From the IMG/VR virus record IMGVR_UViG_3300010355_001052: 64,000 nt of DNA; one strand, 5' to 3'. Of this stretch, positions 1 to 64,000 are shown one piece after another. The stretch is from an uncultured virus (IMG/VR IMGVR_UViG_3300010355_001052) (taxonomy: Duplodnaviria; Heunggongvirae; Uroviricota; Caudoviricetes). The translations under genes were made by a program, and so were the position numbers. Position 1 is the first letter of the stretch, and every line of letters begins with the position of its first letter. The notes beneath the pieces were generated by a model. That model did no database searches. It saw only the letters and a list, made by a program, of their open reading frames with translations, and was not told where the DNA came from.

Positions 1-16
1 GGGTCATCTGAAACAT

Positions 17-709
17 ATGACCTTAAAAATTGACTTACCCATACCAATGGATTTTGATATGGAATATCAGTCATTAGTTCTAATGGTAGGTGCAAATGGT
101 ACCGGTAAGTCACTTATACTTAAACTTACATGGGTACTTAATACAATTATGGGTATAGGTGTTGCTAAACAAGTATCTAAACTTAATTTACCTGTGGAAG
201 GTCTAGCACAATTTACATTTGATAAAAGCTTTGAAAACCAAAATTTTAATGGTATGATTAAAGCTGAATATGAACATGGAAATATTGTAGTAGGACTAGA
301 TCATGGTAAAGTTCTTTCATTAGAAATAATCACAGAAGATACAGTAAACTCTGTACCTACACCTATCTTTATGTCTACTGAAATGAGAACATTTGATCAG
401 ATTAAAAGATTTTTTCAATTAAGTAAATTATCTAAAAATGAAGATGATATACTTAATTACTATAAACTTTATGATGTTACTTATGTTGAGTTCTTGAAGA
501 AAAAGATCAACGGTAGTTACATTTTATCTGAAGATTTTAAGGATAGACTTAAAGTTTTTGATTTAGGAAAGTATGATATGCAGTCACTACAAATGACTGA
601 TGATACAATGTATTTTACTAATTCTAAAGAAGAACAAATTGAATTAACTACTCTTTCTAAAGGTGAACAAAGTATTGTTAATATGTTTTTAGGAGGCGGC
701 GGAGATTAA
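17..709 (+). CDS. ABC/SMC-like (AAA_15/AAA_21-type) ATPase, C-terminally short
   Basis: Walker A GANGTGKS near the N-terminus; ABC-signature-like LSKGEQ at the C-terminus; no Walker B follows. Confidence 0.6.
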   Translation: MTLKIDLPIPMDFDMEYQSLVLMVGANGTGKSLILKLTWVLNTIMGIGVAKQVSKLNLPVEGLAQFTFDKSFENQNFNGMIKAEYEHGNIVVGLDHGKVLSLEIITEDTVNSVPTPIFMSTEMRTFDQIKRFFQLSKLSKNEDDILNYYKLYDVTYVEFLKKKINGSYILSEDFKDRLKVFDLGKYDMQSLQMTDDTMYFTNSKEEQIELTTLSKGEQSIVNMFLGGGGD

Positions 710-930
710 TGGGAGATAACCTACATATGACAGCGGAAGATCATCTTCTACAGCAACATGAAGAGTATATCTCTCAAATACTAGAATCTGGTCAACCATT
801 ATGGTTGTTAAATCTATACTCATTAGAACCAGAAGAAAGAGAAGGATTAAGACTAGGTTATATGGTCTTTGATCCTGAAGTGGAAGACGGGAATAATTTA
901 AATGAGCAGTGGGATGGAAACACAATATAA
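709..930 (+). CDS. hypothetical acidic protein
   Basis: 73-aa ORF translationally coupled to the upstream stop (TAATG). Confidence 0.5.
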   Translation: MGDNLHMTAEDHLLQQHEEYISQILESGQPLWLLNLYSLEPEEREGLRLGYMVFDPEVEDGNNLNEQWDGNTI

Positions 931-1576
931 CTTCTTTCCTTTTAATTTAACTGAAGCTCGTGACGGCACACCAGTTAAAAAATGGGTTTATAAAAACAAA
1001 TGTGTAGTTGAAAATACAATTGGAGGATTTAGAACATTCCTTTGTGGATATGTTGTATTTCCTAAAAAAGAAATACCAGCACCTTGGTGGGGGAATTATA
1101 ATGCTGGTGGATTACAGCAATTAGCTATTCATGGTGGTCTAACTTTTTGTGAAATTTATGAAGCAAAAGATCAAGAAAAATACCAAAAAGAATATGAGGT
1201 TGTTAGAGATGCTTTATCTAAAGCAAATCCTTTAGATGCTAAACTTCAGGATTTTCTTAAATTAAGACAACAGTTCCAAGACAATTTATGCTTAACTGAT
1301 GATGGTTATGTAGTATTTGGGTTTGATTGTGGTCATTTTAATGATGACACAAATCCAGATTTAAAAGATCCTAATCATGTCATGATGCTTGTGGAACAAA
1401 TGGAAGAACAGCTAGTTGAATTTGCTAAAGTTTATTATGAATATCTTGGTAGTAGTCAAGCAGAAAGAACTCAGATCATAGAAAAAGTAATTGCAGAAGC
1501 ACCACTTAGAACTGAAATGGGTATAGGTAGAATGCTTGAAATACTAGCTGAAAGACTTAAGTCAAAAGAACCTTAA
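902..1576 (+). CDS. conserved phage hypothetical protein
   Basis: 224 aa; CGYV, HGGLTF and GFDCGH motifs typical of a widespread uncharacterised phage family. Confidence 0.7.
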   Translation: MSSGMETQYNFFPFNLTEARDGTPVKKWVYKNKCVVENTIGGFRTFLCGYVVFPKKEIPAPWWGNYNAGGLQQLAIHGGLTFCEIYEAKDQEKYQKEYEVVRDALSKANPLDAKLQDFLKLRQQFQDNLCLTDDGYVVFGFDCGHFNDDTNPDLKDPNHVMMLVEQMEEQLVEFAKVYYEYLGSSQAERTQIIEKVIAEAPLRTEMGIGRMLEILAERLKSKEP

Positions 1577-1581
1577 TAAAA

Positions 1582-1720
1582 TTGTTAAATACTATAGGGA
1601 ATACAGTACCTATGTAAATTACCTGTATCTACACTGGAACATGAGGGTCATCCTCACTTAGTACCTGAACTAACAGATATTTATGTGACACAGAAACAAT
1701 TGTAGTATTTAACAACACCA
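1582..1720 (+). ncRNA. putative structured RNA, unit 1 of a tandem pair
   Basis: 15-bp closing stem 1582-1596/1701-1715 with one G-U; core TACAGTACC...GACACAGAAAC; followed by ACCA. Confidence 0.55.
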
Positions 1721-1721
1721 T

Positions 1722-1815
1722 TATCAAAATATAGAGGTACAGTACCTAAATTGACACCGGCAATGCGCCTAGTTCATTTTTAGACACAGAAACGACATAT
1801 ATTTTGATATTACCA
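1722..1815 (+). ncRNA. putative structured RNA, unit 2 of a tandem pair
   Basis: 12-bp closing stem TATCAAAATATA/TATATTTTGATA; same core TACAGTACC...GACACAGAAAC; followed by TTACCA. Confidence 0.55.
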
Positions 1816-1819
1816 TTAA

Positions 1820-1989
1820 TGAATATAGGCAGGTCAGCTTTAGAAGCCAGTTAGCCATGCGGCCTAATGTGTGATACATTCGCGGTGCTCACATGGACAC
1901 TAAGCATGCCGGGTATAGTATATTCAAGTATTATACCGACTTAGAGGAACACCTGATTGGGTGCTAAGATCTGAAACAACTCCTTTAAG
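1820..1989 (+). ncRNA. further putative structured RNA(s) in the same non-coding cluster
   Basis: GC-richer non-coding stretch with TGAATATA/TATATTCA, GGCA/TGCC, AATGT/ACATT and CTTAGAGGA/TCCTTTAAG stems. Confidence 0.35.
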
Positions 1990-2024
1990 ACTAGGGGTTA
2001 GTAATAGCACCTAGTCTTATTTTT
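1987..2024 (+). terminator. intrinsic terminator
   Basis: AAGACTAGG/CCTAGTCTT stem followed by a T-run. Confidence 0.65.
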
Positions 2025-2142
2025 ACTATCTTTACCAACTTTAACCAATCACATGAAAAAGTTACTTAAAAAGGTTGTTAGATGTCTACCTACATTAAAA
2101 GACTTCAAGTATATTCCAACAAAACATTAAATCTCATTACAG

Positions 2143-2511
2143 ATGAAAAAATTATTAATTAAATGGTTCGCTCTTGTACCACCAGCGCCTGTCTATAACT
2201 TCAATGTTACAGAAGGTACCAAATGTCATGTAATTGAAGTAGATAAACAATCAACTTCAATTGTAGAAGGTCTAGGTATTACACCTGAAAGAGAAAAAGA
2301 ATTAGCTGATATGGCTATTGAGACATATAAAAATACAAAGAATCTCGTTGAATGTATAGCTGCTGTTTCCAAAAACACTAAACATGCCAATGAATTATTT
2401 TTTGTATCTTATGTATTAAGTGGCTTTCATCAACAAATGCAAAGTCCTGGTGCTATGATAGCTAAAATGATTGAAAAATCTCTCCGCGAAAGAAGAGGCG
2501 GAGAAGAGTAA
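2143..2511 (+). CDS. hypothetical protein
   Basis: 122-aa ORF with ATG start. Confidence 0.65.
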   Translation: MKKLLIKWFALVPPAPVYNFNVTEGTKCHVIEVDKQSTSIVEGLGITPEREKELADMAIETYKNTKNLVECIAAVSKNTKHANELFFVSYVLSGFHQQMQSPGAMIAKMIEKSLRERRGGEE

Positions 2512-2578
2512 AAATACTCTGGGAGTCTAAAGGTGGATCAGTTCTCCCTGACTCTGGTCTACTCTTCCAGATCCTATT

Positions 2579-2607
2579 AAAAAGCAGATTGTAATGATCT
2601 GCTTTTT
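2579..2607 (+). terminator. intrinsic terminator
   Basis: AAAAAGCAGATT/GATCTGCTTTTT hairpin. Confidence 0.65.
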
Positions 2608-2627
2608 GTATTAATACCCGTTACATT

Positions 2628-2819
2628 ATGAAAAAAACAATTCTATTTCTTATTTGCTTCATAGCAACAGTAATAGTAAACCAGATCTACTTTGAATACT
2701 GCGTAAGTAGACCATGTGCTGAATGGATAACAGTAATACTAGGATTAGTATTAGTTGTGTATGACATTGCCATGTTTGTTCTAGCGGTAAAAACCTTAAA
2801 AACAATCCTTAAATTATGA
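2628..2819 (+). CDS. small membrane protein with two TM segments
   Basis: two hydrophobic stretches in 63 aa. Confidence 0.6.
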   Translation: MKKTILFLICFIATVIVNQIYFEYCVSRPCAEWITVILGLVLVVYDIAMFVLAVKTLKTILKL

Positions 2820-3138
2820 TTTCAAGTTTTATTGTCCTTATTGGATTTCTAGTAGCAGTGTCAATGTTGACAGCTCTCTTCAGTTAGTTGAAACTGATAA
2901 ATCTCTCAAGTTCTTTAGTATTGATCTTGAAGTAGACAAGGAGTATGTGATTAAATTCACATCTAAAACCAATGAAACTAAGTACTTATATGTAAGTGCA
3001 GAAGAATACGGTGGTTTTGGAATTGATGTAGATTTTAATAGGACTGGATCTGCCAGATTAACCTATAATAATTATCGTCAAGAATATCAGGTGGTGAGGA
3101 TAAACTCAACAAGCAATCTCTACGCAAATAATGAATAA
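2816..3138 (+). pseudogene. possible frameshifted or deletion-fused gene
   Basis: ATG at 2816 gives a 23-aa hydrophobic peptide ending TAG; another frame is open 2800-3138 without an early ATG. Confidence 0.3.
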
Positions 3139-3147
3139 TTAACAAAT

Positions 3148-3181
3148 AAAGCCTAGGGGAGTAGTCCTCTAGGCTTTCTTT
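3148..3181 (+). terminator. intrinsic terminator
   Basis: AAAGCCTAGGGGA-GTAG-TCCTCTAGGCTTT hairpin plus T-rich tail. Confidence 0.7.
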
Positions 3182-3227
3182 AAATGTACTAAAATAATAA
3201 AATATTCGGATTATCCTAGGAATTTCT

Positions 3228-3235
3228 TACATTTG
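3228..3235 (+). promoter_or_regulatory. Bacteroidota-type -7 promoter element (TAnnTTTG)
   Basis: TACATTTG, 6 nt before the ATG at 3242. Confidence 0.5.
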
Positions 3236-3241
3236 TTGTAA

Positions 3242-4045
3242 ATGATATTAACTGATCAGCAATATAACACTATTGAACAAGACCTAAAATTAGGTATTTT
3301 AAATTTTACTGATATTGCTAAAAAATTAAATATATCAAGACCGACAGTAAGAGCTCATGCTAAAAGAATTGGTTTACATACAGGTAATAAAATAAGACTA
3401 AAATCTTATACCTTAAACGTAAATTATTTTGATAATATTGATACTCAAGAAAAAGCATATATTTTAGGACTTCTATATGCTGATGGTTGTAATACCAGAA
3501 GAGGTTTACAAATTGCATTAGTTGAAGAAGATAAAGAAGTTATTGAATTTGTTAAAGTACAATTAGGAGCTTCAAATAATTTAAAATTTATACCTGCAGC
3601 AAAACCTACTTGGAAAAATAAATGGGAACTTAGTATTAGTTCTATTGAATTAAGTAAAAATTTAAGTAAAGTAGGTTGTATACCTGCTAAATCATCAATA
3701 TTAAAGTTTCCTGATTTTATAAACTCTAACTTAATTCATCATTTTGTAAGAGGTTATTTTGATGGTGATGGTTCAATATGGTTACATAAAGGAGGTTGGC
3801 ATTCTTCATTTACATCAGCAAGTGAAGATTTCATATTATCTCTTCAAGATCTTTTAACAAAACAAGGTATTTATACTAAGCTTTATAAAACAGGAGTTAA
3901 AAAAACTTGTTTTCAAATTTTACTTGGAAGAAAATATGAAATAGAAAAACTTATGCTTTATTTATTTAATGGATCTACATTTTCTATGAAAAGAAAACGT
4001 CTTAAAATGGAAATGTTTTTAACTAATTGTAAATCAAGTAAATAA
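3242..4045 (+). CDS. free-standing LAGLIDADG homing endonuclease with N-terminal HTH
   Basis: two LAGLIDADG motifs (YILGLLYADGC, FVRGYFDGDGS); HTH DIAKKLNISRPTV. Confidence 0.9.
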   Translation: MILTDQQYNTIEQDLKLGILNFTDIAKKLNISRPTVRAHAKRIGLHTGNKIRLKSYTLNVNYFDNIDTQEKAYILGLLYADGCNTRRGLQIALVEEDKEVIEFVKVQLGASNNLKFIPAAKPTWKNKWELSISSIELSKNLSKVGCIPAKSSILKFPDFINSNLIHHFVRGYFDGDGSIWLHKGGWHSSFTSASEDFILSLQDLLTKQGIYTKLYKTGVKKTCFQILLGRKYEIEKLMLYLFNGSTFSMKRKRLKMEMFLTNCKSSK

Positions 4046-4347
4046 TGCTTTATTCTCTACCTTCAGGAAAAGTTATTCAGATTACTATAGAACAGTATCT
4101 GGAAATGACTGACGAGGATGTGCAATATCTTATGAGTATTGATTATGGTGAGACAGTTATCTCACCTTTTTTTGGATCAGTAATAACTCAGAAAAAACAA
4201 AAACAAGCTTCAGAAGATCATGAATATGATAAGTCAATAGACTTTGTATCAGATGATGAAGATAAAAGTCATGGTGACAACTTCTTTATAGAAGAAGTAA
4301 GTCTGGATGATATTCCAGATATACCTGATGAATCAACCTTAGATTAA
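4045..4347 (+). CDS. hypothetical acidic protein
   Basis: 100-aa ORF coupled to the upstream stop. Confidence 0.7.
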   Translation: MLYSLPSGKVIQITIEQYLEMTDEDVQYLMSIDYGETVISPFFGSVITQKKQKQASEDHEYDKSIDFVSDDEDKSHGDNFFIEEVSLDDIPDIPDESTLD

Positions 4348-4390
4348 CATAACAGTTGTAAGTATACAATCTGTATCTTAATAGTGTACT

Positions 4391-4416
4391 AGACAGGACG
4401 AGCTCCCTGTCTTTTT
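4391..4416 (+). terminator. intrinsic terminator
   Basis: AGACAGG/CCTGTCT stem plus T-run. Confidence 0.5.
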
Positions 4417-4460
4417 GCATTTTAAATAGTGAGCTTTATCAATTAATTAAAATCAATTTT

Positions 4461-4937
4461 ATGAACAATTCAAAAGTTAAAGTATCTGGTGATAAACTCA
4501 CTGGAGCAGTAGTAATGCCAACAGGTAATCCACTTTTTGGTACTATCCGTGTAGAACAAACCCGCACTATCTTTGATGATAATGGCTTTGCTACACAAGC
4601 AACAGTAAGTGCATTAATCCAAGGAAAAATGGATGTGCTTAACTCCTTCAAATGGAAAAAAGGTCAAGAAATTGACGGGAAAATTGTTATCCGTGAATCT
4701 CTGACTCCTTTTAACACTAAAGATCCAGACAAAGATCTTAAAGTGGCTGGAAAAACAGCTGTTGTGTGTACCTTCGGTGGTAACCCAATTTATCGTAAAA
4801 CTTTCTACACAGGATCTGAGAAAGCTGAAGATGAGTTGTTAGCACATGATAACAGTGAAGAGATCAAAGCAGCAAATGCTAAACTTAAAGAAGAAACTTC
4901 TGCTAATCCAGGAGCTATCAATTTAGGTGATATCTAA
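4461..4937 (+). CDS. conserved phage hypothetical protein
   Basis: 158-aa ORF between terminators. Confidence 0.75.
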   Translation: MNNSKVKVSGDKLTGAVVMPTGNPLFGTIRVEQTRTIFDDNGFATQATVSALIQGKMDVLNSFKWKKGQEIDGKIVIRESLTPFNTKDPDKDLKVAGKTAVVCTFGGNPIYRKTFYTGSEKAEDELLAHDNSEEIKAANAKLKEETSANPGAINLGDI

Positions 4938-4956
4938 AAATGAAATCTGTATAAAT

Positions 4957-4991
4957 AAAAGCAGGATCCCTCACGGGGTTCTGCTTTTTTT
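4957..4991 (+). terminator. intrinsic terminator
   Basis: AAAAGCAGGATCCC-TCAC-GGGGTTCTGCTTTT plus T-run. Confidence 0.75.
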
Positions 4992-5025
4992 ATAATTAAC
5001 TCCGTAATTAAAACCCCATCATAAT

Positions 5026-5505
5026 ATGTCAAGAGAACATCTCTACGTAGGAAAATTCAGTGAAAAACAAGTTAGTGGTAATAACTACTATGGTAAAAAA
5101 TATGGTAAAAATGAACACGACTCATTAAACAGTTACCAGACCTTCTTATATAATAGAGCCTTGTTTGGTCTTGATGTATATTCAGAAGAAGAAATAAAAA
5201 ATATGCGTTGGGATAAAAAACAACGTGTCTTGAAAGTGCACAAAAGAGCACAAACAGTATTAAATGTATGGAAACAAGAAATCGTTAATGGTCTTACAAC
5301 ACAGCTATTAATGAAACTTTTTCCAAAAAGTAATATTACTGAGTTCTTCTTGAACACAGCACAAGAGACTGATGCTTCTTATATTAATAAGATGACATTC
5401 AAGTCACTGAACATTAAAAAATCACAGATAATCAGTAAATTGGTATCTGAAAAGATTTTACCTATTAATTTTTATGAATTAACAAACCAAGAATTATGCA
5501 AATAG
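5026..5505 (+). CDS. hypothetical protein
   Basis: 159-aa ORF. Confidence 0.7.
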   Translation: MSREHLYVGKFSEKQVSGNNYYGKKYGKNEHDSLNSYQTFLYNRALFGLDVYSEEEIKNMRWDKKQRVLKVHKRAQTVLNVWKQEIVNGLTTQLLMKLFPKSNITEFFLNTAQETDASYINKMTFKSLNIKKSQIISKLVSEKILPINFYELTNQELCK

Positions 5506-5717
5506 AATTTTTAGTGAATGATGGAGTAGCATTACTACTCAGTCCGGAAAATCCTATGGAAGAGGAATTACTTAAACAAATGCTCAAACAAGACAATGAC
5601 ATTAGTGAAGTACGTTCCACTGTAGTAGTACTTAATAAAACCTTCAAAAATGGAGTGTTTATTGCCAAAAAATCACTCAATCTTAATGGTAATGCTTTAC
5701 CTAAAGATGAGGAATAA
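5496..5717 (+). CDS. hypothetical protein
   Basis: 73-aa ORF overlapping the upstream stop. Confidence 0.6.
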   Translation: MQIEFLVNDGVALLLSPENPMEEELLKQMLKQDNDISEVRSTVVVLNKTFKNGVFIAKKSLNLNGNALPKDEE

Positions 5718-5821
5718 TATTCTGTGATGGGATCTTGAGAGCCTGCTAAAGTAATTAGAACTGGAGTGCTCCAGGTATACCAACTTGTTATGAGGTGGGC
5801 CTCAAGTTTTTTAAACTATCT

Positions 5822-6226
5822 ATGAAAATTAAGAAAAAAATCTGTAGTTGTTGTGGTAAGGAATCCGTCATCTGGAAAAATGATGATGGCAACAAATACT
5901 GCAAACCTTGTTGGATGAGTAAATCTTCTACAACAAAACCTGTTGAGCCTAGACAAAAGTTAGCACAAAGATCAGATAAGAGAATTGAACAAGATAAGAT
6001 CTACTCTGAGAAACGTAAAAACTTCTTAGAAGAACATCCTATGTGTCAAATTCACATATCTGGTATTTGTACAACTTACTCAACAGATGTGCACCATACT
6101 TATGCCGGTGCCAATAGAAATGAATTTTATTTAGATGAATTAACCTGGAAGGCTACATGTAGAATGTGCCATGGTTGGGTTCATGCTAATCCTAAACAAT
6201 CAAGAGAAATGGACCTCTTAAAGTGA
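5822..6226 (+). CDS. HNH-like nuclease with N-terminal zinc ribbon
   Basis: CSCC and CKPC; CQIHISGICT, DVHH, CRMCHGWVH; ATG at 5822 preferred over GTG at 5795. Confidence 0.7.
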   Translation: MKIKKKICSCCGKESVIWKNDDGNKYCKPCWMSKSSTTKPVEPRQKLAQRSDKRIEQDKIYSEKRKNFLEEHPMCQIHISGICTTYSTDVHHTYAGANRNEFYLDELTWKATCRMCHGWVHANPKQSREMDLLK

Positions 6227-6247
6227 CCATAAAATTCTTAATATAAT

Positions 6248-6997
6248 ATGAAAAAGCAACCTAAAAATGAAGTAGCATTGACTACAGCTAATGTAAGCAA
6301 TAATATAAACCTTAATCTTAATCAGAATGATCTGATAGAGATGGCTATACAGGAAAAATTATCTTTATTAGAAGATCATATTGCTACCTTAGAAACAGAA
6401 ATAAAAGATGGATTGGTACGCCAGGATTTAATTAGAAAAAATCTTTTACATACCATCATAAAGACTACTATTTTAAAAAAAGATAAAAAGTATCAATCTT
6501 TTCTTAGTAAAGTTAAATTATTAAAAATGGATATAAAAGAATCAGACTTATATGTTCAGTCTGGTAATAAATATGAATGTACTTATGAATATAAGACATT
6601 TGAGTCTGGAAGAGCTGAACAGTATAAAAACCCTTTTAGTTATATTGATTATGCTCGTAGAACTAATACGGGTTATTACGACTCTATCTCTTCTATCAAA
6701 ATAAGTTGTATGGCGGTAGATGAAAAAAGTAATCTGAAATTAGATTATCAGGTACCTACAATTACTTTATCTAAAGCTGTATGTGATAATTATTTCACTA
6801 AACTTAAATCCAATACAGACATAATTGTTAAGTTACAAAATGAGCTTGCTAATTTAAAAGAAGAACATTTTAGTTACCTATACAGTGAGAAAAAGATTAA
6901 ATCTCAGATTATCAAAAAAAGTTTATCTAAATCTCCGGAAGGAAAAGCTATATTACAAATGTTAGCTGAGGCTAGTAATATTAAATTTTTGAAATAA
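6248..6997 (+). CDS. hypothetical coiled-coil protein
   Basis: 249 aa with heptad-rich ends. Confidence 0.7.
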   Translation: MKKQPKNEVALTTANVSNNINLNLNQNDLIEMAIQEKLSLLEDHIATLETEIKDGLVRQDLIRKNLLHTIIKTTILKKDKKYQSFLSKVKLLKMDIKESDLYVQSGNKYECTYEYKTFESGRAEQYKNPFSYIDYARRTNTGYYDSISSIKISCMAVDEKSNLKLDYQVPTITLSKAVCDNYFTKLKSNTDIIVKLQNELANLKEEHFSYLYSEKKIKSQIIKKSLSKSPEGKAILQMLAEASNIKFLK

Positions 6998-7005
6998 TTC
7001 AATAT

Positions 7006-7040
7006 ACCTAGAGACTAATTTATTATTGGTCTCTAGGTTT
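7006..7040 (+). terminator. intrinsic terminator
   Basis: ACCTAGAGACTAAT/ATTGGTCTCTAGGT hairpin. Confidence 0.6.
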
Positions 7041-7056
7041 AATTAAATAAATACTT

Positions 7057-7338
7057 ATGACAAAATTAGAAGCAACAGCAAAATTAAAATCTATTGATTT
7101 ACAAGTAAAAGTAGGAAGTAGAATAGCTATTTTCGCGTGGATATTCTGGGTATTGGAAACAATACTTTTCACAGTATTATACGGATGGCATACTGAAGCA
7201 ATTAATACTGTAGAACGGGTTTGTGATAACCTGTTTATTATTAGCCTATTTATAGGTATTGGTATTATATTCTCAGCTAATAGTCAGATGACTAAATTTA
7301 TGCAGAGAGTTCTTAGTGAAGATTTAAATTCAAAATAA
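7057..7338 (+). CDS. membrane protein with two TM segments
   Basis: two hydrophobic segments. Confidence 0.65.
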   Translation: MTKLEATAKLKSIDLQVKVGSRIAIFAWIFWVLETILFTVLYGWHTEAINTVERVCDNLFIISLFIGIGIIFSANSQMTKFMQRVLSEDLNSK

Positions 7339-7775
7339 TGAACATACCTGATAACTATATCAAATTAAAAATACCCGGAGAAAAATTCTGGGCTGAGTCT
7401 ATTTCCCCAAATTCAGCTATCATTAAGAACATCCTGGTTAATCCGGAATATGGTTTAAATGATGTAGTTGCACATGATGGGGAAAATGTTACTTGTGTTT
7501 TAGTAAAGAAAACTGAAACAGTAAAACTTACATACAGTATAAATGCCCCTATTAATGTAGAAGACATTAAAACTAAAGTGCAAAAAATCTGTAAATATTT
7601 TGAAGAAAAGTACAATTTTGAAACTGAACCTGCTATTTTAGGATTAATATTATTAGCAATACCGGTTGGTATTACTAAAGATGCAGTATTATCAGCAGTA
7701 GAAAATTGTCCGGAATCAGTATTAGTTGATTTTCAAGATCAAGATGATGATGAAGATGATGACCCATGGATGTAA
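7338..7775 (+). CDS. hypothetical protein
   Basis: 145 aa with acidic tail; coupled start. Confidence 0.65.
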   Translation: MNIPDNYIKLKIPGEKFWAESISPNSAIIKNILVNPEYGLNDVVAHDGENVTCVLVKKTETVKLTYSINAPINVEDIKTKVQKICKYFEEKYNFETEPAILGLILLAIPVGITKDAVLSAVENCPESVLVDFQDQDDDEDDDPWM

Positions 7776-8068
7776 GACATTTATATAACAGAGGTTGGTC
7801 TTATCCCCCATTTATAGTTTCTAAAAATTGGGTAGGTAGATCCTTTTTTAAATCAAGATCTGTTGAAACATGGATTGAAACAATGTTAGAAAATCCTCAA
7901 TTAAGGTTATCTACATTACCTCAGATTCTTGATAGATGGAAAAGTAAAAAACTCATTATTCAAGAGGAATGTGATGCTCTTAAAAAAATGTTTGATTCAC
8001 CTGATCAGGAAAATTGGGTGATTGCTCTAACTATTATGAAACAAAAAGCAAAACAGAAAAAAAGATGA
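7766..8068 (+). CDS. hypothetical protein with C-terminal S-x-D-x-E-N motif
   Basis: 100 aa; LKKMFDSPDQENWVIA. Confidence 0.6.
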   Translation: MDVRHLYNRGWSYPPFIVSKNWVGRSFFKSRSVETWIETMLENPQLRLSTLPQILDRWKSKKLIIQEECDALKKMFDSPDQENWVIALTIMKQKAKQKKR

Positions 8069-8652
8069 AAACAATTCAAGAAGAATACAAGGAAGCTCTA
8101 AAAACATTTAGAGAACATACTGTTGAACTTACTACAAAGATTTTTGAAGATAAAGGTGAACTAGTAGAACCATTAGTATTTGCTCTTATTATTAAAGACA
8201 AAAAAGTTACTATGGGAATGCTTGCCGGATTAGGTAAATTATTTGGTTCTGAATTAGGTAAAGAGGCTGCTGTAGAAGTAATCCGAAAACTTAGTGAAGA
8301 TGTAAAACCTATTGCTTTGGCTTTTTGTTGTGAGGGTTATGCAAGTGTACAAAGAAGAAAAGAGGGTGAAACTGCAGAAGACTTCTTAAAAAGTGGTTGG
8401 GTAAAACCTAGTCAAGACCCTGATAAAAAAGAAGTCTTATTCTTTACATTTGAAACATTTGATAAAGCAGCCGGTACTTATTTGGAAATAGTAAGATCCA
8501 AAGGTAATATTGATCTAAGACTAATGCATGACATTGATTGGGAAGAGAAAGACAAAAGTACTGTAGGTGGTAAATTCACTAATCTATTACAAGATAATTA
8601 CAGTGAATTTGCTATGACAATCAAAGAAGACTTAAAAACACTATTAAACTAG
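8065..8652 (+). CDS. hypothetical protein
   Basis: ORF 8014-8652; ATG at 8065 overlaps the upstream stop (ATGA). Confidence 0.7.
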   Translation: MKTIQEEYKEALKTFREHTVELTTKIFEDKGELVEPLVFALIIKDKKVTMGMLAGLGKLFGSELGKEAAVEVIRKLSEDVKPIALAFCCEGYASVQRRKEGETAEDFLKSGWVKPSQDPDKKEVLFFTFETFDKAAGTYLEIVRSKGNIDLRLMHDIDWEEKDKSTVGGKFTNLLQDNYSEFAMTIKEDLKTLLN

Positions 8653-8656
8653 TAGT

Positions 8657-8974
8657 ATGACACAGATATTATGCCCAGTATGTACTAAACTGGAAAATGA
8701 AATCAATAATGATTCTTCAGAAATCATATGGTCTAAAAATCTTTGTGAAAACTGTCAGGACATGAAATCCAGAGGTTTTATTTTTATTGGCGCTGTAGAA
8801 GACAAGACTGAAGATGCTACTAATCCTTACAGATCAGGTAATGTTTGGTGTGTTGAGCAAGAGGTAGCAGAACAAGTTTTTGCACCACACGGTGCTCCAG
8901 CATCCGGAATAGCATTCATTGATGTAAAAGTTGCTGATGCTATGAAGCTACCTGGAGTTAATTTAAACGCTTAA
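8657..8974 (+). CDS. hypothetical zinc-ribbon protein
   Basis: CPVC and CENC. Confidence 0.65.
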   Translation: MTQILCPVCTKLENEINNDSSEIIWSKNLCENCQDMKSRGFIFIGAVEDKTEDATNPYRSGNVWCVEQEVAEQVFAPHGAPASGIAFIDVKVADAMKLPGVNLNA

Positions 8975-8976
8975 AA

Positions 8977-9702
8977 ATGAAAGACACAAAAAATATCATT
9001 AAAGAAACTAAAGATTATAGTTTATTTCAGGTCTATGATTTTAATAGACCTATTAATCAAGGTTTGGTTAAACGTATTATGGATTCTATTCAGAAAATAG
9101 GATTTATTTCAAGTAAACCAATACTCGTTGATAAGGAATTTAAAATCCTGGATGGTCAACATAGATTCACCGCATGTAAAAATCTCAAATTACCTATTTA
9201 TTATTCAGTAATTGGAGGTGATGCACATGAGATTGTGACAAATCTTAATGCCCAACAAGTTAATTGGACCATGAAAGATTATATTCATGCATGGTCTGAA
9301 AAGAATGTAAGATGTTATAAGCAATTGGAAGAGTTTGAAGATAAATATAAACTAGGTATTACAAACAGTTTGTATATTTTCTTTACTTCTAACCAAGATA
9401 ATTATGACATCAAAAGAATTAAAGAAGGAAAAATCTATAACATTAATCAAAAAGCTAAAGAAATAGCTAATTTTATAGAGTTTTGTCAATCTAGCGGTTG
9501 CCCATATTACCGTAGTTCTTTATTCGTTAAAGCTGTAGTTAGATTATTTAAGGTGATTAATGATGATCAGTTAACAAAATTGAAAAAATACATCATCTCA
9601 TTACCACAACAACCTACAGCATCTGCCTATTTAACATCTTTTGAAAATTTAGTAAACAGAGGAGTGACCTCTAAAAACAGAGTTTCATTTAAAACAAATT
9701 AA
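8977..9702 (+). CDS. ParB/Srx N-terminal domain protein
   Basis: PILVD and ILDGQHRFTAC motifs. Confidence 0.75.
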   Translation: MKDTKNIIKETKDYSLFQVYDFNRPINQGLVKRIMDSIQKIGFISSKPILVDKEFKILDGQHRFTACKNLKLPIYYSVIGGDAHEIVTNLNAQQVNWTMKDYIHAWSEKNVRCYKQLEEFEDKYKLGITNSLYIFFTSNQDNYDIKRIKEGKIYNINQKAKEIANFIEFCQSSGCPYYRSSLFVKAVVRLFKVINDDQLTKLKKYIISLPQQPTASAYLTSFENLVNRGVTSKNRVSFKTN

Positions 9703-9703
9703 T

Positions 9704-10792
9704 ATGATAAGCAAAGATGAGATCCAAGACCAATGTCTTGAAGTAGTACTACCTCTGAGAAGATGTGGTGCAGCCTTAAGCATGGGAGTTGGTAAAACAC
9801 TCATTGGCTTAAGACATATGGATGAAAATTACAATGATTATTCAAAGTTTTTAGTAGTGGCTCCTAAAATATCAGTTCTTAATGAATGGACAGATCAAGC
9901 TATTAAGCATGATCTACCTCATCTGGTACCTCATATTACTAAAACAACCTATTTATCTTTACCTAAGCAGTCTCTTGATTATGATGTAGTGTATTTGGAT
10001 GAATGTCATTCATTAACACCAGCTCATTTAGTATGGTTATCTGAATTTAAAGGTAAAATATTAGGTTTAACCGGTACACCGCCTAAGAATAAAACTTCAC
10101 CAAAAGCTATTCTTGTTTCTCAGTTTTGTCCAATTGTATTTAATTACAAAACAGATAAAGCTATTAAAGACAAGATTCTTAATGATTATAGTATTATTGT
10201 TCATCTATTAAAAATGGATGTAGCTCAGACTATGAAAGTTGAGAATAATGGTAAGGTTTGGTTTACATCTGAAGCCGCGACTTATAAGTACTGGTCTGGA
10301 AGATTAGACAATGCTAATCCTGGTAAGGATAGACAAATTATGGCTGTAATGAGAATGAAAGCCTTAATGACTTTTCCTAGTAAAGAAAGATTAGCTAAAG
10401 AGATCTTAAATGAAGCAGAGGATAAAATAATCCTATTTGCTAATACTCAAGAGCAAGCTGATAGTTTCGGTATTCTTAGTTATCATAGTAATAATCCAAA
10501 ATCAGAAGAAAATCTGAATTTGTTTAAAGCTGGAAAAATTAAGAAACTATCTTGTGTACTACAATTAAGTGAAGGAGTTAATATTCCAAATCTTAAAGAA
10601 GGTATAATTATGCATTCTTATGGTAATGAGCGTAAAAGTCAACAAAGAATTGGTAGACTTTTAAGGCTTAATCCGGAAGAAGAATCCTTAATTCATATAC
10701 TGTGTTATAAAGATACTGTAGATGAATTCTGGGTAAAAGCAGCAATTGAAGGGTTGGATCAATCTAAGGTTACATGGCAAGATGAATATTAG
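9704..10792 (+). CDS. superfamily 2 (DExH) helicase
   Basis: MGVGKT, DECH, LTGT and QRIGR motifs. Confidence 0.9.
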   Translation: MISKDEIQDQCLEVVLPLRRCGAALSMGVGKTLIGLRHMDENYNDYSKFLVVAPKISVLNEWTDQAIKHDLPHLVPHITKTTYLSLPKQSLDYDVVYLDECHSLTPAHLVWLSEFKGKILGLTGTPPKNKTSPKAILVSQFCPIVFNYKTDKAIKDKILNDYSIIVHLLKMDVAQTMKVENNGKVWFTSEAATYKYWSGRLDNANPGKDRQIMAVMRMKALMTFPSKERLAKEILNEAEDKIILFANTQEQADSFGILSYHSNNPKSEENLNLFKAGKIKKLSCVLQLSEGVNIPNLKEGIIMHSYGNERKSQQRIGRLLRLNPEEESLIHILCYKDTVDEFWVKAAIEGLDQSKVTWQDEY

Positions 10793-10814
10793 TATCTTAG
10801 CATAAAAACATAGT

Positions 10815-11126
10815 ATGATACAATCAGAAAAATACCAAGAATACGAATTAATGACTAATTCAGATCTGAGGACCATTAAAGTAGACATACCTAATGGTCC
10901 TCAGTTGAATTGTCATAACAGTTGGGATTATAAAACTAATCTCAAAGAAACCACTTTTAAAACTAAATCAGACATAACTCATCTTGATCACTCTTTACTT
11001 AAAGTTATTCCACTAGATCTAAATCCGGTAAGTAATATTAAAGTATGGATCATTAAGATTTTAAGACAACCTGAAAGTAATTTGAAAAATGATCAACATA
11101 CAAATCAACCCAGAAGAAATATGTGA
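10815..11126 (+). CDS. hypothetical protein
   Basis: 103-aa ORF. Confidence 0.5.
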   Translation: MIQSEKYQEYELMTNSDLRTIKVDIPNGPQLNCHNSWDYKTNLKETTFKTKSDITHLDHSLLKVIPLDLNPVSNIKVWIIKILRQPESNLKNDQHTNQPRRNM

Positions 11127-11244
11127 TAAAAGTAAACATCCACTTAAAATTCACCAATATAAAATTATTCCTAGAACAGGAATGATTAATGGGGTACCAG
11201 TATGGAAGTGTAAATACTGTAATAAAAAAATTATATCAATGTAA
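11089..11244 (+). CDS. small hypothetical protein with CxxC (not in the ORF track)
   Basis: 51 aa, MINIQINPEEIC...WKCKYCNKKIISM; fills the gap before the ATG at 11246. Confidence 0.45.
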   Translation: MINIQINPEEICDKSKHPLKIHQYKIIPRTGMINGVPVWKCKYCNKKIISM

Positions 11245-11245
11245 T

Positions 11246-11533
11246 ATGGCAACAACCGCACTTGTAATTATTGAAGAAGGTATTGAACAAAGAATATTAT
11301 TTATGACTGTTCCTACAGAAAAAGGTGTTGATGTAGATCTGTTTCTAGCAGATGAAAACTTCATACCTGTTGGTACACCTTCATTAGGTGTAGATGTCAA
11401 ATTTGAAGAGGACTATCATAGACAACTTAGAGCAATTTCTTCTGATAAAGGTCACTTTGTGGCTGAATACTCTACTAATCCGGAATGGAATCCTGATTAT
11501 AAACCTGAAGAAAATGAAACAGAATCCATTTGA
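11246..11533 (+). CDS. hypothetical protein
   Basis: in-frame ATG at 11246 within ORF 11189-11533. Confidence 0.6.
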   Translation: MATTALVIIEEGIEQRILFMTVPTEKGVDVDLFLADENFIPVGTPSLGVDVKFEEDYHRQLRAISSDKGHFVAEYSTNPEWNPDYKPEENETESI

Positions 11534-11789
11534 AGTCATTTGTATAAATGATCAAAACCGTCCAGATGGTATACCTACTTCTAAGTGGATAAAAAAGGGT
11601 AATCCTTATACTGTTGTAGAAGTAGCTAAGCTTATTGTCCAAGGTGGTATAATAGGTTTTAAACTAGCAGAAATTGATCTGAGTGATTGTGCTCCTTACC
11701 AATTTTTTGATAGCAGTAGATTTGCATTACCTACAACAGCTCCTGAACTTAAAGAAAAAGTTTCAGAAAAATTAGAACTTGTAGAATGA
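11514..11789 (+). CDS. hypothetical protein
   Basis: in-frame ATG at 11514 (MKQNPFEVICIND). Confidence 0.6.
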   Translation: MKQNPFEVICINDQNRPDGIPTSKWIKKGNPYTVVEVAKLIVQGGIIGFKLAEIDLSDCAPYQFFDSSRFALPTTAPELKEKVSEKLELVE

Positions 11790-12295
11790 TACAAATTACT
11801 AAAACTGAGCCTCCTATTGAATATGAGGAAGATAAAATGGGTCTTAGAGAGGCCCGTTTTGCATTATATCCTGTGATGGGTATCCATACTGAAGAACAAG
11901 CATTAAGTGCTATGAAATGGTTACGTAGTATATCAAAAAATGCAACTGTTCAGATAAGATGGTTAGGTAAACCATATTTAAATGATTTACCTGAAAAAAT
12001 ACCAGATAGTGCTATCATAGCAAATCTAAGAGAAGAAATCGGCAAACAAGAGTCTTATATTGAAGAACTTGAAGTTAAAATTAAAGCATTAACACATCAA
12101 AGTAAATTAGAAAATAGTCAAGAAACTAAAAAACTAAAAAAAGAATTACTCAAAGATGAACAAGTAGCACATTATAAATCTCTTTATGAAAAAAAGGTAA
12201 AAGAAGTAACCAAATTAAGACAAGACATTTCTAGTCTTATTACAAAATTACACCAAGGAAAAATTCCAGTGGTAAACAATCTAGAAAAACCATAA
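11786..12295 (+). CDS. hypothetical coiled-coil protein
   Basis: 169 aa; ATGA overlap. Confidence 0.65.
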   Translation: MIQITKTEPPIEYEEDKMGLREARFALYPVMGIHTEEQALSAMKWLRSISKNATVQIRWLGKPYLNDLPEKIPDSAIIANLREEIGKQESYIEELEVKIKALTHQSKLENSQETKKLKKELLKDEQVAHYKSLYEKKVKEVTKLRQDISSLITKLHQGKIPVVNNLEKP

Positions 12296-12297
12296 GT

Positions 12298-12528
12298 ATG
12301 GTAGTTAAGATACAACAAAGTCTAAATTCATCAGACAATATAAAATATGTCCTTATCTATAATAAAGATAAAAGTATTTTTATTCAGCTAAATGCTGTAG
12401 ATGATCATGAAGTAGTGAAACCTATTTTAATTGCACTTGAAAGTAGAGCTAAAGCATATTTTGAAGTTGATCTAGATGATAACTCAAATCTTAAATTAAT
12501 CGAAGAGGTATCTTCACAACCTTGGTAA
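12298..12528 (+). CDS. hypothetical protein
   Basis: 76-aa ORF. Confidence 0.6.
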   Translation: MVVKIQQSLNSSDNIKYVLIYNKDKSIFIQLNAVDDHEVVKPILIALESRAKAYFEVDLDDNSNLKLIEEVSSQPW

Positions 12529-12566
12529 ATTCCAAGTAACAATAAATATAAACCAACAAATATCAA

Positions 12567-13730
12567 ATGAACATGAATACAACAAATGAATCTTTATCAC
12601 AGTCAACTATTGATACACCAGTATCTCCATCACCTGCTGGTTCTTCTATTTCCGGTTCTTCTATTTCTGATGCAGTAATTGTTGAGGAACAAGCAAAAGA
12701 AGAAGACCCTAATCTTGGAGAAATGGGTAATGAAAGAAAAGCCACAGAAGGCTATGTTTACATGGATCGCGTTAAGGACATCCTTGATGTTTCTATGAAA
12801 ACAGGAAAAAATGTTATTCTTTACGGTCCAGGTGGATATGGTAAATCAGAATTTACTCTTGATTTCTTGAGAGAAGCTGGTATTGAACCATATGTTATCA
12901 CTATGGGTACTGGTATGACTACAGACCGTATGTTTGGTGGTTTAAATATTCCTACCTTTAATACAACAGGTAAGATTGAGTATCTTATTGAAAACTCATT
13001 CATGCACCATGAATTTGTGATCTTTGAGGAGTTATTTGATGCTCCTGACTTTATCCTTGAGCAATTAAAGGATATCTTAAGCTCAGGTGTATTCAGAAAT
13101 GGTACTCAGATCTTTGAGATCAAAACTAAACTGATCATTTGCTGCACCAATAAAACGCGTGAGGAATTCTCTAAGAATAACTCATTAAAAGCGTTGATGG
13201 AGCGTTTTCCACTTGAAGCAAAAGTAGATTGGAAAGATCATAACAAAATCTCATATGAGAATTTGTTTAAAGTGAAGTTGGGACATGCTGATCCAATGTT
13301 GTCTTATATCCTGGAGCAATATGCTGTAGGTGGTATTAAAATCAGTCCAAGGATTGCTCTTGCTGCTCATGAAGTTCTTGATCAGTGTGGTCCGGAAGCT
13401 TTGATGCATATTGCGGATCTGAACACTAAGCCAGAGATCCTGAAATCTGCAATTGCTAAGTTCAACAGCTTAATTGAAGTTACAAAATTGGCTAATGAAA
13501 TGGCTGAGTATGCAATGAAAATTAACCTGTGTCCACTTGACACAATGGAAAGTGTTAAAGAAGCAAGTGCACTTAACAAAGACTTGTTCAATTGTATCAC
13601 TAAAATGAAAGCAATTAAAGCTGATGATTCAATTGTTGCTACAACAGCTGAAGCTATCAAGACTTATTCTGGTATTTATGAAAATATCAAGAAAAAACTT
13701 GCAATCATTATGACTATTGACAATGAGTAA
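12567..13730 (+). CDS. MoxR/RavA-like AAA+ ATPase
   Basis: GPGGYGKS; Walker B variant IFEELFDAP; sensor CTN; ALMERF arginine finger. Confidence 0.85.
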   Translation: MNMNTTNESLSQSTIDTPVSPSPAGSSISGSSISDAVIVEEQAKEEDPNLGEMGNERKATEGYVYMDRVKDILDVSMKTGKNVILYGPGGYGKSEFTLDFLREAGIEPYVITMGTGMTTDRMFGGLNIPTFNTTGKIEYLIENSFMHHEFVIFEELFDAPDFILEQLKDILSSGVFRNGTQIFEIKTKLIICCTNKTREEFSKNNSLKALMERFPLEAKVDWKDHNKISYENLFKVKLGHADPMLSYILEQYAVGGIKISPRIALAAHEVLDQCGPEALMHIADLNTKPEILKSAIAKFNSLIEVTKLANEMAEYAMKINLCPLDTMESVKEASALNKDLFNCITKMKAIKADDSIVATTAEAIKTYSGIYENIKKKLAIIMTIDNE

Positions 13731-15129
13731 ATATAGCTATGGTCGCGGCGCAGGCTTCAACTATGGTGGTCGTAGTAAATATGATTACGATGATGACTAC
13801 TATGGTGGAGGCTACAAATCTAAATACGGTAATTCGTATTCTAGTGGATGGAGCTGGGGTAATTTTGGTAGCAGTTTCTCTTATGCTGAAGAAGATGATG
13901 ATGATGATCTCTACATCAAAAATCATGAGAGTTATTTTACACCAAAAAACTCTGTAATCTCAGATAAACTTAAACATTCTGAGAATACAAAACACAACCG
14001 CCAGCTCATAAAAGAGATGTCCCGGTATTTTTTCTACAATATGATGGCTGATAAAGAATATTTTGATGAAAAATATGCTGATCACACCAAACTTACTGAA
14101 GATGAAATAGCACAGTTTGAACAGAAAAAATCATTTTATGATGATCTCTGGGATAAATTTGTACCTGGGTTAACACCTCTTGATAAAGCATTGGCAATAT
14201 TTGCCAAGCTTGTTGAGGAAAAGAAAGATCAAACAGGACAAGCAAAAGGTGATGTAGATGAAACTCAATTGGATGTGAATGAAATTCAATTCCATGAAGA
14301 GATCTACAATGATCCTGTATTTAATGAGTTACTTGATTCAAATCATTTCTCTAAGCAACATAAAATGGACATTCTGAACAAGATTAGTCTAATAAAGAAC
14401 CTTGGATCTCAGTTTAAAATTGAGAAAGAAATTGAAGAGAAAATAGTAGCCAATTCTCAGATTATCACTAAGAAAATCATGCGTGATTATTCTCAACTTG
14501 GTAATATTGATCTTTATCAGAAACTAATGCCAACATTTAACTTAAAGCTCCTTACTAAGGATCTTATTGTTAATGTACCGGTAGATAGAACTGAGCACAA
14601 ACAAAAGATTATTATTCTAGTAGATTATAGTGGTTCAATGCATGAAAAAGAGAAGCAAGAATGGGTAGTTGCTCTTATGGTAGACAGATTGAGATATGTT
14701 ATTAAAGAAGAAGCTGAAGTTTTCTTTAGTTATTTCATTAATGATATCTCTCAAATGAAATTTCATCATCTTTATAACAGAAAAACTGTTATGGATTTTT
14801 GGATGCAATTCTCTACTGAACCAAATGGAGGAGATACAAGATTAGGTGTTATGGTTAACCATATCAAAGAATCTATATCTAAAAAACAATTACACAATCT
14901 TAATGTGGATCTTAGTGAAGAGATGCCAGAAATATTAGCTATTAATGATGGTCAGGACAGTGTAAAAACTAATCAGTTTGTTTATAAAACAAATGCAATT
15001 AGTGTTATGGATGGTCCTAATAAAGATCTGAAAAAGCTATGTGTTGCCAATGACGGTAAATATGTTTACGTTAGTGGTAAAGAAGCTAAAACTTGGTCTA
15101 AAGCCGGGGAACAACTTCTGAAAATATAA
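13723..15129 (+). CDS. VWA-domain protein, partner of the upstream AAA+ ATPase
   Basis: MIDAS DYSGSM, GGDT, NDG; G/Y/S-rich N-terminal tail. Confidence 0.85.
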   Translation: MSKYSYGRGAGFNYGGRSKYDYDDDYYGGGYKSKYGNSYSSGWSWGNFGSSFSYAEEDDDDDLYIKNHESYFTPKNSVISDKLKHSENTKHNRQLIKEMSRYFFYNMMADKEYFDEKYADHTKLTEDEIAQFEQKKSFYDDLWDKFVPGLTPLDKALAIFAKLVEEKKDQTGQAKGDVDETQLDVNEIQFHEEIYNDPVFNELLDSNHFSKQHKMDILNKISLIKNLGSQFKIEKEIEEKIVANSQIITKKIMRDYSQLGNIDLYQKLMPTFNLKLLTKDLIVNVPVDRTEHKQKIIILVDYSGSMHEKEKQEWVVALMVDRLRYVIKEEAEVFFSYFINDISQMKFHHLYNRKTVMDFWMQFSTEPNGGDTRLGVMVNHIKESISKKQLHNLNVDLSEEMPEILAINDGQDSVKTNQFVYKTNAISVMDGPNKDLKKLCVANDGKYVYVSGKEAKTWSKAGEQLLKI

Positions 15130-15137
15130 GAATATAT

Positions 15138-15223
15138 CCCTGTACGGTTAAATAATATTTGTGGGTTTATGATATTTCAAATATCTGATAACAATAACAA
15201 GTTGATAATACGACAGGGGCCCA
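15138..15223 (+). ncRNA. putative structured RNA sharing a module with the downstream tRNA-like RNA
   Basis: closing stem CCCTGT-CG/CG-ACAGGG; inner TTAT-GATAT/ATATC-TG-ATAAC; CCA shortly after the stem. Confidence 0.45.
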
Positions 15224-15228
15224 TTGAG

Positions 15229-15262
15229 CAGCTCTCTTAGGAAACTAGGAGAGCTGTTTTTT
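15229..15262 (+). terminator. intrinsic terminator
   Basis: CAGCTCTCTTAG-GAAA-CTAGGAGAGCTG plus T6. Confidence 0.8.
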
Positions 15263-15267
15263 ATTAA

Positions 15268-15374
15268 GGAGGTTGTAGTTCAAAGGTAGAATACTATGCT
15301 TGGGATTATGGTTTTTATAACCTGATAACGAAAAGACAACATAGAGATTAGTGGTTCGAGTCCATGAACCTTCA
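15268..15374 (+). tRNA. tRNA-like RNA (possibly Pro-TGG) with a 41-nt anticodon loop
   Basis: acceptor GGAGGTT/AACCTTC; D arm GTTC-AAAGGTA-GAAT; anticodon stem CTATG/CATAG; T arm GTGG-TTCGAGT-CCAT; loop begins CT-TGG-GA. Confidence 0.6.
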
Positions 15375-15399
15375 CAATTATTAATTAATTTAAAAATGT

Positions 15400-15939
15400 A
15401 TGAATAAATTATTTGTAGGATTAATACTTTTTCTATTTTACTTAGGTGCTCTGATTATGATGAGCTTCCAAAAAGAAGAATCAGTTCCTGTAATAGGTGA
15501 CTGGAAATATTCTTTTATTATTCCAGTAGATACAAGTTATGTTTCTACTACAATGACTTATTACCCAACATTTGATCAGTGTGATTCTACTCCATGGAGT
15601 ACAGCTGATCACTCTAAAATTGACCCGGTAAAACTCCGGAAAAAAGAAATTAAATGGCTAGCATTATCTCGTGATCTTATATGGGATGAAGAAAGACAAA
15701 AACTTTATAAAGATACTACTCATTGGAGGGGTCCTTATCCATTTGGATCAGTTCTTTATCTTAAAAGTTCCAGTAAACCCTGGATAAATGGTCATTGGAC
15801 TGTACATGATTGTAAAGGTCCAAGTTATGAAAACAGTATTGACTTACTTGTGGATCCAAGAAACAACAAACCAAAGTTAGGTATCTGTAGAGACATAATG
15901 GTCATTGGATATCAACTTAGAAAAAAACTAAACTTATGA
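15400..15939 (+). CDS. membrane-anchored 3D/RlpA-like double-psi-barrel protein (putative peptidoglycan lytic enzyme)
   Basis: N-terminal TM; TYY, QCD, STAD, ALSRDL, VHD and IDL pattern. Confidence 0.6.
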   Translation: MNKLFVGLILFLFYLGALIMMSFQKEESVPVIGDWKYSFIIPVDTSYVSTTMTYYPTFDQCDSTPWSTADHSKIDPVKLRKKEIKWLALSRDLIWDEERQKLYKDTTHWRGPYPFGSVLYLKSSSKPWINGHWTVHDCKGPSYENSIDLLVDPRNNKPKLGICRDIMVIGYQLRKKLNL

Positions 15940-16340
15940 AAAGACTATTTTTAGATGATCACAGAGTTCCTCCTGATTGTGCCCAATACATGTACTCAAG
16001 AGGTGTTAATTGTACAGTTTACCATGAAGAATGGGTAATAGTAAGATCATATGGTCAGTTTATTAAGTGGATTGAAGAAAATGGTCTACCTGATCTTATA
16101 GCATTTGATCATGATCTTGCAGATGTTCCTGAACTTAAGGAAACACTTCCTTTAGAGGAGTGGTTTGATCTAGAAAATTCTAGAGAATATACAGGTATGG
16201 ATTGTGCTAGATGGTTAGCTAATTATTGTTCTCAAAAAGGACTAAAATTACCAGAATATTCAGTACATTCAATGAATCCACAAGGTTATCTAGATATCAA
16301 GGATTACTTGAAAAATGTTAAGAAACACCTTAATTTATAA
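15936..16340 (+). CDS. cyclic-phosphate-processing receiver-like domain protein
   Basis: LFLDDHR, FDHDL, TGMDCARWL and HSMNPQG motifs. Confidence 0.75.
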   Translation: MKRLFLDDHRVPPDCAQYMYSRGVNCTVYHEEWVIVRSYGQFIKWIEENGLPDLIAFDHDLADVPELKETLPLEEWFDLENSREYTGMDCARWLANYCSQKGLKLPEYSVHSMNPQGYLDIKDYLKNVKKHLNL

Positions 16341-16358
16341 ATATTAAATTTAAGTACA

Positions 16359-16754
16359 ATGGCAGAGTATGATTACCCAGGATCTTCACCAGGTCAAGGT
16401 TATTTTGGAGATGATCTTATAGATAAGTTTAAACAGCAACGAGAAATACAGAAACTAATGGCACAACCAACTAATCCATTTTATACTTCAACAGAAAGAC
16501 CTTTTCCTTCAACAACAAAAGTAGTGATTGATGGATATCCTTTTGAAATAAGTAGTGGTAAAACATTTGATGAAGAAATTAAAGTTGTGATAAGAAAATG
16601 TACCGCTGCTAGATTGCTTGATATTCATAGCAGTAAAAAAGTGTCTAGTGCACAAAAAATAAATTTAAGAGAAATGATTTTTTCAAATGATTTGGAAAAT
16701 CTAACTCTGGCAGAACAAACTATTTATTCTTTATTTGATCAAGATGAGCAATAA
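16359..16754 (+). CDS. hypothetical protein with C-terminal S-x-D-x-E-N motif
   Basis: 131 aa; LREMIFSNDLENLTLA. Confidence 0.6.
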   Translation: MAEYDYPGSSPGQGYFGDDLIDKFKQQREIQKLMAQPTNPFYTSTERPFPSTTKVVIDGYPFEISSGKTFDEEIKVVIRKCTAARLLDIHSSKKVSSAQKINLREMIFSNDLENLTLAEQTIYSLFDQDEQ

Positions 16755-17148
16755 AAAAAACATATACCACGGTCAGTTTGCTAAAAATGAAAAAGGAAGA
16801 TTAATACCACTACCTAGTAGTGATATTAAATTCAAAGAGTTTGTCAAAAACTTAGGTGAAGGACAAACTGTTGAAATATTTATGGAATCTAATTTGGACA
16901 ATAAAACTGTTCCACAATTAGCTAAAGTCCATGTGTGTATCCGAGAACTAGCCAAAGAAACTGGTTATAGTTTTGAAGATATGAAACTTGAAATCAAAAG
17001 AAGAGCTGGATTATGTGTCAGAAAAAATCTTAATGGAGATTCTTTCATGGTGTGCAAATCATTTAGCGACTGTTCTAGTGATGAATTAAGTCTTGCTATT
17101 ACAGCAATTATTGAAGTTGGTGAAACAGTAAATATTAATTTCAATTAA
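16744..17148 (+). CDS. NinB-like protein (tentative)
   Basis: QLAKVH...IRELAKETGYSFEDMK...KSFSDCS pattern; ATG at 16744. Confidence 0.45.
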   Translation: MSNKKNIYHGQFAKNEKGRLIPLPSSDIKFKEFVKNLGEGQTVEIFMESNLDNKTVPQLAKVHVCIRELAKETGYSFEDMKLEIKRRAGLCVRKNLNGDSFMVCKSFSDCSSDELSLAITAIIEVGETVNINFN

Positions 17149-17151
17149 ATT

Positions 17152-18246
17152 ATGAGTGCAGAAAAAATTAGTCTCTTCTATAAGGAAGGGAGTTCAGATA
17201 AAGTATATAATCTTGAATTAGTTACAACAGGAAAAACTTGGGATGTAAATTATCAATATGGTAGACGAGGTAGTTCATTAACTACAGGTCAGAAAATTAG
17301 TACTACTGATTATTATAAAGCTAAATTAGCGTATGATAAAATAGTAACTGAAAAAATATCTAAAGGGTATCAAGTCTTTACTAATACTTTTTCACCTTAT
17401 ACACCTTATAATTCTGGTGGTGCAATAGCTCCAACTTCAGAAGATACCGGTATCAGACCACAACTTCTAAATGAAATAGAAGAAGAAGATCTTGAGAAAT
17501 ATATCACTGATGATAATTGGTGTGCACAAGAAAAATTTGATGGTAGAAGAAGACTACTGATTAAACAAGGTACTAAAGTAAAAGGTACTAACCGTAAAGG
17601 ATTAGTTGTTGGTATTACATCTAACATAGAAAATGATTTGCTTAAGTTAGATGTACCTTCTATTATTCTTGATGGTGAAGCTTTTGATGACCGCGTTATG
17701 ATATTTGACTCATTAGGTGAGAATTTACCTTATAAAGAAAGATATCAGAAAATGTTGAATTTACTTAATCAATATGAAGAAAAAAGCATTATCCCGGTAT
17801 CAACAGCTTGGACCACTGAAGACAAAAGAGAATTATTAAAATGTCTTAGAAGATGTAATGCAGAAGGTATTGTATTTAAGAATATACATTCTACATACAA
17901 ACCTGGAAGACCTAACTCAGGTGGTGATCAACTTAAATTCAAATTTGTTACTACAGCATCATGTATTGTAGGTAGAATAAATGCCGGTAAAAGATCTGTT
18001 GCATTAACAGTATATGATTCTGAATTTAAATTGGTTGAAATTGGTAATGTAACCATATATCCTAATCAAGATGTTCCCAAATTGGGAGAAATTGTTGAAG
18101 TAAGATATCTTTATTACTTTGATAAAGGTAGTTTATTTCAACCTGTACTACTAGGTACCGGTGATTGCTCAAGGGATGATATTGATCTAAAAGATTGTTT
18201 ATTATCCAAACTAAAATTAAAAAGACAAGAAGTATTAAGTGAGTAA
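17152..18246 (+). CDS. WGR-domain ATP-dependent DNA ligase
   Basis: N-terminal SDKVY...YGRRG...EKISKGY (WGR-like); ligase motifs QEKFDG, LDGE, EGIVFK, KFK. Confidence 0.85.
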   Translation: MSAEKISLFYKEGSSDKVYNLELVTTGKTWDVNYQYGRRGSSLTTGQKISTTDYYKAKLAYDKIVTEKISKGYQVFTNTFSPYTPYNSGGAIAPTSEDTGIRPQLLNEIEEEDLEKYITDDNWCAQEKFDGRRRLLIKQGTKVKGTNRKGLVVGITSNIENDLLKLDVPSIILDGEAFDDRVMIFDSLGENLPYKERYQKMLNLLNQYEEKSIIPVSTAWTTEDKRELLKCLRRCNAEGIVFKNIHSTYKPGRPNSGGDQLKFKFVTTASCIVGRINAGKRSVALTVYDSEFKLVEIGNVTIYPNQDVPKLGEIVEVRYLYYFDKGSLFQPVLLGTGDCSRDDIDLKDCLLSKLKLKRQEVLSE

Positions 18247-18544
18247 AAAAGAAAAAATATTAGCCGTTTGTAGTCAAATACACTACATAAAATCAGTAAG
18301 TGCAACTAAAGAACCATGTTGTGATTGTGGGATTGAAGTATTTCTTAGTGAAAGTACATTGTTAGCAGTACAGGAAGCACATCCAGATGCAACTAAAGAA
18401 GATTTGCATATTGTATGTATGGAGTGTGCTGTCAAAATAATGAAGAAAACTGAGAGCATTAAGATTCATGAACCAACAGAAAGACAAAAAAAAGAGGTAG
18501 TAACAGCTCTTTTTGAGGTATCTATGTCTAATAGAAAGAATTAG
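18239..18544 (+). CDS. hypothetical zinc-binding protein
   Basis: CCDC and CMEC. Confidence 0.6.
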   Translation: MSKKEKILAVCSQIHYIKSVSATKEPCCDCGIEVFLSESTLLAVQEAHPDATKEDLHIVCMECAVKIMKKTESIKIHEPTERQKKEVVTALFEVSMSNRKN

Positions 18545-18834
18545 AATTTATCATCCTCTATCGTCAACTCTTTATAAGTGATCTTATTTTGAGCCATTGC
18601 TGCTTTCTCAATACTTGCTACTAAAGCAGTAAATAAGTGAACCTGGACTTCATAAAGGTCTTCTGCAGCCTCATTCTTTTTGAGTTTCTCTAGAACTTTT
18701 GTGAAGTCTTCAGGGGATCTTTGTTCACCTAATGCTAGTAAAGTCATTTGAAGTTGTCGTAGGAATGCCCCAGACACTTCAAGATTAATAATAGCACTTG
18801 GTTCAACATTGGGTACTTTGATGGTTCTTGACAT
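18541..18834 (-). CDS. hypothetical protein, lone antisense gene
   Basis: 97 aa; own TAAATTTG element at 18839-18846 on the - strand. Confidence 0.65.
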   Translation of the reverse strand: MSRTIKVPNVEPSAIINLEVSGAFLRQLQMTLLALGEQRSPEDFTKVLEKLKKNEAAEDLYEVQVHLFTALVASIEKAAMAQNKITYKELTIEDDKF

Positions 18835-18863
18835 AATACAAATTTAATAAAATTTTCAATCTT

Positions 18864-19580
18864 ATGAGTGTTTTAGATACAGTTGATCTTGAACAAGTAA
18901 AGTTAAAACTTTATGATAAACTTAAACCTTCTGGGTGGGGTGATAAACTTAAAACATTTATAATGTCTTCAGATTTTGATAGAATTTTAAATCTATTATT
19001 AGCTGAAGCCCGTGATGGTAAAAGGTTTACACCAGGTCTTAAAGATGTTTTTAGAGCTTTTGAAGAGTGTAACTATAAAAGTTTAAAGGTAGTTATATTG
19101 GGACAAGATCCATATCCTACTGCAGGAGTTGCTGATGGAATAGCATTTTCTTGTTCTAAAACTGAAAAGGTACAACCATCTCTAAAGTTTATATTTAAAG
19201 AATTAGAGGATACAGTTTATCCTGGTGGATACAAATGGGATCCGGATCTGAAAAGATGGTCTAATCAAGGAGTATTACTCCTGAATACAGCATTAACTAC
19301 AACTCTTAATAAAGTTGGAGTACATTATGCACTATGGGATAGTTTTATAACTTTTCTCATTGATTTACTAAACTATAACAATCCAGGTTTAGTTTATGTC
19401 TTTATGGGAAAAGTAAGTCAACAATGGATGGAATCAGTTTCTGATACCAATCACAAGTTTATTACTAGTCATCCCGCGTCTGCAGCACATAATCATGATG
19501 AAAAATGGAATTCTAATGATGTGTTCCGGAAAGTCAATCAAGTACTAACTGAAAATAATAACCAAGAAATTATTTGGTAA
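18864..19580 (+). CDS. ung: uracil-DNA glycosylase, family 1
   Basis: GQDPY, GIAFS, QGVLLLN and SHPAS motifs. Confidence 0.95.
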   Translation: MSVLDTVDLEQVKLKLYDKLKPSGWGDKLKTFIMSSDFDRILNLLLAEARDGKRFTPGLKDVFRAFEECNYKSLKVVILGQDPYPTAGVADGIAFSCSKTEKVQPSLKFIFKELEDTVYPGGYKWDPDLKRWSNQGVLLLNTALTTTLNKVGVHYALWDSFITFLIDLLNYNNPGLVYVFMGKVSQQWMESVSDTNHKFITSHPASAAHNHDEKWNSNDVFRKVNQVLTENNNQEIIW

Positions 19581-19963
19581 TGAAAAACATAGATGATTTT
19601 AAAGAACAATCAGGGTCATTATCTGGCTCTTTGACAAAAAGAAAAACAACAGCTAGAAAAAAAGCTGAAAAATCATGGGTTCTACAACGTATGTGGAATT
19701 CAACAGGTGATTTTGCAAAATACAGTCATGGGTATAACCCTAATCCAGTAATTGGTCAGTGGGAAAATACCATACATGAATATATAACACCAAAACAAGC
19801 TCAGAATCAAATGAATAAACAATTAAGAACTCATTTTCATCCGCGCTTTATAAACGGAAGAAGTTGGAGATTGTTTAATGTTGTAACCTTAAAAAGTTTA
19901 AAAGTTACTTTTGATGCTGGAGGTGTTATCATTGAACCAGAGTTAACCCAGGTATTAACCTAA
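19574..19963 (+). CDS. hypothetical protein
   Basis: 129-aa ORF. Confidence 0.55.
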   Translation: MVMKNIDDFKEQSGSLSGSLTKRKTTARKKAEKSWVLQRMWNSTGDFAKYSHGYNPNPVIGQWENTIHEYITPKQAQNQMNKQLRTHFHPRFINGRSWRLFNVVTLKSLKVTFDAGGVIIEPELTQVLT

Positions 19964-20370
19964 TTAACTACAAAATAAACCAAAAGTCCACTGAAAAGAA
20001 CAGAAGTTGATACCCAACCTAGTTTAGTCCATTTAAGCTTACGTTTCTCTTTTTTAAGATCTTCTGTAAGTTTAGTAATCTCATCTTCTTTAAGAAGAAT
20101 GATTTTATCTTTAAACTGTATAATTTGAACTAAGTTATCTATCTCAAGTTGCATGTCATAAATGAGAGTATCTCTGTTAGAGATTTTTACATAGCATTCA
20201 CCTAGTAATGTGTCACAAGTTATACCTTCAATTATTGTAGCTGCAATGTACTGTAATTCAGTTAACCCATAACACCTAACGGTATCTGGATTTTGTTTTC
20301 CAGTTTGTGCGTATGATATTGTCCAACTCTGTAGGAGTAGCATCAGTAAGTATATAGTGTATTTTTTCAC
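19960..20370 (-). CDS. signal peptide, coiled coil and C-terminal TM protein (spanin-like)
   Basis: hydrophobic N-terminus, heptad region, C-terminal TM. Confidence 0.5.
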   Translation of the reverse strand: MKKYTIYLLMLLLQSWTISYAQTGKQNPDTVRCYGLTELQYIAATIIEGITCDTLLGECYVKISNRDTLIYDMQLEIDNLVQIIQFKDKIILLKEDEITKLTEDLKKEKRKLKWTKLGWVSTSVLFSGLLVYFVVN

Positions 20371-20608
20371 GGGTTCTGTTTATTACTTGTGGGTCAATAT
20401 TGAGTAAGCTATCATATGCTTTTTGGATACTATCCTGACGTATATGACTTAATTCAATATTCTTTTGTAGTAAAAGTACTGAATCTTTGTAAATCTGTTC
20501 TTGATTACTTACTTCAATTATTTCAGGCTTTCTAAATATTAGAATAGCTGATAATACAATGATTATCAAGAATAAAACACTGTATGCTATGATATTAGCT
20601 CTGCTCAT
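20276..20608 (-). CDS. N-terminal TM plus coiled-coil protein (i-spanin-like)
   Basis: single TM then helical region; overlaps the downstream gene. Confidence 0.5.
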   Translation of the reverse strand: MSRANIIAYSVLFLIIIVLSAILIFRKPEIIEVSNQEQIYKDSVLLLQKNIELSHIRQDSIQKAYDSLLNIDPQVINRTREKIHYILTDATPTELDNIIRTNWKTKSRYR

Positions 20609-20882
20609 CAGGAGTTGTTTCAGGAGATTCTATTTTTCTTTCTTGTATATTACCTGCAGTATAGGTAATTACAAGGGCAGTAATTAGACCACCGTGAATA
20701 CCTAATACCGGAACTAGATTTGCTTGATCAGTATATCTGAAACTAAGGGTAGCCATAATCCAATAAAATCCAACAGCTAACCATTTACGGAGACTGTGAC
20801 CAGACTTCTTATTGTTCATTGCATCTAAGAAATCTGTCAGGAATTTAAATGTTTCTGGTAATTTAACTTTAAGTTTGCTCAT
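20595..20882 (-). CDS. small two-TM membrane protein (holin-like)
   Basis: SLRKW followed by two TM segments and a charged tail. Confidence 0.5.
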   Translation of the reverse strand: MSKLKVKLPETFKFLTDFLDAMNNKKSGHSLRKWLAVGFYWIMATLSFRYTDQANLVPVLGIHGGLITALVITYTAGNIQERKIESPETTPDEQS

Positions 20883-20920
20883 ACACTAATATAGTAAATT
20901 TAGTTTAAAAATCAAAATTT

Positions 20921-21409
20921 ATGCGCGTATCAGATACTGAGAAACAGGAAGAAAAGATAGAAGAATACATATTACAGTTTCAAAAAAGCTTTTTTAAACA
21001 ATTTGGTATTGTACCTAGAGTTATCTATACTTTAGGGTCTTATAAAATACCAACATTAACTCTCAAGGAGTTTGAAAAAGCTGGTAATATTGTAATGCAT
21101 AGTTATCCAGAGCTTAAGTATGTACCAAATATTAAATACGTATGCCGAAAGAGGAACCTTGTTTTAATTAGACAATGCTTATTTAGTCTAGCCTTTGATC
21201 AAGGATATTCTTTACAAAAAATTGGCACCTATTTTAACGGTAAAGACCATGCTACGGTACATTATGGTAAAAAAACATTCAATAACTTATTAGCTACCAA
21301 TAATATGGATGCTTTAAGTGTACTAAAAAAAGTTCAAGATGCAATTAAAAACAAATATGGAAATGATGAAAATGTTCCAGTTGATCTCAGACCAGTGTCT
21401 GAGTCCTAA
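20921..21409 (+). CDS. protein with a DnaA C-terminal (domain IV)-like HTH
   Basis: RKRNLVLIRQ...SLQKIGTYFNGKDHATVHYG matches the DnaA domain IV pattern. Confidence 0.75.
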   Translation: MRVSDTEKQEEKIEEYILQFQKSFFKQFGIVPRVIYTLGSYKIPTLTLKEFEKAGNIVMHSYPELKYVPNIKYVCRKRNLVLIRQCLFSLAFDQGYSLQKIGTYFNGKDHATVHYGKKTFNNLLATNNMDALSVLKKVQDAIKNKYGNDENVPVDLRPVSES

Positions 21410-21950
21410 TCAGTTTTATCTATTGTCATGTATCAGAGAAAAAGTTCTTAGTGTGCATATTAATATTCATCAGGAAACTAGATCCTTAAAAGTAGATCAA
21501 TGGTTAACAGAAGACAATAAGTTAACTGAAAAATCTATTGCTCTACTACAAGAAGTTGACACCTATTTTAAAGTTCAAAAGAAGAAGGTTAATACACAAG
21601 TTTTAGGTACTGAAGCTAATGCTCATATTCAGGCTTATGTTGAATTATTTCCTAGGATTAAACTCCCTAGTGGTAAAGCAGCTAGAACTGATAAAAACAA
21701 CCTAGAAATTGCCTTTAAATGGTTCTTTGAAAACTATAAATATTCTTGGGAAATTATTCTAAAAGCTTCAGCACTTTATGTTGATGAATACGAAAAAAAG
21801 AACTATCTTTATATGCAAACTTCACAGTACTTTATTAGAAAACAAAACACCGATAAAACTTGGGGATCTGAGTTAGCAAATTGGTGTTCTGTCGTAGAGA
21901 ACGGTGACATGCAAATAGAAGATAACCATTTCTCTGAGAAGGTAGTCTAA
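21339..21950 (+). CDS. putative replication initiation/organizer protein
   Basis: 203 aa; lies between the DnaA-like HTH gene and DnaB; start uncertain. Confidence 0.5.
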   Translation: MQLKTNMEMMKMFQLISDQCLSPNQFYLLSCIREKVLSVHINIHQETRSLKVDQWLTEDNKLTEKSIALLQEVDTYFKVQKKKVNTQVLGTEANAHIQAYVELFPRIKLPSGKAARTDKNNLEIAFKWFFENYKYSWEIILKASALYVDEYEKKNYLYMQTSQYFIRKQNTDKTWGSELANWCSVVENGDMQIEDNHFSEKVV

Positions 21951-21969
21951 TTAATTAAATTTTAATGTA

Positions 21970-22995
21970 ATGACTAGTAAACCAAAGGCTTGGAAAAGCC
22001 AACGTGATGGTTTTAGGGAATCTCTTTCCTATATGCAAGGGAGAATGAAGGGAGAAATAACTAGTATAAAAACTCCTTGGGCCAAGTGGAATGATGCATC
22101 AACTGACGGAATAGAGTGGCATACTGTAACTGTAATTGGAGGTAGACCAGGTTCTGGAAAAACTCTTATTAAAGATCAAATAATCAGAGAAGCTTTTAAG
22201 CTGAATCCTGGTAATGATTTTAGAGTATTAGAATTTCAGTTTGAGATGTTAGCTAGAGCTTCCGCAATTAGAGAGTATTCTAGTCATTTAGGAAGAACAT
22301 ATAAGTATTTATGTAGTGCTGATGGTAAACTTACAGAAAAAGAATTAGTTGCCTGTTATGAGTATGCTAAAGAAAGAGTAAAGTTTCCTATTGATATTGT
22401 AGAAGAACCATGTACTGTACATGAGTTTATTGAAATTATCAAAGCTTACATGGAAGAGCATGCTACAATGGAATTACCTAAAGAAGTTGATGCTACTGCA
22501 CCGGCTCCAGATAAAGTAAAAGTTTATAAAAAGACTATTATTTCATTAGATCATACAATCTTGCTTAGAAAGGCTTCTTATGAAAAAGACAAAATGGATA
22601 CCTTATATGCATTAGGTGAAGCATTAACTTCTCTTAAAAGGATATACCCAATTGCCTTTATTATACTAAGTCAGCTCAACCGTAATATTGATAACCCAGA
22701 GAGAGCTGAAAATGGTAAGTACGGTAACTATGTACTTGAATCTGATTTCTTTGGTGCAGATGCAATGTTACAGCATGCTGATATGTTAGTAGGTCTTAAT
22801 AGACCAGGTAAACATAAAATCAACTTTTATGGACCGGATAGGTACATTATAGAAGATGATAAAGTTTTAGTAATTCATTTTATTAAATGTAGAAATGGTG
22901 ATACAAGAATGAGTTTCTTCAAAGCAGAATTTGAGAAAATGAGAATCTCAGAAATGGCAACACCACCAATGGCTGATAAACGATTAAAAACATGA
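21970..22995 (+). CDS. dnaB: DnaB-like replicative helicase
   Basis: GGRPGSGKT, FEM, ILSQLNR, QHAD and KCRNG motifs. Confidence 0.9.
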   Translation: MTSKPKAWKSQRDGFRESLSYMQGRMKGEITSIKTPWAKWNDASTDGIEWHTVTVIGGRPGSGKTLIKDQIIREAFKLNPGNDFRVLEFQFEMLARASAIREYSSHLGRTYKYLCSADGKLTEKELVACYEYAKERVKFPIDIVEEPCTVHEFIEIIKAYMEEHATMELPKEVDATAPAPDKVKVYKKTIISLDHTILLRKASYEKDKMDTLYALGEALTSLKRIYPIAFIILSQLNRNIDNPERAENGKYGNYVLESDFFGADAMLQHADMLVGLNRPGKHKINFYGPDRYIIEDDKVLVIHFIKCRNGDTRMSFFKAEFEKMRISEMATPPMADKRLKT

Positions 22996-23525
22996 GTCTA
23001 ACAACTGACACCCCTGACAACAGAAGGGAAAAACTAAAAAAACTGAGAGAACATCATCAACATCTCTTAGATAAATTAGGTGTTCCTGATGCTGTTTTTA
23101 TACCTAAGATGGCATATCGCCCTTATGGTAAAAGTGAAATACATATTTCATTTTTCTTAAGTGAAATAAATAAAGGTGAAGATATTTATACTGAATTTAC
23201 CAGTAAAGAATTAGTATCTGAGGATCCAACAAGAACTCTATATAAATGGAAATTTAATCCCCATTTTGAAGAAGAGTATGATAAAACTGATCCGCACCCG
23301 TCTTCTGGACATATAAGGTATTTAATACCTGTTGGAGAATTAGTTCCTATTAAAGAAGATAAAATTGAAAGTGTTAAGGAGGAAAAACAAGCTGAATTAA
23401 AGTTTGATATTCCAGATCCTGAAAGTGATTTACCGGTTAGCCAAATGACCATTAGAGATCTTGCGGCTATTCTTTTAAAGAAACCGGTAAGTAACAAAAA
23501 ATGGCTTAATAAATTAATCGAATAA
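22992..23525 (+). CDS. conserved hypothetical protein
   Basis: 177 aa; ATGA overlap with dnaB. Confidence 0.7.
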   Translation: MSLTTDTPDNRREKLKKLREHHQHLLDKLGVPDAVFIPKMAYRPYGKSEIHISFFLSEINKGEDIYTEFTSKELVSEDPTRTLYKWKFNPHFEEEYDKTDPHPSSGHIRYLIPVGELVPIKEDKIESVKEEKQAELKFDIPDPESDLPVSQMTIRDLAAILLKKPVSNKKWLNKLIE

Positions 23526-23527
23526 TC

Positions 23528-24953
23528 ATGGAAGAAAACAAGTTAGCAGCAGTAAATGAAGAAGAAAAAATGAGAACTACTAATTTTCTTATGACCTTAA
23601 TTGAGTCAAAGAAATTACCAGCTCATATTAAAAACGTTGAAGAAGCGTTTACTATTGCCCAAATGGGTAAAGAACTAGGCTTTCCTACAATGCAAGCCTT
23701 CCATTACATTATCCCTATCCAGGGAAAACTAAGCCTAAGTGCAAAAGCAGTTGGCGCGTTACTAAGAAAAGGTGGCGTAAAATATAGCACAAGAGAAGAT
23801 GGTGTTTATGTTTATAAAGATGGTTCTACCAGCGATATTCTTAAAGCTGATGAAAAACCAATAGACAGAAGAACAACCATTATTTTTTACAGAGAAAATA
23901 TAGAGGAGATCTGCAGTTTCACATGGAAAGATGCTGAACTACAAGGTCTTACGACAAAAGATAATTGGAAAAGAATGCCTAAATAGCTTGGGCATGTAAA
24001 ACTGGGTGAACTGTCTGGAAGGCTAAGTCAGAAATGATAAGTTAATCAGCAGCCAAACTACTAAAGATCATAAAGTAAGTAGGAGGTTCAACGCATAGAT
24101 GGTGAGTAGATCACACAATAATCCATCCACGAGTGCCCAGTACATAGATTATGGCATTTCAGAAATAAATACTATCTTTGTAAGATGGAAATAGAAATCT
24201 GGAAGCCTTTAAAAGATTATGAAGGATTATATGAAGTAAGTAACATGGGTAGAGTTAGATCATTAATAAAACGTGGTAATGCAAAACAAAAAATCAGAAA
24301 AACTGGTTTTGATATTCGCACAGGTTATATTACGGTTCAACTTACAAAAAACAACAAACCTCTAACTAAAAGAGTACATAGATTTGTTGCTGAAACCTTT
24401 GTACCAAACCCAATGAATAAACCTGTTGTAAACCACATTGATGGTAATAAAAAAAACAATAAAGGTTCTAACTTGGAATGGATGACTTATTCAGAAAATA
24501 CTTTACATTCTTTTAAAAATGGACTTCAAAAAAAGATTTTTGGTGATTATAATTATATCACTAAAATTAAAACACAGGATGTTCTCAAAATAAGAGAGCT
24601 AATTAATTTAGGTAAAACTAATAGGGAGATAGCCAAAATATATGGTGTAAATCCATCTCAGATATCTAGAATTAAAACTGGTAAAAGAAGAAAAGAGCTA
24701 TGTAATGATATATGCTGAACTTATGGGAAACCATAAGAACCGGAGAATAAAAAGTCACCGGGGTAACAAATTGAAGGAAATGCTTTTTGCAAGATGTCTT
24801 GCTAAAGGATCTAATAGGATTGGTCCAGATTTATTATTAGGTTTGTATACTACTGAAGAATTAGCTGATACCTTCATTAAAAATGAAAGTCAGATCAAAA
24901 GACATGAAGATGGTACAATAGCGGAAATAATTTTAGATCAGGAGAATAACTAA
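23528..24953 (+). CDS. RecT/Red-beta-like single-strand annealing protein, spliced (exons 23528-23980 and 24774-24953, 210 aa)
   Basis: splicing restores KDNWKRMP-KEMLFARCLAK...GLYTTEEL in frame. Confidence 0.75.
23981..24773 (+). mobile_element. group I intron (793 nt) carrying an HNH endonuclease
   Basis: P1 ATGCCT/GGGCAT with U-G at the 5' splice site; AATCAGCAGCC; P3 ACTGGGTG/TGCCCAGT; P7 GCATA/TATGC; terminal G at 24773. Confidence 0.85.
24185..24718 (+). CDS. intron-encoded NUMOD4-HNH homing endonuclease
   Basis: EIWKP...YEVSNMGRVRS; VHRFVA...VNHIDGNKKNN...NLEW; C-terminal HTH. Confidence 0.92.
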   Translation: MEIEIWKPLKDYEGLYEVSNMGRVRSLIKRGNAKQKIRKTGFDIRTGYITVQLTKNNKPLTKRVHRFVAETFVPNPMNKPVVNHIDGNKKNNKGSNLEWMTYSENTLHSFKNGLQKKIFGDYNYITKIKTQDVLKIRELINLGKTNREIAKIYGVNPSQISRIKTGKRRKELCNDIC

Positions 24954-24971
24954 CAATTTAATTAAATCAAA

Positions 24972-25619
24972 ATGAGTAATTTAAGTACAGACGATGTAAA
25001 AATTGGTGGTAGTAATATACCAAAAACATTACAACCAGGTAATGTAGTATGTAAGATTAATAGTATTGAACTTGAACCTTTCAAATTTAAAGAAGGAGCT
25101 TATCATGTTGTACTTAATCTTGAAGGTCCAGATATGGGTAAAGATTTTGAAGGATTTTTCATAGATAATGAAGATCATTCTAAAGGTCGCCATAAAGGAC
25201 AAGTTGGAAAAGTTAAAGCTAGTCAATGGGCTTTTGCTAATGGTACCACTAAAACAGGAATTGAAATAACTCGCGATTCTGAGATTTTAAAGTTTATTAA
25301 AAACCTATGCAATGCACTAGGTATTGAAGGCAGATCTGGAGAAACAATTGAAGATCTGGTAAGTAAATTCAATGATGAAAAACCTTTTGCTGGTAAAACA
25401 ATAGAATATTGTATTGCTGGTAAAGAATACCTTAACAAAGGTGGTTACATGAATTATGAATTATTCCTTCCTAAATACAGTAAAGCTGGAGCTCAATTTG
25501 GAACATCTAATGTTGTCAAATTTAATCCGGAAGAACATATTATTAAGAAAAAAGTTGAGAATGTATCTGAATTTGATACACCTGATGCTCCGGCTGCAGG
25601 CAATGACTTCTTAATGTAA
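24972..25619 (+). CDS. putative single-stranded DNA-binding protein
   Basis: located between annealing protein and primase; acidic tail ending DFLM. Confidence 0.45.
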   Translation: MSNLSTDDVKIGGSNIPKTLQPGNVVCKINSIELEPFKFKEGAYHVVLNLEGPDMGKDFEGFFIDNEDHSKGRHKGQVGKVKASQWAFANGTTKTGIEITRDSEILKFIKNLCNALGIEGRSGETIEDLVSKFNDEKPFAGKTIEYCIAGKEYLNKGGYMNYELFLPKYSKAGAQFGTSNVVKFNPEEHIIKKKVENVSEFDTPDAPAAGNDFLM

Positions 25620-25638
25620 GAACACAATTATTTATTAT

Positions 25639-25670
25639 AAAGGTGGGTATATTATATATCCACCTTTTTT
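25639..25670 (+). terminator. intrinsic terminator
   Basis: AAAGGTGGGTATA/TATATCCACCTTT plus T-run. Confidence 0.7.
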
Positions 25671-25680
25671 ATTTACTCAT

Positions 25681-26670
25681 ATGTTAAGTACAAAATCATT
25701 AATATCAGAATTAAGTGAAATACCAAGAGAATGGGTTTTTGAGTTTTATCTAAAACTAGATGAAAGATTATGTGGCCAAGATGTGAGAATAAAATCCCCA
25801 TTTAACCCATCAGATAAAAACCCATCATTCTATGTTCACTTTTCTAGAAGTTTGAATAAGTATATTTTTAAAGACTTTTCAACTGATAAAAAAGGAGATG
25901 GAATAACCTTAGTACAATCTCTTTTAGATTTAAGTACAAGAGGTGAAGCAGCATACAAAGTAATTTCAGATTATAACCAATTTATCCTTAATAATAATGA
26001 GGATTATAGTCTAAGAGATTTTAAAATTCAACAAAAGTATAAAGTAACTGATTGGAAAGTTGGAAACTGGACTAATGTTGATCAAAAATATTGGACTAAG
26101 TTCCATATAGGTTCTAAACTGTTAGAACAATATAATGTAAAACCACTTGACTCATATAAAATGACCAAGGAAGAAGATGGTAAATTACATGAACTTGAAA
26201 TTAAAGGTAAATACTGTATCTATGGTTATTTTAGATCTGACGGTTCCCTTTATAAAATCTATCAACCTTTAGTTAAAGACAATAAATTTATTAAAGTCAA
26301 AGACTATATCCAAGGTACGGATCAGTTAAATTACGCTTCAGAATATTTAGTAATTCTAAGTTCACTTAAAGATATTTTAGGGTTTAAGAAATTAGGTTAC
26401 ACCGGTATTGAAGCAATTGCTCCAGATAGTGAAAACAATCTTATTCCAAGTAATGTAATGACTTCCTATAAATTAAAATTTAAAGGAATCTGTACTTTAT
26501 TTGATAATGATAAAGCAGGTATTGAAGCAATGCAAAAATATACTGATAAGTATCAAGTTAAAGGTATTGTATTACCTCTATCTAAAGATCTTACTGATTC
26601 CATGAAAGATCATGGTCTTAGTAAAGTAAAAACAGAATTGAATAATTTACTAAAAGAAGCATTAACATGA
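25681..26670 (+). CDS. DNA primase (TOPRIM)
   Basis: SPF...DKNPSF...FKDF N-terminal domain; FDNDKAG and KDLTD. Confidence 0.85.
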   Translation: MLSTKSLISELSEIPREWVFEFYLKLDERLCGQDVRIKSPFNPSDKNPSFYVHFSRSLNKYIFKDFSTDKKGDGITLVQSLLDLSTRGEAAYKVISDYNQFILNNNEDYSLRDFKIQQKYKVTDWKVGNWTNVDQKYWTKFHIGSKLLEQYNVKPLDSYKMTKEEDGKLHELEIKGKYCIYGYFRSDGSLYKIYQPLVKDNKFIKVKDYIQGTDQLNYASEYLVILSSLKDILGFKKLGYTGIEAIAPDSENNLIPSNVMTSYKLKFKGICTLFDNDKAGIEAMQKYTDKYQVKGIVLPLSKDLTDSMKDHGLSKVKTELNNLLKEALT

Positions 26671-27092
26671 GTTGGATTTATAACGGTGTTGTCTTTACAG
26701 ATGAAATGATACCAGATGGTGCAGTAGGATTTATTTATGAAATGTCTACTATACTAAATGGTCAATCATATTCATATGTAGGTAAGAAAAACTTCCATGC
26801 TAGTATCAAGAAGAAGATTGGTAAAAAAGCTATGCCTACTGATAAAAGAATGAAAAAATACACCAGGGTAAGTAAAGCTTCTTATCAAAATTATTACAGT
26901 AGTAATGAAACTCTTAAGAAAGCCCATAAAGATGGTAACTTAATTAAAAGAACAATACTTAAAATATGCTTTAGTAAAACTGAACTTACCTATAACGAGG
27001 TAAAGTATCAGTTTACTTTAGGTGTATTAGAGAATGACCGTTATTTAAATGGTAATATTCTTGGTAGATTTTACAAACAAAATAAAATATGA
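26667..27092 (+). CDS. short GIY-YIG-family nuclease
   Basis: GFIY...YVGKK; YYSS; conserved E and NGNI. Confidence 0.65.
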   Translation: MSWIYNGVVFTDEMIPDGAVGFIYEMSTILNGQSYSYVGKKNFHASIKKKIGKKAMPTDKRMKKYTRVSKASYQNYYSSNETLKKAHKDGNLIKRTILKICFSKTELTYNEVKYQFTLGVLENDRYLNGNILGRFYKQNKI

Positions 27093-28291
27093 GATCAGAA
27101 CAATTAGCAAGAATTAGTAAAGATCTAATGCTCCGGGAACCATTTTATGGACTGTTCCTTATGATGCTGAATAAAGTCTGGAGTAAATCTGTTCCTACTG
27201 CAGGTGTAGGTAAAAATGGTATAAATTATCATCTTTATCTTAATGAACTCTTTTGGGATAGTCTAGTAGATAATACTAGAAGGGGTCTTCTAAAACATGA
27301 ACTCTTACACATAGGTTTTTTTCACATTACAGACTACAAGCATCTTAAAGATCCTCTTCTTAAAAACTTAGCAATGGATCTTGAAGTTAACCAGTATATA
27401 GATCCTGATGATTTACCTCCTAATCCTGTACTACTATCTTCCTATCCAGAATTAAAACTCAATCCTAAAGCAGGAACTCTCTATTATTATGAGAAACTAA
27501 TGCAAGGAGCTAAAGATGGTAGTTGTCCTAATCTTAATGCTACAATTGAAGCTAACGGATCAGGTAAACAGTCCTGTGAGATTGTTGCAGGAAACGGAAC
27601 CGGTACATTAGATATCCCAGATCATAAATCATGGGCTGAGTTTGATTGTCTTGATGAAGCAACACAAAAGCTCATTAAAAAACAAACTGAGTATATTCTT
27701 AAGGAAGTAGCTGAACAAGTTACTAAATCTAGAGGAACTGTTCCTGGAGAATTTAAAGACATCCTTGATGAAATTAATAGAGTTGACCCACCAAAATTTG
27801 ATTGGAGGTCATATCTAAGGAGATTTATAGGAGGATCCACAAAGATCTATACTAAGAAATCCCGGAGAAAGTATAATAAAAGATACTTTGAAAACCCAGG
27901 TTTAAAGATTAAACCTAAACGCCATATTCTAGTAGCTATTGATACATCAGGATCAGTAAGCAAAGAAGAATTAAATGAATTTTTACATGAGATTTATCAC
28001 ATGCAAAAAACCGGTTCTGAAATAACTATTGTTCAATGTGACTCAGCAATAAGTCATATTGGAAAATATAATCATAGGGAAGAATTTCAGATCTATGGTA
28101 GAGGAGGAACTTCATTTGATCCGGTACTAGATTATTACAATGAAAATACTCACAAGTATACATGTCTTATTTATTTAACTGATGGTGAAGCTCCCGCTCC
28201 AGATCCAGCTAAAGGAAGAATGTTATGGGTAATGAGTAGCAAATCAAAATTAAATGAGAACCTAATTGGTCCTCAAATAAAACTTAATTAA
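27089..28291 (+). CDS. metallopeptidase-like plus VWA protein (DUF2201-type)
   Basis: HELLH...NLAMDLEVN; MIDAS DTSGS, GGTSF, LTDG. Confidence 0.85.
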   Translation: MRSEQLARISKDLMLREPFYGLFLMMLNKVWSKSVPTAGVGKNGINYHLYLNELFWDSLVDNTRRGLLKHELLHIGFFHITDYKHLKDPLLKNLAMDLEVNQYIDPDDLPPNPVLLSSYPELKLNPKAGTLYYYEKLMQGAKDGSCPNLNATIEANGSGKQSCEIVAGNGTGTLDIPDHKSWAEFDCLDEATQKLIKKQTEYILKEVAEQVTKSRGTVPGEFKDILDEINRVDPPKFDWRSYLRRFIGGSTKIYTKKSRRKYNKRYFENPGLKIKPKRHILVAIDTSGSVSKEELNEFLHEIYHMQKTGSEITIVQCDSAISHIGKYNHREEFQIYGRGGTSFDPVLDYYNENTHKYTCLIYLTDGEAPAPDPAKGRMLWVMSSKSKLNENLIGPQIKLN

Positions 28292-29575
28292 ATGAGTAAA
28301 AAAATAGAAAATAAGTTAGTAAACCTACACATCGAGGAGTTAAAATCTTTTTTAACTCATATCATAAATAATAACAGATTTCTACAATCTCAAGGTAAAG
28401 TACCGGTTACAGTAAACGTAGAGGGAAATGCAGGTCTTGGTAAAACATCTGCTATTGCACAACTTGCAAATGAATTAGGAATTAACTTTATCCGAGTTAA
28501 CCTGGCAATGATTGAAGAACTAGGTGATCTAGTTGGTTTTCCTGTAAGACAATTTGAGTTGTGTAAACAAGAAACCAAAAACGTGTATACTCCTAAAACA
28601 GTAACTACTGCTGCAGGTCCAAAAACTGTAGATGTTATGGTACCTCAGACTGTAACTGTAGAAGGATCCTGTATGTGGGTTGATGAACATGCTGTAGATG
28701 AATATCTAAAACATGGTTATACATTTACCGGTGAAAAACAGATGACATATTGCCCACCAGAATGGATTGTTGGTCTAGGTGATAAAGGAGGTATTCTTCT
28801 ATTAGATGATTATTCCCGCGCAGACTCAAGATTCATACAAGCATGTATGACATTGATTGAGACACAGAAATATATCAGCTGGTCATTACCACAAGACTGG
28901 CATATTATCCTTACTACAAATCCGGATGATGGTGAGTATCTCGTTACACCAATGGATATTGCACAAAAGACAAGATTTATTTCAGTAAATCTTAAGTTTG
29001 ATGTACAATCCTGGGCAAGATGGGCTGAGTCACAAGGAGTAGATGGAAGATGTATTAACTTCTTGTTGATGCATCCTGAATTAGTCACTCCGGAAACTAA
29101 TCCAAGAAGTATAACAACCTTCTTTAATGCTATTAGTTCAATACCAAGTTTTATTGATGATTTACCACTTATTCAAATGATTGGTGAAGGGTCAGTAGGA
29201 ACTGAGTTTTCTACATTATTTACAGCATTCATTAATCATAAGTTAGATAGATTGATCACACCAAAAGATCTTTTACTACATGATAATGAAGCTCATGTAA
29301 TGGGTGAATTAGCTGGGTGTATTGGAAGCGGACCAAGTTACCGCGCTGATATAGCAAGTACACTTGTAACTAGGTTAATAAATTTTGCAGTTAAATATGC
29401 AGAAGAACATACTATACCGCAAAAAACAATTGATAGATTAATCAAAATTTCTACTTCTGAAACTTTGACTTATGATCTTAAGTATCATCTTGTAAAGAAG
29501 ATCCTTAATGGTAATAAACAAAAGTTCCAGGGAATTATGATGAATAAAGATGTTGTTGTAATGGCTATGAAATAA
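28292..29575 (+). CDS. MoxR-like AAA+ ATPase
   Basis: GNAGLGKT, LLDDYSRA, TTNP, AQKTRF and NPRS motifs. Confidence 0.85.
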   Translation: MSKKIENKLVNLHIEELKSFLTHIINNNRFLQSQGKVPVTVNVEGNAGLGKTSAIAQLANELGINFIRVNLAMIEELGDLVGFPVRQFELCKQETKNVYTPKTVTTAAGPKTVDVMVPQTVTVEGSCMWVDEHAVDEYLKHGYTFTGEKQMTYCPPEWIVGLGDKGGILLLDDYSRADSRFIQACMTLIETQKYISWSLPQDWHIILTTNPDDGEYLVTPMDIAQKTRFISVNLKFDVQSWARWAESQGVDGRCINFLLMHPELVTPETNPRSITTFFNAISSIPSFIDDLPLIQMIGEGSVGTEFSTLFTAFINHKLDRLITPKDLLLHDNEAHVMGELAGCIGSGPSYRADIASTLVTRLINFAVKYAEEHTIPQKTIDRLIKISTSETLTYDLKYHLVKKILNGNKQKFQGIMMNKDVVVMAMK

Positions 29576-29579
29576 TTAG

Positions 29580-29614
29580 ATCAGGAGAGATTAAACTCTC
29601 TCCTGATTATTTTT
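29580..29614 (+). terminator. intrinsic terminator
   Basis: ATCAGGAGAGA/TCTCTCCTGAT plus T-rich tail. Confidence 0.7.
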
Positions 29615-29626
29615 AAAATTCAAACA

Positions 29627-30730
29627 ATGAATGAAGTTAAAACAGCAATCGTTATTAGTAATATTATAGATATTAATTTTGAAAAAAGATTAGTATTAGA
29701 AAATGTAATTGGAAAAAGTATAACTGACTTTGCAAAAGAGTCATTACCTACTAAAGCATATGAACCAATTAAAGGTGATAAAATTTACTTATTACCTGAC
29801 TGCAATGTTCCGCGATTTAAACTTAAAACCTTCTGTGAAAATTACAATGTTGCATTGGTAAAATTTCAACATAAAGCTAATGCAGTTTTTGTTGGACCTA
29901 AATTTCTTGAGAGTACACTAAGAAATATCAATGATCTTATTTTTCATAAACAAGATGTTCTTAAGTTTCTAGAAGTTGTAGAAGGTGCTAAGCCAAAAAA
30001 AGAAATGGCAGAATTAATTACTGAAATTAAAAATTCAGATTCAGAATTTATTATGCTTAGTTATAGAGTATATTATGATCTGCATAGGGATAAAAAATTA
30101 GGATATAGTTTTCCATATAAGAATCTTGATTATGATAAAAGACCTAGTTTACACTTTCTATCAGATACTCACTATGATCTTTTTAAAGAATGTACTACTA
30201 ATCCAAATTGTTTTAATCAAATGGAAATTCTTAGACGCATAAATACAGGTGGTGTTATGACTAAAGAGAATTTTGAATCAATTAAAAGATTGTTTGAGAG
30301 TAATGATCAGGAAAATGTTAAATTAGGCATGGAAATTATGGCCAACTGTGATTATGAAAAAAGTTGTGTATATTTATTACTTCTAATTATGAATTACGGT
30401 CCTAAAATGTATTCATCTACAACACATAATCATGTGAATTTCAAGGCTTTATTAAAGTTTTTTGACATTAAGAATACACAATGGTTTACTTTAGAAGTAT
30501 TAATGAGTTCTTTACAGAAACTAAAATTACTGACACAATTAAATCTAGATATTATTATACCTGAAGCATCAAAAATCCTTAGTGACAGATTACAAAATCA
30601 GTACTTTGTTGTTAATGGAGTAAAAGGTAGTCCTTTAGTAGAAAGTATCCTAGATGAATTATCTAATGAGCCAGGTTATAATACTGAAATTGCAGAACAC
30701 GAATTAGAACAGATCACGCCTAAATTATAA
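29627..30730 (+). CDS. hypothetical protein containing the S-x-D-x-E-N motif
   Basis: 367 aa; IKRLFESNDQENVKLGMEI. Confidence 0.7.
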   Translation: MNEVKTAIVISNIIDINFEKRLVLENVIGKSITDFAKESLPTKAYEPIKGDKIYLLPDCNVPRFKLKTFCENYNVALVKFQHKANAVFVGPKFLESTLRNINDLIFHKQDVLKFLEVVEGAKPKKEMAELITEIKNSDSEFIMLSYRVYYDLHRDKKLGYSFPYKNLDYDKRPSLHFLSDTHYDLFKECTTNPNCFNQMEILRRINTGGVMTKENFESIKRLFESNDQENVKLGMEIMANCDYEKSCVYLLLLIMNYGPKMYSSTTHNHVNFKALLKFFDIKNTQWFTLEVLMSSLQKLKLLTQLNLDIIIPEASKILSDRLQNQYFVVNGVKGSPLVESILDELSNEPGYNTEIAEHELEQITPKL

Positions 30731-30739
30731 CTAAACAAT

Positions 30740-31306
30740 ATGGAAATAAAAAAAGTTAATAAAATGTATTTCCAAAAAAGCAAACTTTTCTTATACCCTG
30801 TCTTGGGTATTAACAAGGGTCAAAGTATAAGTCTCATTGAGACTTATACTGGCTGGAAAGATCATATTGAATCTACTGACAAAAAATTACTTTGTCTTTA
30901 TCACCTCAGAAAAGATCCGGAATTTGTAAAATTTGAGAAGACTAAACTCTTAGCAAATAAATACTTTACTGATTTTATAGAGTTTGAAGAAGACAAAGGT
31001 CTTTATGTTTTTGATTTACAAGAATATAAAGATGATTGGGAACATTTTTTAAATGGTAAATATTCAAAATTATCACAAAGATTAAAAACACAAGTGGTTA
31101 GTTTCCAACCAAAGAACACAGTAAATTATAGTTATGTAAATAGTTTTGTATATCCTGAAAAATATTTTGGAGTATACACAAAATTATTAGATACATCACT
31201 AGAACTATTAGTTAAAGTTGGAGAATTATGTGACCCACCTGATCTGGAGAAAGAAGTTTTGTGTATGAACACAAAAAGCTTGGATATTCCAATCATAATC
31301 ACTTAA
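30740..31306 (+). CDS. conserved phage hypothetical protein
   Basis: 188-aa ORF. Confidence 0.7.
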   Translation: MEIKKVNKMYFQKSKLFLYPVLGINKGQSISLIETYTGWKDHIESTDKKLLCLYHLRKDPEFVKFEKTKLLANKYFTDFIEFEEDKGLYVFDLQEYKDDWEHFLNGKYSKLSQRLKTQVVSFQPKNTVNYSYVNSFVYPEKYFGVYTKLLDTSLELLVKVGELCDPPDLEKEVLCMNTKSLDIPIIIT

Positions 31307-31329
31307 TTTGTAGACAATAAAAAAATACT

Positions 31330-31743
31330 ATGTCAACAATCCAACCAACAATGATGATTGTTTCCGGTAAATGGAACAATTCAGATTCTTTTAAGTTAGT
31401 TCCACTAACTAAAGAGTGCCCTTATTCAGAGGGTTTTTATGATCTTGACTCTAAAGTCTTGGTCCTAATGTCAATGCACACTAAAGATAATTTTCATCTA
31501 CTCCCAAGATTAGATGATAACGGAGATCCTATTCAAGTAAAAGGAAAACGCGCTAATGGTAAAGTTTATAAAGAACAGCGCGTACAACTAGAGACATACA
31601 CAGAGTATTACATTTCAGAGACAAAAGAAATTGAAGACTTATTAAATATAACAGCAATTAATGCTGGTACTTTTGATTACAAACGCATTATTCATGATGC
31701 TCCAGTAAAAGCACCTAAAGCTAAAGAAGCTGTAAAAGCATAA
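31330..31743 (+). CDS. conserved phage hypothetical protein
   Basis: 137-aa ORF. Confidence 0.7.
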   Translation: MSTIQPTMMIVSGKWNNSDSFKLVPLTKECPYSEGFYDLDSKVLVLMSMHTKDNFHLLPRLDDNGDPIQVKGKRANGKVYKEQRVQLETYTEYYISETKEIEDLLNITAINAGTFDYKRIIHDAPVKAPKAKEAVKA

Positions 31744-31767
31744 TTTTAATTTTAACCCCCTCACTTT

Positions 31768-31793
31768 AGGGAGACTCACAAGGTCTCCCTTTT
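31768..31793 (+). terminator. intrinsic terminator
   Basis: AGGGAGACT/GGTCTCCCT plus T-run. Confidence 0.65.
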
Positions 31794-31812
31794 GTGTCTA
31801 ATAACATTTCAT

Positions 31813-31848
31813 ATGAGACATTGGGTAATGGATTATGAAACATTAACC
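31813..31848 (+). pseudogene. stranded 5' end of DNA polymerase B
   Basis: encodes MRHWVMDYETLT versus IRHWVMDFETLP at the start of polB. Confidence 0.8.
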
Positions 31849-31892
31849 TTAAAAAAATCATGGTATTATAATCCATTTTGTATATTTGTAAA

Positions 31893-32438
31893 ATGGAAAC
31901 AAAAAAATGTTCAGTTTGTAAAATAGAACAACCTATTATTGAGTATAGAAAAGATAAATCTAGAAAAGATAATATTCATACTACATGTAATTCGTGTAAT
32001 AAACAGATACAAAAAAATTGGTATAATAACAATAGAGAAAAAGCTATAAATAACTCTTTAAAAAATTACACTAAAAATAAAAATATTATTAATTCTAAAA
32101 GAAGACAACAAAGAATTGATAATCCTGAAAAAATTAGATTAAGTGCTAGACTTAAATATGATCCAATTAAAAGTAAAATAAATAGTTGGAAACAAGCTGG
32201 TATTAAAAATATGACATATGAAAAATATCTTATAATGCAACAAGAACAAAATAATTGTTGTGCTATTTGTGGAGTACATAGAACTTTTTTTAAAAGAGAG
32301 TTAGATGTTGATCATAATCATGAAACAGGTGAGGTAAGAGGATTACTTTGTACACCTTGTAATAGTGGAATTGGTAAATTAAAAGATTCAATTAATATGC
32401 TTGAAAAAGCAATTAAATATTTAACCAAATATGAGTAA
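31893..32438 (+). CDS. endonuclease VII-like homing endonuclease
   Basis: CSVC and CNSC; CAICG...LDVDHNHETGEVRGLLCTPCNSGIG; ATG at 31893 follows TATATTTG. Confidence 0.88.
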   Translation: METKKCSVCKIEQPIIEYRKDKSRKDNIHTTCNSCNKQIQKNWYNNNREKAINNSLKNYTKNKNIINSKRRQQRIDNPEKIRLSARLKYDPIKSKINSWKQAGIKNMTYEKYLIMQQEQNNCCAICGVHRTFFKRELDVDHNHETGEVRGLLCTPCNSGIGKLKDSINMLEKAIKYLTKYE

Positions 32439-34371
32439 TATTAGACATTGGGTGATGGATTTCGAGACATTACCAAATTGCTTCGTAGCCGTATTCATTG
32501 GACATAAAACAGATGAAAAAGAAGTATTTGTTATTCATGAACTCAGAAATGATTTAGAAAAACTAATAGACTTCTTAGAATCAAATCAGAAGAATAAAGA
32601 ATGGCATATCTCATTTAATGGTTTATCATTTGATTCACAGATTACAGAATTTATTCTAAACAACAAAGCATTATTAACTTTTGCTAGTGCTGAAGAAGCT
32701 GCAGGATTAATTGCAGAAGAAGCACAAGAAATCATTGCTAGATCTAACAGAAAAGAATGGGCTAAGTATCCGGAATGGAAACTTAAAATACCACAAATTG
32801 ATGTATTTAAGATCAACCATTGGGATAATGTAAATAAAAGAACATCACTAAAGTGGGCAGAGTATGCTATGGATTGTGAAAATGTCCAAGAGATGCCTAT
32901 TCACCACACAACACCAATACATACCCAAGAAGAACTGGATATGATTATTGACTATTGTACTAATGATGTTCTTGCAACTAAAAAAATACTACATCTTTCA
33001 GTACCTCTTATTGAAGTTAGAGGTAGAATTAAGGCTAAATATGGTCTTAACTGCTACAATTATTCTAATACTAAATTAGGTAGTGAATTATTATTGAATT
33101 TGTATTGTGATGCAACCGGTAAAAACAAATTTGAAGTAAAAGAATATAGGACCAGGAGGTCTTCTATTCCAATTAAAGATATTGTTTTTCCTTATGTTAA
33201 GTTTCAATCTCCAGAACTTATTGAGTTTCTGGAAATGCTTAAACAAAAAGTCATTATAAATACCAAAAGTGACTTTAACTATACACTTAAATATAGAGGA
33301 TCAGTATTCTATTATGGTGCCGGTGGTATACATCAATGTATAGATACCGGGATATATGAATCTAATGATGATCTTATTATTAAAGATCTAGATGTAGCAA
33401 GTCTGTATCCTAGTATTGCATGCATGAATGGTATGTACCCTGCACATTTAGGGAAAGAGTTTTTTGAAGTATACAAAAATGATATTGTAGATGTCAGGTT
33501 AGCTGAAAAAGCTAAGAAAGAAAATAGAGACATGGCTATTATTGAAGGATTTAAAGAAGCTGCAAATGCCTCTTATGGTAATAGTAATAGTGAATACTCG
33601 TGGCTTTATGATCCACAGTATACTATGCAAACTACTATTAATGGTCAGCTTCTAGTTACTATGTTAGTAGAAGATCTTCTTCTACATATACCTGGTGTTG
33701 AACTTCTACAAACTAATACAGATGGTGCTACTATGAGATTCTCTAAACAGTATCTTAGTAAGTATGAAGAAATCTGTAAAGAATGGGAGAAAAAAACAAA
33801 ACTAACATTAGAATTTGCTGATTATAAATCAATGTATATCTGGGATGTAAATAATTATATCGCGGTTTATACTAATGGTAAAGCTAAATGTAAAGGTAGA
33901 TTTGAATGGGAAGATCTAGAGAAACATAAGTATACACACCTTCACAAAAACAAAAGCTTCCTTATTATACCTAAAGCAATTTATAATTACTTTGTTAAAG
34001 GTGTACCGCCTGAAAGATATCTAATAGAAAATAGAAACATCTATGACTATTGTGCCGGCGCTAAGATTAAAGGAGATTGGATATTTAAATCTACTTCTGT
34101 TGTAGAAGGCGAAATTATCCAAAAAACACTACAGAAAACAATCAGATATTACATCTCTAATAGAGGTAGTAAAATTATTAAAGTTAATACTAAAGATCTA
34201 AGAGAGATTCAACTTGATTCTGGTAAATGGATGCAGACTGATTTCAGTAAGTATGAGAATTTACCATGGTCAGAATATAATGTTGATGATTCATTTTATC
34301 TTGATGCTATTTATCAAGAGATAAATAATATAGTAAAACCACCAAGTAAACAAACAAAATTATTATTGTAA
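32431..34371 (+). CDS. polB: family B DNA polymerase
   Basis: exonuclease motifs DFET, FNGLSFD, YCTND; polymerase motifs DVASLYP, KEAANASYG, NTDG. Confidence 0.93.
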   Translation: MSNIRHWVMDFETLPNCFVAVFIGHKTDEKEVFVIHELRNDLEKLIDFLESNQKNKEWHISFNGLSFDSQITEFILNNKALLTFASAEEAAGLIAEEAQEIIARSNRKEWAKYPEWKLKIPQIDVFKINHWDNVNKRTSLKWAEYAMDCENVQEMPIHHTTPIHTQEELDMIIDYCTNDVLATKKILHLSVPLIEVRGRIKAKYGLNCYNYSNTKLGSELLLNLYCDATGKNKFEVKEYRTRRSSIPIKDIVFPYVKFQSPELIEFLEMLKQKVIINTKSDFNYTLKYRGSVFYYGAGGIHQCIDTGIYESNDDLIIKDLDVASLYPSIACMNGMYPAHLGKEFFEVYKNDIVDVRLAEKAKKENRDMAIIEGFKEAANASYGNSNSEYSWLYDPQYTMQTTINGQLLVTMLVEDLLLHIPGVELLQTNTDGATMRFSKQYLSKYEEICKEWEKKTKLTLEFADYKSMYIWDVNNYIAVYTNGKAKCKGRFEWEDLEKHKYTHLHKNKSFLIIPKAIYNYFVKGVPPERYLIENRNIYDYCAGAKIKGDWIFKSTSVVEGEIIQKTLQKTIRYYISNRGSKIIKVNTKDLREIQLDSGKWMQTDFSKYENLPWSEYNVDDSFYLDAIYQEINNIVKPPSKQTKLLL

Positions 34372-35495
34372 TGGCACGTAGACCAATTATAACCACTCCG
34401 GAGTATTTAATCAATACTCCTCTTCCAGATGCAACAGAAACATATACTGTTATTTCCCATGAAACCATTATTAATGAAACTAAAAGACTACTCTCAGTTA
34501 AAGGGTTTGAGATAGTTAGAGAGTTATACAGATGTAATGAAGGTGCACAAGTTGCACAAGGTATTTATCACCTGAAATATGGAGAAGATCCTGATATGAG
34601 TCTTATGTTTGCCTGGAATAATTCATATGATAAATCCATGAAATTCAAATGCTCAGTAGGTGGATATGTGCATGCATCTTTGTCTTCTGTTATAGGAGGT
34701 AACATGGGTGCCTGGGTAAGAAAACATACCGGGACAGCTGATGAAGAAGCAGTAAAAACATTATCTGAGCAGATCAATAATGCTGAACTTTACTTTAAAC
34801 AGCTAGTTCATGATAAAGAAATCATGAAAACTATACAGGTTACTCCAGAAAGAAGAGCAGAGATTGTAGGTAGAATGTACTTAATCAATGAGCTTGTGAC
34901 CGGAGAGCAGTTAGTAGTAATCCGCTCTGAGTTCAATAAACCTTCCTTTGCTTATAACGGAGTACAAAATTCAGTATGGGCTATGTATAATACTATCATC
35001 TATGCTCTACAAAAATCACATCCTAAAACATGGATGGATCAGCAAAGAGTATTACACTGGATGATCTGTAAAGAGTTTGGTATTTCACCTCTTGTAATTG
35101 AATCTATTGAATCAGAACCAGTAGAAGAAAAAGTGGAAGAAATAAAAGAAGAAGTTCTAATTACTGAGGAAGCTAAAGTTAAGTTACAAGAGATTGTTAC
35201 TGAACATATAGAAATTGCTATTAAAGAAGAACTAAACAATCTTCATGATCATCATCCTACACTTTTACCTGAGTTTAAAGAAGTTGAATTTGATATTCAA
35301 AAAGATACTGGATTTGAACAACAGCTTTCACCAGGTTATGAGTTTGCTGAACCGGAACCTACAGCTGATGACTTAATAGACAATGTTGATGTTTGGCCAT
35401 GTCTTAATTGTAATACACTACAAGGTGCATCAGATACTTATCATGAAGGTCAACTTTGTACATCATGTTATGAGAAAGGAGTTAATCATGTCTAA
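34371..35495 (+). CDS. DUF932-like protein with acidic linker and C-terminal zinc ribbon
   Basis: NSYDKS, RKHTG, SVWAMYN; CLNC and CTSC. Confidence 0.6.
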   Translation: MARRPIITTPEYLINTPLPDATETYTVISHETIINETKRLLSVKGFEIVRELYRCNEGAQVAQGIYHLKYGEDPDMSLMFAWNNSYDKSMKFKCSVGGYVHASLSSVIGGNMGAWVRKHTGTADEEAVKTLSEQINNAELYFKQLVHDKEIMKTIQVTPERRAEIVGRMYLINELVTGEQLVVIRSEFNKPSFAYNGVQNSVWAMYNTIIYALQKSHPKTWMDQQRVLHWMICKEFGISPLVIESIESEPVEEKVEEIKEEVLITEEAKVKLQEIVTEHIEIAIKEELNNLHDHHPTLLPEFKEVEFDIQKDTGFEQQLSPGYEFAEPEPTADDLIDNVDVWPCLNCNTLQGASDTYHEGQLCTSCYEKGVNHV

Positions 35496-35781
35496 TATCA
35501 AAGATGCAGTAAGGTTGGATCCATGTTCATGTCCTTATTGTGGATATGAGATAGATTCACATACTACAGTTGCTGTTGAACAAACTCTTCCTGAAAAAGA
35601 TGATTTATCAGTATGTTTTAACTGTGCTAATATCTGTAAATATGATGAAGATTTGAAACTAATTCCTTTTACTGAAGAAGATTCTTTAAAAACAGATCCT
35701 GAAACTCTTAAGCTATTAGAAAGTGTAATAAAGAAAATCAAAGATCATAGAAAAGAAGATACTGGGAAATGGGAAGAATAA
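35488..35781 (+). CDS. hypothetical zinc-ribbon protein
   Basis: CPYC and CFNC; ATG at 35488. Confidence 0.6.
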   Translation: MSNIKDAVRLDPCSCPYCGYEIDSHTTVAVEQTLPEKDDLSVCFNCANICKYDEDLKLIPFTEEDSLKTDPETLKLLESVIKKIKDHRKEDTGKWEE

Positions 35782-35783
35782 TA

Positions 35784-35937
35784 AAACATCGGGGTGAGAG
35801 GTTAAGTAATCGGCTGAAACTCGGCTAAGGAGTAGTCAACTTAAATGTTGGTAAATGTACTTAACTTCTCTCTTCCGGTGTTTATAATTTGGTCAGGTTG
35901 GTTTGTAGCATGGTAAGTCCATTGCACCACCTGATCA
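35784..35937 (+). ncRNA. putative structured RNA (long rod plus second hairpin)
   Basis: AAACATCGGGG/TTCCGGTGTTT and GAGAGGTTAAGTA/TACTTAACTTCTC stems with G-U pairs; TGGTCAGG/CCTGATCA hairpin. Confidence 0.45.
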
Positions 35938-35964
35938 TTTTTTCAATTTAAAATAAAACAGAAT

Positions 35965-36264
35965 ATGAAAACAGAAAAACTAATTCTTTATTCCTTTAAA
36001 ACTAAAATGGAATCAAGTAATAGTATTGCAAGAACATATGTCGGTCTTACTGAAGAAGGTAGTGTTTTTATCAAAAGAAACTGCTTAAATCATAATGATT
36101 TAACTATTGAAGGTTGGGATTTAATCCGTAAAAGTAAATTTGGTAATTATTACAGTGAATCTTATTGTTTTAAAGCGGACTCATTTAAATCAATAGTTTA
36201 TCTTTTAGGTGCAAAATTTAATTTTTTTGATACTCAACAAGCAAAAACTGAAGAAGAAGAATGA
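35965..36264 (+). CDS. hypothetical protein
   Basis: 99-aa ORF. Confidence 0.6.
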   Translation: MKTEKLILYSFKTKMESSNSIARTYVGLTEEGSVFIKRNCLNHNDLTIEGWDLIRKSKFGNYYSESYCFKADSFKSIVYLLGAKFNFFDTQQAKTEEEE

Positions 36265-36416
36265 AAGTAAAATTATTAAAGAAAATTTCAAAACAGCATG
36301 TTAAAATTCTATGTATTGTTCATGGAAATCATGATGCACCTTCAGGAATAGAGTTTCACATGGATCAATATTACAGAGCAATGACTGTGTTAAACGAATT
36401 AAAAAGTAAATTATGA
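36261..36416 (+). CDS. small hypothetical protein (not in the ORF track)
   Basis: 51 aa with ATGA overlaps at both ends. Confidence 0.5.
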   Translation: MKVKLLKKISKQHVKILCIVHGNHDAPSGIEFHMDQYYRAMTVLNELKSKL

Positions 36417-36796
36417 AGAAACAACTTAATGCAGTAAAGGAATTCCATGAAAAGTTTAAACAAACTAATGGAGAACAACCTCAATTACTTACTGAAGATG
36501 ATTATATCTTAAGATATAAGTTAATGAATGAGGAAAATCTTGAGTATTTTGAAGCATGTGAAAAAAAAGATCTTGTTGAAATTGCTGACGCTCTAGGTGA
36601 CCAATTATATATTCTATGTGGTACCATTTTAAAACATGGTTTACAACATAAAATAGAAGAAGTATTTGATGAAATTCAAAGATCAAATATGAGTAAACTG
36701 GGAGAAGATGGAGAACCAATTATTAGACCTGATGGTAAAATTATGAAAAGTAAGTTATATGAAAAACCTAACATAAGTGGGATTTTAGGTCTTTAA
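36413..36796 (+). CDS. MazG-like / PRA-PH-family NTP pyrophosphohydrolase
   Basis: EENLEY...EIADALGDQLY...SNMSK...DGKIMK. Confidence 0.85.
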   Translation: MKKQLNAVKEFHEKFKQTNGEQPQLLTEDDYILRYKLMNEENLEYFEACEKKDLVEIADALGDQLYILCGTILKHGLQHKIEEVFDEIQRSNMSKLGEDGEPIIRPDGKIMKSKLYEKPNISGILGL

Positions 36797-37486
36797 TAAT
36801 ATCCATCCTTTACATTTACCTTTTGATATTAAATTTGAAGAATGTAGATTATTATTTCTACAAAATTCATTAAGATTATTAATAGTAATCTGTTTACCTT
36901 CTGGAGATACAAGAATCCAGTTCTTAGTATGAATAGATTTTTGTATATGATCTTGTAAGAGTTCTGGATTACATAACTTTTTTTGCCAGGTTAGTTTATT
37001 AGTTAATGAACTTTTTTCTTTTGTAATGAGAGAAGTAAATTTTCCGTAGTTCCAATGACCCTTACCAGATCTTTTAAGAGACTGTTGTTTTTTTAATTCA
37101 GAAGTTCTCTTTTTACCTAAATTAGCTAAAGAAATTTTATCTTTTGTAATTTGAGATAATTTAACACCTATTCTTGGATGAATAGAGTATCTAATTGCTT
37201 TAGAAATCACTCTATTATTCCATATTTTAGGTTTATCTAAAACTTTAAGTCTAGTTAATACTTTAATCTCCCACATAATAGCATCTTCTTTATTAGAGAA
37301 TTCTTTTCTTACTTGGTAATCAAAAGCTTTTTTACCATATTTTAATATGAGTTCTTTAATAATATTACTTGATGTAAAATATTTAATCCAAAGATCATCA
37401 TTAGGAGAGACTTTATTACCCCAACGTACACCATAATAATGAGTATTATTAATTTTACATTTTATAAGATAAGTGTATGCATTCAT
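36785..37486 (-). CDS. free-standing GIY-YIG homing endonuclease with NUMOD3-like repeats
   Basis: YTYLI...YYGVR...YFTSS; basic repeats TKDKISLAN and HWNYGK; TATTTTTG element at 37491-37498 (- strand). Confidence 0.85.
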   Translation of the reverse strand: MNAYTYLIKCKINNTHYYGVRWGNKVSPNDDLWIKYFTSSNIIKELILKYGKKAFDYQVRKEFSNKEDAIMWEIKVLTRLKVLDKPKIWNNRVISKAIRYSIHPRIGVKLSQITKDKISLANLGKKRTSELKKQQSLKRSGKGHWNYGKFTSLITKEKSSLTNKLTWQKKLCNPELLQDHIQKSIHTKNWILVSPEGKQITINNLNEFCRNNNLHSSNLISKGKCKGWILLKT

Positions 37487-37511
37487 ATTACAAAAATAAT
37501 AAATTTAACTT

Positions 37512-37562
37512 ATGAAAGGACCCAACTACTCTAAACCAGACATTAAAAAAATTATTAACTAA
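37512..37562 (+). pseudogene. stranded 3' end of the MazG-like gene
   Basis: encodes MKGPNYSKPDIKKIIN-stop, aligning to the current end MKSKLYEKPNISGILGL-stop. Confidence 0.75.
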
Positions 37563-37572
37563 AACAAAAACA

Positions 37573-37857
37573 ATGATAAGTCTAAATTTAACACCAGTAT
37601 CAGGGATTATTGTCCTTTCTGGTGTTTATATTTGGGAAAAACTTAATGCAGATAATGAATTAATAGATACGGAAGCACGCTTCCAAATTGAGCTATCATG
37701 GAACAGTGATGTGCTTGTTGGTACAACAATTAAAAGAATACTCTGGATTGATGAAATCCCAATTGAAAAAGCATTACCGGCTGAAGATCAGATAAGAGAA
37801 GCTTATACCAATCTCAGAAGAAAACCAATTGTGCTCTTAGCACAAGAAGATTTTTAA
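37573..37857 (+). CDS. hypothetical protein
   Basis: 94-aa ORF. Confidence 0.6.
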   Translation: MISLNLTPVSGIIVLSGVYIWEKLNADNELIDTEARFQIELSWNSDVLVGTTIKRILWIDEIPIEKALPAEDQIREAYTNLRRKPIVLLAQEDF

Positions 37858-37860
37858 ACT

Positions 37861-38019
37861 ATGAAGAAAACAGCAACATATAAAGAAAAACTGGTCTATA
37901 TATCCTACATCAGTGATACTTATGTTCTGATTTCTTATGATGAAAACTTAACTAAAGTATTTAAAGTAGATTTAAATGACTTGACAGATATCAAATTTGA
38001 TATTAATAAAAACACATAG
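37861..38019 (+). CDS. small hypothetical protein (not in the ORF track)
   Basis: 52 aa, MKKTATYKEK...DINKNT. Confidence 0.5.
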   Translation: MKKTATYKEKLVYISYISDTYVLISYDENLTKVFKVDLNDLTDIKFDINKNT

Positions 38020-38044
38020 GGAGCTTCGGCTCCCTATTTTTTTT
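38016..38044. terminator. terminator at the convergence of the early and late gene blocks
   Basis: ATAGGGAGC-TTCG-GCTCCCTAT plus T-run. Confidence 0.8.
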
Positions 38045-38048
38045 CTCA

Positions 38049-41000
38049 CTACTTGTATGTGTTTTTATAAGGCTCCACACTCTGAATACCTTTGGTAGGA
38101 CTAAGATCACTACCGCTGAATCCAAATATTTTAGCCAAGTGGTTCCAAAGTTTAGCTGATTCTGCTTTTTGCCAAGGGTAAGGTCCAACATCTCTCTTAT
38201 AGTATGCTCCCGGATCTCCAGTACCCATACCATATAAGTCAGCTATAATAGTACCGTATGTTTCTATTGTTGGTCCTGCTGCTATAGAAGAGAAGTTAGT
38301 CACCAGTTTGCTATAATCATCTAGACCATAACCATGAAGTGGAATGAAAGATTCATTTTCTGATTGTACAGCCATAGTTGTTTTTAAAAGGTGCACTCCT
38401 AACCAACCCATGGCCCCATCATCTTCCATAGCTTTTAGTTTCTTAAATCTATCTTCATCATCATCATCATAACCAAATAGAACACTAATAATGAATGTAG
38501 TAACTAAACTTAATACAAAGTCAGCTGCTATTCTTCTCATAGCTTTTCTTTCTCTTGGACTCATTAAAGGCCAGTATTTACCATAAGAAGTAAATAGTCT
38601 ACCCATGGTTTTACCAAATGTGATATAGAACCCTTCATATGTATTAGACAAACCAAAGTTATATCTGTTTTTCTGCCAGCGGGCCATGAACATACTTGTA
38701 AAGTATCTTCTCATAAATGACCATAATCTGAAAGCAAAATACTGCTGAGCTGCAGGGTTCTCAAACTTGGCAAAAGATCCTTGTAACTGGTTAGATGTTT
38801 GGTGTAGTCTATTTACAAATGATAACATTTTTTCTCCACCTACTTCCCAAGATTTATCTATACCCTCTTTAAGTTTCATTTTACCATCAGGTCCTAACTC
38901 AAAAGCTTCTACATATGGTATATAACGCGTGGCACCATTTTCAGTAATCTCTACCATTTGGTGATTCATCATACCTCCAAAGAGTTGAAGACCAGCTTCA
39001 ATTTCCAGGAACCGGCGTGGGCTATAGAAGAATGATAAACTGGCTAAATCTTTTATAAAACTACGTGAAGCTTCACCACCAAATTTATCTTGTCTTTTAC
39101 CTTGAATAGCATCAAAATTTCTGATCATCTGTGTTCTAAGTCCAGTATCTGTAGCACTTTCTACTCCATATAAGTTATTAGTCCATTCAAAGATTGCACC
39201 CTTAGCCCATAGCTTTCCTTTAGCATATGATAAAGTATTCATTTGGGTTTGAGCTAATTCATTATCAGCTTCATTTTTATATGCATGCCCGGCAATAGCT
39301 TCCATATTACTTTGCCACAACATACCCCAGTGGTTTTTTACTGCAGATGAAATGTTAAAGGCAAAGAATGAGAAAGAGGCTCCTTGCATTAAACTACTAG
39401 TCCATTTATTTAACCAGTTTAATTCATTGTCACCATAAATCTCACCTTTAAATTCCCGGTTATAAATATGCTCAAATAGATCTCTTCTTCTATTTTTATC
39501 ACCTTTTTTATCAAGATATCTAACTATATTTCTTTGGTCAAAATGATCTTGATTAGCTCTAGTCATATCTTTAAGATGACTTCTCTCATCAGATAAAACG
39601 TTTTTAATACTTTTTGCTATAGGATTTATTTCAATTAGAGCTTTTTGTTTTTCAGCACTAGATAAATACTTAGCCATTCCACTGAGAACATCTTTTGATA
39701 TTAAATCATTAGGAAGATTGCTAAGACCATGGATAGGAATCTGATCTATATCATCTCTTTCCATACCTACTTTAACAAACTTCATGATTGGTAAGTCAGC
39801 TACTTCTTCTATAACAGCATTACCTAATCCTCTTTCAAAGTCATCTTCTTCTCTAGATGCATCAGTAGAAGCAGCCTTACCTTTTCTCATGATATAAGCA
39901 CCTACACCTTGGGTAACCTTACTGAAAGTTCTAGTTTTTTCTGTGATGTATTTCTTATTAGCCATTAACTCATAATTATCCATACGGAATCTAGGGATGT
40001 CCATATAAAGTTTTGAGTCTCTACCTAATCCTTTCTGAGTATCTAATTGATTTGCGGTTACTTTTTTAAGAAGGTTAAACTTATCCGGAGAATTTTTCTT
40101 CATATCATAATATGCCTCATTGATATAAGTTGCATCCGGAGCAGTTTCTATAGTATCCATTTTTCCTGTTACTGGATTTAGGACCTGAGATTCATAACTC
40201 TTAGGTAAATAATTACCCATATTATCTATGACAATACCAACATAAGCTTGTTTTTGCTCTGTTGTTAAACCAACTGGAATAGTTCTGAACTCATTCTTTA
40301 CACGTCTATAAGAAAATCTAGTTCCTGGTTCACCTTCAAATTCTCTTTCTTCTCCTGTGATGGGATCTTTAAGAGTGAATTTTTGAATGTATTTAGAATT
40401 ATTTGGTTTAGTTACACTCCATGCATATAACCTTTCCCATTTAACTATTCTTTTATTTTCAGAGAAAGAAAAATACTCAGTTTTAGTATGGTTTTTAAGG
40501 AACCATTCTTTGAATTTAGCATCTTTGTTTAGTAGTGGAATAATCACATCGCTATCTAAAAGATTAGATGCAGTGGTTTTATCTACACTAGGTTGATTTA
40601 ATACATTCATATATGTATTAACTACAGTTAGATAATCATCTGTGGGTTCTTTAAACTGAATCTGATTCAATTGTTTAAATAAACCTTTAAGAGTTTCCTG
40701 ATCAAATTTAGTAATAGGTAATGCTCCTTGTTTAGCATTTAGTTCTTTAAGTCTAGCTAAATCAACTGGACCTAAATGACCATTATTAAGTTCAGCTTTA
40801 TTTTGTAATTGAGAATACTCTTCCATCTCATCTACACTCATACCGGTAAATAAAGAAAGTTTCTCTTTAGCTTTATTAATACCATCTTGATATTTATGCA
40901 TTTGAGAAAGTCTCTTTTCTCCCATGTCTGAAGCTACAGGTTGACCTTCTTCATTTCTAAATCCGGATACTAAATCAATAATATATGTAAAAGCATCACT

Positions 41001-43922
41001 GACATCTAGATTCTCAATGTCATTAATACTTATACCGGCTGCTTTAAGTTTGGCTTTGTATTCAGGACTGTCAAGTTTATTTTTAAGATCAGTTGTGATA
41101 GTTTTAATCCTATCTAGAATATTAGCTCTTTCAGAATACCACTCTGGTTTATAAGCCATTTTAGTATTCTTTACAATCCACCCTTTAGGTCCGTAGATAG
41201 CTTCATTAATCTCATCAGGAGTTAACCCCTTTACTTGCATTTGCTCTACAACATTACCTAAAGCTTTTTGCATAGCACCTTCTAAAGGTACACGCTCATA
41301 GAACTTTTGAGTAGCTTGTCTATGTCTACGTAATAATGTAGCTTTAGCTAATGCATCACCTTCTTTAGGTGTACCGTCTTCATGTGATAGAGAATACAGT
41401 TGGTTATATTTTCTCCACAATAATGTATGGTTATCATGTTCTAAGAAATCTTCATATTCATTATTAACACCTCTTTCTCTAGAAATTTCTTCTAGAATAA
41501 GCTCGCGTTCTAACCAGGCTTGATCACCATGTGGTTCATTGAATATTTCCTCTGTTTTATAAAATTCAGATTTATATTTTTGGTGAAAGTATTTACGCTC
41601 ATAATCTCTAATTTCTTTTGCTTTGGCAGCCAGCTCTTCTTTAGTAGCTGTATCTTTCATTAAAGCAAATTCATTATACTTTTTACGTTTCTCATATCTC
41701 CAGTTTTTTACTGGATTTAAAAATGTAAATATTTTTTTCTCTTTCATTTCTCCTGATGCAGGATCATATTCAAAAGAACTATCTTCAAACATGTAGTCAT
41801 TCCAGAACTTGGTATTATTTGCACTGTATCCTGTTTTTTTAAGATCCGGTGCAATGTCTCTCATAAAATCCTGAAACTTATTTTCAGCATTTCTATCTGC
41901 TCTGAGGTAAGCTTCTTTAAGAATTAAACCAAATCCACCTATTACAGGGTCATCTATATTTAATATACCTTCTAGTTCTTTATTCCACCAGGTAAGATCT
42001 TTAGTTTCTCCAGATAATATTTGTCTTAACTTTTCATCTGTGATTTCTAACTCTGCATATTCTTTATCTTCTTGATCAATAGCCTTAAGAATAACATCTT
42101 TTTCAAGATTAGATTTAGCTTTGCCTAGTTTTTCCTGTAAACTTTCTAATCTTCTAACATGTTCTCGGGCCATGTTAATTTGCATTTGTTTTAATGCATC
42201 AGTTAGAATAGGAATTACATCTCTTTTTTCTATATTGTAAACTCTTTCTTTAGCTAGCTTAATGGTATTAAGAACATTACCCATTTCACTAACCATCATT
42301 GAATCAGAAGGTAATCCACTAGACATTAAATCTTTGATACCTTCTTCTAAAAATTTACTCCATTTATCAAATAAATTTAAATAGTGATGTACATGATTTA
42401 AAGTTTCTTTTCCATTTTCAGCTGCAGTACTTTCAAGTTCCTGGATATTTTTACTGATCTTATCCATTACAGTTTTAAGAGTAAATACAGCATTTAAAAC
42501 TGCTTGTACTTTTTCTTTTGTCTGCAGCATGTTGTTAAGAGCTTCAGTCTTTTCATCTACTTTATCTTTAGTAGTATGTTTATTTAATGCATTTGCTAAA
42601 TCATTTAATAAACCTTTACCACTTTCAGCTGATAACTCTTCTTGAATTGCTTTGTATTTATATGACTCTATAGCTCCTTTAGTTACTGTTGTAGTAGTAT
42701 AGAAACTATCAATTACATATTGAAGGTGTTTTCTCTTAGGATCATTATCAAATTGATTAGTCATCTCATTTAACTGCTCCGTAGAAACCTTCTTGAACAT
42801 AGCTATATCCTGTTCTGTAACACCAGCTTTATCAATGATAAAGTCCTTGTTAGTCAACATGTTAGCAAGTTCATCTAAAGTAGTAGTTGAACTAAGATTT
42901 TTTACATTTACTTTACCAAATGTCTTTCTGAATAACTGTTTTAATTGGTATAGTAATTCTTTGATAAATGTAGCAAAACCTTTAGATGCTGGTGTAGCTG
43001 TATTCTCAACAGTACTTTTATTGGTAATTAACTCTGCAGCATTAGCTAATGCATGTACTACAACTTCTTCTATGAATCTATCATCATTAGGAGTAAGTTC
43101 CGGGTACATTAGTTTAACCTCATTAATTAAAGCTTGTCCTTCTGGAGTTGCTTCAAGTTGAGTATATAGATTATTGAATAATGCTTTATTATTCAACGCT
43201 AACATCCTTACTAGAGGATGAGCAAACTCATGTAGTACACTATTTAAATCTGCTTTACCAGATACTAAATAAATCTTACCACCTAAGAAAAATGCCGGTT
43301 GATTATGATAAGGAGTTTGAGTTTTAGCTAGAATATCAAATGCTTGGTCAGAAGTTACCATCTCATATGATAATCCAAATTGATTAGAAAGCTTGTCAGC
43401 CATCTTAATCATTATCTCCTCTGCTCTGGTTTTATTATGGATATCATAAAAATCATCTGGAGTCTCAACAAGAAGATTATCATCACCATATTTTAAGAAA
43501 TCAGAAACAACTGCATCACCTAAATCTTGACCAGATGTTGCTTCTACAAACTCACTAAACTTTTTAGCACTTTCTTTTTCAGTTTTAGTTATTGGTTCTA
43601 ATCCTAATTTAGATGATAGATTATTGGTTATTGCCCACTGTTTAAACAACTCATCATTATATACATCTTCTTTTGAAACTCTTAATAATTCTAGTGGTGT
43701 TGTAGCAAGTGTCGCTTTCATACGGTACTCTCTAGGAGAATACTGTGTTAAAAGTAAAGATGCTTCTTGAGGTTTTTGATCTACCATCATAAGGAAAGCA
43801 CCCTCTAATGGAGTTACAGTCTCACCTTTGGATCTTATCCATGATTTCCAGGCTTCATCCGGACCTAATACATCTTCAAGATTTTTCCATTCCGGGGTAT
43901 TTACATTTGGACAAACACTCAT
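38049..43922 (-). CDS. large virion/ejected polyvalent protein with zincin-like motif
   Basis: 1957 aa; HEFAH with downstream EE; directly downstream of the RNAP gene. Confidence 0.75.
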   Translation of the reverse strand: MSVCPNVNTPEWKNLEDVLGPDEAWKSWIRSKGETVTPLEGAFLMMVDQKPQEASLLLTQYSPREYRMKATLATTPLELLRVSKEDVYNDELFKQWAITNNLSSKLGLEPITKTEKESAKKFSEFVEATSGQDLGDAVVSDFLKYGDDNLLVETPDDFYDIHNKTRAEEIMIKMADKLSNQFGLSYEMVTSDQAFDILAKTQTPYHNQPAFFLGGKIYLVSGKADLNSVLHEFAHPLVRMLALNNKALFNNLYTQLEATPEGQALINEVKLMYPELTPNDDRFIEEVVVHALANAAELITNKSTVENTATPASKGFATFIKELLYQLKQLFRKTFGKVNVKNLSSTTTLDELANMLTNKDFIIDKAGVTEQDIAMFKKVSTEQLNEMTNQFDNDPKRKHLQYVIDSFYTTTTVTKGAIESYKYKAIQEELSAESGKGLLNDLANALNKHTTKDKVDEKTEALNNMLQTKEKVQAVLNAVFTLKTVMDKISKNIQELESTAAENGKETLNHVHHYLNLFDKWSKFLEEGIKDLMSSGLPSDSMMVSEMGNVLNTIKLAKERVYNIEKRDVIPILTDALKQMQINMAREHVRRLESLQEKLGKAKSNLEKDVILKAIDQEDKEYAELEITDEKLRQILSGETKDLTWWNKELEGILNIDDPVIGGFGLILKEAYLRADRNAENKFQDFMRDIAPDLKKTGYSANNTKFWNDYMFEDSSFEYDPASGEMKEKKIFTFLNPVKNWRYEKRKKYNEFALMKDTATKEELAAKAKEIRDYERKYFHQKYKSEFYKTEEIFNEPHGDQAWLERELILEEISRERGVNNEYEDFLEHDNHTLLWRKYNQLYSLSHEDGTPKEGDALAKATLLRRHRQATQKFYERVPLEGAMQKALGNVVEQMQVKGLTPDEINEAIYGPKGWIVKNTKMAYKPEWYSERANILDRIKTITTDLKNKLDSPEYKAKLKAAGISINDIENLDVSDAFTYIIDLVSGFRNEEGQPVASDMGEKRLSQMHKYQDGINKAKEKLSLFTGMSVDEMEEYSQLQNKAELNNGHLGPVDLARLKELNAKQGALPITKFDQETLKGLFKQLNQIQFKEPTDDYLTVVNTYMNVLNQPSVDKTTASNLLDSDVIIPLLNKDAKFKEWFLKNHTKTEYFSFSENKRIVKWERLYAWSVTKPNNSKYIQKFTLKDPITGEEREFEGEPGTRFSYRRVKNEFRTIPVGLTTEQKQAYVGIVIDNMGNYLPKSYESQVLNPVTGKMDTIETAPDATYINEAYYDMKKNSPDKFNLLKKVTANQLDTQKGLGRDSKLYMDIPRFRMDNYELMANKKYITEKTRTFSKVTQGVGAYIMRKGKAASTDASREEDDFERGLGNAVIEEVADLPIMKFVKVGMERDDIDQIPIHGLSNLPNDLISKDVLSGMAKYLSSAEKQKALIEINPIAKSIKNVLSDERSHLKDMTRANQDHFDQRNIVRYLDKKGDKNRRRDLFEHIYNREFKGEIYGDNELNWLNKWTSSLMQGASFSFFAFNISSAVKNHWGMLWQSNMEAIAGHAYKNEADNELAQTQMNTLSYAKGKLWAKGAIFEWTNNLYGVESATDTGLRTQMIRNFDAIQGKRQDKFGGEASRSFIKDLASLSFFYSPRRFLEIEAGLQLFGGMMNHQMVEITENGATRYIPYVEAFELGPDGKMKLKEGIDKSWEVGGEKMLSFVNRLHQTSNQLQGSFAKFENPAAQQYFAFRLWSFMRRYFTSMFMARWQKNRYNFGLSNTYEGFYITFGKTMGRLFTSYGKYWPLMSPRERKAMRRIAADFVLSLVTTFIISVLFGYDDDDEDRFKKLKAMEDDGAMGWLGVHLLKTTMAVQSENESFIPLHGYGLDDYSKLVTNFSSIAAGPTIETYGTIIADLYGMGTGDPGAYYKRDVGPYPWQKAESAKLWNHLAKIFGFSGSDLSPTKGIQSVEPYKNTYK

Positions 43923-46900
43923 GATATTAGGCAGCTGTTTTTAAGGTTAATATAATCTTCATCAGTTACAACTTGTTGGTTGATAATGATCTCCATTACT
44001 GAAGGTACATTCTCTGAACCAGGGTTGACATAACCAAAGTTAGTGTATAATTCCTTAGATAGGTACTCAAATACCTCTTTTTGAGCAGTACTATCTGTAT
44101 ATCTAAGATCCTGACCATATCCTCGCTCACTGAACACTATACTCTTTCCTGATTTTTGTAACTCAATTAATCTATCAAGATCTTCTTTAATGAATCCTTT
44201 AACTAGCTCTACACCTTTAGAATCAGTTGGTGTAAATGCTTTTGATATATCTTTTAATGTTCTGATACCACTTGAATTTACATGGTAACTAAAGTTAATA
44301 GTAGGATTAGCAGTAGACTGTCTATCAACAATACTCTTCATTAAAGGAAAGTTATTGTTCTTTTTAGCTTCAGCTCTTGTATAGATATCATCATAAACAA
44401 AAATAGCATTTGGATTAGCATTAGCTAATTCAGTTACTCTTTCTTTATTTAGATACTGGAATACACGTTTTGATTGACCTTTCTCATCTACACCTTCAGT
44501 AACAACACTTTCTAATAATCTATAAGTGAACTCTCTATTTGTAGGTAAAAGGAAAGGTGAATAAGCTACTGTACTTTGTACTCGAGATCCTTCTAATAAT
44601 GCTAAAGGTGTAGTATCATAAAGGTAATTCATAAACTTACCTCTATTAGCTACATTCTCTAAAGAGTTAAGATTCACAAAACTAGACCAATATCTATTTA
44701 GTACTTCTACCGGCGCTACTTGAATCATATCAGTATTTGGTACCGGTTTAATAATAAATGCATTTGAATTAGCTAAAACTTTAGCATGTTGTTGTGAACC
44801 TTCTTTAATGGTTTGCCACTTCAAGAAATTATTAAATGCTCTAATAGGTTCTTCCATGATATTCATGAAATCTCCATAAGGAACAACATTAGTAAAACTA
44901 AACTCACCTTTACTCATACCAGATTGCATAAAGGCAAATAGAGGTAATGCTCTGAAATAAGAACTGATCTTATCATTCTCAGACTTATCTTTTACTTTTA
45001 TTACAGTTGGGTCAGCAAGTTTCTTTAATGCATCATGATAACTTGTAGCTGTATCAGCATCCATGTCTCTTTGATCTTTCAATAAGATATTAGTCAAGCC
45101 TTTTAAACCTTCTTGTGGTCTATCACTTACTCTAATTGCAAACTGACCTAGAATAGGATACTCTTGGGTTAAGTGTTCATTGTTCTTAATTATGTCAAGT
45201 AACTGTTGACCCATTGATGAAGTCTTGCTGTAGAAAATCTTCTTGAAATTCTGAGTATTATCCAGGGCTAGATTTCTTAAGAACATTTCATATGCACCAC
45301 TTGTTATTCTAGTATTATAATCTGATTCAGATTCTTTTTCATCTCTAGTTGTACTAGTTTTAACATTATTCAATAAAGTCTTAAAGTTCTGATCATCTTT
45401 TGCTTTACTCATTGGCAACATGTATCTTAGATACTCGCGCTCAATTACAAAATTTGTATACTCTTTTTTACTTTGGTTACCTTTAAAAGTAAAGTAAGCT
45501 ACCGGCACCTCAGCTAAACCTCTTTCACCATATGAACCGGCACCAGATTTTTGTGCAAATACTTGAGTATTCCAATCTTTTTCTAATTGAACTTGGTCAA
45601 TATAGATATAAGGAATTCCTTTATCTTCTTTAACTAAAACACCAGCATTAAGTTTATCTACATATTGTACAGGAACTTTATCAGTTGATTTCATTCCCTT
45701 ATAAATATCTGAAGATCCTAATTCAAAACTCTTAATGTAGTTTTGGAACATGAATAACATGAAGTTATTCTTAAACTCAGATGCAATTTTATCTATTTTC
45801 CAACCAGTTTTTTTACTGATTTGTTTGATCAAGTCTTTATCAAGTGCTTTTTGTACTAAGAACTCATTAACAACATCATTGTTTTTAGTTTTAAAGAATC
45901 TACCCCATAACTTTTGTTGGAAATTCTGGATACGGAAACTACTAATGATACTCTCATCTAAGTATCTATTTATAAGTGATGTCTCTAATCCTTCTTCATT
46001 ATGAAGGTTTTCAATATTAACCTCTCTTAATTTAGCATCAAATAATGTAGCATCCTTCTTAGTATCCACATTAGTTTTAAGACGTAGATTTTTAGTACCA
46101 GATGTAAACTTTTCTATTTGAAGAAAGTGTAAAAATGCAGCTACAGTTTCTTTACTATTTTCTGGTAATCCAGCATCTTTATTAACTGTATAACTATTAG
46201 TAGCAACAATCTTTTCTAATGTTTTAATTGGAAGGCCACCTATTTCAGTCATTAAACTGTCTATAGTTTTGTATAGATTTAGTTTAGTAGGTACTCTTTT
46301 TAAACCGGTAGATTTACTTAAGTTATATTTAGCCCATATATTTTGAACTGCTATTGACTTAATTAAGCTAGTGTCTACTTCATTAGTTTCTTCATTAATA
46401 GGTTCTGTTTTTAATGGACCAGCAAATATACCTTTAGCCTTTCTTTGTTCTCTAACATATTCTCTTACTAAAGGGTTAGATACAAAGTAAGCTGCTTCTC
46501 TGAATGGTGTACCTGCTTCTACTAGAGATAGTAGAATTGGTAGTACTTCCGGGTTACCTTGAATATAAGCTACCCATGCATCTTTCTCCACATCCACAAA
46601 ACCATTCATAAGCTGTGAAATGATATCTGCTATTTTGGTTGTTCCAGTAGTATCATAAATATGTGACATAGATATTCTATCACCTACTTTATTATGATTT
46701 AAATACAAAGTCACCGGCATCTCTTCCATTTCTAATTTGCCTTCAGCATTTTTTACAAGGAAAGACATTGTAGGTGGTAAAGATCCACCAATTCTAGTGT
46801 AAGTAGTATTAGCTGGGTTAGTAATAGCAGCAATACCTAATGATGTTTTACCAATATTATTATCTTGATGTTTATCAAGAACAAACATAGGTTCAAGAAC

Positions 46901-49900
46901 TCTAGTAGGACTAATACCTTTTTTCTTTACTGAACTATCAAGTTTACTTTTCTTATGATTTTTCTCTTGAACATAATTCATTAACTCATCAGCAACACCT
47001 TTTACTAGATCAGTACCATTTGGTCTTGTTAATGTGATAAAGTTTTCCGGTAATTCTAAGATTGATCTAATACTAGTGATCATCTTATTTTCATAAGTAG
47101 CAATGAAGTTTCTTTTTTGCTCATTAAGAGAACTAATTTTTTTCTTAAAACTTAGTACTTGTTCTTGACCTTCTTGATAAACTTTTCTTTCTTCAGCAGT
47201 TAATTTAATTTGATCAACAACTTCTTTTCTAGATTTATAGTTTTCCCAGCTTTCAGTATTTAATAAAGCGGCTTCTTTACTAATTCTCCAAAGTTGTTTA
47301 CTCTTATTAAGACCGCGTACTAAAGTCTGTAATTCTTCATCAGTACCATTCTTTATAATTTCTACAGTATCAGAATCTAACTTTTTACTTTTAATAACAG
47401 TTAATAAAGCAGTTCTAATATTAGATACTAGTTGTTGATTCTTCTCATCAAATAAACTGATCTGAGCAGCTAATGATTTAATAGCAGCATTTCTTTCTTT
47501 AATACCACCTTTAAGATCTTTCTTGATATTGGTTAAAGATAAATCAGCACCTATTTTCTTTAGTAGTACATCTTGTTCTGCATTTAATTTATCTATCTCA
47601 ACTTGAATTTCTTCTGGAGAAGAATAAGAAGTTTCTAGAAAATCTCCTTGGGATGTAATCTTTGGAGTGAACACAGTTAATTTATCAATATCAAAATCGG
47701 CTCCTGACTTAGCTACTATCTCAGAAGGAGCTATTAAGATATTACCAGCTGATGGTGGAAGGAACTCATATACTTCCATGAACTCCATAGAGTTAAGACC
47801 TTGAACCGGAATACGGACCCCAACCATAGTAATCTTTTTACGGTTGTCACTCATGTCTAGCCACTCATCATCTTTAAGTAAGTCATTGAGTTTAGCTAAA
47901 CTTTTTTCAAAGTCTAATGTTCTTTCTTCTTTACCATCTACTTCAGTTGTAATGTATTGAGAAATAGATTTACCTTCTTTATCCTTAAGTTTTAATAGGT
48001 TATTAAAGTCACCCTGTAGTGCAACTTTAACTTTCATTGCAGTAGTATTACCATTTGTACCTGGATGATAAGTAGGTAACTGGTTAGTACCATATTTAGT
48101 AAGATCACCTGCAGTAGGTTTAGTAAATGAAGGTTTCTCAAAGAATGACCCAGCTACTTGAATAAGGGGTTCACCACTCATTTTTTGTTTGATGATCTTA
48201 TTATTAACCAGGGCAATTAACATACGCTCTAGTCTCTCACCAATTAAAGATCCGGACCAGTCATAAATAGGTTCTCCTGTTGTCTCATCAGTATTTAAGA
48301 AATCAATATCATGTTCTGATAAACCGGCTTCTTTTAATTCTGCTTGAACAAATCTTACTAGATCTTCTGAGTTACCTGAGAGATTACCATTTTCATCTTC
48401 TTCCCACCCAGCTTGTTTAAGAAACTCTAGTCTTTTTAATTCAGTAATTTTATCTACAAGTGTCTCATAGTTTTTTGATTCCTTGTAAAATTTAGAGCTT
48501 TCTTCTTTTTGTTTCTCAGTTTTTAATTTACTCCATGCATCTTCTCTACTTTTAAATGGTTTATCTGTCATGAAATCTGCAGGGATACCATTTTTATAAA
48601 GACCTTGGATAGCAAGTTTTCTTAACTGAGTAGAGAAGATAACTGATCCTTTAAACTCGTTATTAATATCTAACTGATCTTTAAGATAGTTTAGGTAAAT
48701 GACATTAGGAGTAAATACTACATTATCATTAAACTGTCTGTTCTCTACTGGTCCAGTATAAACTTCATCTGATTTACCATCAGTAGTTATTGTACCTAGT
48801 TTAGATCCTGATTGGAAGGTAGAGTAATCTATACCTTGCTCAACCATTTTGTTATGTAGCTTTTCTAACTGAGTGTCTTTTATTGCTGTAGGAATCAGCG
48901 GAAACAAAGAAAATTTATGGAAAGCTGTTACCGGTAGATTCTCTGTTTTAAGTGGACCCCAGTATTGTACTTTATATGGAGGGAAGAATTCACTCATTTC
49001 TTTTGGACTAGGATTTTTCCCAGCTACAATTTCCATGAATAAATTTTCTTGTGCATCAGACCATTTACTCTCTAGCTTCTTCATCATACGGTATGAGTCA
49101 AAAGTCACATAACCTTGACCATCTCCCTCATCCATTTCAAAGTAAGCTTTCATGATACCACCTGAAGGGTTAGTACGTATACCATTTGGTTTACCATCTT
49201 TATCTACACCTTTAGGTCCATATACCTCAGTATTAACTTTGTCTGTTAATTCTTTACCTTTATATCCTTCTTTTTTATAAAGGTCTTTGTAGAATTTTTC
49301 ATTCAGATCTGCATAAAAATCATAGTAAGCTGATTTAATTTTAGCTTCTTGAATTATTGCAGTATTAAATGTACCATCATATTGTCTGTTTAACATTTTA
49401 CCAGACAGTTTACCTTCTTCAACTAATTTTCTGAAATAAGGTCTAGGATCTTTCCACTGACTATTAATGAAATCTTGTGCAGCTTTATCAGTTCTAAACA
49501 TATAACCCGTAGATGCTATACCGGCATTACGTTTATTGAAGTCATCTTTACTATGATTAAACTGAACTAGATCACCATAGAAAACAAAAGTACTTTCTAC
49601 GTTATGTATCCATGTATTTACAGTATAAGATTTAATCATTGCATTTCTTAATCTCAACTTGTAATCAGGATTCTCTAATAAACTAGGGTTACTTGCTTGT
49701 CTTGCATACAACTGTGGACTAATGTATTCTGCTTTTTCTAATTCAGTTTTAGTCTCAAGTGCTAATGAATCAAAGTATTTACCAATCTGTGTTCTTAATT
49801 CTACACCTAACTTAGCATATTCAGGTGTATTTAAAAGAGCAATGATATCATTATTTACTTTAGATAAATCATCTAGAAACTGTTGCCCTAATACAATACT

Positions 49901-52900
49901 CTTTTCTTTATCTTGAATGATGTCATCAAAGATTGTTAATGAAGTACCGTTAGAATAACTAGTATAATCCTTATAAATTTCTGGATTGTTTCTTACTAAT
50001 CCGGCGCGTAATACTTCAGCTTTAAGATATCCTAAAACAATATCTGAAACTTCTCTCACTGATGCAATAGACTTTGGTGCAGTAGTTGGTGCTAAAAATG
50101 CATCAGTATCTACATAAAGATGATGTTGTTTCTTTCCGGAATAAGTTATCTTATGTTTAATATGTGCACCATATGCAGAACTCTTAGATGCATGCTTCAT
50201 TAATTCATGATGACCTGAATCCAACATCATGTGGAAATCACTAAGGAATTTATCTATTCTACTTGCATTAGATGAGTTAACACCTTTATCAAAGAAGAGA
50301 CCTTCATTGGTCATCTGAATTCCTGATAGATTCTCAAGATCTATTGTAGCAAAATCAGCATCTACTAATGTGCTTTCTTTACGGCGAGTACCAAATAATG
50401 GATCATTAATATTTAAAATGAATACACTATTTAACCATTGAGAAGATAAGATACCCGGGTTTCTTCTAGGATCCATATAATTCATCCATGGTGTTGCACC
50501 ATTTGGATCATAAAGATCTTGGAAAGTTTTAGCTTTATTTACAGCATCTAGAATTACAGTCATTGAGTTATTCAATGAGTGCTCATAAGCTTTTTCATTA
50601 GTAGCTGTAGTTACACTAAGATTAGAATAACTATCTGAATAAGTTGACTGAATATTAGCAATAGCATTTAGACGAGTATATTGAGAAGGTTCAGTATTGC
50701 TTATTACTTTATCTCCTTCTTTATAACTGTAAGCAAACCCATCAGTTAATACTTTAAGCGGCTCATGTACTATTTTACCTGATTTGTATAAATAGTTAAT
50801 TGCAGTAAAGAGTCGGCTAATTTCTAAAGATTTATCACTGTTGATGATACTTCTGATCTCAGGTTTATTATCTAGATAAATACCTATTGATCTTAAGAAC
50901 TCAAATTCTTTACCAGGGATAAGACCAACTGAATCACCTGATTTATTTAATGTTCCAAAATCAGATACTATTCTTTCTAGATTTAAGAAGTTGTTCTTGT
51001 TATTATCTTGCTGAACATATTTGTTATCAGCTGGATTTTGTTTCTTAAAGTCACTACTCCAATCTCTTTGTACTTTAATTAGCTCAGAAGATACACGTCC
51101 TATACTGTAAGAGAAAGTAACTTCTTCAGTTTCATAATCTTTATTTCTACTATTAGTCATTTGAACTAATGGGATCCGCGGCTTATTAAAATCTTGCCAG
51201 AATGCAGTCCACATATCAAATTCAGAATCTGATAATCCTTTAGTAGAACTTCCAGTAGGTGGTCCTAGTTTATCAGCTAGTTGAACAAATGATCCAAAAC
51301 TAGATTTAGCTAATAGCTCAACATCTTTTTTATCTATTAATGTTTTAAACTTTTCTCTAATCTTACTTACTTCAGCTTGAGATTTACCGGCTTTTTGAGC
51401 CTGGTTAACTTCTAGAGCCATTTGTTCTTTAAGTTCTTCTTTTTTAAATAACAAACTATTATCAGCAAGACGTGAGTATAGTTCTTCCGGAGTAGAAGAT
51501 CCAGCTAAGTTTCTCACCATTGAGTTCCAAGCTTCACCAAAATTAACTAGGTTAGGGAACCCTAATCTGTTTCTAGTTACTTTACCGGTTGAATCTACTT
51601 GATGTAAAGATTGAATTAAATACAGAGTTCTTAAACTAGCAAGTTGTTTAATAGATAATTCATTACCTCTACGGTCATTCATATGAAGACCTTTAGAAAT
51701 AACATCAGCATCTGAGGTTGCAGATTCAGTTGATTCTGCAGCTTCTTTTTCAGCAGCTGTTTCTACAACATCAGCTAGTACATCTTTAAATACACTCTTC
51801 TCACGATGACGTGCTATCATCCCTTTTTTCTGTGTACCTCTAAGTGTATCTTTAATAACTTCAATGTCACCAGTATTATCAACAGCCCACTTTAAACTTT
51901 TAATATCATTAGCTAGAATTTGATTATCATATTCTAACTTTTGTTCTTCAGTTAAACTATTATATTCTGATGTTAGTTCATCTAATTTTTTTTGTAATTG
52001 TCCTTTAACCCAGCTATATAAAGCTACTTGGTTATTAAAGTTAGAGAAGATTTTAGCAGAGGCTAATCTATCTTGACGCTTTAAGTTTTGTGAATCAACA
52101 TAAGTTGAAATTAAAGAGTCAATAGAACTAATTACTAATTTTTCTTCATCAAAAGATAAACCACTTGTATCAGCGTCTTCTAATGCAACAGCTCCAGATC
52201 TTAAAGATCCAAACATTACATTAGATATATTTGGTGTATAGTGATTTAAAAACTCATTAGATTCTTTACCGGTCTTATTAGCAAAGTATAAATTATCAAA
52301 TAGATCTTGTACCGGTTGGATATAAGCTTGTTGTACAGCAATATCTTTAGGAGTTAATCCAGCAAATAAACTCTTAATGAAATCCCAGATCTTTTGGAAG
52401 ATGTTTCTAGCAGCTTTAGGTAAAGTCTTACTAGGTTTATCTCCCATAGAGAAGTTTCTAAATTCTTCAGCCAGGTACTCTTCAATTTGTCTGTTACTAG
52501 CTAAATTAGATTCTACTTTAGTACCATCAGGAAGTGTAATTTTGATCTTAGCATCTTTAACTGATTGATAAAGTTTTTTCTTTTCAGGTATAGATAAATA
52601 CAACTGAGAGAATGCATGCCAAGCTTCGTGATAGATATCGGTATAATTAGATCCGTTGTATAAGGTAATACCAGCAGTGGTCCATGTAGCCCATGCATCA
52701 GAGTTGGTTATATTAACCATCTGATTTAATGGTACAAATTTAGAAAGAGGATGACTCTTCCACCATTTCATAGCAGCTGTAATCTCATCTGTACTAGCAC
52801 CAGATTTTAATATTCTAGATCTTGTAAGTTCACCTAGGTCATCATAATCAACTGGATTATCTTTAGCTGGGTGATTAGTTTCAACATTTTCTATTACAGT

Positions 52901-54808
52901 TTCAATAACCGGTTCAGTTACACTAGATGTAACTTTACCATGGATTTTATCTAATTGATCCTGTGGTACCTCAAAAGTTAGATATCCATTAAGCGCATAT
53001 ACTCTACCATCTGCTGCAGGTTCTGCTAATGCATTATTTCTTTTTATAATATAATCTAAGTATGAAGATTTAGTTGCTTTGGCAACGTCATCTTTAATAT
53101 TAAAAGTAGTTATTTCATTAGTAGCTAATACATCTTTGTTAACTGAGAAATAAGGATTTGCTTTAGATAATAACTCTACTAGTTGTTTTTCTAGTGCGGC
53201 TTTATCTTGAGATAATAGATTTATTTTTGTACCTAAAATATTTAACGATAAACTGTGGGTATCTTCATCATAAAAGAATTTAATACCATTTTTACCAGGA
53301 GTAAAAAACTGTACTACATAATTATACTTTTCAAGATTAGTTAATTTAATACCTGATAAAGTTAAATCTCTACTTAAGACTTGAGCTATATTAGTTATTA
53401 GTTCAGGTTCATTTTGAACTATAGATAATTGTTTTAATTCAATTGGTGTTTCTAATCCATCCATTACTAGATAAGTATACCCAGCAATTCTCATAGGAGT
53501 ATTTTCTGTAGCAGGACTTATTACATCTTTTGTTGGATCAATATTAAATTTAGAAAGAGGAGTTATTTTGGTACCATAATATCCTTTGGATCCTCCAGTA
53601 ATATCTAGTACAACTGAAGCTTGAGGATTAGTAGTTAAATAGTTTCTTATATCTAGAATCTGTTGTAGTTCTTTTTGACGAAGCTCATTAAGATCTTTTT
53701 CATATGCTGGTTTATCAAAACCTATACGCGCTGCAAAATCATTTACTGATTCTCCTTTTTTCTTAATAGCACCTATAGCAACTGCTCTTTCATCAATAGC
53801 TTTATTTACTATTTCAGAAACTGATGCTATATTTTTTGCTTCTAAACCTTTTGCAGTAGATTGTACAGTTCTTATAGTTTGGTATACTATTTTACCACCT
53901 TCATCAATTGTAGTTATTTCTCCTTTATCATTAAAGTAAAGAGGCTCCCCTTCATTATTTGTTATTACTGCAACTACACCTGGTTCTAATTTTTTCTTTT
54001 TAAATTCTTCTGGAGTAGTAATTACTGTTTTACCATCAGCTGATAATTCACCTGTAGTTAAATCTCTTTGAGTTCTTAGTCTTAGTTGACTATAGTCACC
54101 TTTAGAAACACCAGGTAAATTTTTTGTTCTTACAATAGATAGTTTAAATCCGGTATGACCACTATAAGTTAAAGTTTCTCCAGTTAATTCACCTGAGTTT
54201 CTTATAGCATCAACTAGTTTATTATTCACATTATAATAAAAATCTTCTTCAGGATTAGGAGTATTTGTGTACTTCCCGAATTTATCTATAGTTGATTGTT
54301 GACCAGTAGTAGCCCATGGTGAAGTAGGGTAAGCAGTGTCAAAAAAGAAAAGCTTATTACGCATTTCAGTTATCTCTTCAGCAGAAGTTTTATCTTCCTC
54401 ATCTTCTTTAGGTTCTAACTGATCCGCTCTAAAGTCTGCATTAAGCTCTTCTATATTTGGAACTTCCGGAGCTAAGTATTTTACAACATTATCATAACCC
54501 ATTACTGGATCAGAAAAACTTTCTACAAGATCTTTTAATGGTCTTGTATTATCTGGCATAATGTTCATTAGATCTCTATGACCAACACCTCTTAATATGA
54601 TCTCAGGTACAAGTCCTACAAGAGTATTAGTCCACTCTTCATCAACTTTACCTTCTTCATCTTTAGATGCTTCTAATAGATCTTCATGTACTTCTTTAAT
54701 AAAAGTATCTACATCAACAGGTTGTTTCTTATCAGCCTGCTCATATAATTTACCAAAGATTCTAGCGCGGAAATCTCTAATTTGTTCTTTATCTAATGCA
54801 CAAAACAT
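43919..54808 (-). CDS. crAss-type virion DNA-dependent RNA polymerase (multidomain)
   Basis: 3629 aa; RIP...GADFDIDKL catalytic loop at about 47681-47701; DGQGY, STQLRK; HEAWH motif. Confidence 0.88.
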   Translation of the reverse strand: MFCALDKEQIRDFRARIFGKLYEQADKKQPVDVDTFIKEVHEDLLEASKDEEGKVDEEWTNTLVGLVPEIILRGVGHRDLMNIMPDNTRPLKDLVESFSDPVMGYDNVVKYLAPEVPNIEELNADFRADQLEPKEDEEDKTSAEEITEMRNKLFFFDTAYPTSPWATTGQQSTIDKFGKYTNTPNPEEDFYYNVNNKLVDAIRNSGELTGETLTYSGHTGFKLSIVRTKNLPGVSKGDYSQLRLRTQRDLTTGELSADGKTVITTPEEFKKKKLEPGVVAVITNNEGEPLYFNDKGEITTIDEGGKIVYQTIRTVQSTAKGLEAKNIASVSEIVNKAIDERAVAIGAIKKKGESVNDFAARIGFDKPAYEKDLNELRQKELQQILDIRNYLTTNPQASVVLDITGGSKGYYGTKITPLSKFNIDPTKDVISPATENTPMRIAGYTYLVMDGLETPIELKQLSIVQNEPELITNIAQVLSRDLTLSGIKLTNLEKYNYVVQFFTPGKNGIKFFYDEDTHSLSLNILGTKINLLSQDKAALEKQLVELLSKANPYFSVNKDVLATNEITTFNIKDDVAKATKSSYLDYIIKRNNALAEPAADGRVYALNGYLTFEVPQDQLDKIHGKVTSSVTEPVIETVIENVETNHPAKDNPVDYDDLGELTRSRILKSGASTDEITAAMKWWKSHPLSKFVPLNQMVNITNSDAWATWTTAGITLYNGSNYTDIYHEAWHAFSQLYLSIPEKKKLYQSVKDAKIKITLPDGTKVESNLASNRQIEEYLAEEFRNFSMGDKPSKTLPKAARNIFQKIWDFIKSLFAGLTPKDIAVQQAYIQPVQDLFDNLYFANKTGKESNEFLNHYTPNISNVMFGSLRSGAVALEDADTSGLSFDEEKLVISSIDSLISTYVDSQNLKRQDRLASAKIFSNFNNQVALYSWVKGQLQKKLDELTSEYNSLTEEQKLEYDNQILANDIKSLKWAVDNTGDIEVIKDTLRGTQKKGMIARHREKSVFKDVLADVVETAAEKEAAESTESATSDADVISKGLHMNDRRGNELSIKQLASLRTLYLIQSLHQVDSTGKVTRNRLGFPNLVNFGEAWNSMVRNLAGSSTPEELYSRLADNSLLFKKEELKEQMALEVNQAQKAGKSQAEVSKIREKFKTLIDKKDVELLAKSSFGSFVQLADKLGPPTGSSTKGLSDSEFDMWTAFWQDFNKPRIPLVQMTNSRNKDYETEEVTFSYSIGRVSSELIKVQRDWSSDFKKQNPADNKYVQQDNNKNNFLNLERIVSDFGTLNKSGDSVGLIPGKEFEFLRSIGIYLDNKPEIRSIINSDKSLEISRLFTAINYLYKSGKIVHEPLKVLTDGFAYSYKEGDKVISNTEPSQYTRLNAIANIQSTYSDSYSNLSVTTATNEKAYEHSLNNSMTVILDAVNKAKTFQDLYDPNGATPWMNYMDPRRNPGILSSQWLNSVFILNINDPLFGTRRKESTLVDADFATIDLENLSGIQMTNEGLFFDKGVNSSNASRIDKFLSDFHMMLDSGHHELMKHASKSSAYGAHIKHKITYSGKKQHHLYVDTDAFLAPTTAPKSIASVREVSDIVLGYLKAEVLRAGLVRNNPEIYKDYTSYSNGTSLTIFDDIIQDKEKSIVLGQQFLDDLSKVNNDIIALLNTPEYAKLGVELRTQIGKYFDSLALETKTELEKAEYISPQLYARQASNPSLLENPDYKLRLRNAMIKSYTVNTWIHNVESTFVFYGDLVQFNHSKDDFNKRNAGIASTGYMFRTDKAAQDFINSQWKDPRPYFRKLVEEGKLSGKMLNRQYDGTFNTAIIQEAKIKSAYYDFYADLNEKFYKDLYKKEGYKGKELTDKVNTEVYGPKGVDKDGKPNGIRTNPSGGIMKAYFEMDEGDGQGYVTFDSYRMMKKLESKWSDAQENLFMEIVAGKNPSPKEMSEFFPPYKVQYWGPLKTENLPVTAFHKFSLFPLIPTAIKDTQLEKLHNKMVEQGIDYSTFQSGSKLGTITTDGKSDEVYTGPVENRQFNDNVVFTPNVIYLNYLKDQLDINNEFKGSVIFSTQLRKLAIQGLYKNGIPADFMTDKPFKSREDAWSKLKTEKQKEESSKFYKESKNYETLVDKITELKRLEFLKQAGWEEDENGNLSGNSEDLVRFVQAELKEAGLSEHDIDFLNTDETTGEPIYDWSGSLIGERLERMLIALVNNKIIKQKMSGEPLIQVAGSFFEKPSFTKPTAGDLTKYGTNQLPTYHPGTNGNTTAMKVKVALQGDFNNLLKLKDKEGKSISQYITTEVDGKEERTLDFEKSLAKLNDLLKDDEWLDMSDNRKKITMVGVRIPVQGLNSMEFMEVYEFLPPSAGNILIAPSEIVAKSGADFDIDKLTVFTPKITSQGDFLETSYSSPEEIQVEIDKLNAEQDVLLKKIGADLSLTNIKKDLKGGIKERNAAIKSLAAQISLFDEKNQQLVSNIRTALLTVIKSKKLDSDTVEIIKNGTDEELQTLVRGLNKSKQLWRISKEAALLNTESWENYKSRKEVVDQIKLTAEERKVYQEGQEQVLSFKKKISSLNEQKRNFIATYENKMITSIRSILELPENFITLTRPNGTDLVKGVADELMNYVQEKNHKKSKLDSSVKKKGISPTRVLEPMFVLDKHQDNNIGKTSLGIAAITNPANTTYTRIGGSLPPTMSFLVKNAEGKLEMEEMPVTLYLNHNKVGDRISMSHIYDTTGTTKIADIISQLMNGFVDVEKDAWVAYIQGNPEVLPILLSLVEAGTPFREAAYFVSNPLVREYVREQRKAKGIFAGPLKTEPINEETNEVDTSLIKSIAVQNIWAKYNLSKSTGLKRVPTKLNLYKTIDSLMTEIGGLPIKTLEKIVATNSYTVNKDAGLPENSKETVAAFLHFLQIEKFTSGTKNLRLKTNVDTKKDATLFDAKLREVNIENLHNEEGLETSLINRYLDESIISSFRIQNFQQKLWGRFFKTKNNDVVNEFLVQKALDKDLIKQISKKTGWKIDKIASEFKNNFMLFMFQNYIKSFELGSSDIYKGMKSTDKVPVQYVDKLNAGVLVKEDKGIPYIYIDQVQLEKDWNTQVFAQKSGAGSYGERGLAEVPVAYFTFKGNQSKKEYTNFVIEREYLRYMLPMSKAKDDQNFKTLLNNVKTSTTRDEKESESDYNTRITSGAYEMFLRNLALDNTQNFKKIFYSKTSSMGQQLLDIIKNNEHLTQEYPILGQFAIRVSDRPQEGLKGLTNILLKDQRDMDADTATSYHDALKKLADPTVIKVKDKSENDKISSYFRALPLFAFMQSGMSKGEFSFTNVVPYGDFMNIMEEPIRAFNNFLKWQTIKEGSQQHAKVLANSNAFIIKPVPNTDMIQVAPVEVLNRYWSSFVNLNSLENVANRGKFMNYLYDTTPLALLEGSRVQSTVAYSPFLLPTNREFTYRLLESVVTEGVDEKGQSKRVFQYLNKERVTELANANPNAIFVYDDIYTRAEAKKNNNFPLMKSIVDRQSTANPTINFSYHVNSSGIRTLKDISKAFTPTDSKGVELVKGFIKEDLDRLIELQKSGKSIVFSERGYGQDLRYTDSTAQKEVFEYLSKELYTNFGYVNPGSENVPSVMEIIINQQVVTDEDYINLKNSCLIS

Positions 54809-54811
54809 ATC

Positions 54812-57800
54812 TTAACATTTTTTCTTTTTGAATCCTTTTAACGCGCTACCTTTAGAATACTTAGCTTTACCTGTAGCAGCATCTTCATCAAACTCCTGAT
54901 CAGTTAATTCATTAGCTGCAGCAACAGTTTGTTTAATAGATTCTAGTGCTTCTTTATCAACTTCTTTAGTAACCGGTTCTGGATTAAGAGTAGGATCCAC
55001 TATACTATCAATTACAAATGATGTATCTTCTGATGGTATTTTCATAGTTTCTGTACCTGCTATTTGTTTAAGATTAACTGTGTTTCCTTTACTTGGATCA
55101 TTAGTAACTCTAAACTGTACTCCATTAACTAAAACTCTTGTTCCTTTCTTTAAGCTTGATGCAACTGGATTAATCAGCATCTCTTGACGGCGGTTATCTA
55201 TTAGGGTACTAATACCTTCAGTACTTTCTAATTGCCCAAGACTTAATAACTCAATAAGTTTTTCCTCAACAGTGTTTAGGTCTTCTAATGATTGAGCAGT
55301 CTCAATCATCCCTTTAGCTTGTTGTAAAGATACAATTTCTGGCTGATTAGCCTTAGCATATTTAGTAAGTAATTCTACAGAATCTTCTACTGAAGTAAAT
55401 GTCATAGCTTCTTGGAAGTCATCCTCAGTCATAACATCTACCATAGCTTCTGTAAAACCTAACTTCTTAAGTTTAGCCTTAGCTTTAGGTGATCTATCTG
55501 TAGCTATTTGGATACCTTCAACTGGAGCTATAACAGGTTTAGCTATAACTCTAGGCTTAACTGCATAAATAGAGAATGCTTCAGTACCTTTGATATACTC
55601 TTCTAATTGACCATTGTCTTTTTTAAACTCATCCCAAGATCCATATCCTTGAGCTTTAGCATAATCAGTAGATGAAATGATTGTAACTTGATTACCATTA
55701 TCATACACTGAATTAACACCATTTTGTTTTAATAACTCAACTGCATTACCATTGATCCATACCTCTGGTTCTACACCTTCAGTATTAATCATACTAGCTC
55801 CCATTAATACTAGAGACACCTCTATTTCAGTAGCTTCAACTTTACCGGCAGGATCTTTACGGTTAATAACATAAAGTCCTGGTTTAGTACCCATTGGCTC
55901 TACAGTTAAGTTCTTTTTACCTTCTAGTATCTTTTCAGGTTGATCATTATTAAATGTGATAACTGGTTTAGAATCAGCTACCTTTTGATCATCATTACTA
56001 TCTAGTAATAATCTACCTGATAATACCGTGGCTTCAAGTTGTTTACCTTTCCATTGAACTACATTACCATCTTGATCAGTACTTACAACATAGTCTGATT
56101 CAGCACTTGTGATAGTATATGTTTTACCTGAACCTGGAGCATAGTATTTATTACCTACAAATCTTTCAAATTGTGGTTTACCTTTTGGTTCAACTACCGG
56201 TTCTGCAGCTTTATTAACTGGTGCACTTTCTGGTTTAGCTTGTACTGGTGCAGGTTTAACTGGTGCAAGTTCCATATTCTCCATAGCTTGCTGAGCTTCA
56301 CTAAGAACAAAATACATGTCTCTAGTTTTGGAAGAAGGTTCTAATGCTTTAACAGCTTCTCTATGTTCAAATTGTACTTTAGATAAGTGCTGGAAATTCT
56401 TAATTAAATCTGCAGTTATTTTATTAAATTGCTTAGGAAAAGTATTGTTTTTAGATTTTGTAAGTCGTTGTAGAAGTATGCCCAAGGCTTCTCTTTGACC
56501 TCTGAATTCTGGACTTCTATAACCTTTTACATTATCATCTATATTCTTAATTCTAGTTTTTATCTCTGGAATCAAATCTCCAGCTAAATGAAGATCAATT
56601 AACTCATCAGCCATACCTAAATTAATTAAGGCTTGTCTAAGTGTAGATATTCTAGATTGAATAGTTTCTATTTCTTCTTCAAGGAACATAGCTCTAAAAC
56701 CAAGTTCTTCTTTGATCTTAGTTAATCTATCCTGAAGATAAGCTTTCATTGTATCAGCTTTACTTACTTTACCAGCAAGTGCTTCATCATAAGCATCTAT
56801 TGTTACATTAAGTAACATGTCAAGTCTTTGACGTTGTAGAGTAACACGCTGTCTTTCAGCTTTTAATTTTTCAAGATTTTGTTCTAGTACATTGATTCTA
56901 CTTTGTATAGATTTAATCTCAGCTTTAATAGCACGCTTTTTACCTTTAAGTTCTTTAGCTGAACCTCTTTCTAAGAAAGTTCTCAATTCTACAACACGCT
57001 CTATTGATGCATCAAGTTCTTTCTGATCAGCTGCTAAGTTATCTTCTGTAGTTCTAATTAGAAGATCTTGATTCTTAATATTATCTCTTAGACTTTTTAA
57101 GTAACCGGTTAGATATTTAATTCTATTCTTAGCTACCTCTTGAACTTGTTTTACTTCTACTGCTTCTTTTACAATTGGTTCTTCTACAGGAGCTGGTTTA
57201 ATATCTGCAGTAATAGGAACAACAGTTTCTACACTAGAATCATAATTAAGTTTAATAGATACTGGGTTACCGGCATCATCTTTTCTTGGCATTGCTACAC
57301 TGGTTACATTACCATCTAAGTCTTCTGTTGTAGAGATCGGCAGAATAGCTAATCCTTTAACTGGAATACCAGATTGATTTTGTAAGATGTTTTTATAGAT
57401 AGATAACTGAAGGGTGTTCTCCATCATACTAACACTGTGAGGAAGTTTACCTTTAGGATCTTCATACCCTTCCCATTTAGATGTACTACCTGTCTTGATA
57501 TCATAGATAATGTAATTACCTTTTTTATCAATAAGTAATAAATCCAGGGTACCGGCAACTCCAGCATTCTGATCCCAAACTGTAAAGTCTGTAGCTTGAA
57601 CTACATAACCATCAGCTGTTAATTTGTTTCTGATTTTTCTAAGGATACTACCAAGTTCTTTATAAGCTTCATCTGTAAAGTAAGCCGGTTTTGGACCCAG
57701 CTCTCCTTTTTCAAAGAATTCTCTTATGTGATTATCTACTTGGTTACCTCTAATTGTAGTATGTTCAAATGCTAATTCATCAAGACTACTAGCTACATTT

Positions 57801-60800
57801 TCTAATGTGAATCCAGATTTCTTAAGTTGACCTAACATAAGATCAAGCTTACGCGTATTGAATAATCCAAATACTACATCATTAACAGCTTTAGATTTAA
57901 GATCATTAATAAAATCTTCAGCAGTACCTTTTTTATCAATAAACTCTTTTGCAAGTTCTAATAAAGCTTGACCGGTTTCTCCTTTACTAAATTCAGTTCT
58001 GGTATAACCATATACATCAGTCATTAATTTACCTACAACAGTTGTTGTACGTTCATAAGCTTGACCATTAATAATGTACGCTTTACCTTCAATAGTTTTA
58101 TTACCTATCTCAGCTTGTAGAGCTTTGATTTTATTAAGAGCTGCAGACTGTTCTTTAGTAGATGGTGTTCTTAGTGCTCTACCTTTTCTGTCATTTAAGT
58201 ATTTAGTAACTTGTTGAATATCACTTGCTCTTTCTTTAGTAGCAGATTTCTTTTGAAGAGCTACTAAATTTTTATAAAGCTTTTCAACTTCTTCTAGAGA
58301 CATGCTTTCAAAAGTAACTCCGGCCGGTAAATTATATGTGATTAACTGTGGTTCAAAAACAGGAGAAAGTTTTGGACTCTTAGCTCTTTGCTCATTGTTC
58401 CATTTGTTGATTATTCCTGATGCAGTTTGACTAGTTAACCAATTTTCTTTTAACTCATCTGTTACTTCTTCTGGTGTAAATTCATTAGTAGCTACCCAAG
58501 TTTCAAATGCAGGTTCTAATCTAGTTTTTAATTCCTCCGGATACTGAGCATATGTCATTTCTACAGGATCTACAATTAGAAGTTCTGGTGCAACTTCTGT
58601 TGTAGTACCATCTTCAGTTGTTTCTGCTTGAGCTACAGTTTCTTGTTCTTCTAATGTTTCTTTAAAACCTTCTTCTATAGCAGGTAAATGTTTATTCCAA
58701 ATAGCTAAAGCAGATTCGTATTCTGGAGTACCAATTTTAAATGTTTCTGAAGTATCAGTTTTAATAAAAGCTTGTGGCACCGGCATTTCTTTTTTACCAG
58801 TTTGTATTGCAGCAACCATTGCTGTAAGATCATTCTCTTCTACAAACCAACCATCTTCATAAAGTGCTTTGATTGCTCTGTTAAATTCAAACTTCTTAAC
58901 TGTTGCATGAATACCTTCTCTTACAAGTTTTGCACTTTCTTCATGTTGTCTTCTTGCTGCATTAGTTACACGAGCTGCAGTTTGAAGCATTGCTCTAGGA
59001 TCATTAAGATAGTTAATGTATTTAACTAGATTTACATTCTCTTTGTTCTTAGCGCGGAAGTCTAACATTAATTGGAAAGACTCTTCTAATTTTTCATTGA
59101 ATATGAAACTATTAGATTTACTGGCTAGATATTTTAGATAATTACTATATGCAGTTCTAGCACTTCCGGTAGCATCAACTTGAAATTGTTCTTGTAAATA
59201 GTTTACAGTTATTGGTTGTATTCTTTCACGAGGAACTACTTCCCCATTAGACAACAGATAGTTCATTGAATCTGACTCTACTATTTCTGCAGTAGCTGAT
59301 TCATCTTCTAATTCTTTAGAAGTATCATGAACTAATGTACCTGGTACATAGTTACCAAATTCATCTCTTTTTATTTCACTATTACTTACTTTAAAACCTT
59401 GTTCTTCAAGTCTAGTTTTAGTTTTTTCATATACATCTTTATCAAATGCAAATTCAGAATTACTCATAGCTTCTTCATAAGCTATAAGAAGATCCATTTT
59501 TTCTTTCTTTTCTGCAATGATCTTTTTTTCTTCTGGAGTACCAATTATAGATAAGGTCTCCATCTCTTGTTTAAGAATTGCAATCTCTTGTCTCAATGAA
59601 CTTGGATCCATCATCTTAGTTATCTCAATAGCATCCACTCCTTTTAGTGGACCATCAGTAGATAACTTAGTAACCATATCCTCAATACGTTGATTGTTAC
59701 GGTCCCAAGTAGACCAACCAAATATTAAAGATCTTTTCATTTCTTCAAATCCTAGATGAGCATATTCCATGCTCTTATATTCATTAGATCCTTTTTTATA
59801 TCTACTTGGATTATAAGGATTGCTAAGATTTTTATTTACATAATCATATCTTGTTTTAATTTTTTCAGCACGCTCTATAAAAGAGTCTAACATTTGATGT
59901 GCCTTATCACCATCTTTTTTATCTAGACCAAAAGCTTCAGCTAATTCTTCTGGTGACATGTTTTTGAAATCAGTAAACTTTTCTAATAGGTTTTCATAAT
60001 TTCCAGTACGTAATGCAATATAAGTTGCATCAAATCTTGCAGCATCCTGTGCATCTTTAGCTCCTCTGAAATCTCCAAACTGAACTGCTTCATACATGTC
60101 TTCAGCTATCTGACCTTGAGAAACTGCATGTTGCATATCAGGTGCAAAATAAGATTTCACATCTGAATGCATTTTGTTTAGATAATCTGCAGTTTGTTGA
60201 AGCTGTTTAAATCTCTGATCTTTATAAGCTTTATAGTCTCCTCTATTTACAGTATTATTCCATAGAGTAGAACCTGTCCAAGCTGGAAAAGACATAACAG
60301 GTTGAGTAATTGCCCCCATTAAAAATCCAGAAGCAAATGTTTCTAAACCTTGGAAAGAGATTTGTTTTTCTGCATTAGAAAATAATTGACCCATGAATGT
60401 TTCATATGATCCTCTATCTTTAGAACCATATGTAGATAATGCATGATCTATAGCTGCTCCGGAAATTGATTCCTGAATATTTTCTTGTAGACCTTCTGCT
60501 ATATTTCCTTTAAAATATCCACTAACAAATTTTCCATATTTTCTTGGAGAAATAAATGCTTTACCAATTAGCTTAGCTTTATTTAGTCTAGTACCTTCAT
60601 ATACTGTGTATCCAGTTTTTTTATTAAAAACAGTAGCAGCACCGGATTCATCTATAATAGTATCAAGAGGTTTTATAGTTTTAGGCTCTAATCTTTTAAA
60701 GATACTTTCATACATTATTTTATTAGACCATAGAATAACCGGCATGTTCCAATATGCAGTTCTATAAGCTTCTGATTGTGCTAATTGATGAATATCTTCA

Positions 60801-61951
60801 AGATCTTTACCAACCGGTTCTTTACCTTCATGTGAATCTTTATATTGATCAATTAGTTTTTCAGTAGCATCAATTTGAACTAGACCACCTTCTAATTTAG
60901 CTTCTGTTACAGCACCTTTGATATCTCTGAAATCTCTTGCAAATTCTCCAAATGTATTTGTATACTTTACAATTTTTGAAATTTCTCCTGTATGCCCTAC
61001 ACCTTTCATAAGATCCATTGAATGACTAAATGGATTTACTATTCTACCGGTTGCGGATATTGTTTTACCAAGCTTATTACTATTCCAGAAAGTTTTTAAT
61101 TCACTTACCTTACTTAAATTTCTATATGATTGAAGTGCTTTATTACCTGTTTTCCAAGCTTCCCACATTCTAAATCCACCTCTAGTACCAGTAGCTATCA
61201 TACCAGGTACAGTAGCTGGAGCAGCAGTACCAGCTGTTAAAGCAGTAACTCCAATTAAAGCTAATTCTTCAGCTAACATTTCTAAACCAATACCTACTGA
61301 ATAACCAGAATTTAAAAATGTATTTACAAAGAATCCACTAGCACCTTCTTTAGAAGAAGAACCAATAGCCATTGCTTTATTCATTTCACGAGCACCTACT
61401 AAATCTGGAGACATAGGTTCTCCAGATAAAATATCACCCCAAGATGTAATACCAGACTTAAAACCTGTCCATGCTAGATTTCCCCATTGACCAGCAGCAC
61501 GAGATAATTCATCTCCAAATGTAGCATGCTTGTTATAGAGTTCTTCGTTATTACGGTAAGGGTTAAATCCTAATTGAGATGCTTTAGAATGAGAATAATA
61601 TCTTTCAAAGTTAGCTCCATCAGCGCCTCCATTAAAAGTATATGGTTGCATTTGTTTAAATGGGTCCTGTACTTTGTCTACAGTTTGAGAAAGTTTATCT
61701 CTCTGTGCATTGATAAAATCCGTGTTGTCTATAACAGGAACTTCACCATTAAATTCTGCTTTCTTTTTTAAACCAGGGTTAGGTCCAGTTAATGGATTAC
61801 CTACTACTTGTTCTTTAATACCATATCCAACCGGTATAGGATTATACGGAGATGGTGTATTAATTGAAGGTTCAAAATCAGCGGGAAGTCCTAGAGACTT
61901 ATTTACCTTAGCATTTTGTTGTTGTCTTTGTAAGTCTAATTCTTCTGGCAT
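54812..61951 (-). CDS. large virion/ejected protein with PD-(D/E)xK nuclease and ASCH-like domains
   Basis: 2379 aa; AGTLDLL...IYDIKT...QLSIY; ILEGKKNLT...YAKAQGYGSWDEF. Confidence 0.75.
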   Translation of the reverse strand: MPEELDLQRQQQNAKVNKSLGLPADFEPSINTPSPYNPIPVGYGIKEQVVGNPLTGPNPGLKKKAEFNGEVPVIDNTDFINAQRDKLSQTVDKVQDPFKQMQPYTFNGGADGANFERYYSHSKASQLGFNPYRNNEELYNKHATFGDELSRAAGQWGNLAWTGFKSGITSWGDILSGEPMSPDLVGAREMNKAMAIGSSSKEGASGFFVNTFLNSGYSVGIGLEMLAEELALIGVTALTAGTAAPATVPGMIATGTRGGFRMWEAWKTGNKALQSYRNLSKVSELKTFWNSNKLGKTISATGRIVNPFSHSMDLMKGVGHTGEISKIVKYTNTFGEFARDFRDIKGAVTEAKLEGGLVQIDATEKLIDQYKDSHEGKEPVGKDLEDIHQLAQSEAYRTAYWNMPVILWSNKIMYESIFKRLEPKTIKPLDTIIDESGAATVFNKKTGYTVYEGTRLNKAKLIGKAFISPRKYGKFVSGYFKGNIAEGLQENIQESISGAAIDHALSTYGSKDRGSYETFMGQLFSNAEKQISFQGLETFASGFLMGAITQPVMSFPAWTGSTLWNNTVNRGDYKAYKDQRFKQLQQTADYLNKMHSDVKSYFAPDMQHAVSQGQIAEDMYEAVQFGDFRGAKDAQDAARFDATYIALRTGNYENLLEKFTDFKNMSPEELAEAFGLDKKDGDKAHQMLDSFIERAEKIKTRYDYVNKNLSNPYNPSRYKKGSNEYKSMEYAHLGFEEMKRSLIFGWSTWDRNNQRIEDMVTKLSTDGPLKGVDAIEITKMMDPSSLRQEIAILKQEMETLSIIGTPEEKKIIAEKKEKMDLLIAYEEAMSNSEFAFDKDVYEKTKTRLEEQGFKVSNSEIKRDEFGNYVPGTLVHDTSKELEDESATAEIVESDSMNYLLSNGEVVPRERIQPITVNYLQEQFQVDATGSARTAYSNYLKYLASKSNSFIFNEKLEESFQLMLDFRAKNKENVNLVKYINYLNDPRAMLQTAARVTNAARRQHEESAKLVREGIHATVKKFEFNRAIKALYEDGWFVEENDLTAMVAAIQTGKKEMPVPQAFIKTDTSETFKIGTPEYESALAIWNKHLPAIEEGFKETLEEQETVAQAETTEDGTTTEVAPELLIVDPVEMTYAQYPEELKTRLEPAFETWVATNEFTPEEVTDELKENWLTSQTASGIINKWNNEQRAKSPKLSPVFEPQLITYNLPAGVTFESMSLEEVEKLYKNLVALQKKSATKERASDIQQVTKYLNDRKGRALRTPSTKEQSAALNKIKALQAEIGNKTIEGKAYIINGQAYERTTTVVGKLMTDVYGYTRTEFSKGETGQALLELAKEFIDKKGTAEDFINDLKSKAVNDVVFGLFNTRKLDLMLGQLKKSGFTLENVASSLDELAFEHTTIRGNQVDNHIREFFEKGELGPKPAYFTDEAYKELGSILRKIRNKLTADGYVVQATDFTVWDQNAGVAGTLDLLLIDKKGNYIIYDIKTGSTSKWEGYEDPKGKLPHSVSMMENTLQLSIYKNILQNQSGIPVKGLAILPISTTEDLDGNVTSVAMPRKDDAGNPVSIKLNYDSSVETVVPITADIKPAPVEEPIVKEAVEVKQVQEVAKNRIKYLTGYLKSLRDNIKNQDLLIRTTEDNLAADQKELDASIERVVELRTFLERGSAKELKGKKRAIKAEIKSIQSRINVLEQNLEKLKAERQRVTLQRQRLDMLLNVTIDAYDEALAGKVSKADTMKAYLQDRLTKIKEELGFRAMFLEEEIETIQSRISTLRQALINLGMADELIDLHLAGDLIPEIKTRIKNIDDNVKGYRSPEFRGQREALGILLQRLTKSKNNTFPKQFNKITADLIKNFQHLSKVQFEHREAVKALEPSSKTRDMYFVLSEAQQAMENMELAPVKPAPVQAKPESAPVNKAAEPVVEPKGKPQFERFVGNKYYAPGSGKTYTITSAESDYVVSTDQDGNVVQWKGKQLEATVLSGRLLLDSNDDQKVADSKPVITFNNDQPEKILEGKKNLTVEPMGTKPGLYVINRKDPAGKVEATEIEVSLVLMGASMINTEGVEPEVWINGNAVELLKQNGVNSVYDNGNQVTIISSTDYAKAQGYGSWDEFKKDNGQLEEYIKGTEAFSIYAVKPRVIAKPVIAPVEGIQIATDRSPKAKAKLKKLGFTEAMVDVMTEDDFQEAMTFTSVEDSVELLTKYAKANQPEIVSLQQAKGMIETAQSLEDLNTVEEKLIELLSLGQLESTEGISTLIDNRRQEMLINPVASSLKKGTRVLVNGVQFRVTNDPSKGNTVNLKQIAGTETMKIPSEDTSFVIDSIVDPTLNPEPVTKEVDKEALESIKQTVAAANELTDQEFDEDAATGKAKYSKGSALKGFKKKKC

Positions 61952-61960
61952 AAGGTAATG

Positions 61961-64000
61961 TTATTGATTTTGTGTTGGAGGAATATAACCTTGTATAGGA
62001 TATCCTAAAGAGTTCCAATATGCTGCTTGCTGATCTCCTACAAAATTAGATTGTTCAATAGTATAAAGTATATTTTTGATTTCATTATTTATGAGTTCAA
62101 TGTTAGTTCCTTGAGGCCATGTTTGTACAAAGGCATCAGCTTTTACTTTTACATTATTATCCCATCTTATTATACTTCCATCTACTTTATATTGACCAGT
62201 TTGCTCATCTGCTTTAATTGTCAGATTACCTCCATTAGGAATATCATATTTAATACCACCACCATAACGTGCTATGAGATCAAGGTTTTTAGATTCTTGT
62301 GATCTATTGTCTAGACTAATATCTTGGTTATCGTAGTAGATAGTGAATCCGTTTGTTAATTGATCTTTATAACCATAACCAACACCTGGTTGGTTTTCAG
62401 TACCAACAATTTTATCTAAATATTCTTGATCAAAATATAATGTTCTTGCTCCAGTATTTGCATTCTTACCAGCAATTGGAGCCATTTCATAACTAAATAC
62501 AGGTCTACCCGCTTGATCTGATTTATATCTTGTAGTAAGGTCTCTTGATATAGTATTAAAAAGGGCTAGATATCCTAGTTCATTTTCACCAAATTTGGCA
62601 TCATCTAAATTATCTTCAGTAGGTTTACCAAATCCAAATTGTAATTGAGTAGCTTTTTCAGAGAATACTTTAAACTCCGAATTGATTTGTTGCATAATTG
62701 GAGATCCCCATTTAGCAGCATCTACCACAGGAAATAATTGTACATTAGCATGAATTTCACTACCACCTTTAAGCCCAAATCCTTGATCAACCATTGACCC
62801 TTTAGAGTTAAAAGTTTCATAGAATTTTTCAGTAATTAACTCATAGGCATCTCTAGCATCAGCTAAGATATTTCTATGAGCATCAATATTTTGTTGTTTA
62901 TTAGTTTTATATAAACTCAATTTATTAACTGAACTAGCTGTACTCTTACGTTCAACCATCCCAAATCTAGTTGGTATTGATTCAACTTTTTCTCCTATAC
63001 CTAATGGAGTTCCTGTTTCAGGATCAAATGATTCATTATAATATTTTTCATTCTTGTGTTTATTTATAAAGTTGTTTATAAAACTTTCTTCTCCTACAAG
63101 AAATCCATTATTTAAGATTAGATCCGCATCTTTATAATAATCTGGTCTTTTTCCAATATCACCTTTATTTACAAAAGAACTTTGACCTTGGATAGAACTT
63201 ATAATCTGATTATTATTATCAACTACAAATTTTACAGTAGCATCAGTTGCTTGTTTTTGAATATCAATGTTTTGTATTCTTTGAGTGTTTTCTCTGATAA
63301 ATCCTTGGGCCCAACTATTATCACATGTACTACATGGTGTTAAAAGTTCAGTAGTTGTTGCTGTATAAAGTTTATCTAAAAGAGATGGATCTTTAGCAAT
63401 TTCATTTGCTATTTGTTCAACACTAACATTTTTCTGACCGGGTTTACCAGCATTAGCTAAATTGTAAACTTTCTCTACAAATTGTTTAGCACCTGGACTA
63501 GTTCCTTTGGTATTATTAACTGCACGTAATGCATCTTTAAGAAATGCAACTTGATCTTGAGCTTTAAGTGAAAGTAACTCTCTAGCTTTTGCTTGATTTA
63601 ATTCAAATGGTGTACTAATATCTTCTCCTGTAAGAGTGGCAGTAGCATATAATTCATCTGTTTTAAGAATAGGTTCAGCACCTAAACTCATATTAGCAGG
63701 TCCTGCTTCTTTTAAATCAGAGATACCATCTAAGAATCCGTTTTCTAGATTATAATCAAATTGAGCTTTATCTATAGAAAGATCATGTTCAAACTGTAAT
63801 CTTTCTAAATCATTTACTCTATTAATCTCAGCCATTGTCATGGAATTTCTTAATGACAATGATGATTGATGACTAGCAAATGCATATGGATTTTCTTTCA
63901 TAGTCATCTCAGCTCCTTTTAAAGAAAGGACTTGAGCTGCATTAGTAAAATCATATTGTGATAACATATAAGCTGCTGCAGCATCTGCTCTAGATCTTAG
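61961..64000 (-). CDS. large virion-associated protein, 5'-truncated by the window edge
   Basis: frame stays open to 64000 (LRSRADAAAAYM...). Confidence 0.7.
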   Translation of the reverse strand, partial: LRSRADAAAAYMLSQYDFTNAAQVLSLKGAEMTMKENPYAFASHQSSLSLRNSMTMAEINRVNDLERLQFEHDLSIDKAQFDYNLENGFLDGISDLKEAGPANMSLGAEPILKTDELYATATLTGEDISTPFELNQAKARELLSLKAQDQVAFLKDALRAVNNTKGTSPGAKQFVEKVYNLANAGKPGQKNVSVEQIANEIAKDPSLLDKLYTATTTELLTPCSTCDNSWAQGFIRENTQRIQNIDIQKQATDATVKFVVDNNNQIISSIQGQSSFVNKGDIGKRPDYYKDADLILNNGFLVGEESFINNFINKHKNEKYYNESFDPETGTPLGIGEKVESIPTRFGMVERKSTASSVNKLSLYKTNKQQNIDAHRNILADARDAYELITEKFYETFNSKGSMVDQGFGLKGGSEIHANVQLFPVVDAAKWGSPIMQQINSEFKVFSEKATQLQFGFGKPTEDNLDDAKFGENELGYLALFNTISRDLTTRYKSDQAGRPVFSYEMAPIAGKNANTGARTLYFDQEYLDKIVGTENQPGVGYGYKDQLTNGFTIYYDNQDISLDNRSQESKNLDLIARYGGGIKYDIPNGGNLTIKADEQTGQYKVDGSIIRWDNNVKVKADAFVQTWPQGTNIELINNEIKNILYTIEQSNFVGDQQAAYWNSLGYPIQGYIPPTQNQ

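Follow-up and report, generated by a model that had tools for sequence, protein, structure and literature searches.

A bulged hairpin is carried by both a tRNA-shaped gene and an adjacent rod-like RNA in an uncultured phage

Introduction

Why would one bulged hairpin stand twice in a single intergenic gap of a phage genome, once within the anticodon loop of a tRNA-shaped gene and once at the tip of a rod-like RNA beside it? Phage tRNA look-alikes and phage tRNAs with unexplained inserts are common and have no assigned job, and the same insert on a second, non-tRNA carrier provides a clean handle on this class. The locus lies in a 64,000-nt stretch of an uncultured member of the Caudoviricetes (IMG/VR IMGVR_UViG_3300010355_001052), the whole of which is referred to here as the window, and sequencing runs containing it come from wastewater and activated sludge, with no RNA run among those listed. 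A first-pass annotation had read the two hairpins as one functional RNA element presented on two scaffolds, and had taken them to suggest a modular phage small-RNA system. We report that the hairpin pair is evidently real and seen in this phage only, and weigh what it may be for, in a case that rests on one phage lineage and two copies. A literature search returned no description of an insert common to a phage tRNA and an adjacent non-tRNA RNA.

Results

The intergenic gap and its neighbourhood

The hairpins lie in a 270-nt gap (15130-15399) between the stop codon of the gene at 13717-15129 and an ATG at 15400. Three plus-strand features occupy it, a rod-like hairpin RNA, a terminator-like hairpin and a tRNA-shaped gene (Table 1), with the terminator-like hairpin separating the other two. 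The rod starts 8 nt past the stop codon of the upstream vWA gene, and the tRNA-shaped gene starts four bases past the T run of the terminator and ends 25 nt 5' of the ATG. A sigma-70 promoter scan returned shuffle-level matches only, and no Bacteroidota-type -7 box was found by eye.

Upstream stands a gene pair encoding a MoxR-type AAA ATPase and a protein with helical and vWA parts. The alignment-based AF2 model of the latter had a pLDDT of 75.8 (31.9 for a single-sequence fold), and all 50 Foldseek matches listed for this model were vWA domains, including NorD with NorQ, with ~180 residues aligned. Pfam gave only a weak VWA_CoxE match to this protein, and comparison with PDB sequences gave none. 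Downstream, genes for a cREC_REC protein and a WGR-containing ATP-dependent ligase lie 0.6-2.9 kb from the gap RNAs on the same strand, and passages of one published account tie cREC to RNA ligases and RNA repair in phages (PMC7824862). The rest of the window is a replication region, in which four homing-endonuclease genes accompany a family B-type DNA polymerase. A second chaperone-like pair, a DUF2201 metallopeptidase and vWA-like protein adjoining an AAA ATPase, was observed at 27089-29575. GenBank phages gave no match by blastn or tblastn, nor did a protein scan of metagenomes. We do not call the phage crAss-like, because a PHROGs search of its giant ORFs returned no family able to place it.

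Table 1. Positions of the gap RNAs and neighbouring genes in the window, with tmRNA-bearing loci of related phages
Feature	Position	Strand	Basis or remark
MoxR-type AAA ATPase	12567-13730	+	Upstream gene pair; Pfam PF20030, 3.4e-15 in pair region
Helical and vWA protein, 470 aa	13717-15129	+	AF2 model, Foldseek
Rod-like hairpin RNA (copy-1 RNA)	15137-15219	+	Sequence, MFE fold
34-nt element copy 1, GGGTTTATG...CTGATAACAATA	15163-15196	+	Rod tip; junctions between T and GGG and before ACAA
CCCATT tail	15220-15225	+	Directly 3' of rod closing stem (sequence)
Intrinsic-terminator-like hairpin	15226-15265	+	15 pairs, 6 G-C, loop 4, plus T run
tRNA-shaped gene	15268-15375	+	Rfam RF00005, ARAGORN with introns
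34-nt element copy 2, GGGATTATG...CTGATAACGAAAAG	15302-15335	+	Within anticodon loop 15299-15339
ORF179	15400-15939	+	No family (Pfam, PHROGs)
cREC_REC protein	15936-16340	+	Pfam
Two ORFs without family	Between 16340 and 17152	+	Pfam, PHROGs
WGR and ATP-dependent ligase	17152-18246	+	Pfam
Free-standing homing-endonuclease genes	3242-4045, 24185-24718, 26667-27092, 36785-37486		LAGLIDADG, HNH with NUMOD4, two SegE-like GIY-YIG
tmRNA-bearing loci of related phages	L013, L022-L024, L026, L033-L035, L038-L040, L043, L044, L046, L049, L050		ARAGORN

Two RNA frames carrying the hairpin

The tRNA-shaped gene was recognized by Rfam RF00005 on 15269-15374 (30.9 bits against a gathering score of 29; model positions 1-71 of 71), with 37 nt left unaligned in the anticodon loop. 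Its arms comprise an acceptor stem (GGAGGTT/AACCTTC), a D arm, an anticodon stem (CTATG/CATAG, 15294-15298 with 15340-15344) and a T arm (AGTGG-TTCGAGT-CCATG) with one A.G mismatch, and CCA is not encoded. The anticodon loop, however, spans 41 nt rather than the usual 7 of decoding size. With default settings ARAGORN called no gene in the window, and with introns allowed it called 15268-15375 with a 34-nt intron. The gene as transcribed is thus predicted to be incapable of decoding; like T5 RNA1, it appears to retain a tRNA body and to have lost anticodon function.

Copy 2 (15300-15339) reads TTGGGA, TTAT, GGTT, tttat, AACC, TG, ATAA, C, GAAAAG, ACAA in succession, and subtracting its 34-nt element leaves the loop CTTACAA, the usual shape for Val(UAC) (anticodon TAC). 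This restoration is less telling than it seems, because all eight in-silico trimmings to a 7-nt loop gave a 74-nt tRNA by default ARAGORN, with an identity that varied with the cut point (Val with UAC or GAC, Ala UGC or Pro UGG).

The rod RNA is closed by CCCTGT(A)CG (15138-15146), pairing with CGACAGGG (15211-15218) around a bulged A15144; the closing stem itself had been described in the first-pass annotation. An internal loop follows and then an inner helix (ATTTGT/ACAAGT), and the fold of 15137-15225 reaches -19 kcal/mol (MFE, z -1.32). Copy 1 (15159-15200) runs TTGTGGGT, TTAT, GATAT, ttcaa, ATATC, TG, ATAA, C, AATA, ACAA, and the letters and coordinates earlier given for both copies proved correct throughout. 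Subtracting the element from the rod leaves the flanks TTGT and ACAA, joined as the perfect palindrome TTGTACAA.

The CCCATT tail of the rod may represent an NCCA-like 3' end. Its CCATT had been noted as an echo of distant units at 1582-1815, and ACCATT is indeed present 3' of their closing stems; the echo is a 5-mer only, and two of the three cases are paralogues. These units belong to two related stem-closed RNAs at 1578-1822, with closing stems of 16 and 12 pairs and a common GACACAGAAAC, each followed by (C)ACCATTA (fold z -1.69 and -3.53; no Rfam family). A further structured and G+C-richer stretch at 1818-2050 (-61.8 kcal/mol, z -2.16, no Rfam match) lies in a 566-nt ORF-free gap upstream of the LAGLIDADG endonuclease gene at 3242-4045. 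Rfam searches of window positions 1500-3300 gave no credible match.

Comparison of the two copies

Both elements are 34 nt long and have the same junctions, between T and GGG on the 5' side and ahead of ACAA on the 3' side, and their starts are 139 nt apart. The copies align over 47 nt (15157-15203) and 45 nt (15298-15342), with 31 of 49 columns invariant. Identical in both are the blocks TGGG, TTATG and CTGATAAC; at the RNA level, UGGG, UUAUG and CUGAUAAC stand around a helix of different sequence that still pairs, and divergence falls in the apical loop and the 3' internal loop. The upper stem has six pairs in copy 1 and four in copy 2, and two of the four common pairs are changed on both sides with pairing kept (A-U to G-C and A-U to U-A), in agreement with the earlier remark that the upper stems differ in sequence and both pair. 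Pairing was complete across all 18 cells, against 28-69% with partners slid. The level of covariation, computed from two sequences only, was reached by 108 of 500 shuffles and is not significant.

Aligned locally with each other, the two halves of the gap scored 26, against 15.5 +/- 2.4 for shuffled sequence (9 of 2000 shuffles reached 26). Used as a primary-sequence query, copy 2 gave copy 1 a score of 24 and unrelated window sites a score of 23. The post-hoc pattern TTATN{8,20}CTGATAAC matched twice in 64 kb against 0.25 expected, and 5 of 100 shuffles gave at least two matches. The hairpin does not seem to be a by-product of this sequence motif, since an upper stem of at least four pairs was formed in none of 279 other matches (117 sampled from viral contigs, 60 from genomes and 102 non-self matches from metagenomes).

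Fold z-scores ranged from -1.0 to -1.9, and the minus strand folded roughly equally well. RNAalifold favoured a different register for the lower helix, and the TG bulge is therefore one of two possible drawings: the letters of the TTAT/ATAA stem and of the bulge are kept in both copies as first described, but the register of the bulge is ambiguous. Ahead of TGGG, 7 of 11 positions are identical between the copies, a 5' flank similarity that may fit segmental duplication better than a discrete module.

Taken together, the copies are evidently true paralogues that occupy different RNA frames, one a tRNA body and the other a rod hairpin. To that extent the proposal of one element on two scaffolds stands, but the functional role attached to it was not borne out. 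A local duplication or a small insertion accounts equally for the observed facts.

Search for further copies

A covariance model of the hairpin (R1), which scored 62.3 bits on copy 1, a value high by construction, was applied to the window together with 44 related phage loci (45 sources, 367 kb) and recovered the two window copies only, the next match reaching 18.4 bits (E 0.23). G001, the nearest record, matches the region at 100% identity and has these two copies only. Among 151 Bacteroidota genomes, R1 matched four times, each as a singleton and no more often than chance allows. When IMG/VR, 185,579 species genomes and JGI metagenomes were scanned for the exact pattern, chance matches and L329 were returned, the latter being the same phage (100% identity over 778 nt), and patterns for an uninterrupted tRNA and for an empty rod site had no match each in viral contigs. 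The covariance-model search, set beforehand as the refutation test, thus yielded no further instance in any source searched, and with neither a third instance nor covariation from other genomes the suggested small-RNA system was not substantiated.

Contigs from four other wastewater or sludge runs (X6, X9, X12 and X14) are identical across the portions of 15130-15400 that they cover, none covering all of it, and their sole differences are 15022 A>G and 15109 G>A. These population data are uninformative because they show no variation in the gap. The three nearest examined relatives (vWA protein 53-59% identical) have no gap at this site. Homologues of the vWA protein with 61-73% identity (P0002-P0012; Logan, ENA and NCBI assemblies) are at the right distance for a real covariation test.

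tRNA-like and tmRNA genes in related phages

The scan for tmRNA genes covered 45 loci (L001, L002 and L009-L051). ARAGORN called them in 16 of the 45 (Rfam 50-93 bits), close to the MoxR-vWA pair and with tag peptides ending in AA; the window has none. Flanking them stand tRNA-like genes, of acceptor type GATTGAG or AGTCAGG; the tRNA body in the window belongs by sequence to neither type. When 18 such elements of the related loci were aligned, the acceptor stem and the T stem paired in 17-18 of the 18 rows, some pairs being changed on both sides, and the D arm was conserved. The stretch between D and T arms, by contrast, ranged from ~20 to ~95 nt or more and was unalignable; total lengths were 66-186 nt (11 of 18 above 95 nt).

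A near-identical D arm and short middle is found on different acceptors, AGTCAGG and GATTGAG, in L033:4305-4373 compared with L039:5428-5496 and L041:5989-6057, with five of seven acceptor pairs changed on both sides; the short middle has a 6-nt 'anticodon' loop. tRNA-shaped frames with free or swappable middles therefore recur in this phage group, and the modularity first suggested from the window holds in this respect, in that frames with variable middles are repeated in related phages. Among other relatives the RNAs stand variously upstream or downstream, and none of the 26 ORFs downstream of relatives' tRNA-like genes matched cREC_REC.

Several further features were observed in these loci. 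An extra D-loop insert accompanies the long middle in tRNA-like genes at L013:5633-5818 (186 nt) and L021:866-992 (127 nt). A 229-aa ORF with a class II aminoacyl-tRNA-synthetase core (L037:5709-6398; tRNA-synt_His, 8.2e-19) lies 1.1 kb downstream of a 109-nt tRNA-like gene and may encode a dedicated charging enzyme. A 66-nt tRNA at L020:815-880 (the same in L030; Rfam 42.5 bits) has the anticodon loop CTGATAA, the heptamer conserved in both window copies, possibly by coincidence. An Rfam DUF805b motif (36.7 bits against a cut-off of 35.6) lies directly 3' of the vWA gene at L038:4496-4528.

Discussion

We tentatively favour, as a possible rather than a probable account, a lineage-specific hairpin module displayed on two carriers processed by tRNA enzymes, its ligand unspecified. 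The first carrier would be the rod hairpin at the 3' end of the MoxR-vWA transcript, in which the closing stem is followed by the NCCA-like CCCA, and the second a tRNA body whose anticodon loop would have been replaced by the module. Acceptor-like ends could draw in the tRNA enzymes of the host (RNase P, 3' trimming and CCA addition), whose processing would yield stable, defined RNAs, and the conserved internal loop and bulge might offer a contact surface for a protein or RNA partner. The tRNA body may also signal where the transcript is processed, between the terminator hairpin and the gene that follows. We favour this account because the compensatory pairs and intact blocks lean toward a working hairpin, because the tRNA body passes the Rfam cut-off despite its insert, because length and junctions are the same in both copies, and because related phages repeat tRNA-shaped frames with variable middles. 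It is weakened because no third copy or module homologue was found, because the nearest examined relatives (53-59%) have no gap, and because two-row covariation was not significant and fold z-scores were unremarkable. The working-hairpin and passenger stories fit the facts about equally.

In the passenger story, possible but doubtful in its turn, the hairpin has no function of its own and arose as a 34-nt self-folding insertion or by segmental duplication of an interrupted anticodon arm, landing at the tips of two stem-loops where it would be tolerated because it folds on itself. The tRNA would then be a disabled tRNA-Val(UAC) gene or would work through its top half only, for example by marking where processing occurs between ORF179 and the terminator hairpin. 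Exact excision giving the canonical CTTACAA loop and the TTGTACAA palindrome speaks for such an origin, although other cut points (Pro UGG, Ala UGC, Val GAC) are equally plausible and the excision is not unique. The equal length and junctions fit as well, as do the restriction to two copies 139 nt apart with none elsewhere and the 5' flank similarity (7 of 11 positions). Relatives' middles vary freely while acceptor and T arms are kept, as if only the top half were selected, and the placement of the tRNA, 4 nt past the terminator T run and 25 nt ahead of the next start codon, suits a processing mark. Set against this, two both-sided changes keep the upper stem paired, and divergence in the loop and the 3' internal loop left TGGG, TTATG and CTGATAAC untouched. 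A mobile element would also be expected to leave more copies and target duplications, but neither MITE-like feature was found: there were no dispersed copies in the window, G001, the 44 loci or the pattern scans, and no flanking direct repeat.

An unlikely alternative is a true intervening sequence, with 34 nt excised from both RNAs between U and GGG and ahead of ACAA by a protein endonuclease and the ends rejoined. The product would be a working tRNA-Val(UAC), with cREC and the WGR-ligase healing and sealing the ends. A bulge-helix-bulge (BHB) requires, at the exon-intron borders, a 4-bp helix flanked by two 3-nt bulges, one on each strand, and the catalytic core of a group I intron takes ~200 nt or more. 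Inspection shows no BHB here: the 4-bp helix TTAT/ATAA has a 2-nt bulge on its 3' strand, the wrong one, at its upper end, and a 4 x 8 nt internal loop below. The element, at 34 nt, is far below group I size, with no Rfam intron match at E up to 10. The same junctions and length in both RNAs, and the canonical loop left by removal, do favour excision, as do the nearby same-strand cREC_REC and ATP-dependent ligase genes, given the phage cREC-ligase link drawn in passages of PMC7824862, and the unexplained tRNA introns of Lak phages offer a precedent as far as they are described in sections of PMC6784885. Against these points, a Pfam scan of 48 window ORFs found no splicing-endonuclease family, relatives do not keep cREC next to their tRNA-like genes (0 of 26 downstream ORFs), and there is no evident reason for splicing the rod RNA.

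Improbable, too, is a broader form of the cut-and-rejoin idea, in which the 34-nt element is a protein-dependent intervening sequence or the recognition cassette of a phage system with cREC and the WGR-ligase. If true, a gene otherwise silent would yield tRNA-Val(UAC) during infection. This would be the first case in bacteriophages of tRNA splicing driven by enzymes, and the arrangement could protect the tRNA against host anticodon nucleases for as long as it is not needed.

Bacterial YrlA Y RNAs mimic tRNA, and the two RNAs could be read as a Y-RNA-like pair partnering the upstream vWA protein as a Ro60 analogue with a MoxR ATPase, the module being the binding helix. We consider this very unlikely. 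The RNAs do lie directly downstream of the vWA gene, whose product weakly matches a PHROG 'RNA-binding protein' family (phrog_850, 1.5e-4, vWA part only), but Pfam detected no TROVE domain and Ro60 was absent from the 50 Foldseek matches listed, which were vWA domains aligned over ~180 residues. No Rfam Y RNA matched within 14900-15600 at E up to 10, the nearest examined relatives of the gene pair have no RNA gap, and RNA positions vary in others. This Ro/Y-RNA link, initially preferred, was dropped, as the vWA protein is not Ro60/TROVE.

Hardly credible is an RNA anti-CRISPR, in which the module would mimic a host CRISPR repeat of a class found in Bacteroidota (GTTG...ACAAC) in the form of two solitary units. 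Solitary repeats of this sort, Racrs, have been described in phages for every CRISPR type other than VI (PMC10651486), and the module ends, (T)TTGTGGG...ACAAG and CTTGGGA...ACAAC, are similar to this repeat class, which was seen in 3 of 401 genomes. On the other side, R1 scored at most 9.9 bits (E 1.1) on three real arrays of the class, no array-like match occurred in 151 Bacteroidota genomes, exact-pattern matches in 185,579 species genomes were all singletons without the hairpin, and the module measures 40-42 nt against repeats of 36 nt.

Several known motifs were set aside by eye, with no Rfam support: a K-turn or C/D box (AUGAU in copy 1 only), a hammerhead core (stem II absent), and preQ1-I and a DnaA box. 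A small ORF from the common AUG was also dropped, being 5 aa in one case and 23 aa in the other and not conserved.

Returning to the displayed module, if the hairpin is the working part then both RNAs should bind the same partner, and if it is a passenger then only the carriers matter. Either outcome would help bring order to a numerous group of phage small RNAs that has hardly been studied.

Comparison with known systems

The YrlA/Ro60 system resembles the locus in combining a tRNA-mimicking module and a bulged helix beside a gene for a vWA-containing protein. The bulged helix of YrlA is protein-binding and that of the window only a putative counterpart, and the locus differs in its normal tRNA topology and in having neither a TROVE protein nor an Rfam match. 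Archaeal and eukaryal BHB introns are likewise short anticodon-loop inserts whose removal restores a 7-nt loop; the phage element, unlike them, occurs in a bacterial virus and has no BHB geometry, and no splicing-endonuclease gene was found in 48 window ORFs.

Phage T5 provides a closer setting. Its record (AY543070) annotates RNA1 as a 'tRNA-like stable RNA with unknown functions' beside RNAI and RNAIII, so that here too a tRNA-like, non-decoding RNA stands beside small RNAs, in a phage tRNA/early region with homing endonucleases close by. Unlike the window pair, the three T5 RNAs have no common repeat of at least 12 nt, and they are known to accumulate, whereas the window RNAs are predicted ones. 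The architecture of the second carrier recalls the engineered tRNA scaffold for RNA expression reportedly devised by Ponchon and Dardel, in which a foreign hairpin is placed in the anticodon arm and the whole is processed and stabilised by tRNA enzymes; that scaffold is man-made, whereas here processing and stability are inferred.

The nearest parallel in a phage tRNA gene itself is with the Lak megaphages, whose tRNAs carry 'enigmatic introns' in the sections of the published description that bear on them (Devoto et al. 2019, PMC6784885). In both cases an oversized phage tRNA gene is found only when introns are allowed and has an insert in the anticodon region with no known splicing route. 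As far as those sections go, Lak inserts are reported in tRNAs only, one of them possibly encoding a tRNA, and the comparison is one of descriptions. In the phage studied here, which differs in group and host, the same 34-nt insert is present also in an adjacent non-tRNA hairpin.

Follow-up and report, generated by a model that had tools for sequence, protein, structure and literature searches.

The closest published parallel that we found for the gene described here is provided by the tRNA introns of Lak megaphages, which were called “enigmatic” when they were reported (Devoto et al. 2019, PMC6784885). According to the tRNA passages of that report, these phages of Bacteroidota carry tRNA genes with an insert in the anticodon loop, a tRNA finder must allow for introns to detect such genes, and they have no known splicing mechanism. 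One of the Lak inserts, in a tRNA-Tyr gene, is 93 nt long and one may encode a tRNA; the inserts are identical across cohorts, and alleles with and without them occur. The nearest functional analogy may be that of plant mitochondrial t-elements. As described in sections of Forner et al. 2007 (PMC1920247), these are non-decoding tRNA-like folds located between genes, at which cuts by RNase P and RNase Z were proposed to make transcript ends, and their cleavage sites were mapped. In YrlA, as presented in part of Chen et al. 2014 (PMC4201824), the tRNA-like parts follow a permuted order, from the T arm through a closed acceptor-like stem to the D arm, both ends of the RNA lie in a Ro60-binding stem, and the gene is located beside Ro60. 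In tmRNA, a large insert separates the two halves of a tRNA-like RNA. Some phage tRNAs are also known to overcome defences that cut tRNAs, as stated in part of PMC11555353.

Here, we describe a tRNA-shaped gene of 107 nt in which a 41-nt loop occupies the place of the 7-nt anticodon loop. The window, by which we mean the whole 64-kb stretch of DNA that was analysed (IMG/VR record IMGVR_UViG_3300010355_001052), is a crAss-like phage. Its G+C content is 31%, a strand switch occurs near 38 kb, and the minus strand contains three giant ORFs, of 1957, 3629 and 2379 aa. This stretch is contained in metagenome sequencing runs of activated sludge and wastewater that come from many studies. Judged from its sequence, the gene at 15268-15374 is real and tRNA-derived, and its RNA is predicted to adopt the tRNA L-shape with an intact core. 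The encoded loop is probably unable to read codons, since the replacement of 7 nt by 41 nt lengthens the anticodon arm into an imperfect hairpin and would preclude codon reading in the form encoded.

Layout and detection of the tRNA-shaped gene

The gene lies between a MoxR-VWA gene pair and a string of downstream genes, as follows.

9704-10792: helicase
12567-13730: MoxR-type AAA+ ATPase
13717-15129: VWA protein
15226-15265, + strand: intrinsic-terminator-like hairpin of 15 pairs (6 G-C) with a T-run, a few bases before the tRNA-like gene
15268-15374, + strand: tRNA-shaped gene of 107 nt with a 41-nt anticodon loop (Rfam RF00005, ARAGORN with introns)
15400-15939: ORF of 179 aa with a hydrophobic N-terminus
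15936-16340: cREC (“cyclic-phosphate processing receiver”) protein (Pfam)
Between the cREC gene and the NinB-like ORF: unassigned ORF of 131 aa
Between the 131-aa ORF and the ligase: NinB-like ORF of 137 aa
17152-18246: ATP-dependent DNA ligase, WGR + LigD-like
After the LigD-like ligase: UDG (Pfam)

The tRNA-like gene is intergenic and on the coding strand, 139 nt past the VWA stop and 25 nt before the ATG at 15400, and no ORF of at least 40 aa overlaps positions 15130-15399. The terminator hairpin has a folding energy of -19.8 kcal/mol, and the terminator scan returned this one site versus 0.2 +/- 0.4 in shuffled sequences. No promoter was recognised for the tRNA-like gene, and an upstream motif common to some relatives is absent from the window.

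Within the gene, the parts of a tRNA are arranged as follows.

15268-15274, + strand: acceptor stem 5' strand GGAGGTT, 7/7 pairs with 15367-15373, one of them G-T (sequence, ARAGORN)
15275-15277, + strand: acceptor/D junction GTA, 3 nt, one more than usual, with U8 and A9 present (sequence)
15278-15292, + strand: D arm GTTC / AAAGGTA / GAAT with A14, A15, G18 G19 and A21 (sequence, Rfam, ARAGORN)
15293, + strand: A26 (sequence)
15294-15298, + strand: anticodon stem 5' strand CTATG, 5 Watson-Crick pairs with 15340-15344 (sequence, Rfam, ARAGORN)
15299-15339, + strand: 41-nt loop where a 7-nt anticodon loop is expected, beginning CTTGGGA and ending GACAA
15305-15328, + strand: imperfect hairpin within the loop, ATTAT-GGTT / TTTAT / AACC-TGATAA (RNAfold)
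15340-15344, + strand: anticodon stem 3' strand CATAG (sequence, Rfam, ARAGORN)
15345-15349, + strand: variable loop AGATT, in which U48 can pair with A15 (sequence)
15350-15366, + strand: T arm AGTGG / TTCGAGT / CCATG, 4/5 pairs with an A49-G65 mismatch (sequence, Rfam, ARAGORN)
15367-15374, + strand: acceptor 3' strand AACCTTC and discriminator A at 15374 (sequence)

The scaffold is of class I, with a 4-bp D stem under the GGAGGTT acceptor, and direct reading finds all conserved tertiary nucleotides in place: U8, A14, A15-U48, G18 G19 and the T loop TTCGAGT. An earlier note on this DNA had claimed acceptor, D and T arms and a CTATG/CATAG anticodon stem, all of which are present where it had placed them, and the tRNA family RF00005 matches positions 15268-15374 with 30.9 bits at a gathering score of 29. 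Its further claims of a loop at 15299-15339 exceeding the canonical one by 34 nt, of an extra base between acceptor and D arm, and of a missing CCA were likewise borne out: the loop has 41 nt, the junction reads GTA, and A15374 is followed by CAA, so that no CCA is encoded.

RF00005 is the sole Rfam family above its cut-off across the 64-kb window (E = 0.018 over all 4227 Rfam families); in the near-identical record G001, the match has an E-value of 3.8e-6 when the tRNA family alone is searched. In the Rfam alignment, 37 bases are inserted at a 3-base site of the model, and the register starts at 15269, which keeps a 2-nt junction at the cost of two non-standard acceptor pairs. ARAGORN called no gene at 15268-15374 in its default mode. 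With introns allowed, as the earlier note had suggested, and only then, it reported a tRNA at 15268-15375 with a 34-nt intron, 7/7 acceptor pairs and a 3-nt acceptor/D junction; the attached label “Val(TAC)” is an arbitrary pick. The tmRNA mode of ARAGORN and Rfam found no tmRNA in the window, and both detect tmRNAs in its relatives.

The anticodon is undefined, since the loop begins with CU and ends with AA and several 34-nt deletions therefore give legal loops. Deletion of 34 contiguous bases can yield CU-GAC-AA, CU-UAC-AA, CU-UGC-AA or CU-UGG-(A/G)A. An insert at position 37/38 (CU-UGG-G / 34 nt / A) is compatible with the sequence, and four other cut positions are equally so. The loop had been called Pro-like for its start; CTTGGGA is indeed present, but proline is only one of four equally legal readings. 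The isotype was also sought through the D arm and T loop, which are common to 31 cellular tRNAs. These proved to be of mixed isotype (21 Asn, 5 with anticodon TCA, 1 Gly, 1 Gln, 1 Val and 2 archaeal intron-bearing tRNAs), and the approach was dropped as uninformative.

The fold TTAT-GGTT/AACC-TG-ATAA that had been proposed for the loop does pair, but RNAfold favours a near-equivalent register, and the insert hairpin is not clearly better than chance: the loop folds with -7.3 kcal/mol versus -4.0 +/- 2.2 kcal/mol in 1000 shuffles, and 8.5% of the shuffled sequences reach the same stability. For the whole 107-nt RNA, the unconstrained fold is no more stable than in shuffled sequences (z = -0.44). 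No repeat of the insert and no complement to it longer than 11 nt occurs in the 64-kb window.

Two proposals concerning the neighbouring genes were examined and rejected. A Y RNA with a Ro60-like partner is contradicted by the VWA protein, whose structural model (pLDDT 73.8) resembles, of the listed PDB chains, only those with generic VWA domains; Ro60 was likewise missing from the results of a profile search against PDB sequences, and no Rfam Y RNA matches positions 15000-15700. The protein has a weak match to a PHROG annotated as “RNA-binding protein”. An RNA repair cassette downstream was discarded because the ligase is DNA-ligase-like, the 137-aa ORF is NinB-like, and these genes are absent from 66 related loci. 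The cREC gene, 560 nt downstream of the tRNA-like gene in the same gene string, is a weak lead towards RNA repair; in the parts of PMC7824862 and PMC9503650 that treat the domain, resolution of 2',3'-cyclic phosphates is only predicted for it.

Small RNA genes in related MoxR-VWA loci

VWA homologues (n = 589) were collected, among them P0002 with 73% identity, and an alignment of 25 led to 66 IMG/VR loci that reach up to 4 kb beyond the VWA gene in either direction. Synteny of MoxR and VWA is kept in nearly all 66; the cREC gene and the other downstream genes of the window are absent from the 66 loci, except in the near-identical record. Small RNA genes were counted on the coding strand, and all counts are lower bounds. 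At least 24 of the 66 loci have a tmRNA gene (ARAGORN), at least 32 a tRNA or tRNA-like gene and at least 45 one or the other, and a tRNA-shaped gene of 90 nt or more is present in at least 19. When 36 related records were searched with the Rfam tRNA model, 49 matches in 27 records were obtained, of which 13, in 12 records, are 94-144 nt long. Most matches of normal size represent a single conserved tRNA-Met(CAT), which accounts for 12 of the 20 ARAGORN genes in the regions examined. One relative, with 58% identity in VWA, has an ordinary tRNA-Pro(TGG), and another, L032, has a genuine group I intron (RF00028, 91.8 bits).

The oversized elements are near-invariant tRNA-Leu-like scaffolds with conserved D and T arms and with one of three acceptor stems, AGTCAGG/CCTGACT, GATTGAG/CTCAATC or TCCAGAG/CTCTGGA. 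The stretch from the D arm to the T arm varies from 19 to 97 nt among 30 distinct elements, and most oversized loops begin unlike anticodon loops. The discriminator and the next base are A then C in all 30 elements, and the same two bases are found in the element of the window. The scaffolds of the related phages covary and their anticodon regions are hypervariable. In an alignment of 20 sequences, which includes three ordinary tRNAs and excludes the window's element, L002 and elements with D-loop insertions, 97.6% of the cells in the acceptor, D and T stems are paired, versus 33-40% in slid controls, and two-sided changes occur in 12 of 15 stem pairs, a number reached by none of 500 shuffles.

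Identical middle parts were found on different acceptor stems (L042 versus L061; L045 versus L066), from which it follows that the scaffold is constrained separately from the middle. Some inserts also recur in other scaffolds (L052 and L066 versus L097). In the tmRNA-bearing loci, the elements with the AGTCAGG acceptor lie upstream of the tmRNA in 4/4 cases and those with GATTGAG downstream in 7/7. Conservation of the acceptor sequence in the family, which is tighter than RNase P or RNase Z should need, hints at another partner. In L012, the D and T arms of the oversized element are those of a normal tRNA-Arg(TCT) of the same phage, so that such elements derive from real phage tRNAs by remodelling. 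An insert-less allele of the L012 element was sought, and only the same two contigs were found.

The gap between the tRNA-like element and the tmRNA gene is as short as 3 nt in L027 and 21 nt in L038; with such spacing, cleavage by RNase P would trim the adjoining RNA.

The copy in the window stands apart from this family. A homologue search, which the earlier note had suggested, was carried out and returned no diverged relative of its scaffold or insert. The 5' half as an exact pattern and the D arm plus T loop pattern with a gap of 40-70 nt each gave 0 matches in IMG/VR, and the insert hairpin pattern gave four, all in coding-looking DNA with no tRNA and attributable to chance. The six loci with the most similar VWA are empty at this place, and nothing tRNA-like scores E<=1 there. 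The downstream ORF has homologues at 10 metagenome loci, one of them identical; the other nine, at 50-56% identity, have no tRNA match (0/9). The window's copy may have been acquired or remodelled separately in its own phage lineage.

Near-identical phage DNA is present in contigs from three wastewater runs of different studies. These three strains differ at 8 positions in 14741-15200 and at none in 15201-16300. The element itself shows no difference among them, which says little, since only about 1.5 differences are expected from the flank by our estimate. No sign of purifying selection on the window's copy is thus seen: its scaffold and insert were found nowhere else, and the nearest loci are empty. 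One RNA run that contained a small share of the sequence yielded nothing at 14700-16300, which speaks neither for nor against expression.

Possible roles of the 107-nt RNA

The top half of a tRNA is read by RNase P, RNase Z, the CCA-adding enzyme, T-loop modifiers and EF-Tu, and RNase P and RNase Z depend on the acceptor/T minihelix. The reading that we prefer, tentatively and as something short of probable, is that the element is a tRNA-derived, non-decoding mimic excised by host RNase P and RNase Z. It is suggested by a top half that is intact here and, in the wider family, constrained, together with a decoding part that is destroyed; cleavage by the two enzymes is inferred from their dependence on the minihelix. 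The intact acceptor/T/D top half would be the working part. Host RNase P would cut at 15267/15268, RNase Z or an equivalent enzyme would cut after A15374, and excision would release a stable tRNA-shaped small RNA. The same cuts would separate read-through past the MoxR-VWA terminator from the downstream message, which would begin 25 nt before the ATG at 15400, that is, with a 5' untranslated region of 25 nt. The window's element would then be a member of a loose class of non-decoding tRNA look-alikes in crAss-like phages, often located beside a phage tmRNA. Several points limit a processing role. The strong terminator directly upstream would leave little read-through to process; with one such element in 64 kb, it cannot be a general punctuation; the distances from the family elements to the next ORF, 21 to 1163 nt, do not point specifically to a function at the 5' ends of mRNAs; and the acceptor stems of the family are conserved in sequence beyond what RNase P and RNase Z should require. 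A cutting mark, a stable RNA or a decoy is in any case more likely than a spliced tRNA.

Among the alternatives, it is rather unlikely that the element acts in trans as a decoy, a sponge or a displayed module, with the tRNA body serving for processing and stability. The RNA could titrate a host tRNA-binding factor, be it a synthetase, a modification enzyme or a defence directed at tRNAs such as an anticodon nuclease, or it could show the 41-nt arm to a partner. The first 7 nt of the loop, CTTGGGA, form a complete canonical anticodon-loop sequence that is still in place. In relatives, scaffold sequence and not pairing alone is kept, and the acceptor type tracks position, which suggests a sequence-specific partner; the recurrence of inserts across scaffolds and the precedent of phage tRNAs that counter tRNA-cutting defences (in part of PMC11555353) also speak for a role in trans, as does the nearby gene for cREC, with its predicted activity on 2',3'-cyclic phosphates. 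The insert of the window itself, however, has no relative, lacks significant structure and finds at most 11 nt of complementarity in the window. The neighbouring VWA protein does not resemble Ro60, the neighbours other than cREC are DNA enzymes (LigD-like DNA ligase, NinB-like, UDG), and cREC and the other downstream genes are unlinked to tRNA-like genes in all 66 related loci. Of the earlier proposal that a tRNA serves here as a scaffold or decoy, the non-decoding scaffold agrees with the intact core and the covarying relatives, but the displayed module or nuclease decoy finds no support in an insert that has no diverged relative and is not significantly structured. It is unlikely, too, that we see an ordinary phage tRNA recently disabled by a 34-nt insertion and now functionless. 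Its restriction to this lineage, the empty slot in the nearest relatives, a constraint that is not demonstrable for the window's copy, the lack of significant structure in the insert, one T-stem mismatch and one extra junction base are all compatible with decay. Against it, no other stem and no tertiary position is damaged, the insertion falls exactly inside the loop with the 5-bp stem preserved, and the same type of alteration is under covarying constraint in many related phages; dead sequence is rarely kept in phage genomes, and the identity of the element in strains from three studies argues weakly in the same direction.

A working tRNA (Pro-UGG, Val-UAC, Val-GAC or Ala-UGC) with a 34-nt intron at or near 37/38, removed by a protein endonuclease and re-ligation, is very unlikely. 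The ends of the loop fit CU...AA, excision of 34 nt restores a legal 7-nt loop, and the remainder of the tRNA is intact; the tRNA-Pro(TGG) of the relative at 58% VWA identity indicates that the clade uses such a tRNA, and cREC and ligase genes lie downstream. Unexplained tRNA introns are also present in the Lak megaphages of Prevotella (tRNA passages of PMC6784885). The earlier note had considered an unusually short phage tRNA intron, for which the sequence gives no support. Manual pairing gives no bulge-helix-bulge, but only 3 bp (CUU/AAG or UUG/CGA) with 6-8 unpaired bases in the 3' strand and no 3-4-3 arrangement. A length of 34 nt is far below the size of group I or II introns, and no Rfam intron or ribozyme, RF00028 with its group I core included, matches positions 15000-15700 at E<=10. 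None of the 55 ORFs of the window exceeds the Pfam cut-off for tRNA-splicing endonuclease, EndA, RtcB, Rnl/RNA-ligase or PNK families, and its ligase is of the DNA type, LigD-like. Most oversized loops of the family also start unlike anticodon loops. We know of no tRNA-splicing endonuclease in bacteria. That the 34 nt are a true intron, cut by a protein endonuclease of phage or host, with cREC and the ligase helping to heal the ends, appears highly improbable on this evidence. If true, it would mean protein-dependent tRNA splicing or “unmasking” in bacteria, in which a masked tRNA would be activated during infection, for example to escape anticodon nucleases; a tRNA-splicing route new to bacteria would be a major surprise.

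Should non-decoding tRNA-shaped genes be a regular feature of crAss-like phages, standard phage annotation misreads them: tRNA finders miss such genes or report tRNAs with arbitrary anticodons. Their existence would open a field of phage RNA biology that includes transcript processing, tmRNA maturation and interference with host tRNA enzymes or defences. The window's copy offers a simple test case, being a single element of 107 nt whose tRNA core is clean and whose insert is small, located between a terminator and an ORF start.

Comparison with known systems

We found no description in print of such crAss-like elements, in a search whose scope left out bioRxiv supplements and most subscription journals. 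In the searched portions of the main crAss-like comparative paper (PMC7886860), the terms “tmRNA” and “tRNA-like” are absent and the tRNA passages concern only suppressor tRNAs; a term look-up in PMC12386605 located no description of such elements in the passages it returned.

The gene of the window resembles the Lak introns, as presented in the tRNA passages of PMC6784885, in having its insert in the anticodon loop and in being called only by an intron-aware finder. It differs in the length of the insert, 34 nt here versus 93 nt in the Lak tRNA-Tyr, and in that the phage is crAss-like and an insert-less allele was not found. It shares with tmRNA a tRNA-like body with a large insert, and tmRNA is the small RNA that lies near the same gene pair in at least 24 of the 66 relatives; unlike tmRNA, it has no tag reading frame or pseudoknots, and it has a full D arm and anticodon stem. 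In contrast to the permuted YrlA described in part of PMC4201824, its ends meet in an acceptor stem, and its neighbour has a generic VWA fold only. With the oversized elements of other crAss-like phages it has in common a position near the MoxR-VWA pair on the same strand, the A-C 3' context, and an intact top half joined to an altered or lengthened anticodon arm. Those elements are of class II, tRNA-Leu-like and usually beside a tmRNA, whereas the window's scaffold is of class I with the acceptor GGAGGTT, has no tmRNA in the window and has no sequence relative. Compared with the t-elements of sections of PMC1920247, it belongs to another system with other host enzymes, combines a complete cloverleaf core with an anticodon arm of increased size, and is known from sequence alone, whereas cleavage sites were mapped for t-elements. 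Its position is that of a t-element: a non-decoding tRNA-like fold located between genes on the coding strand, where cuts by RNase P and RNase Z could likewise make transcript ends.

tmRNA genes and the tRNA-like genes beside them

A phage tmRNA gene was found near the pair of genes for a MoxR-type AAA+ ATPase and a VWA protein in at least 24 of the 66 crAss-like loci, and the tags of these tmRNAs end in VAA, LAA or MAA. Examples among the 24 loci, named by the relatives' loci (L-numbers), are:

L010:6156-6479, tmRNA gene
L011:7061-7384, tmRNA gene
L023:5961-6353, tmRNA gene
L027:5569-5955, tmRNA gene
L033:7496-7821, tmRNA gene
L038:7700-8030, tmRNA gene
L066:4438-4865, tmRNA gene

The acceptor stems of the tRNA-like genes flanking the tmRNA are position-specific: genes of the AGTCAGG type lie upstream (4/4 cases), and those of the GATTGAG type lie downstream (7/7 cases). 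In two pairs of family members (L042:1235-1331 and L061:7564-7659; L045:6428-6496 and L066:4305-4373), the D arm and middle region are identical, whereas the acceptor stems differ. Because identical D arms and middle regions occur with different acceptor stems, comparison of these sequences suggests modular exchange, or position-dependent gene conversion of the acceptor stem, within the tRNA-like family.

Two further members (L010:6633-6818 and L016:1306-1432) carry an extra insertion in the D loop on top of the enlarged anticodon region. A group I intron (L032:5897-6155; Rfam, 91.8 bits) is located inside a non-coding island, ~350 nt past a tRNA-like element. A conserved motif of ~48 nt (AATAGCTAAGCTGTG...AGAAGCTA) immediately precedes AGTCAGG-type elements on the 5' side:

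L035:5305-5352, upstream motif
L032:5389-5436, upstream motif
L066:4257-4304, upstream motif
L042:1187-1234, upstream motif

Downstream of the VWA gene, relatives have a conserved hairpin, ATCCCTGTGAATTATATTTGCAGGGAT, of which only a decayed trace persists in the window.

Ordinary tRNAs and D-arm look-alikes

The single ordinary tRNA common to most relatives is tRNA-Met(CAT):

L080-L087, L089, L090, L094, L095 (regions of parent records G008, G020, G023, G028, G022, G019, G027, G009, G002, G036, G033, G034), tRNA-Met(CAT)

Most copies begin with CGTGTG and have a C1-A72 mismatch, a hallmark of bacterial initiator tRNA. One relative encodes an amber-suppressor-type tRNA (anticodon CTA). The D-arm sequence of the window element also occurs in tRNA genes on two archaeal MAG contigs (L112 and L115), each interrupted by an intron of 15-16 nt, a match taken as coincidence, this D arm being common.

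Other genes of the window

Four ORFs of homing-endonuclease type are present (one LAGLIDADG, one NUMOD4-HNH and two SegE-like GIY-YIG):

3242-4045, homing-endonuclease-type ORF
24185-24718, homing-endonuclease-type ORF
26667-27092, homing-endonuclease-type ORF
36785-37486 (minus strand), homing-endonuclease-type ORF

A stand-alone cREC domain protein (15936-16340; PF20274, E 4e-19) is encoded within a string of DNA replication and repair genes, not adjoining an RNA ligase. At 27089-29575, the gene for a metallopeptidase-VWA protein (DUF2201) precedes that for an AAA+ ATPase; the two form a second chaperone-like pair, which resembles the jumbo-phage pair described in PMC7824862.
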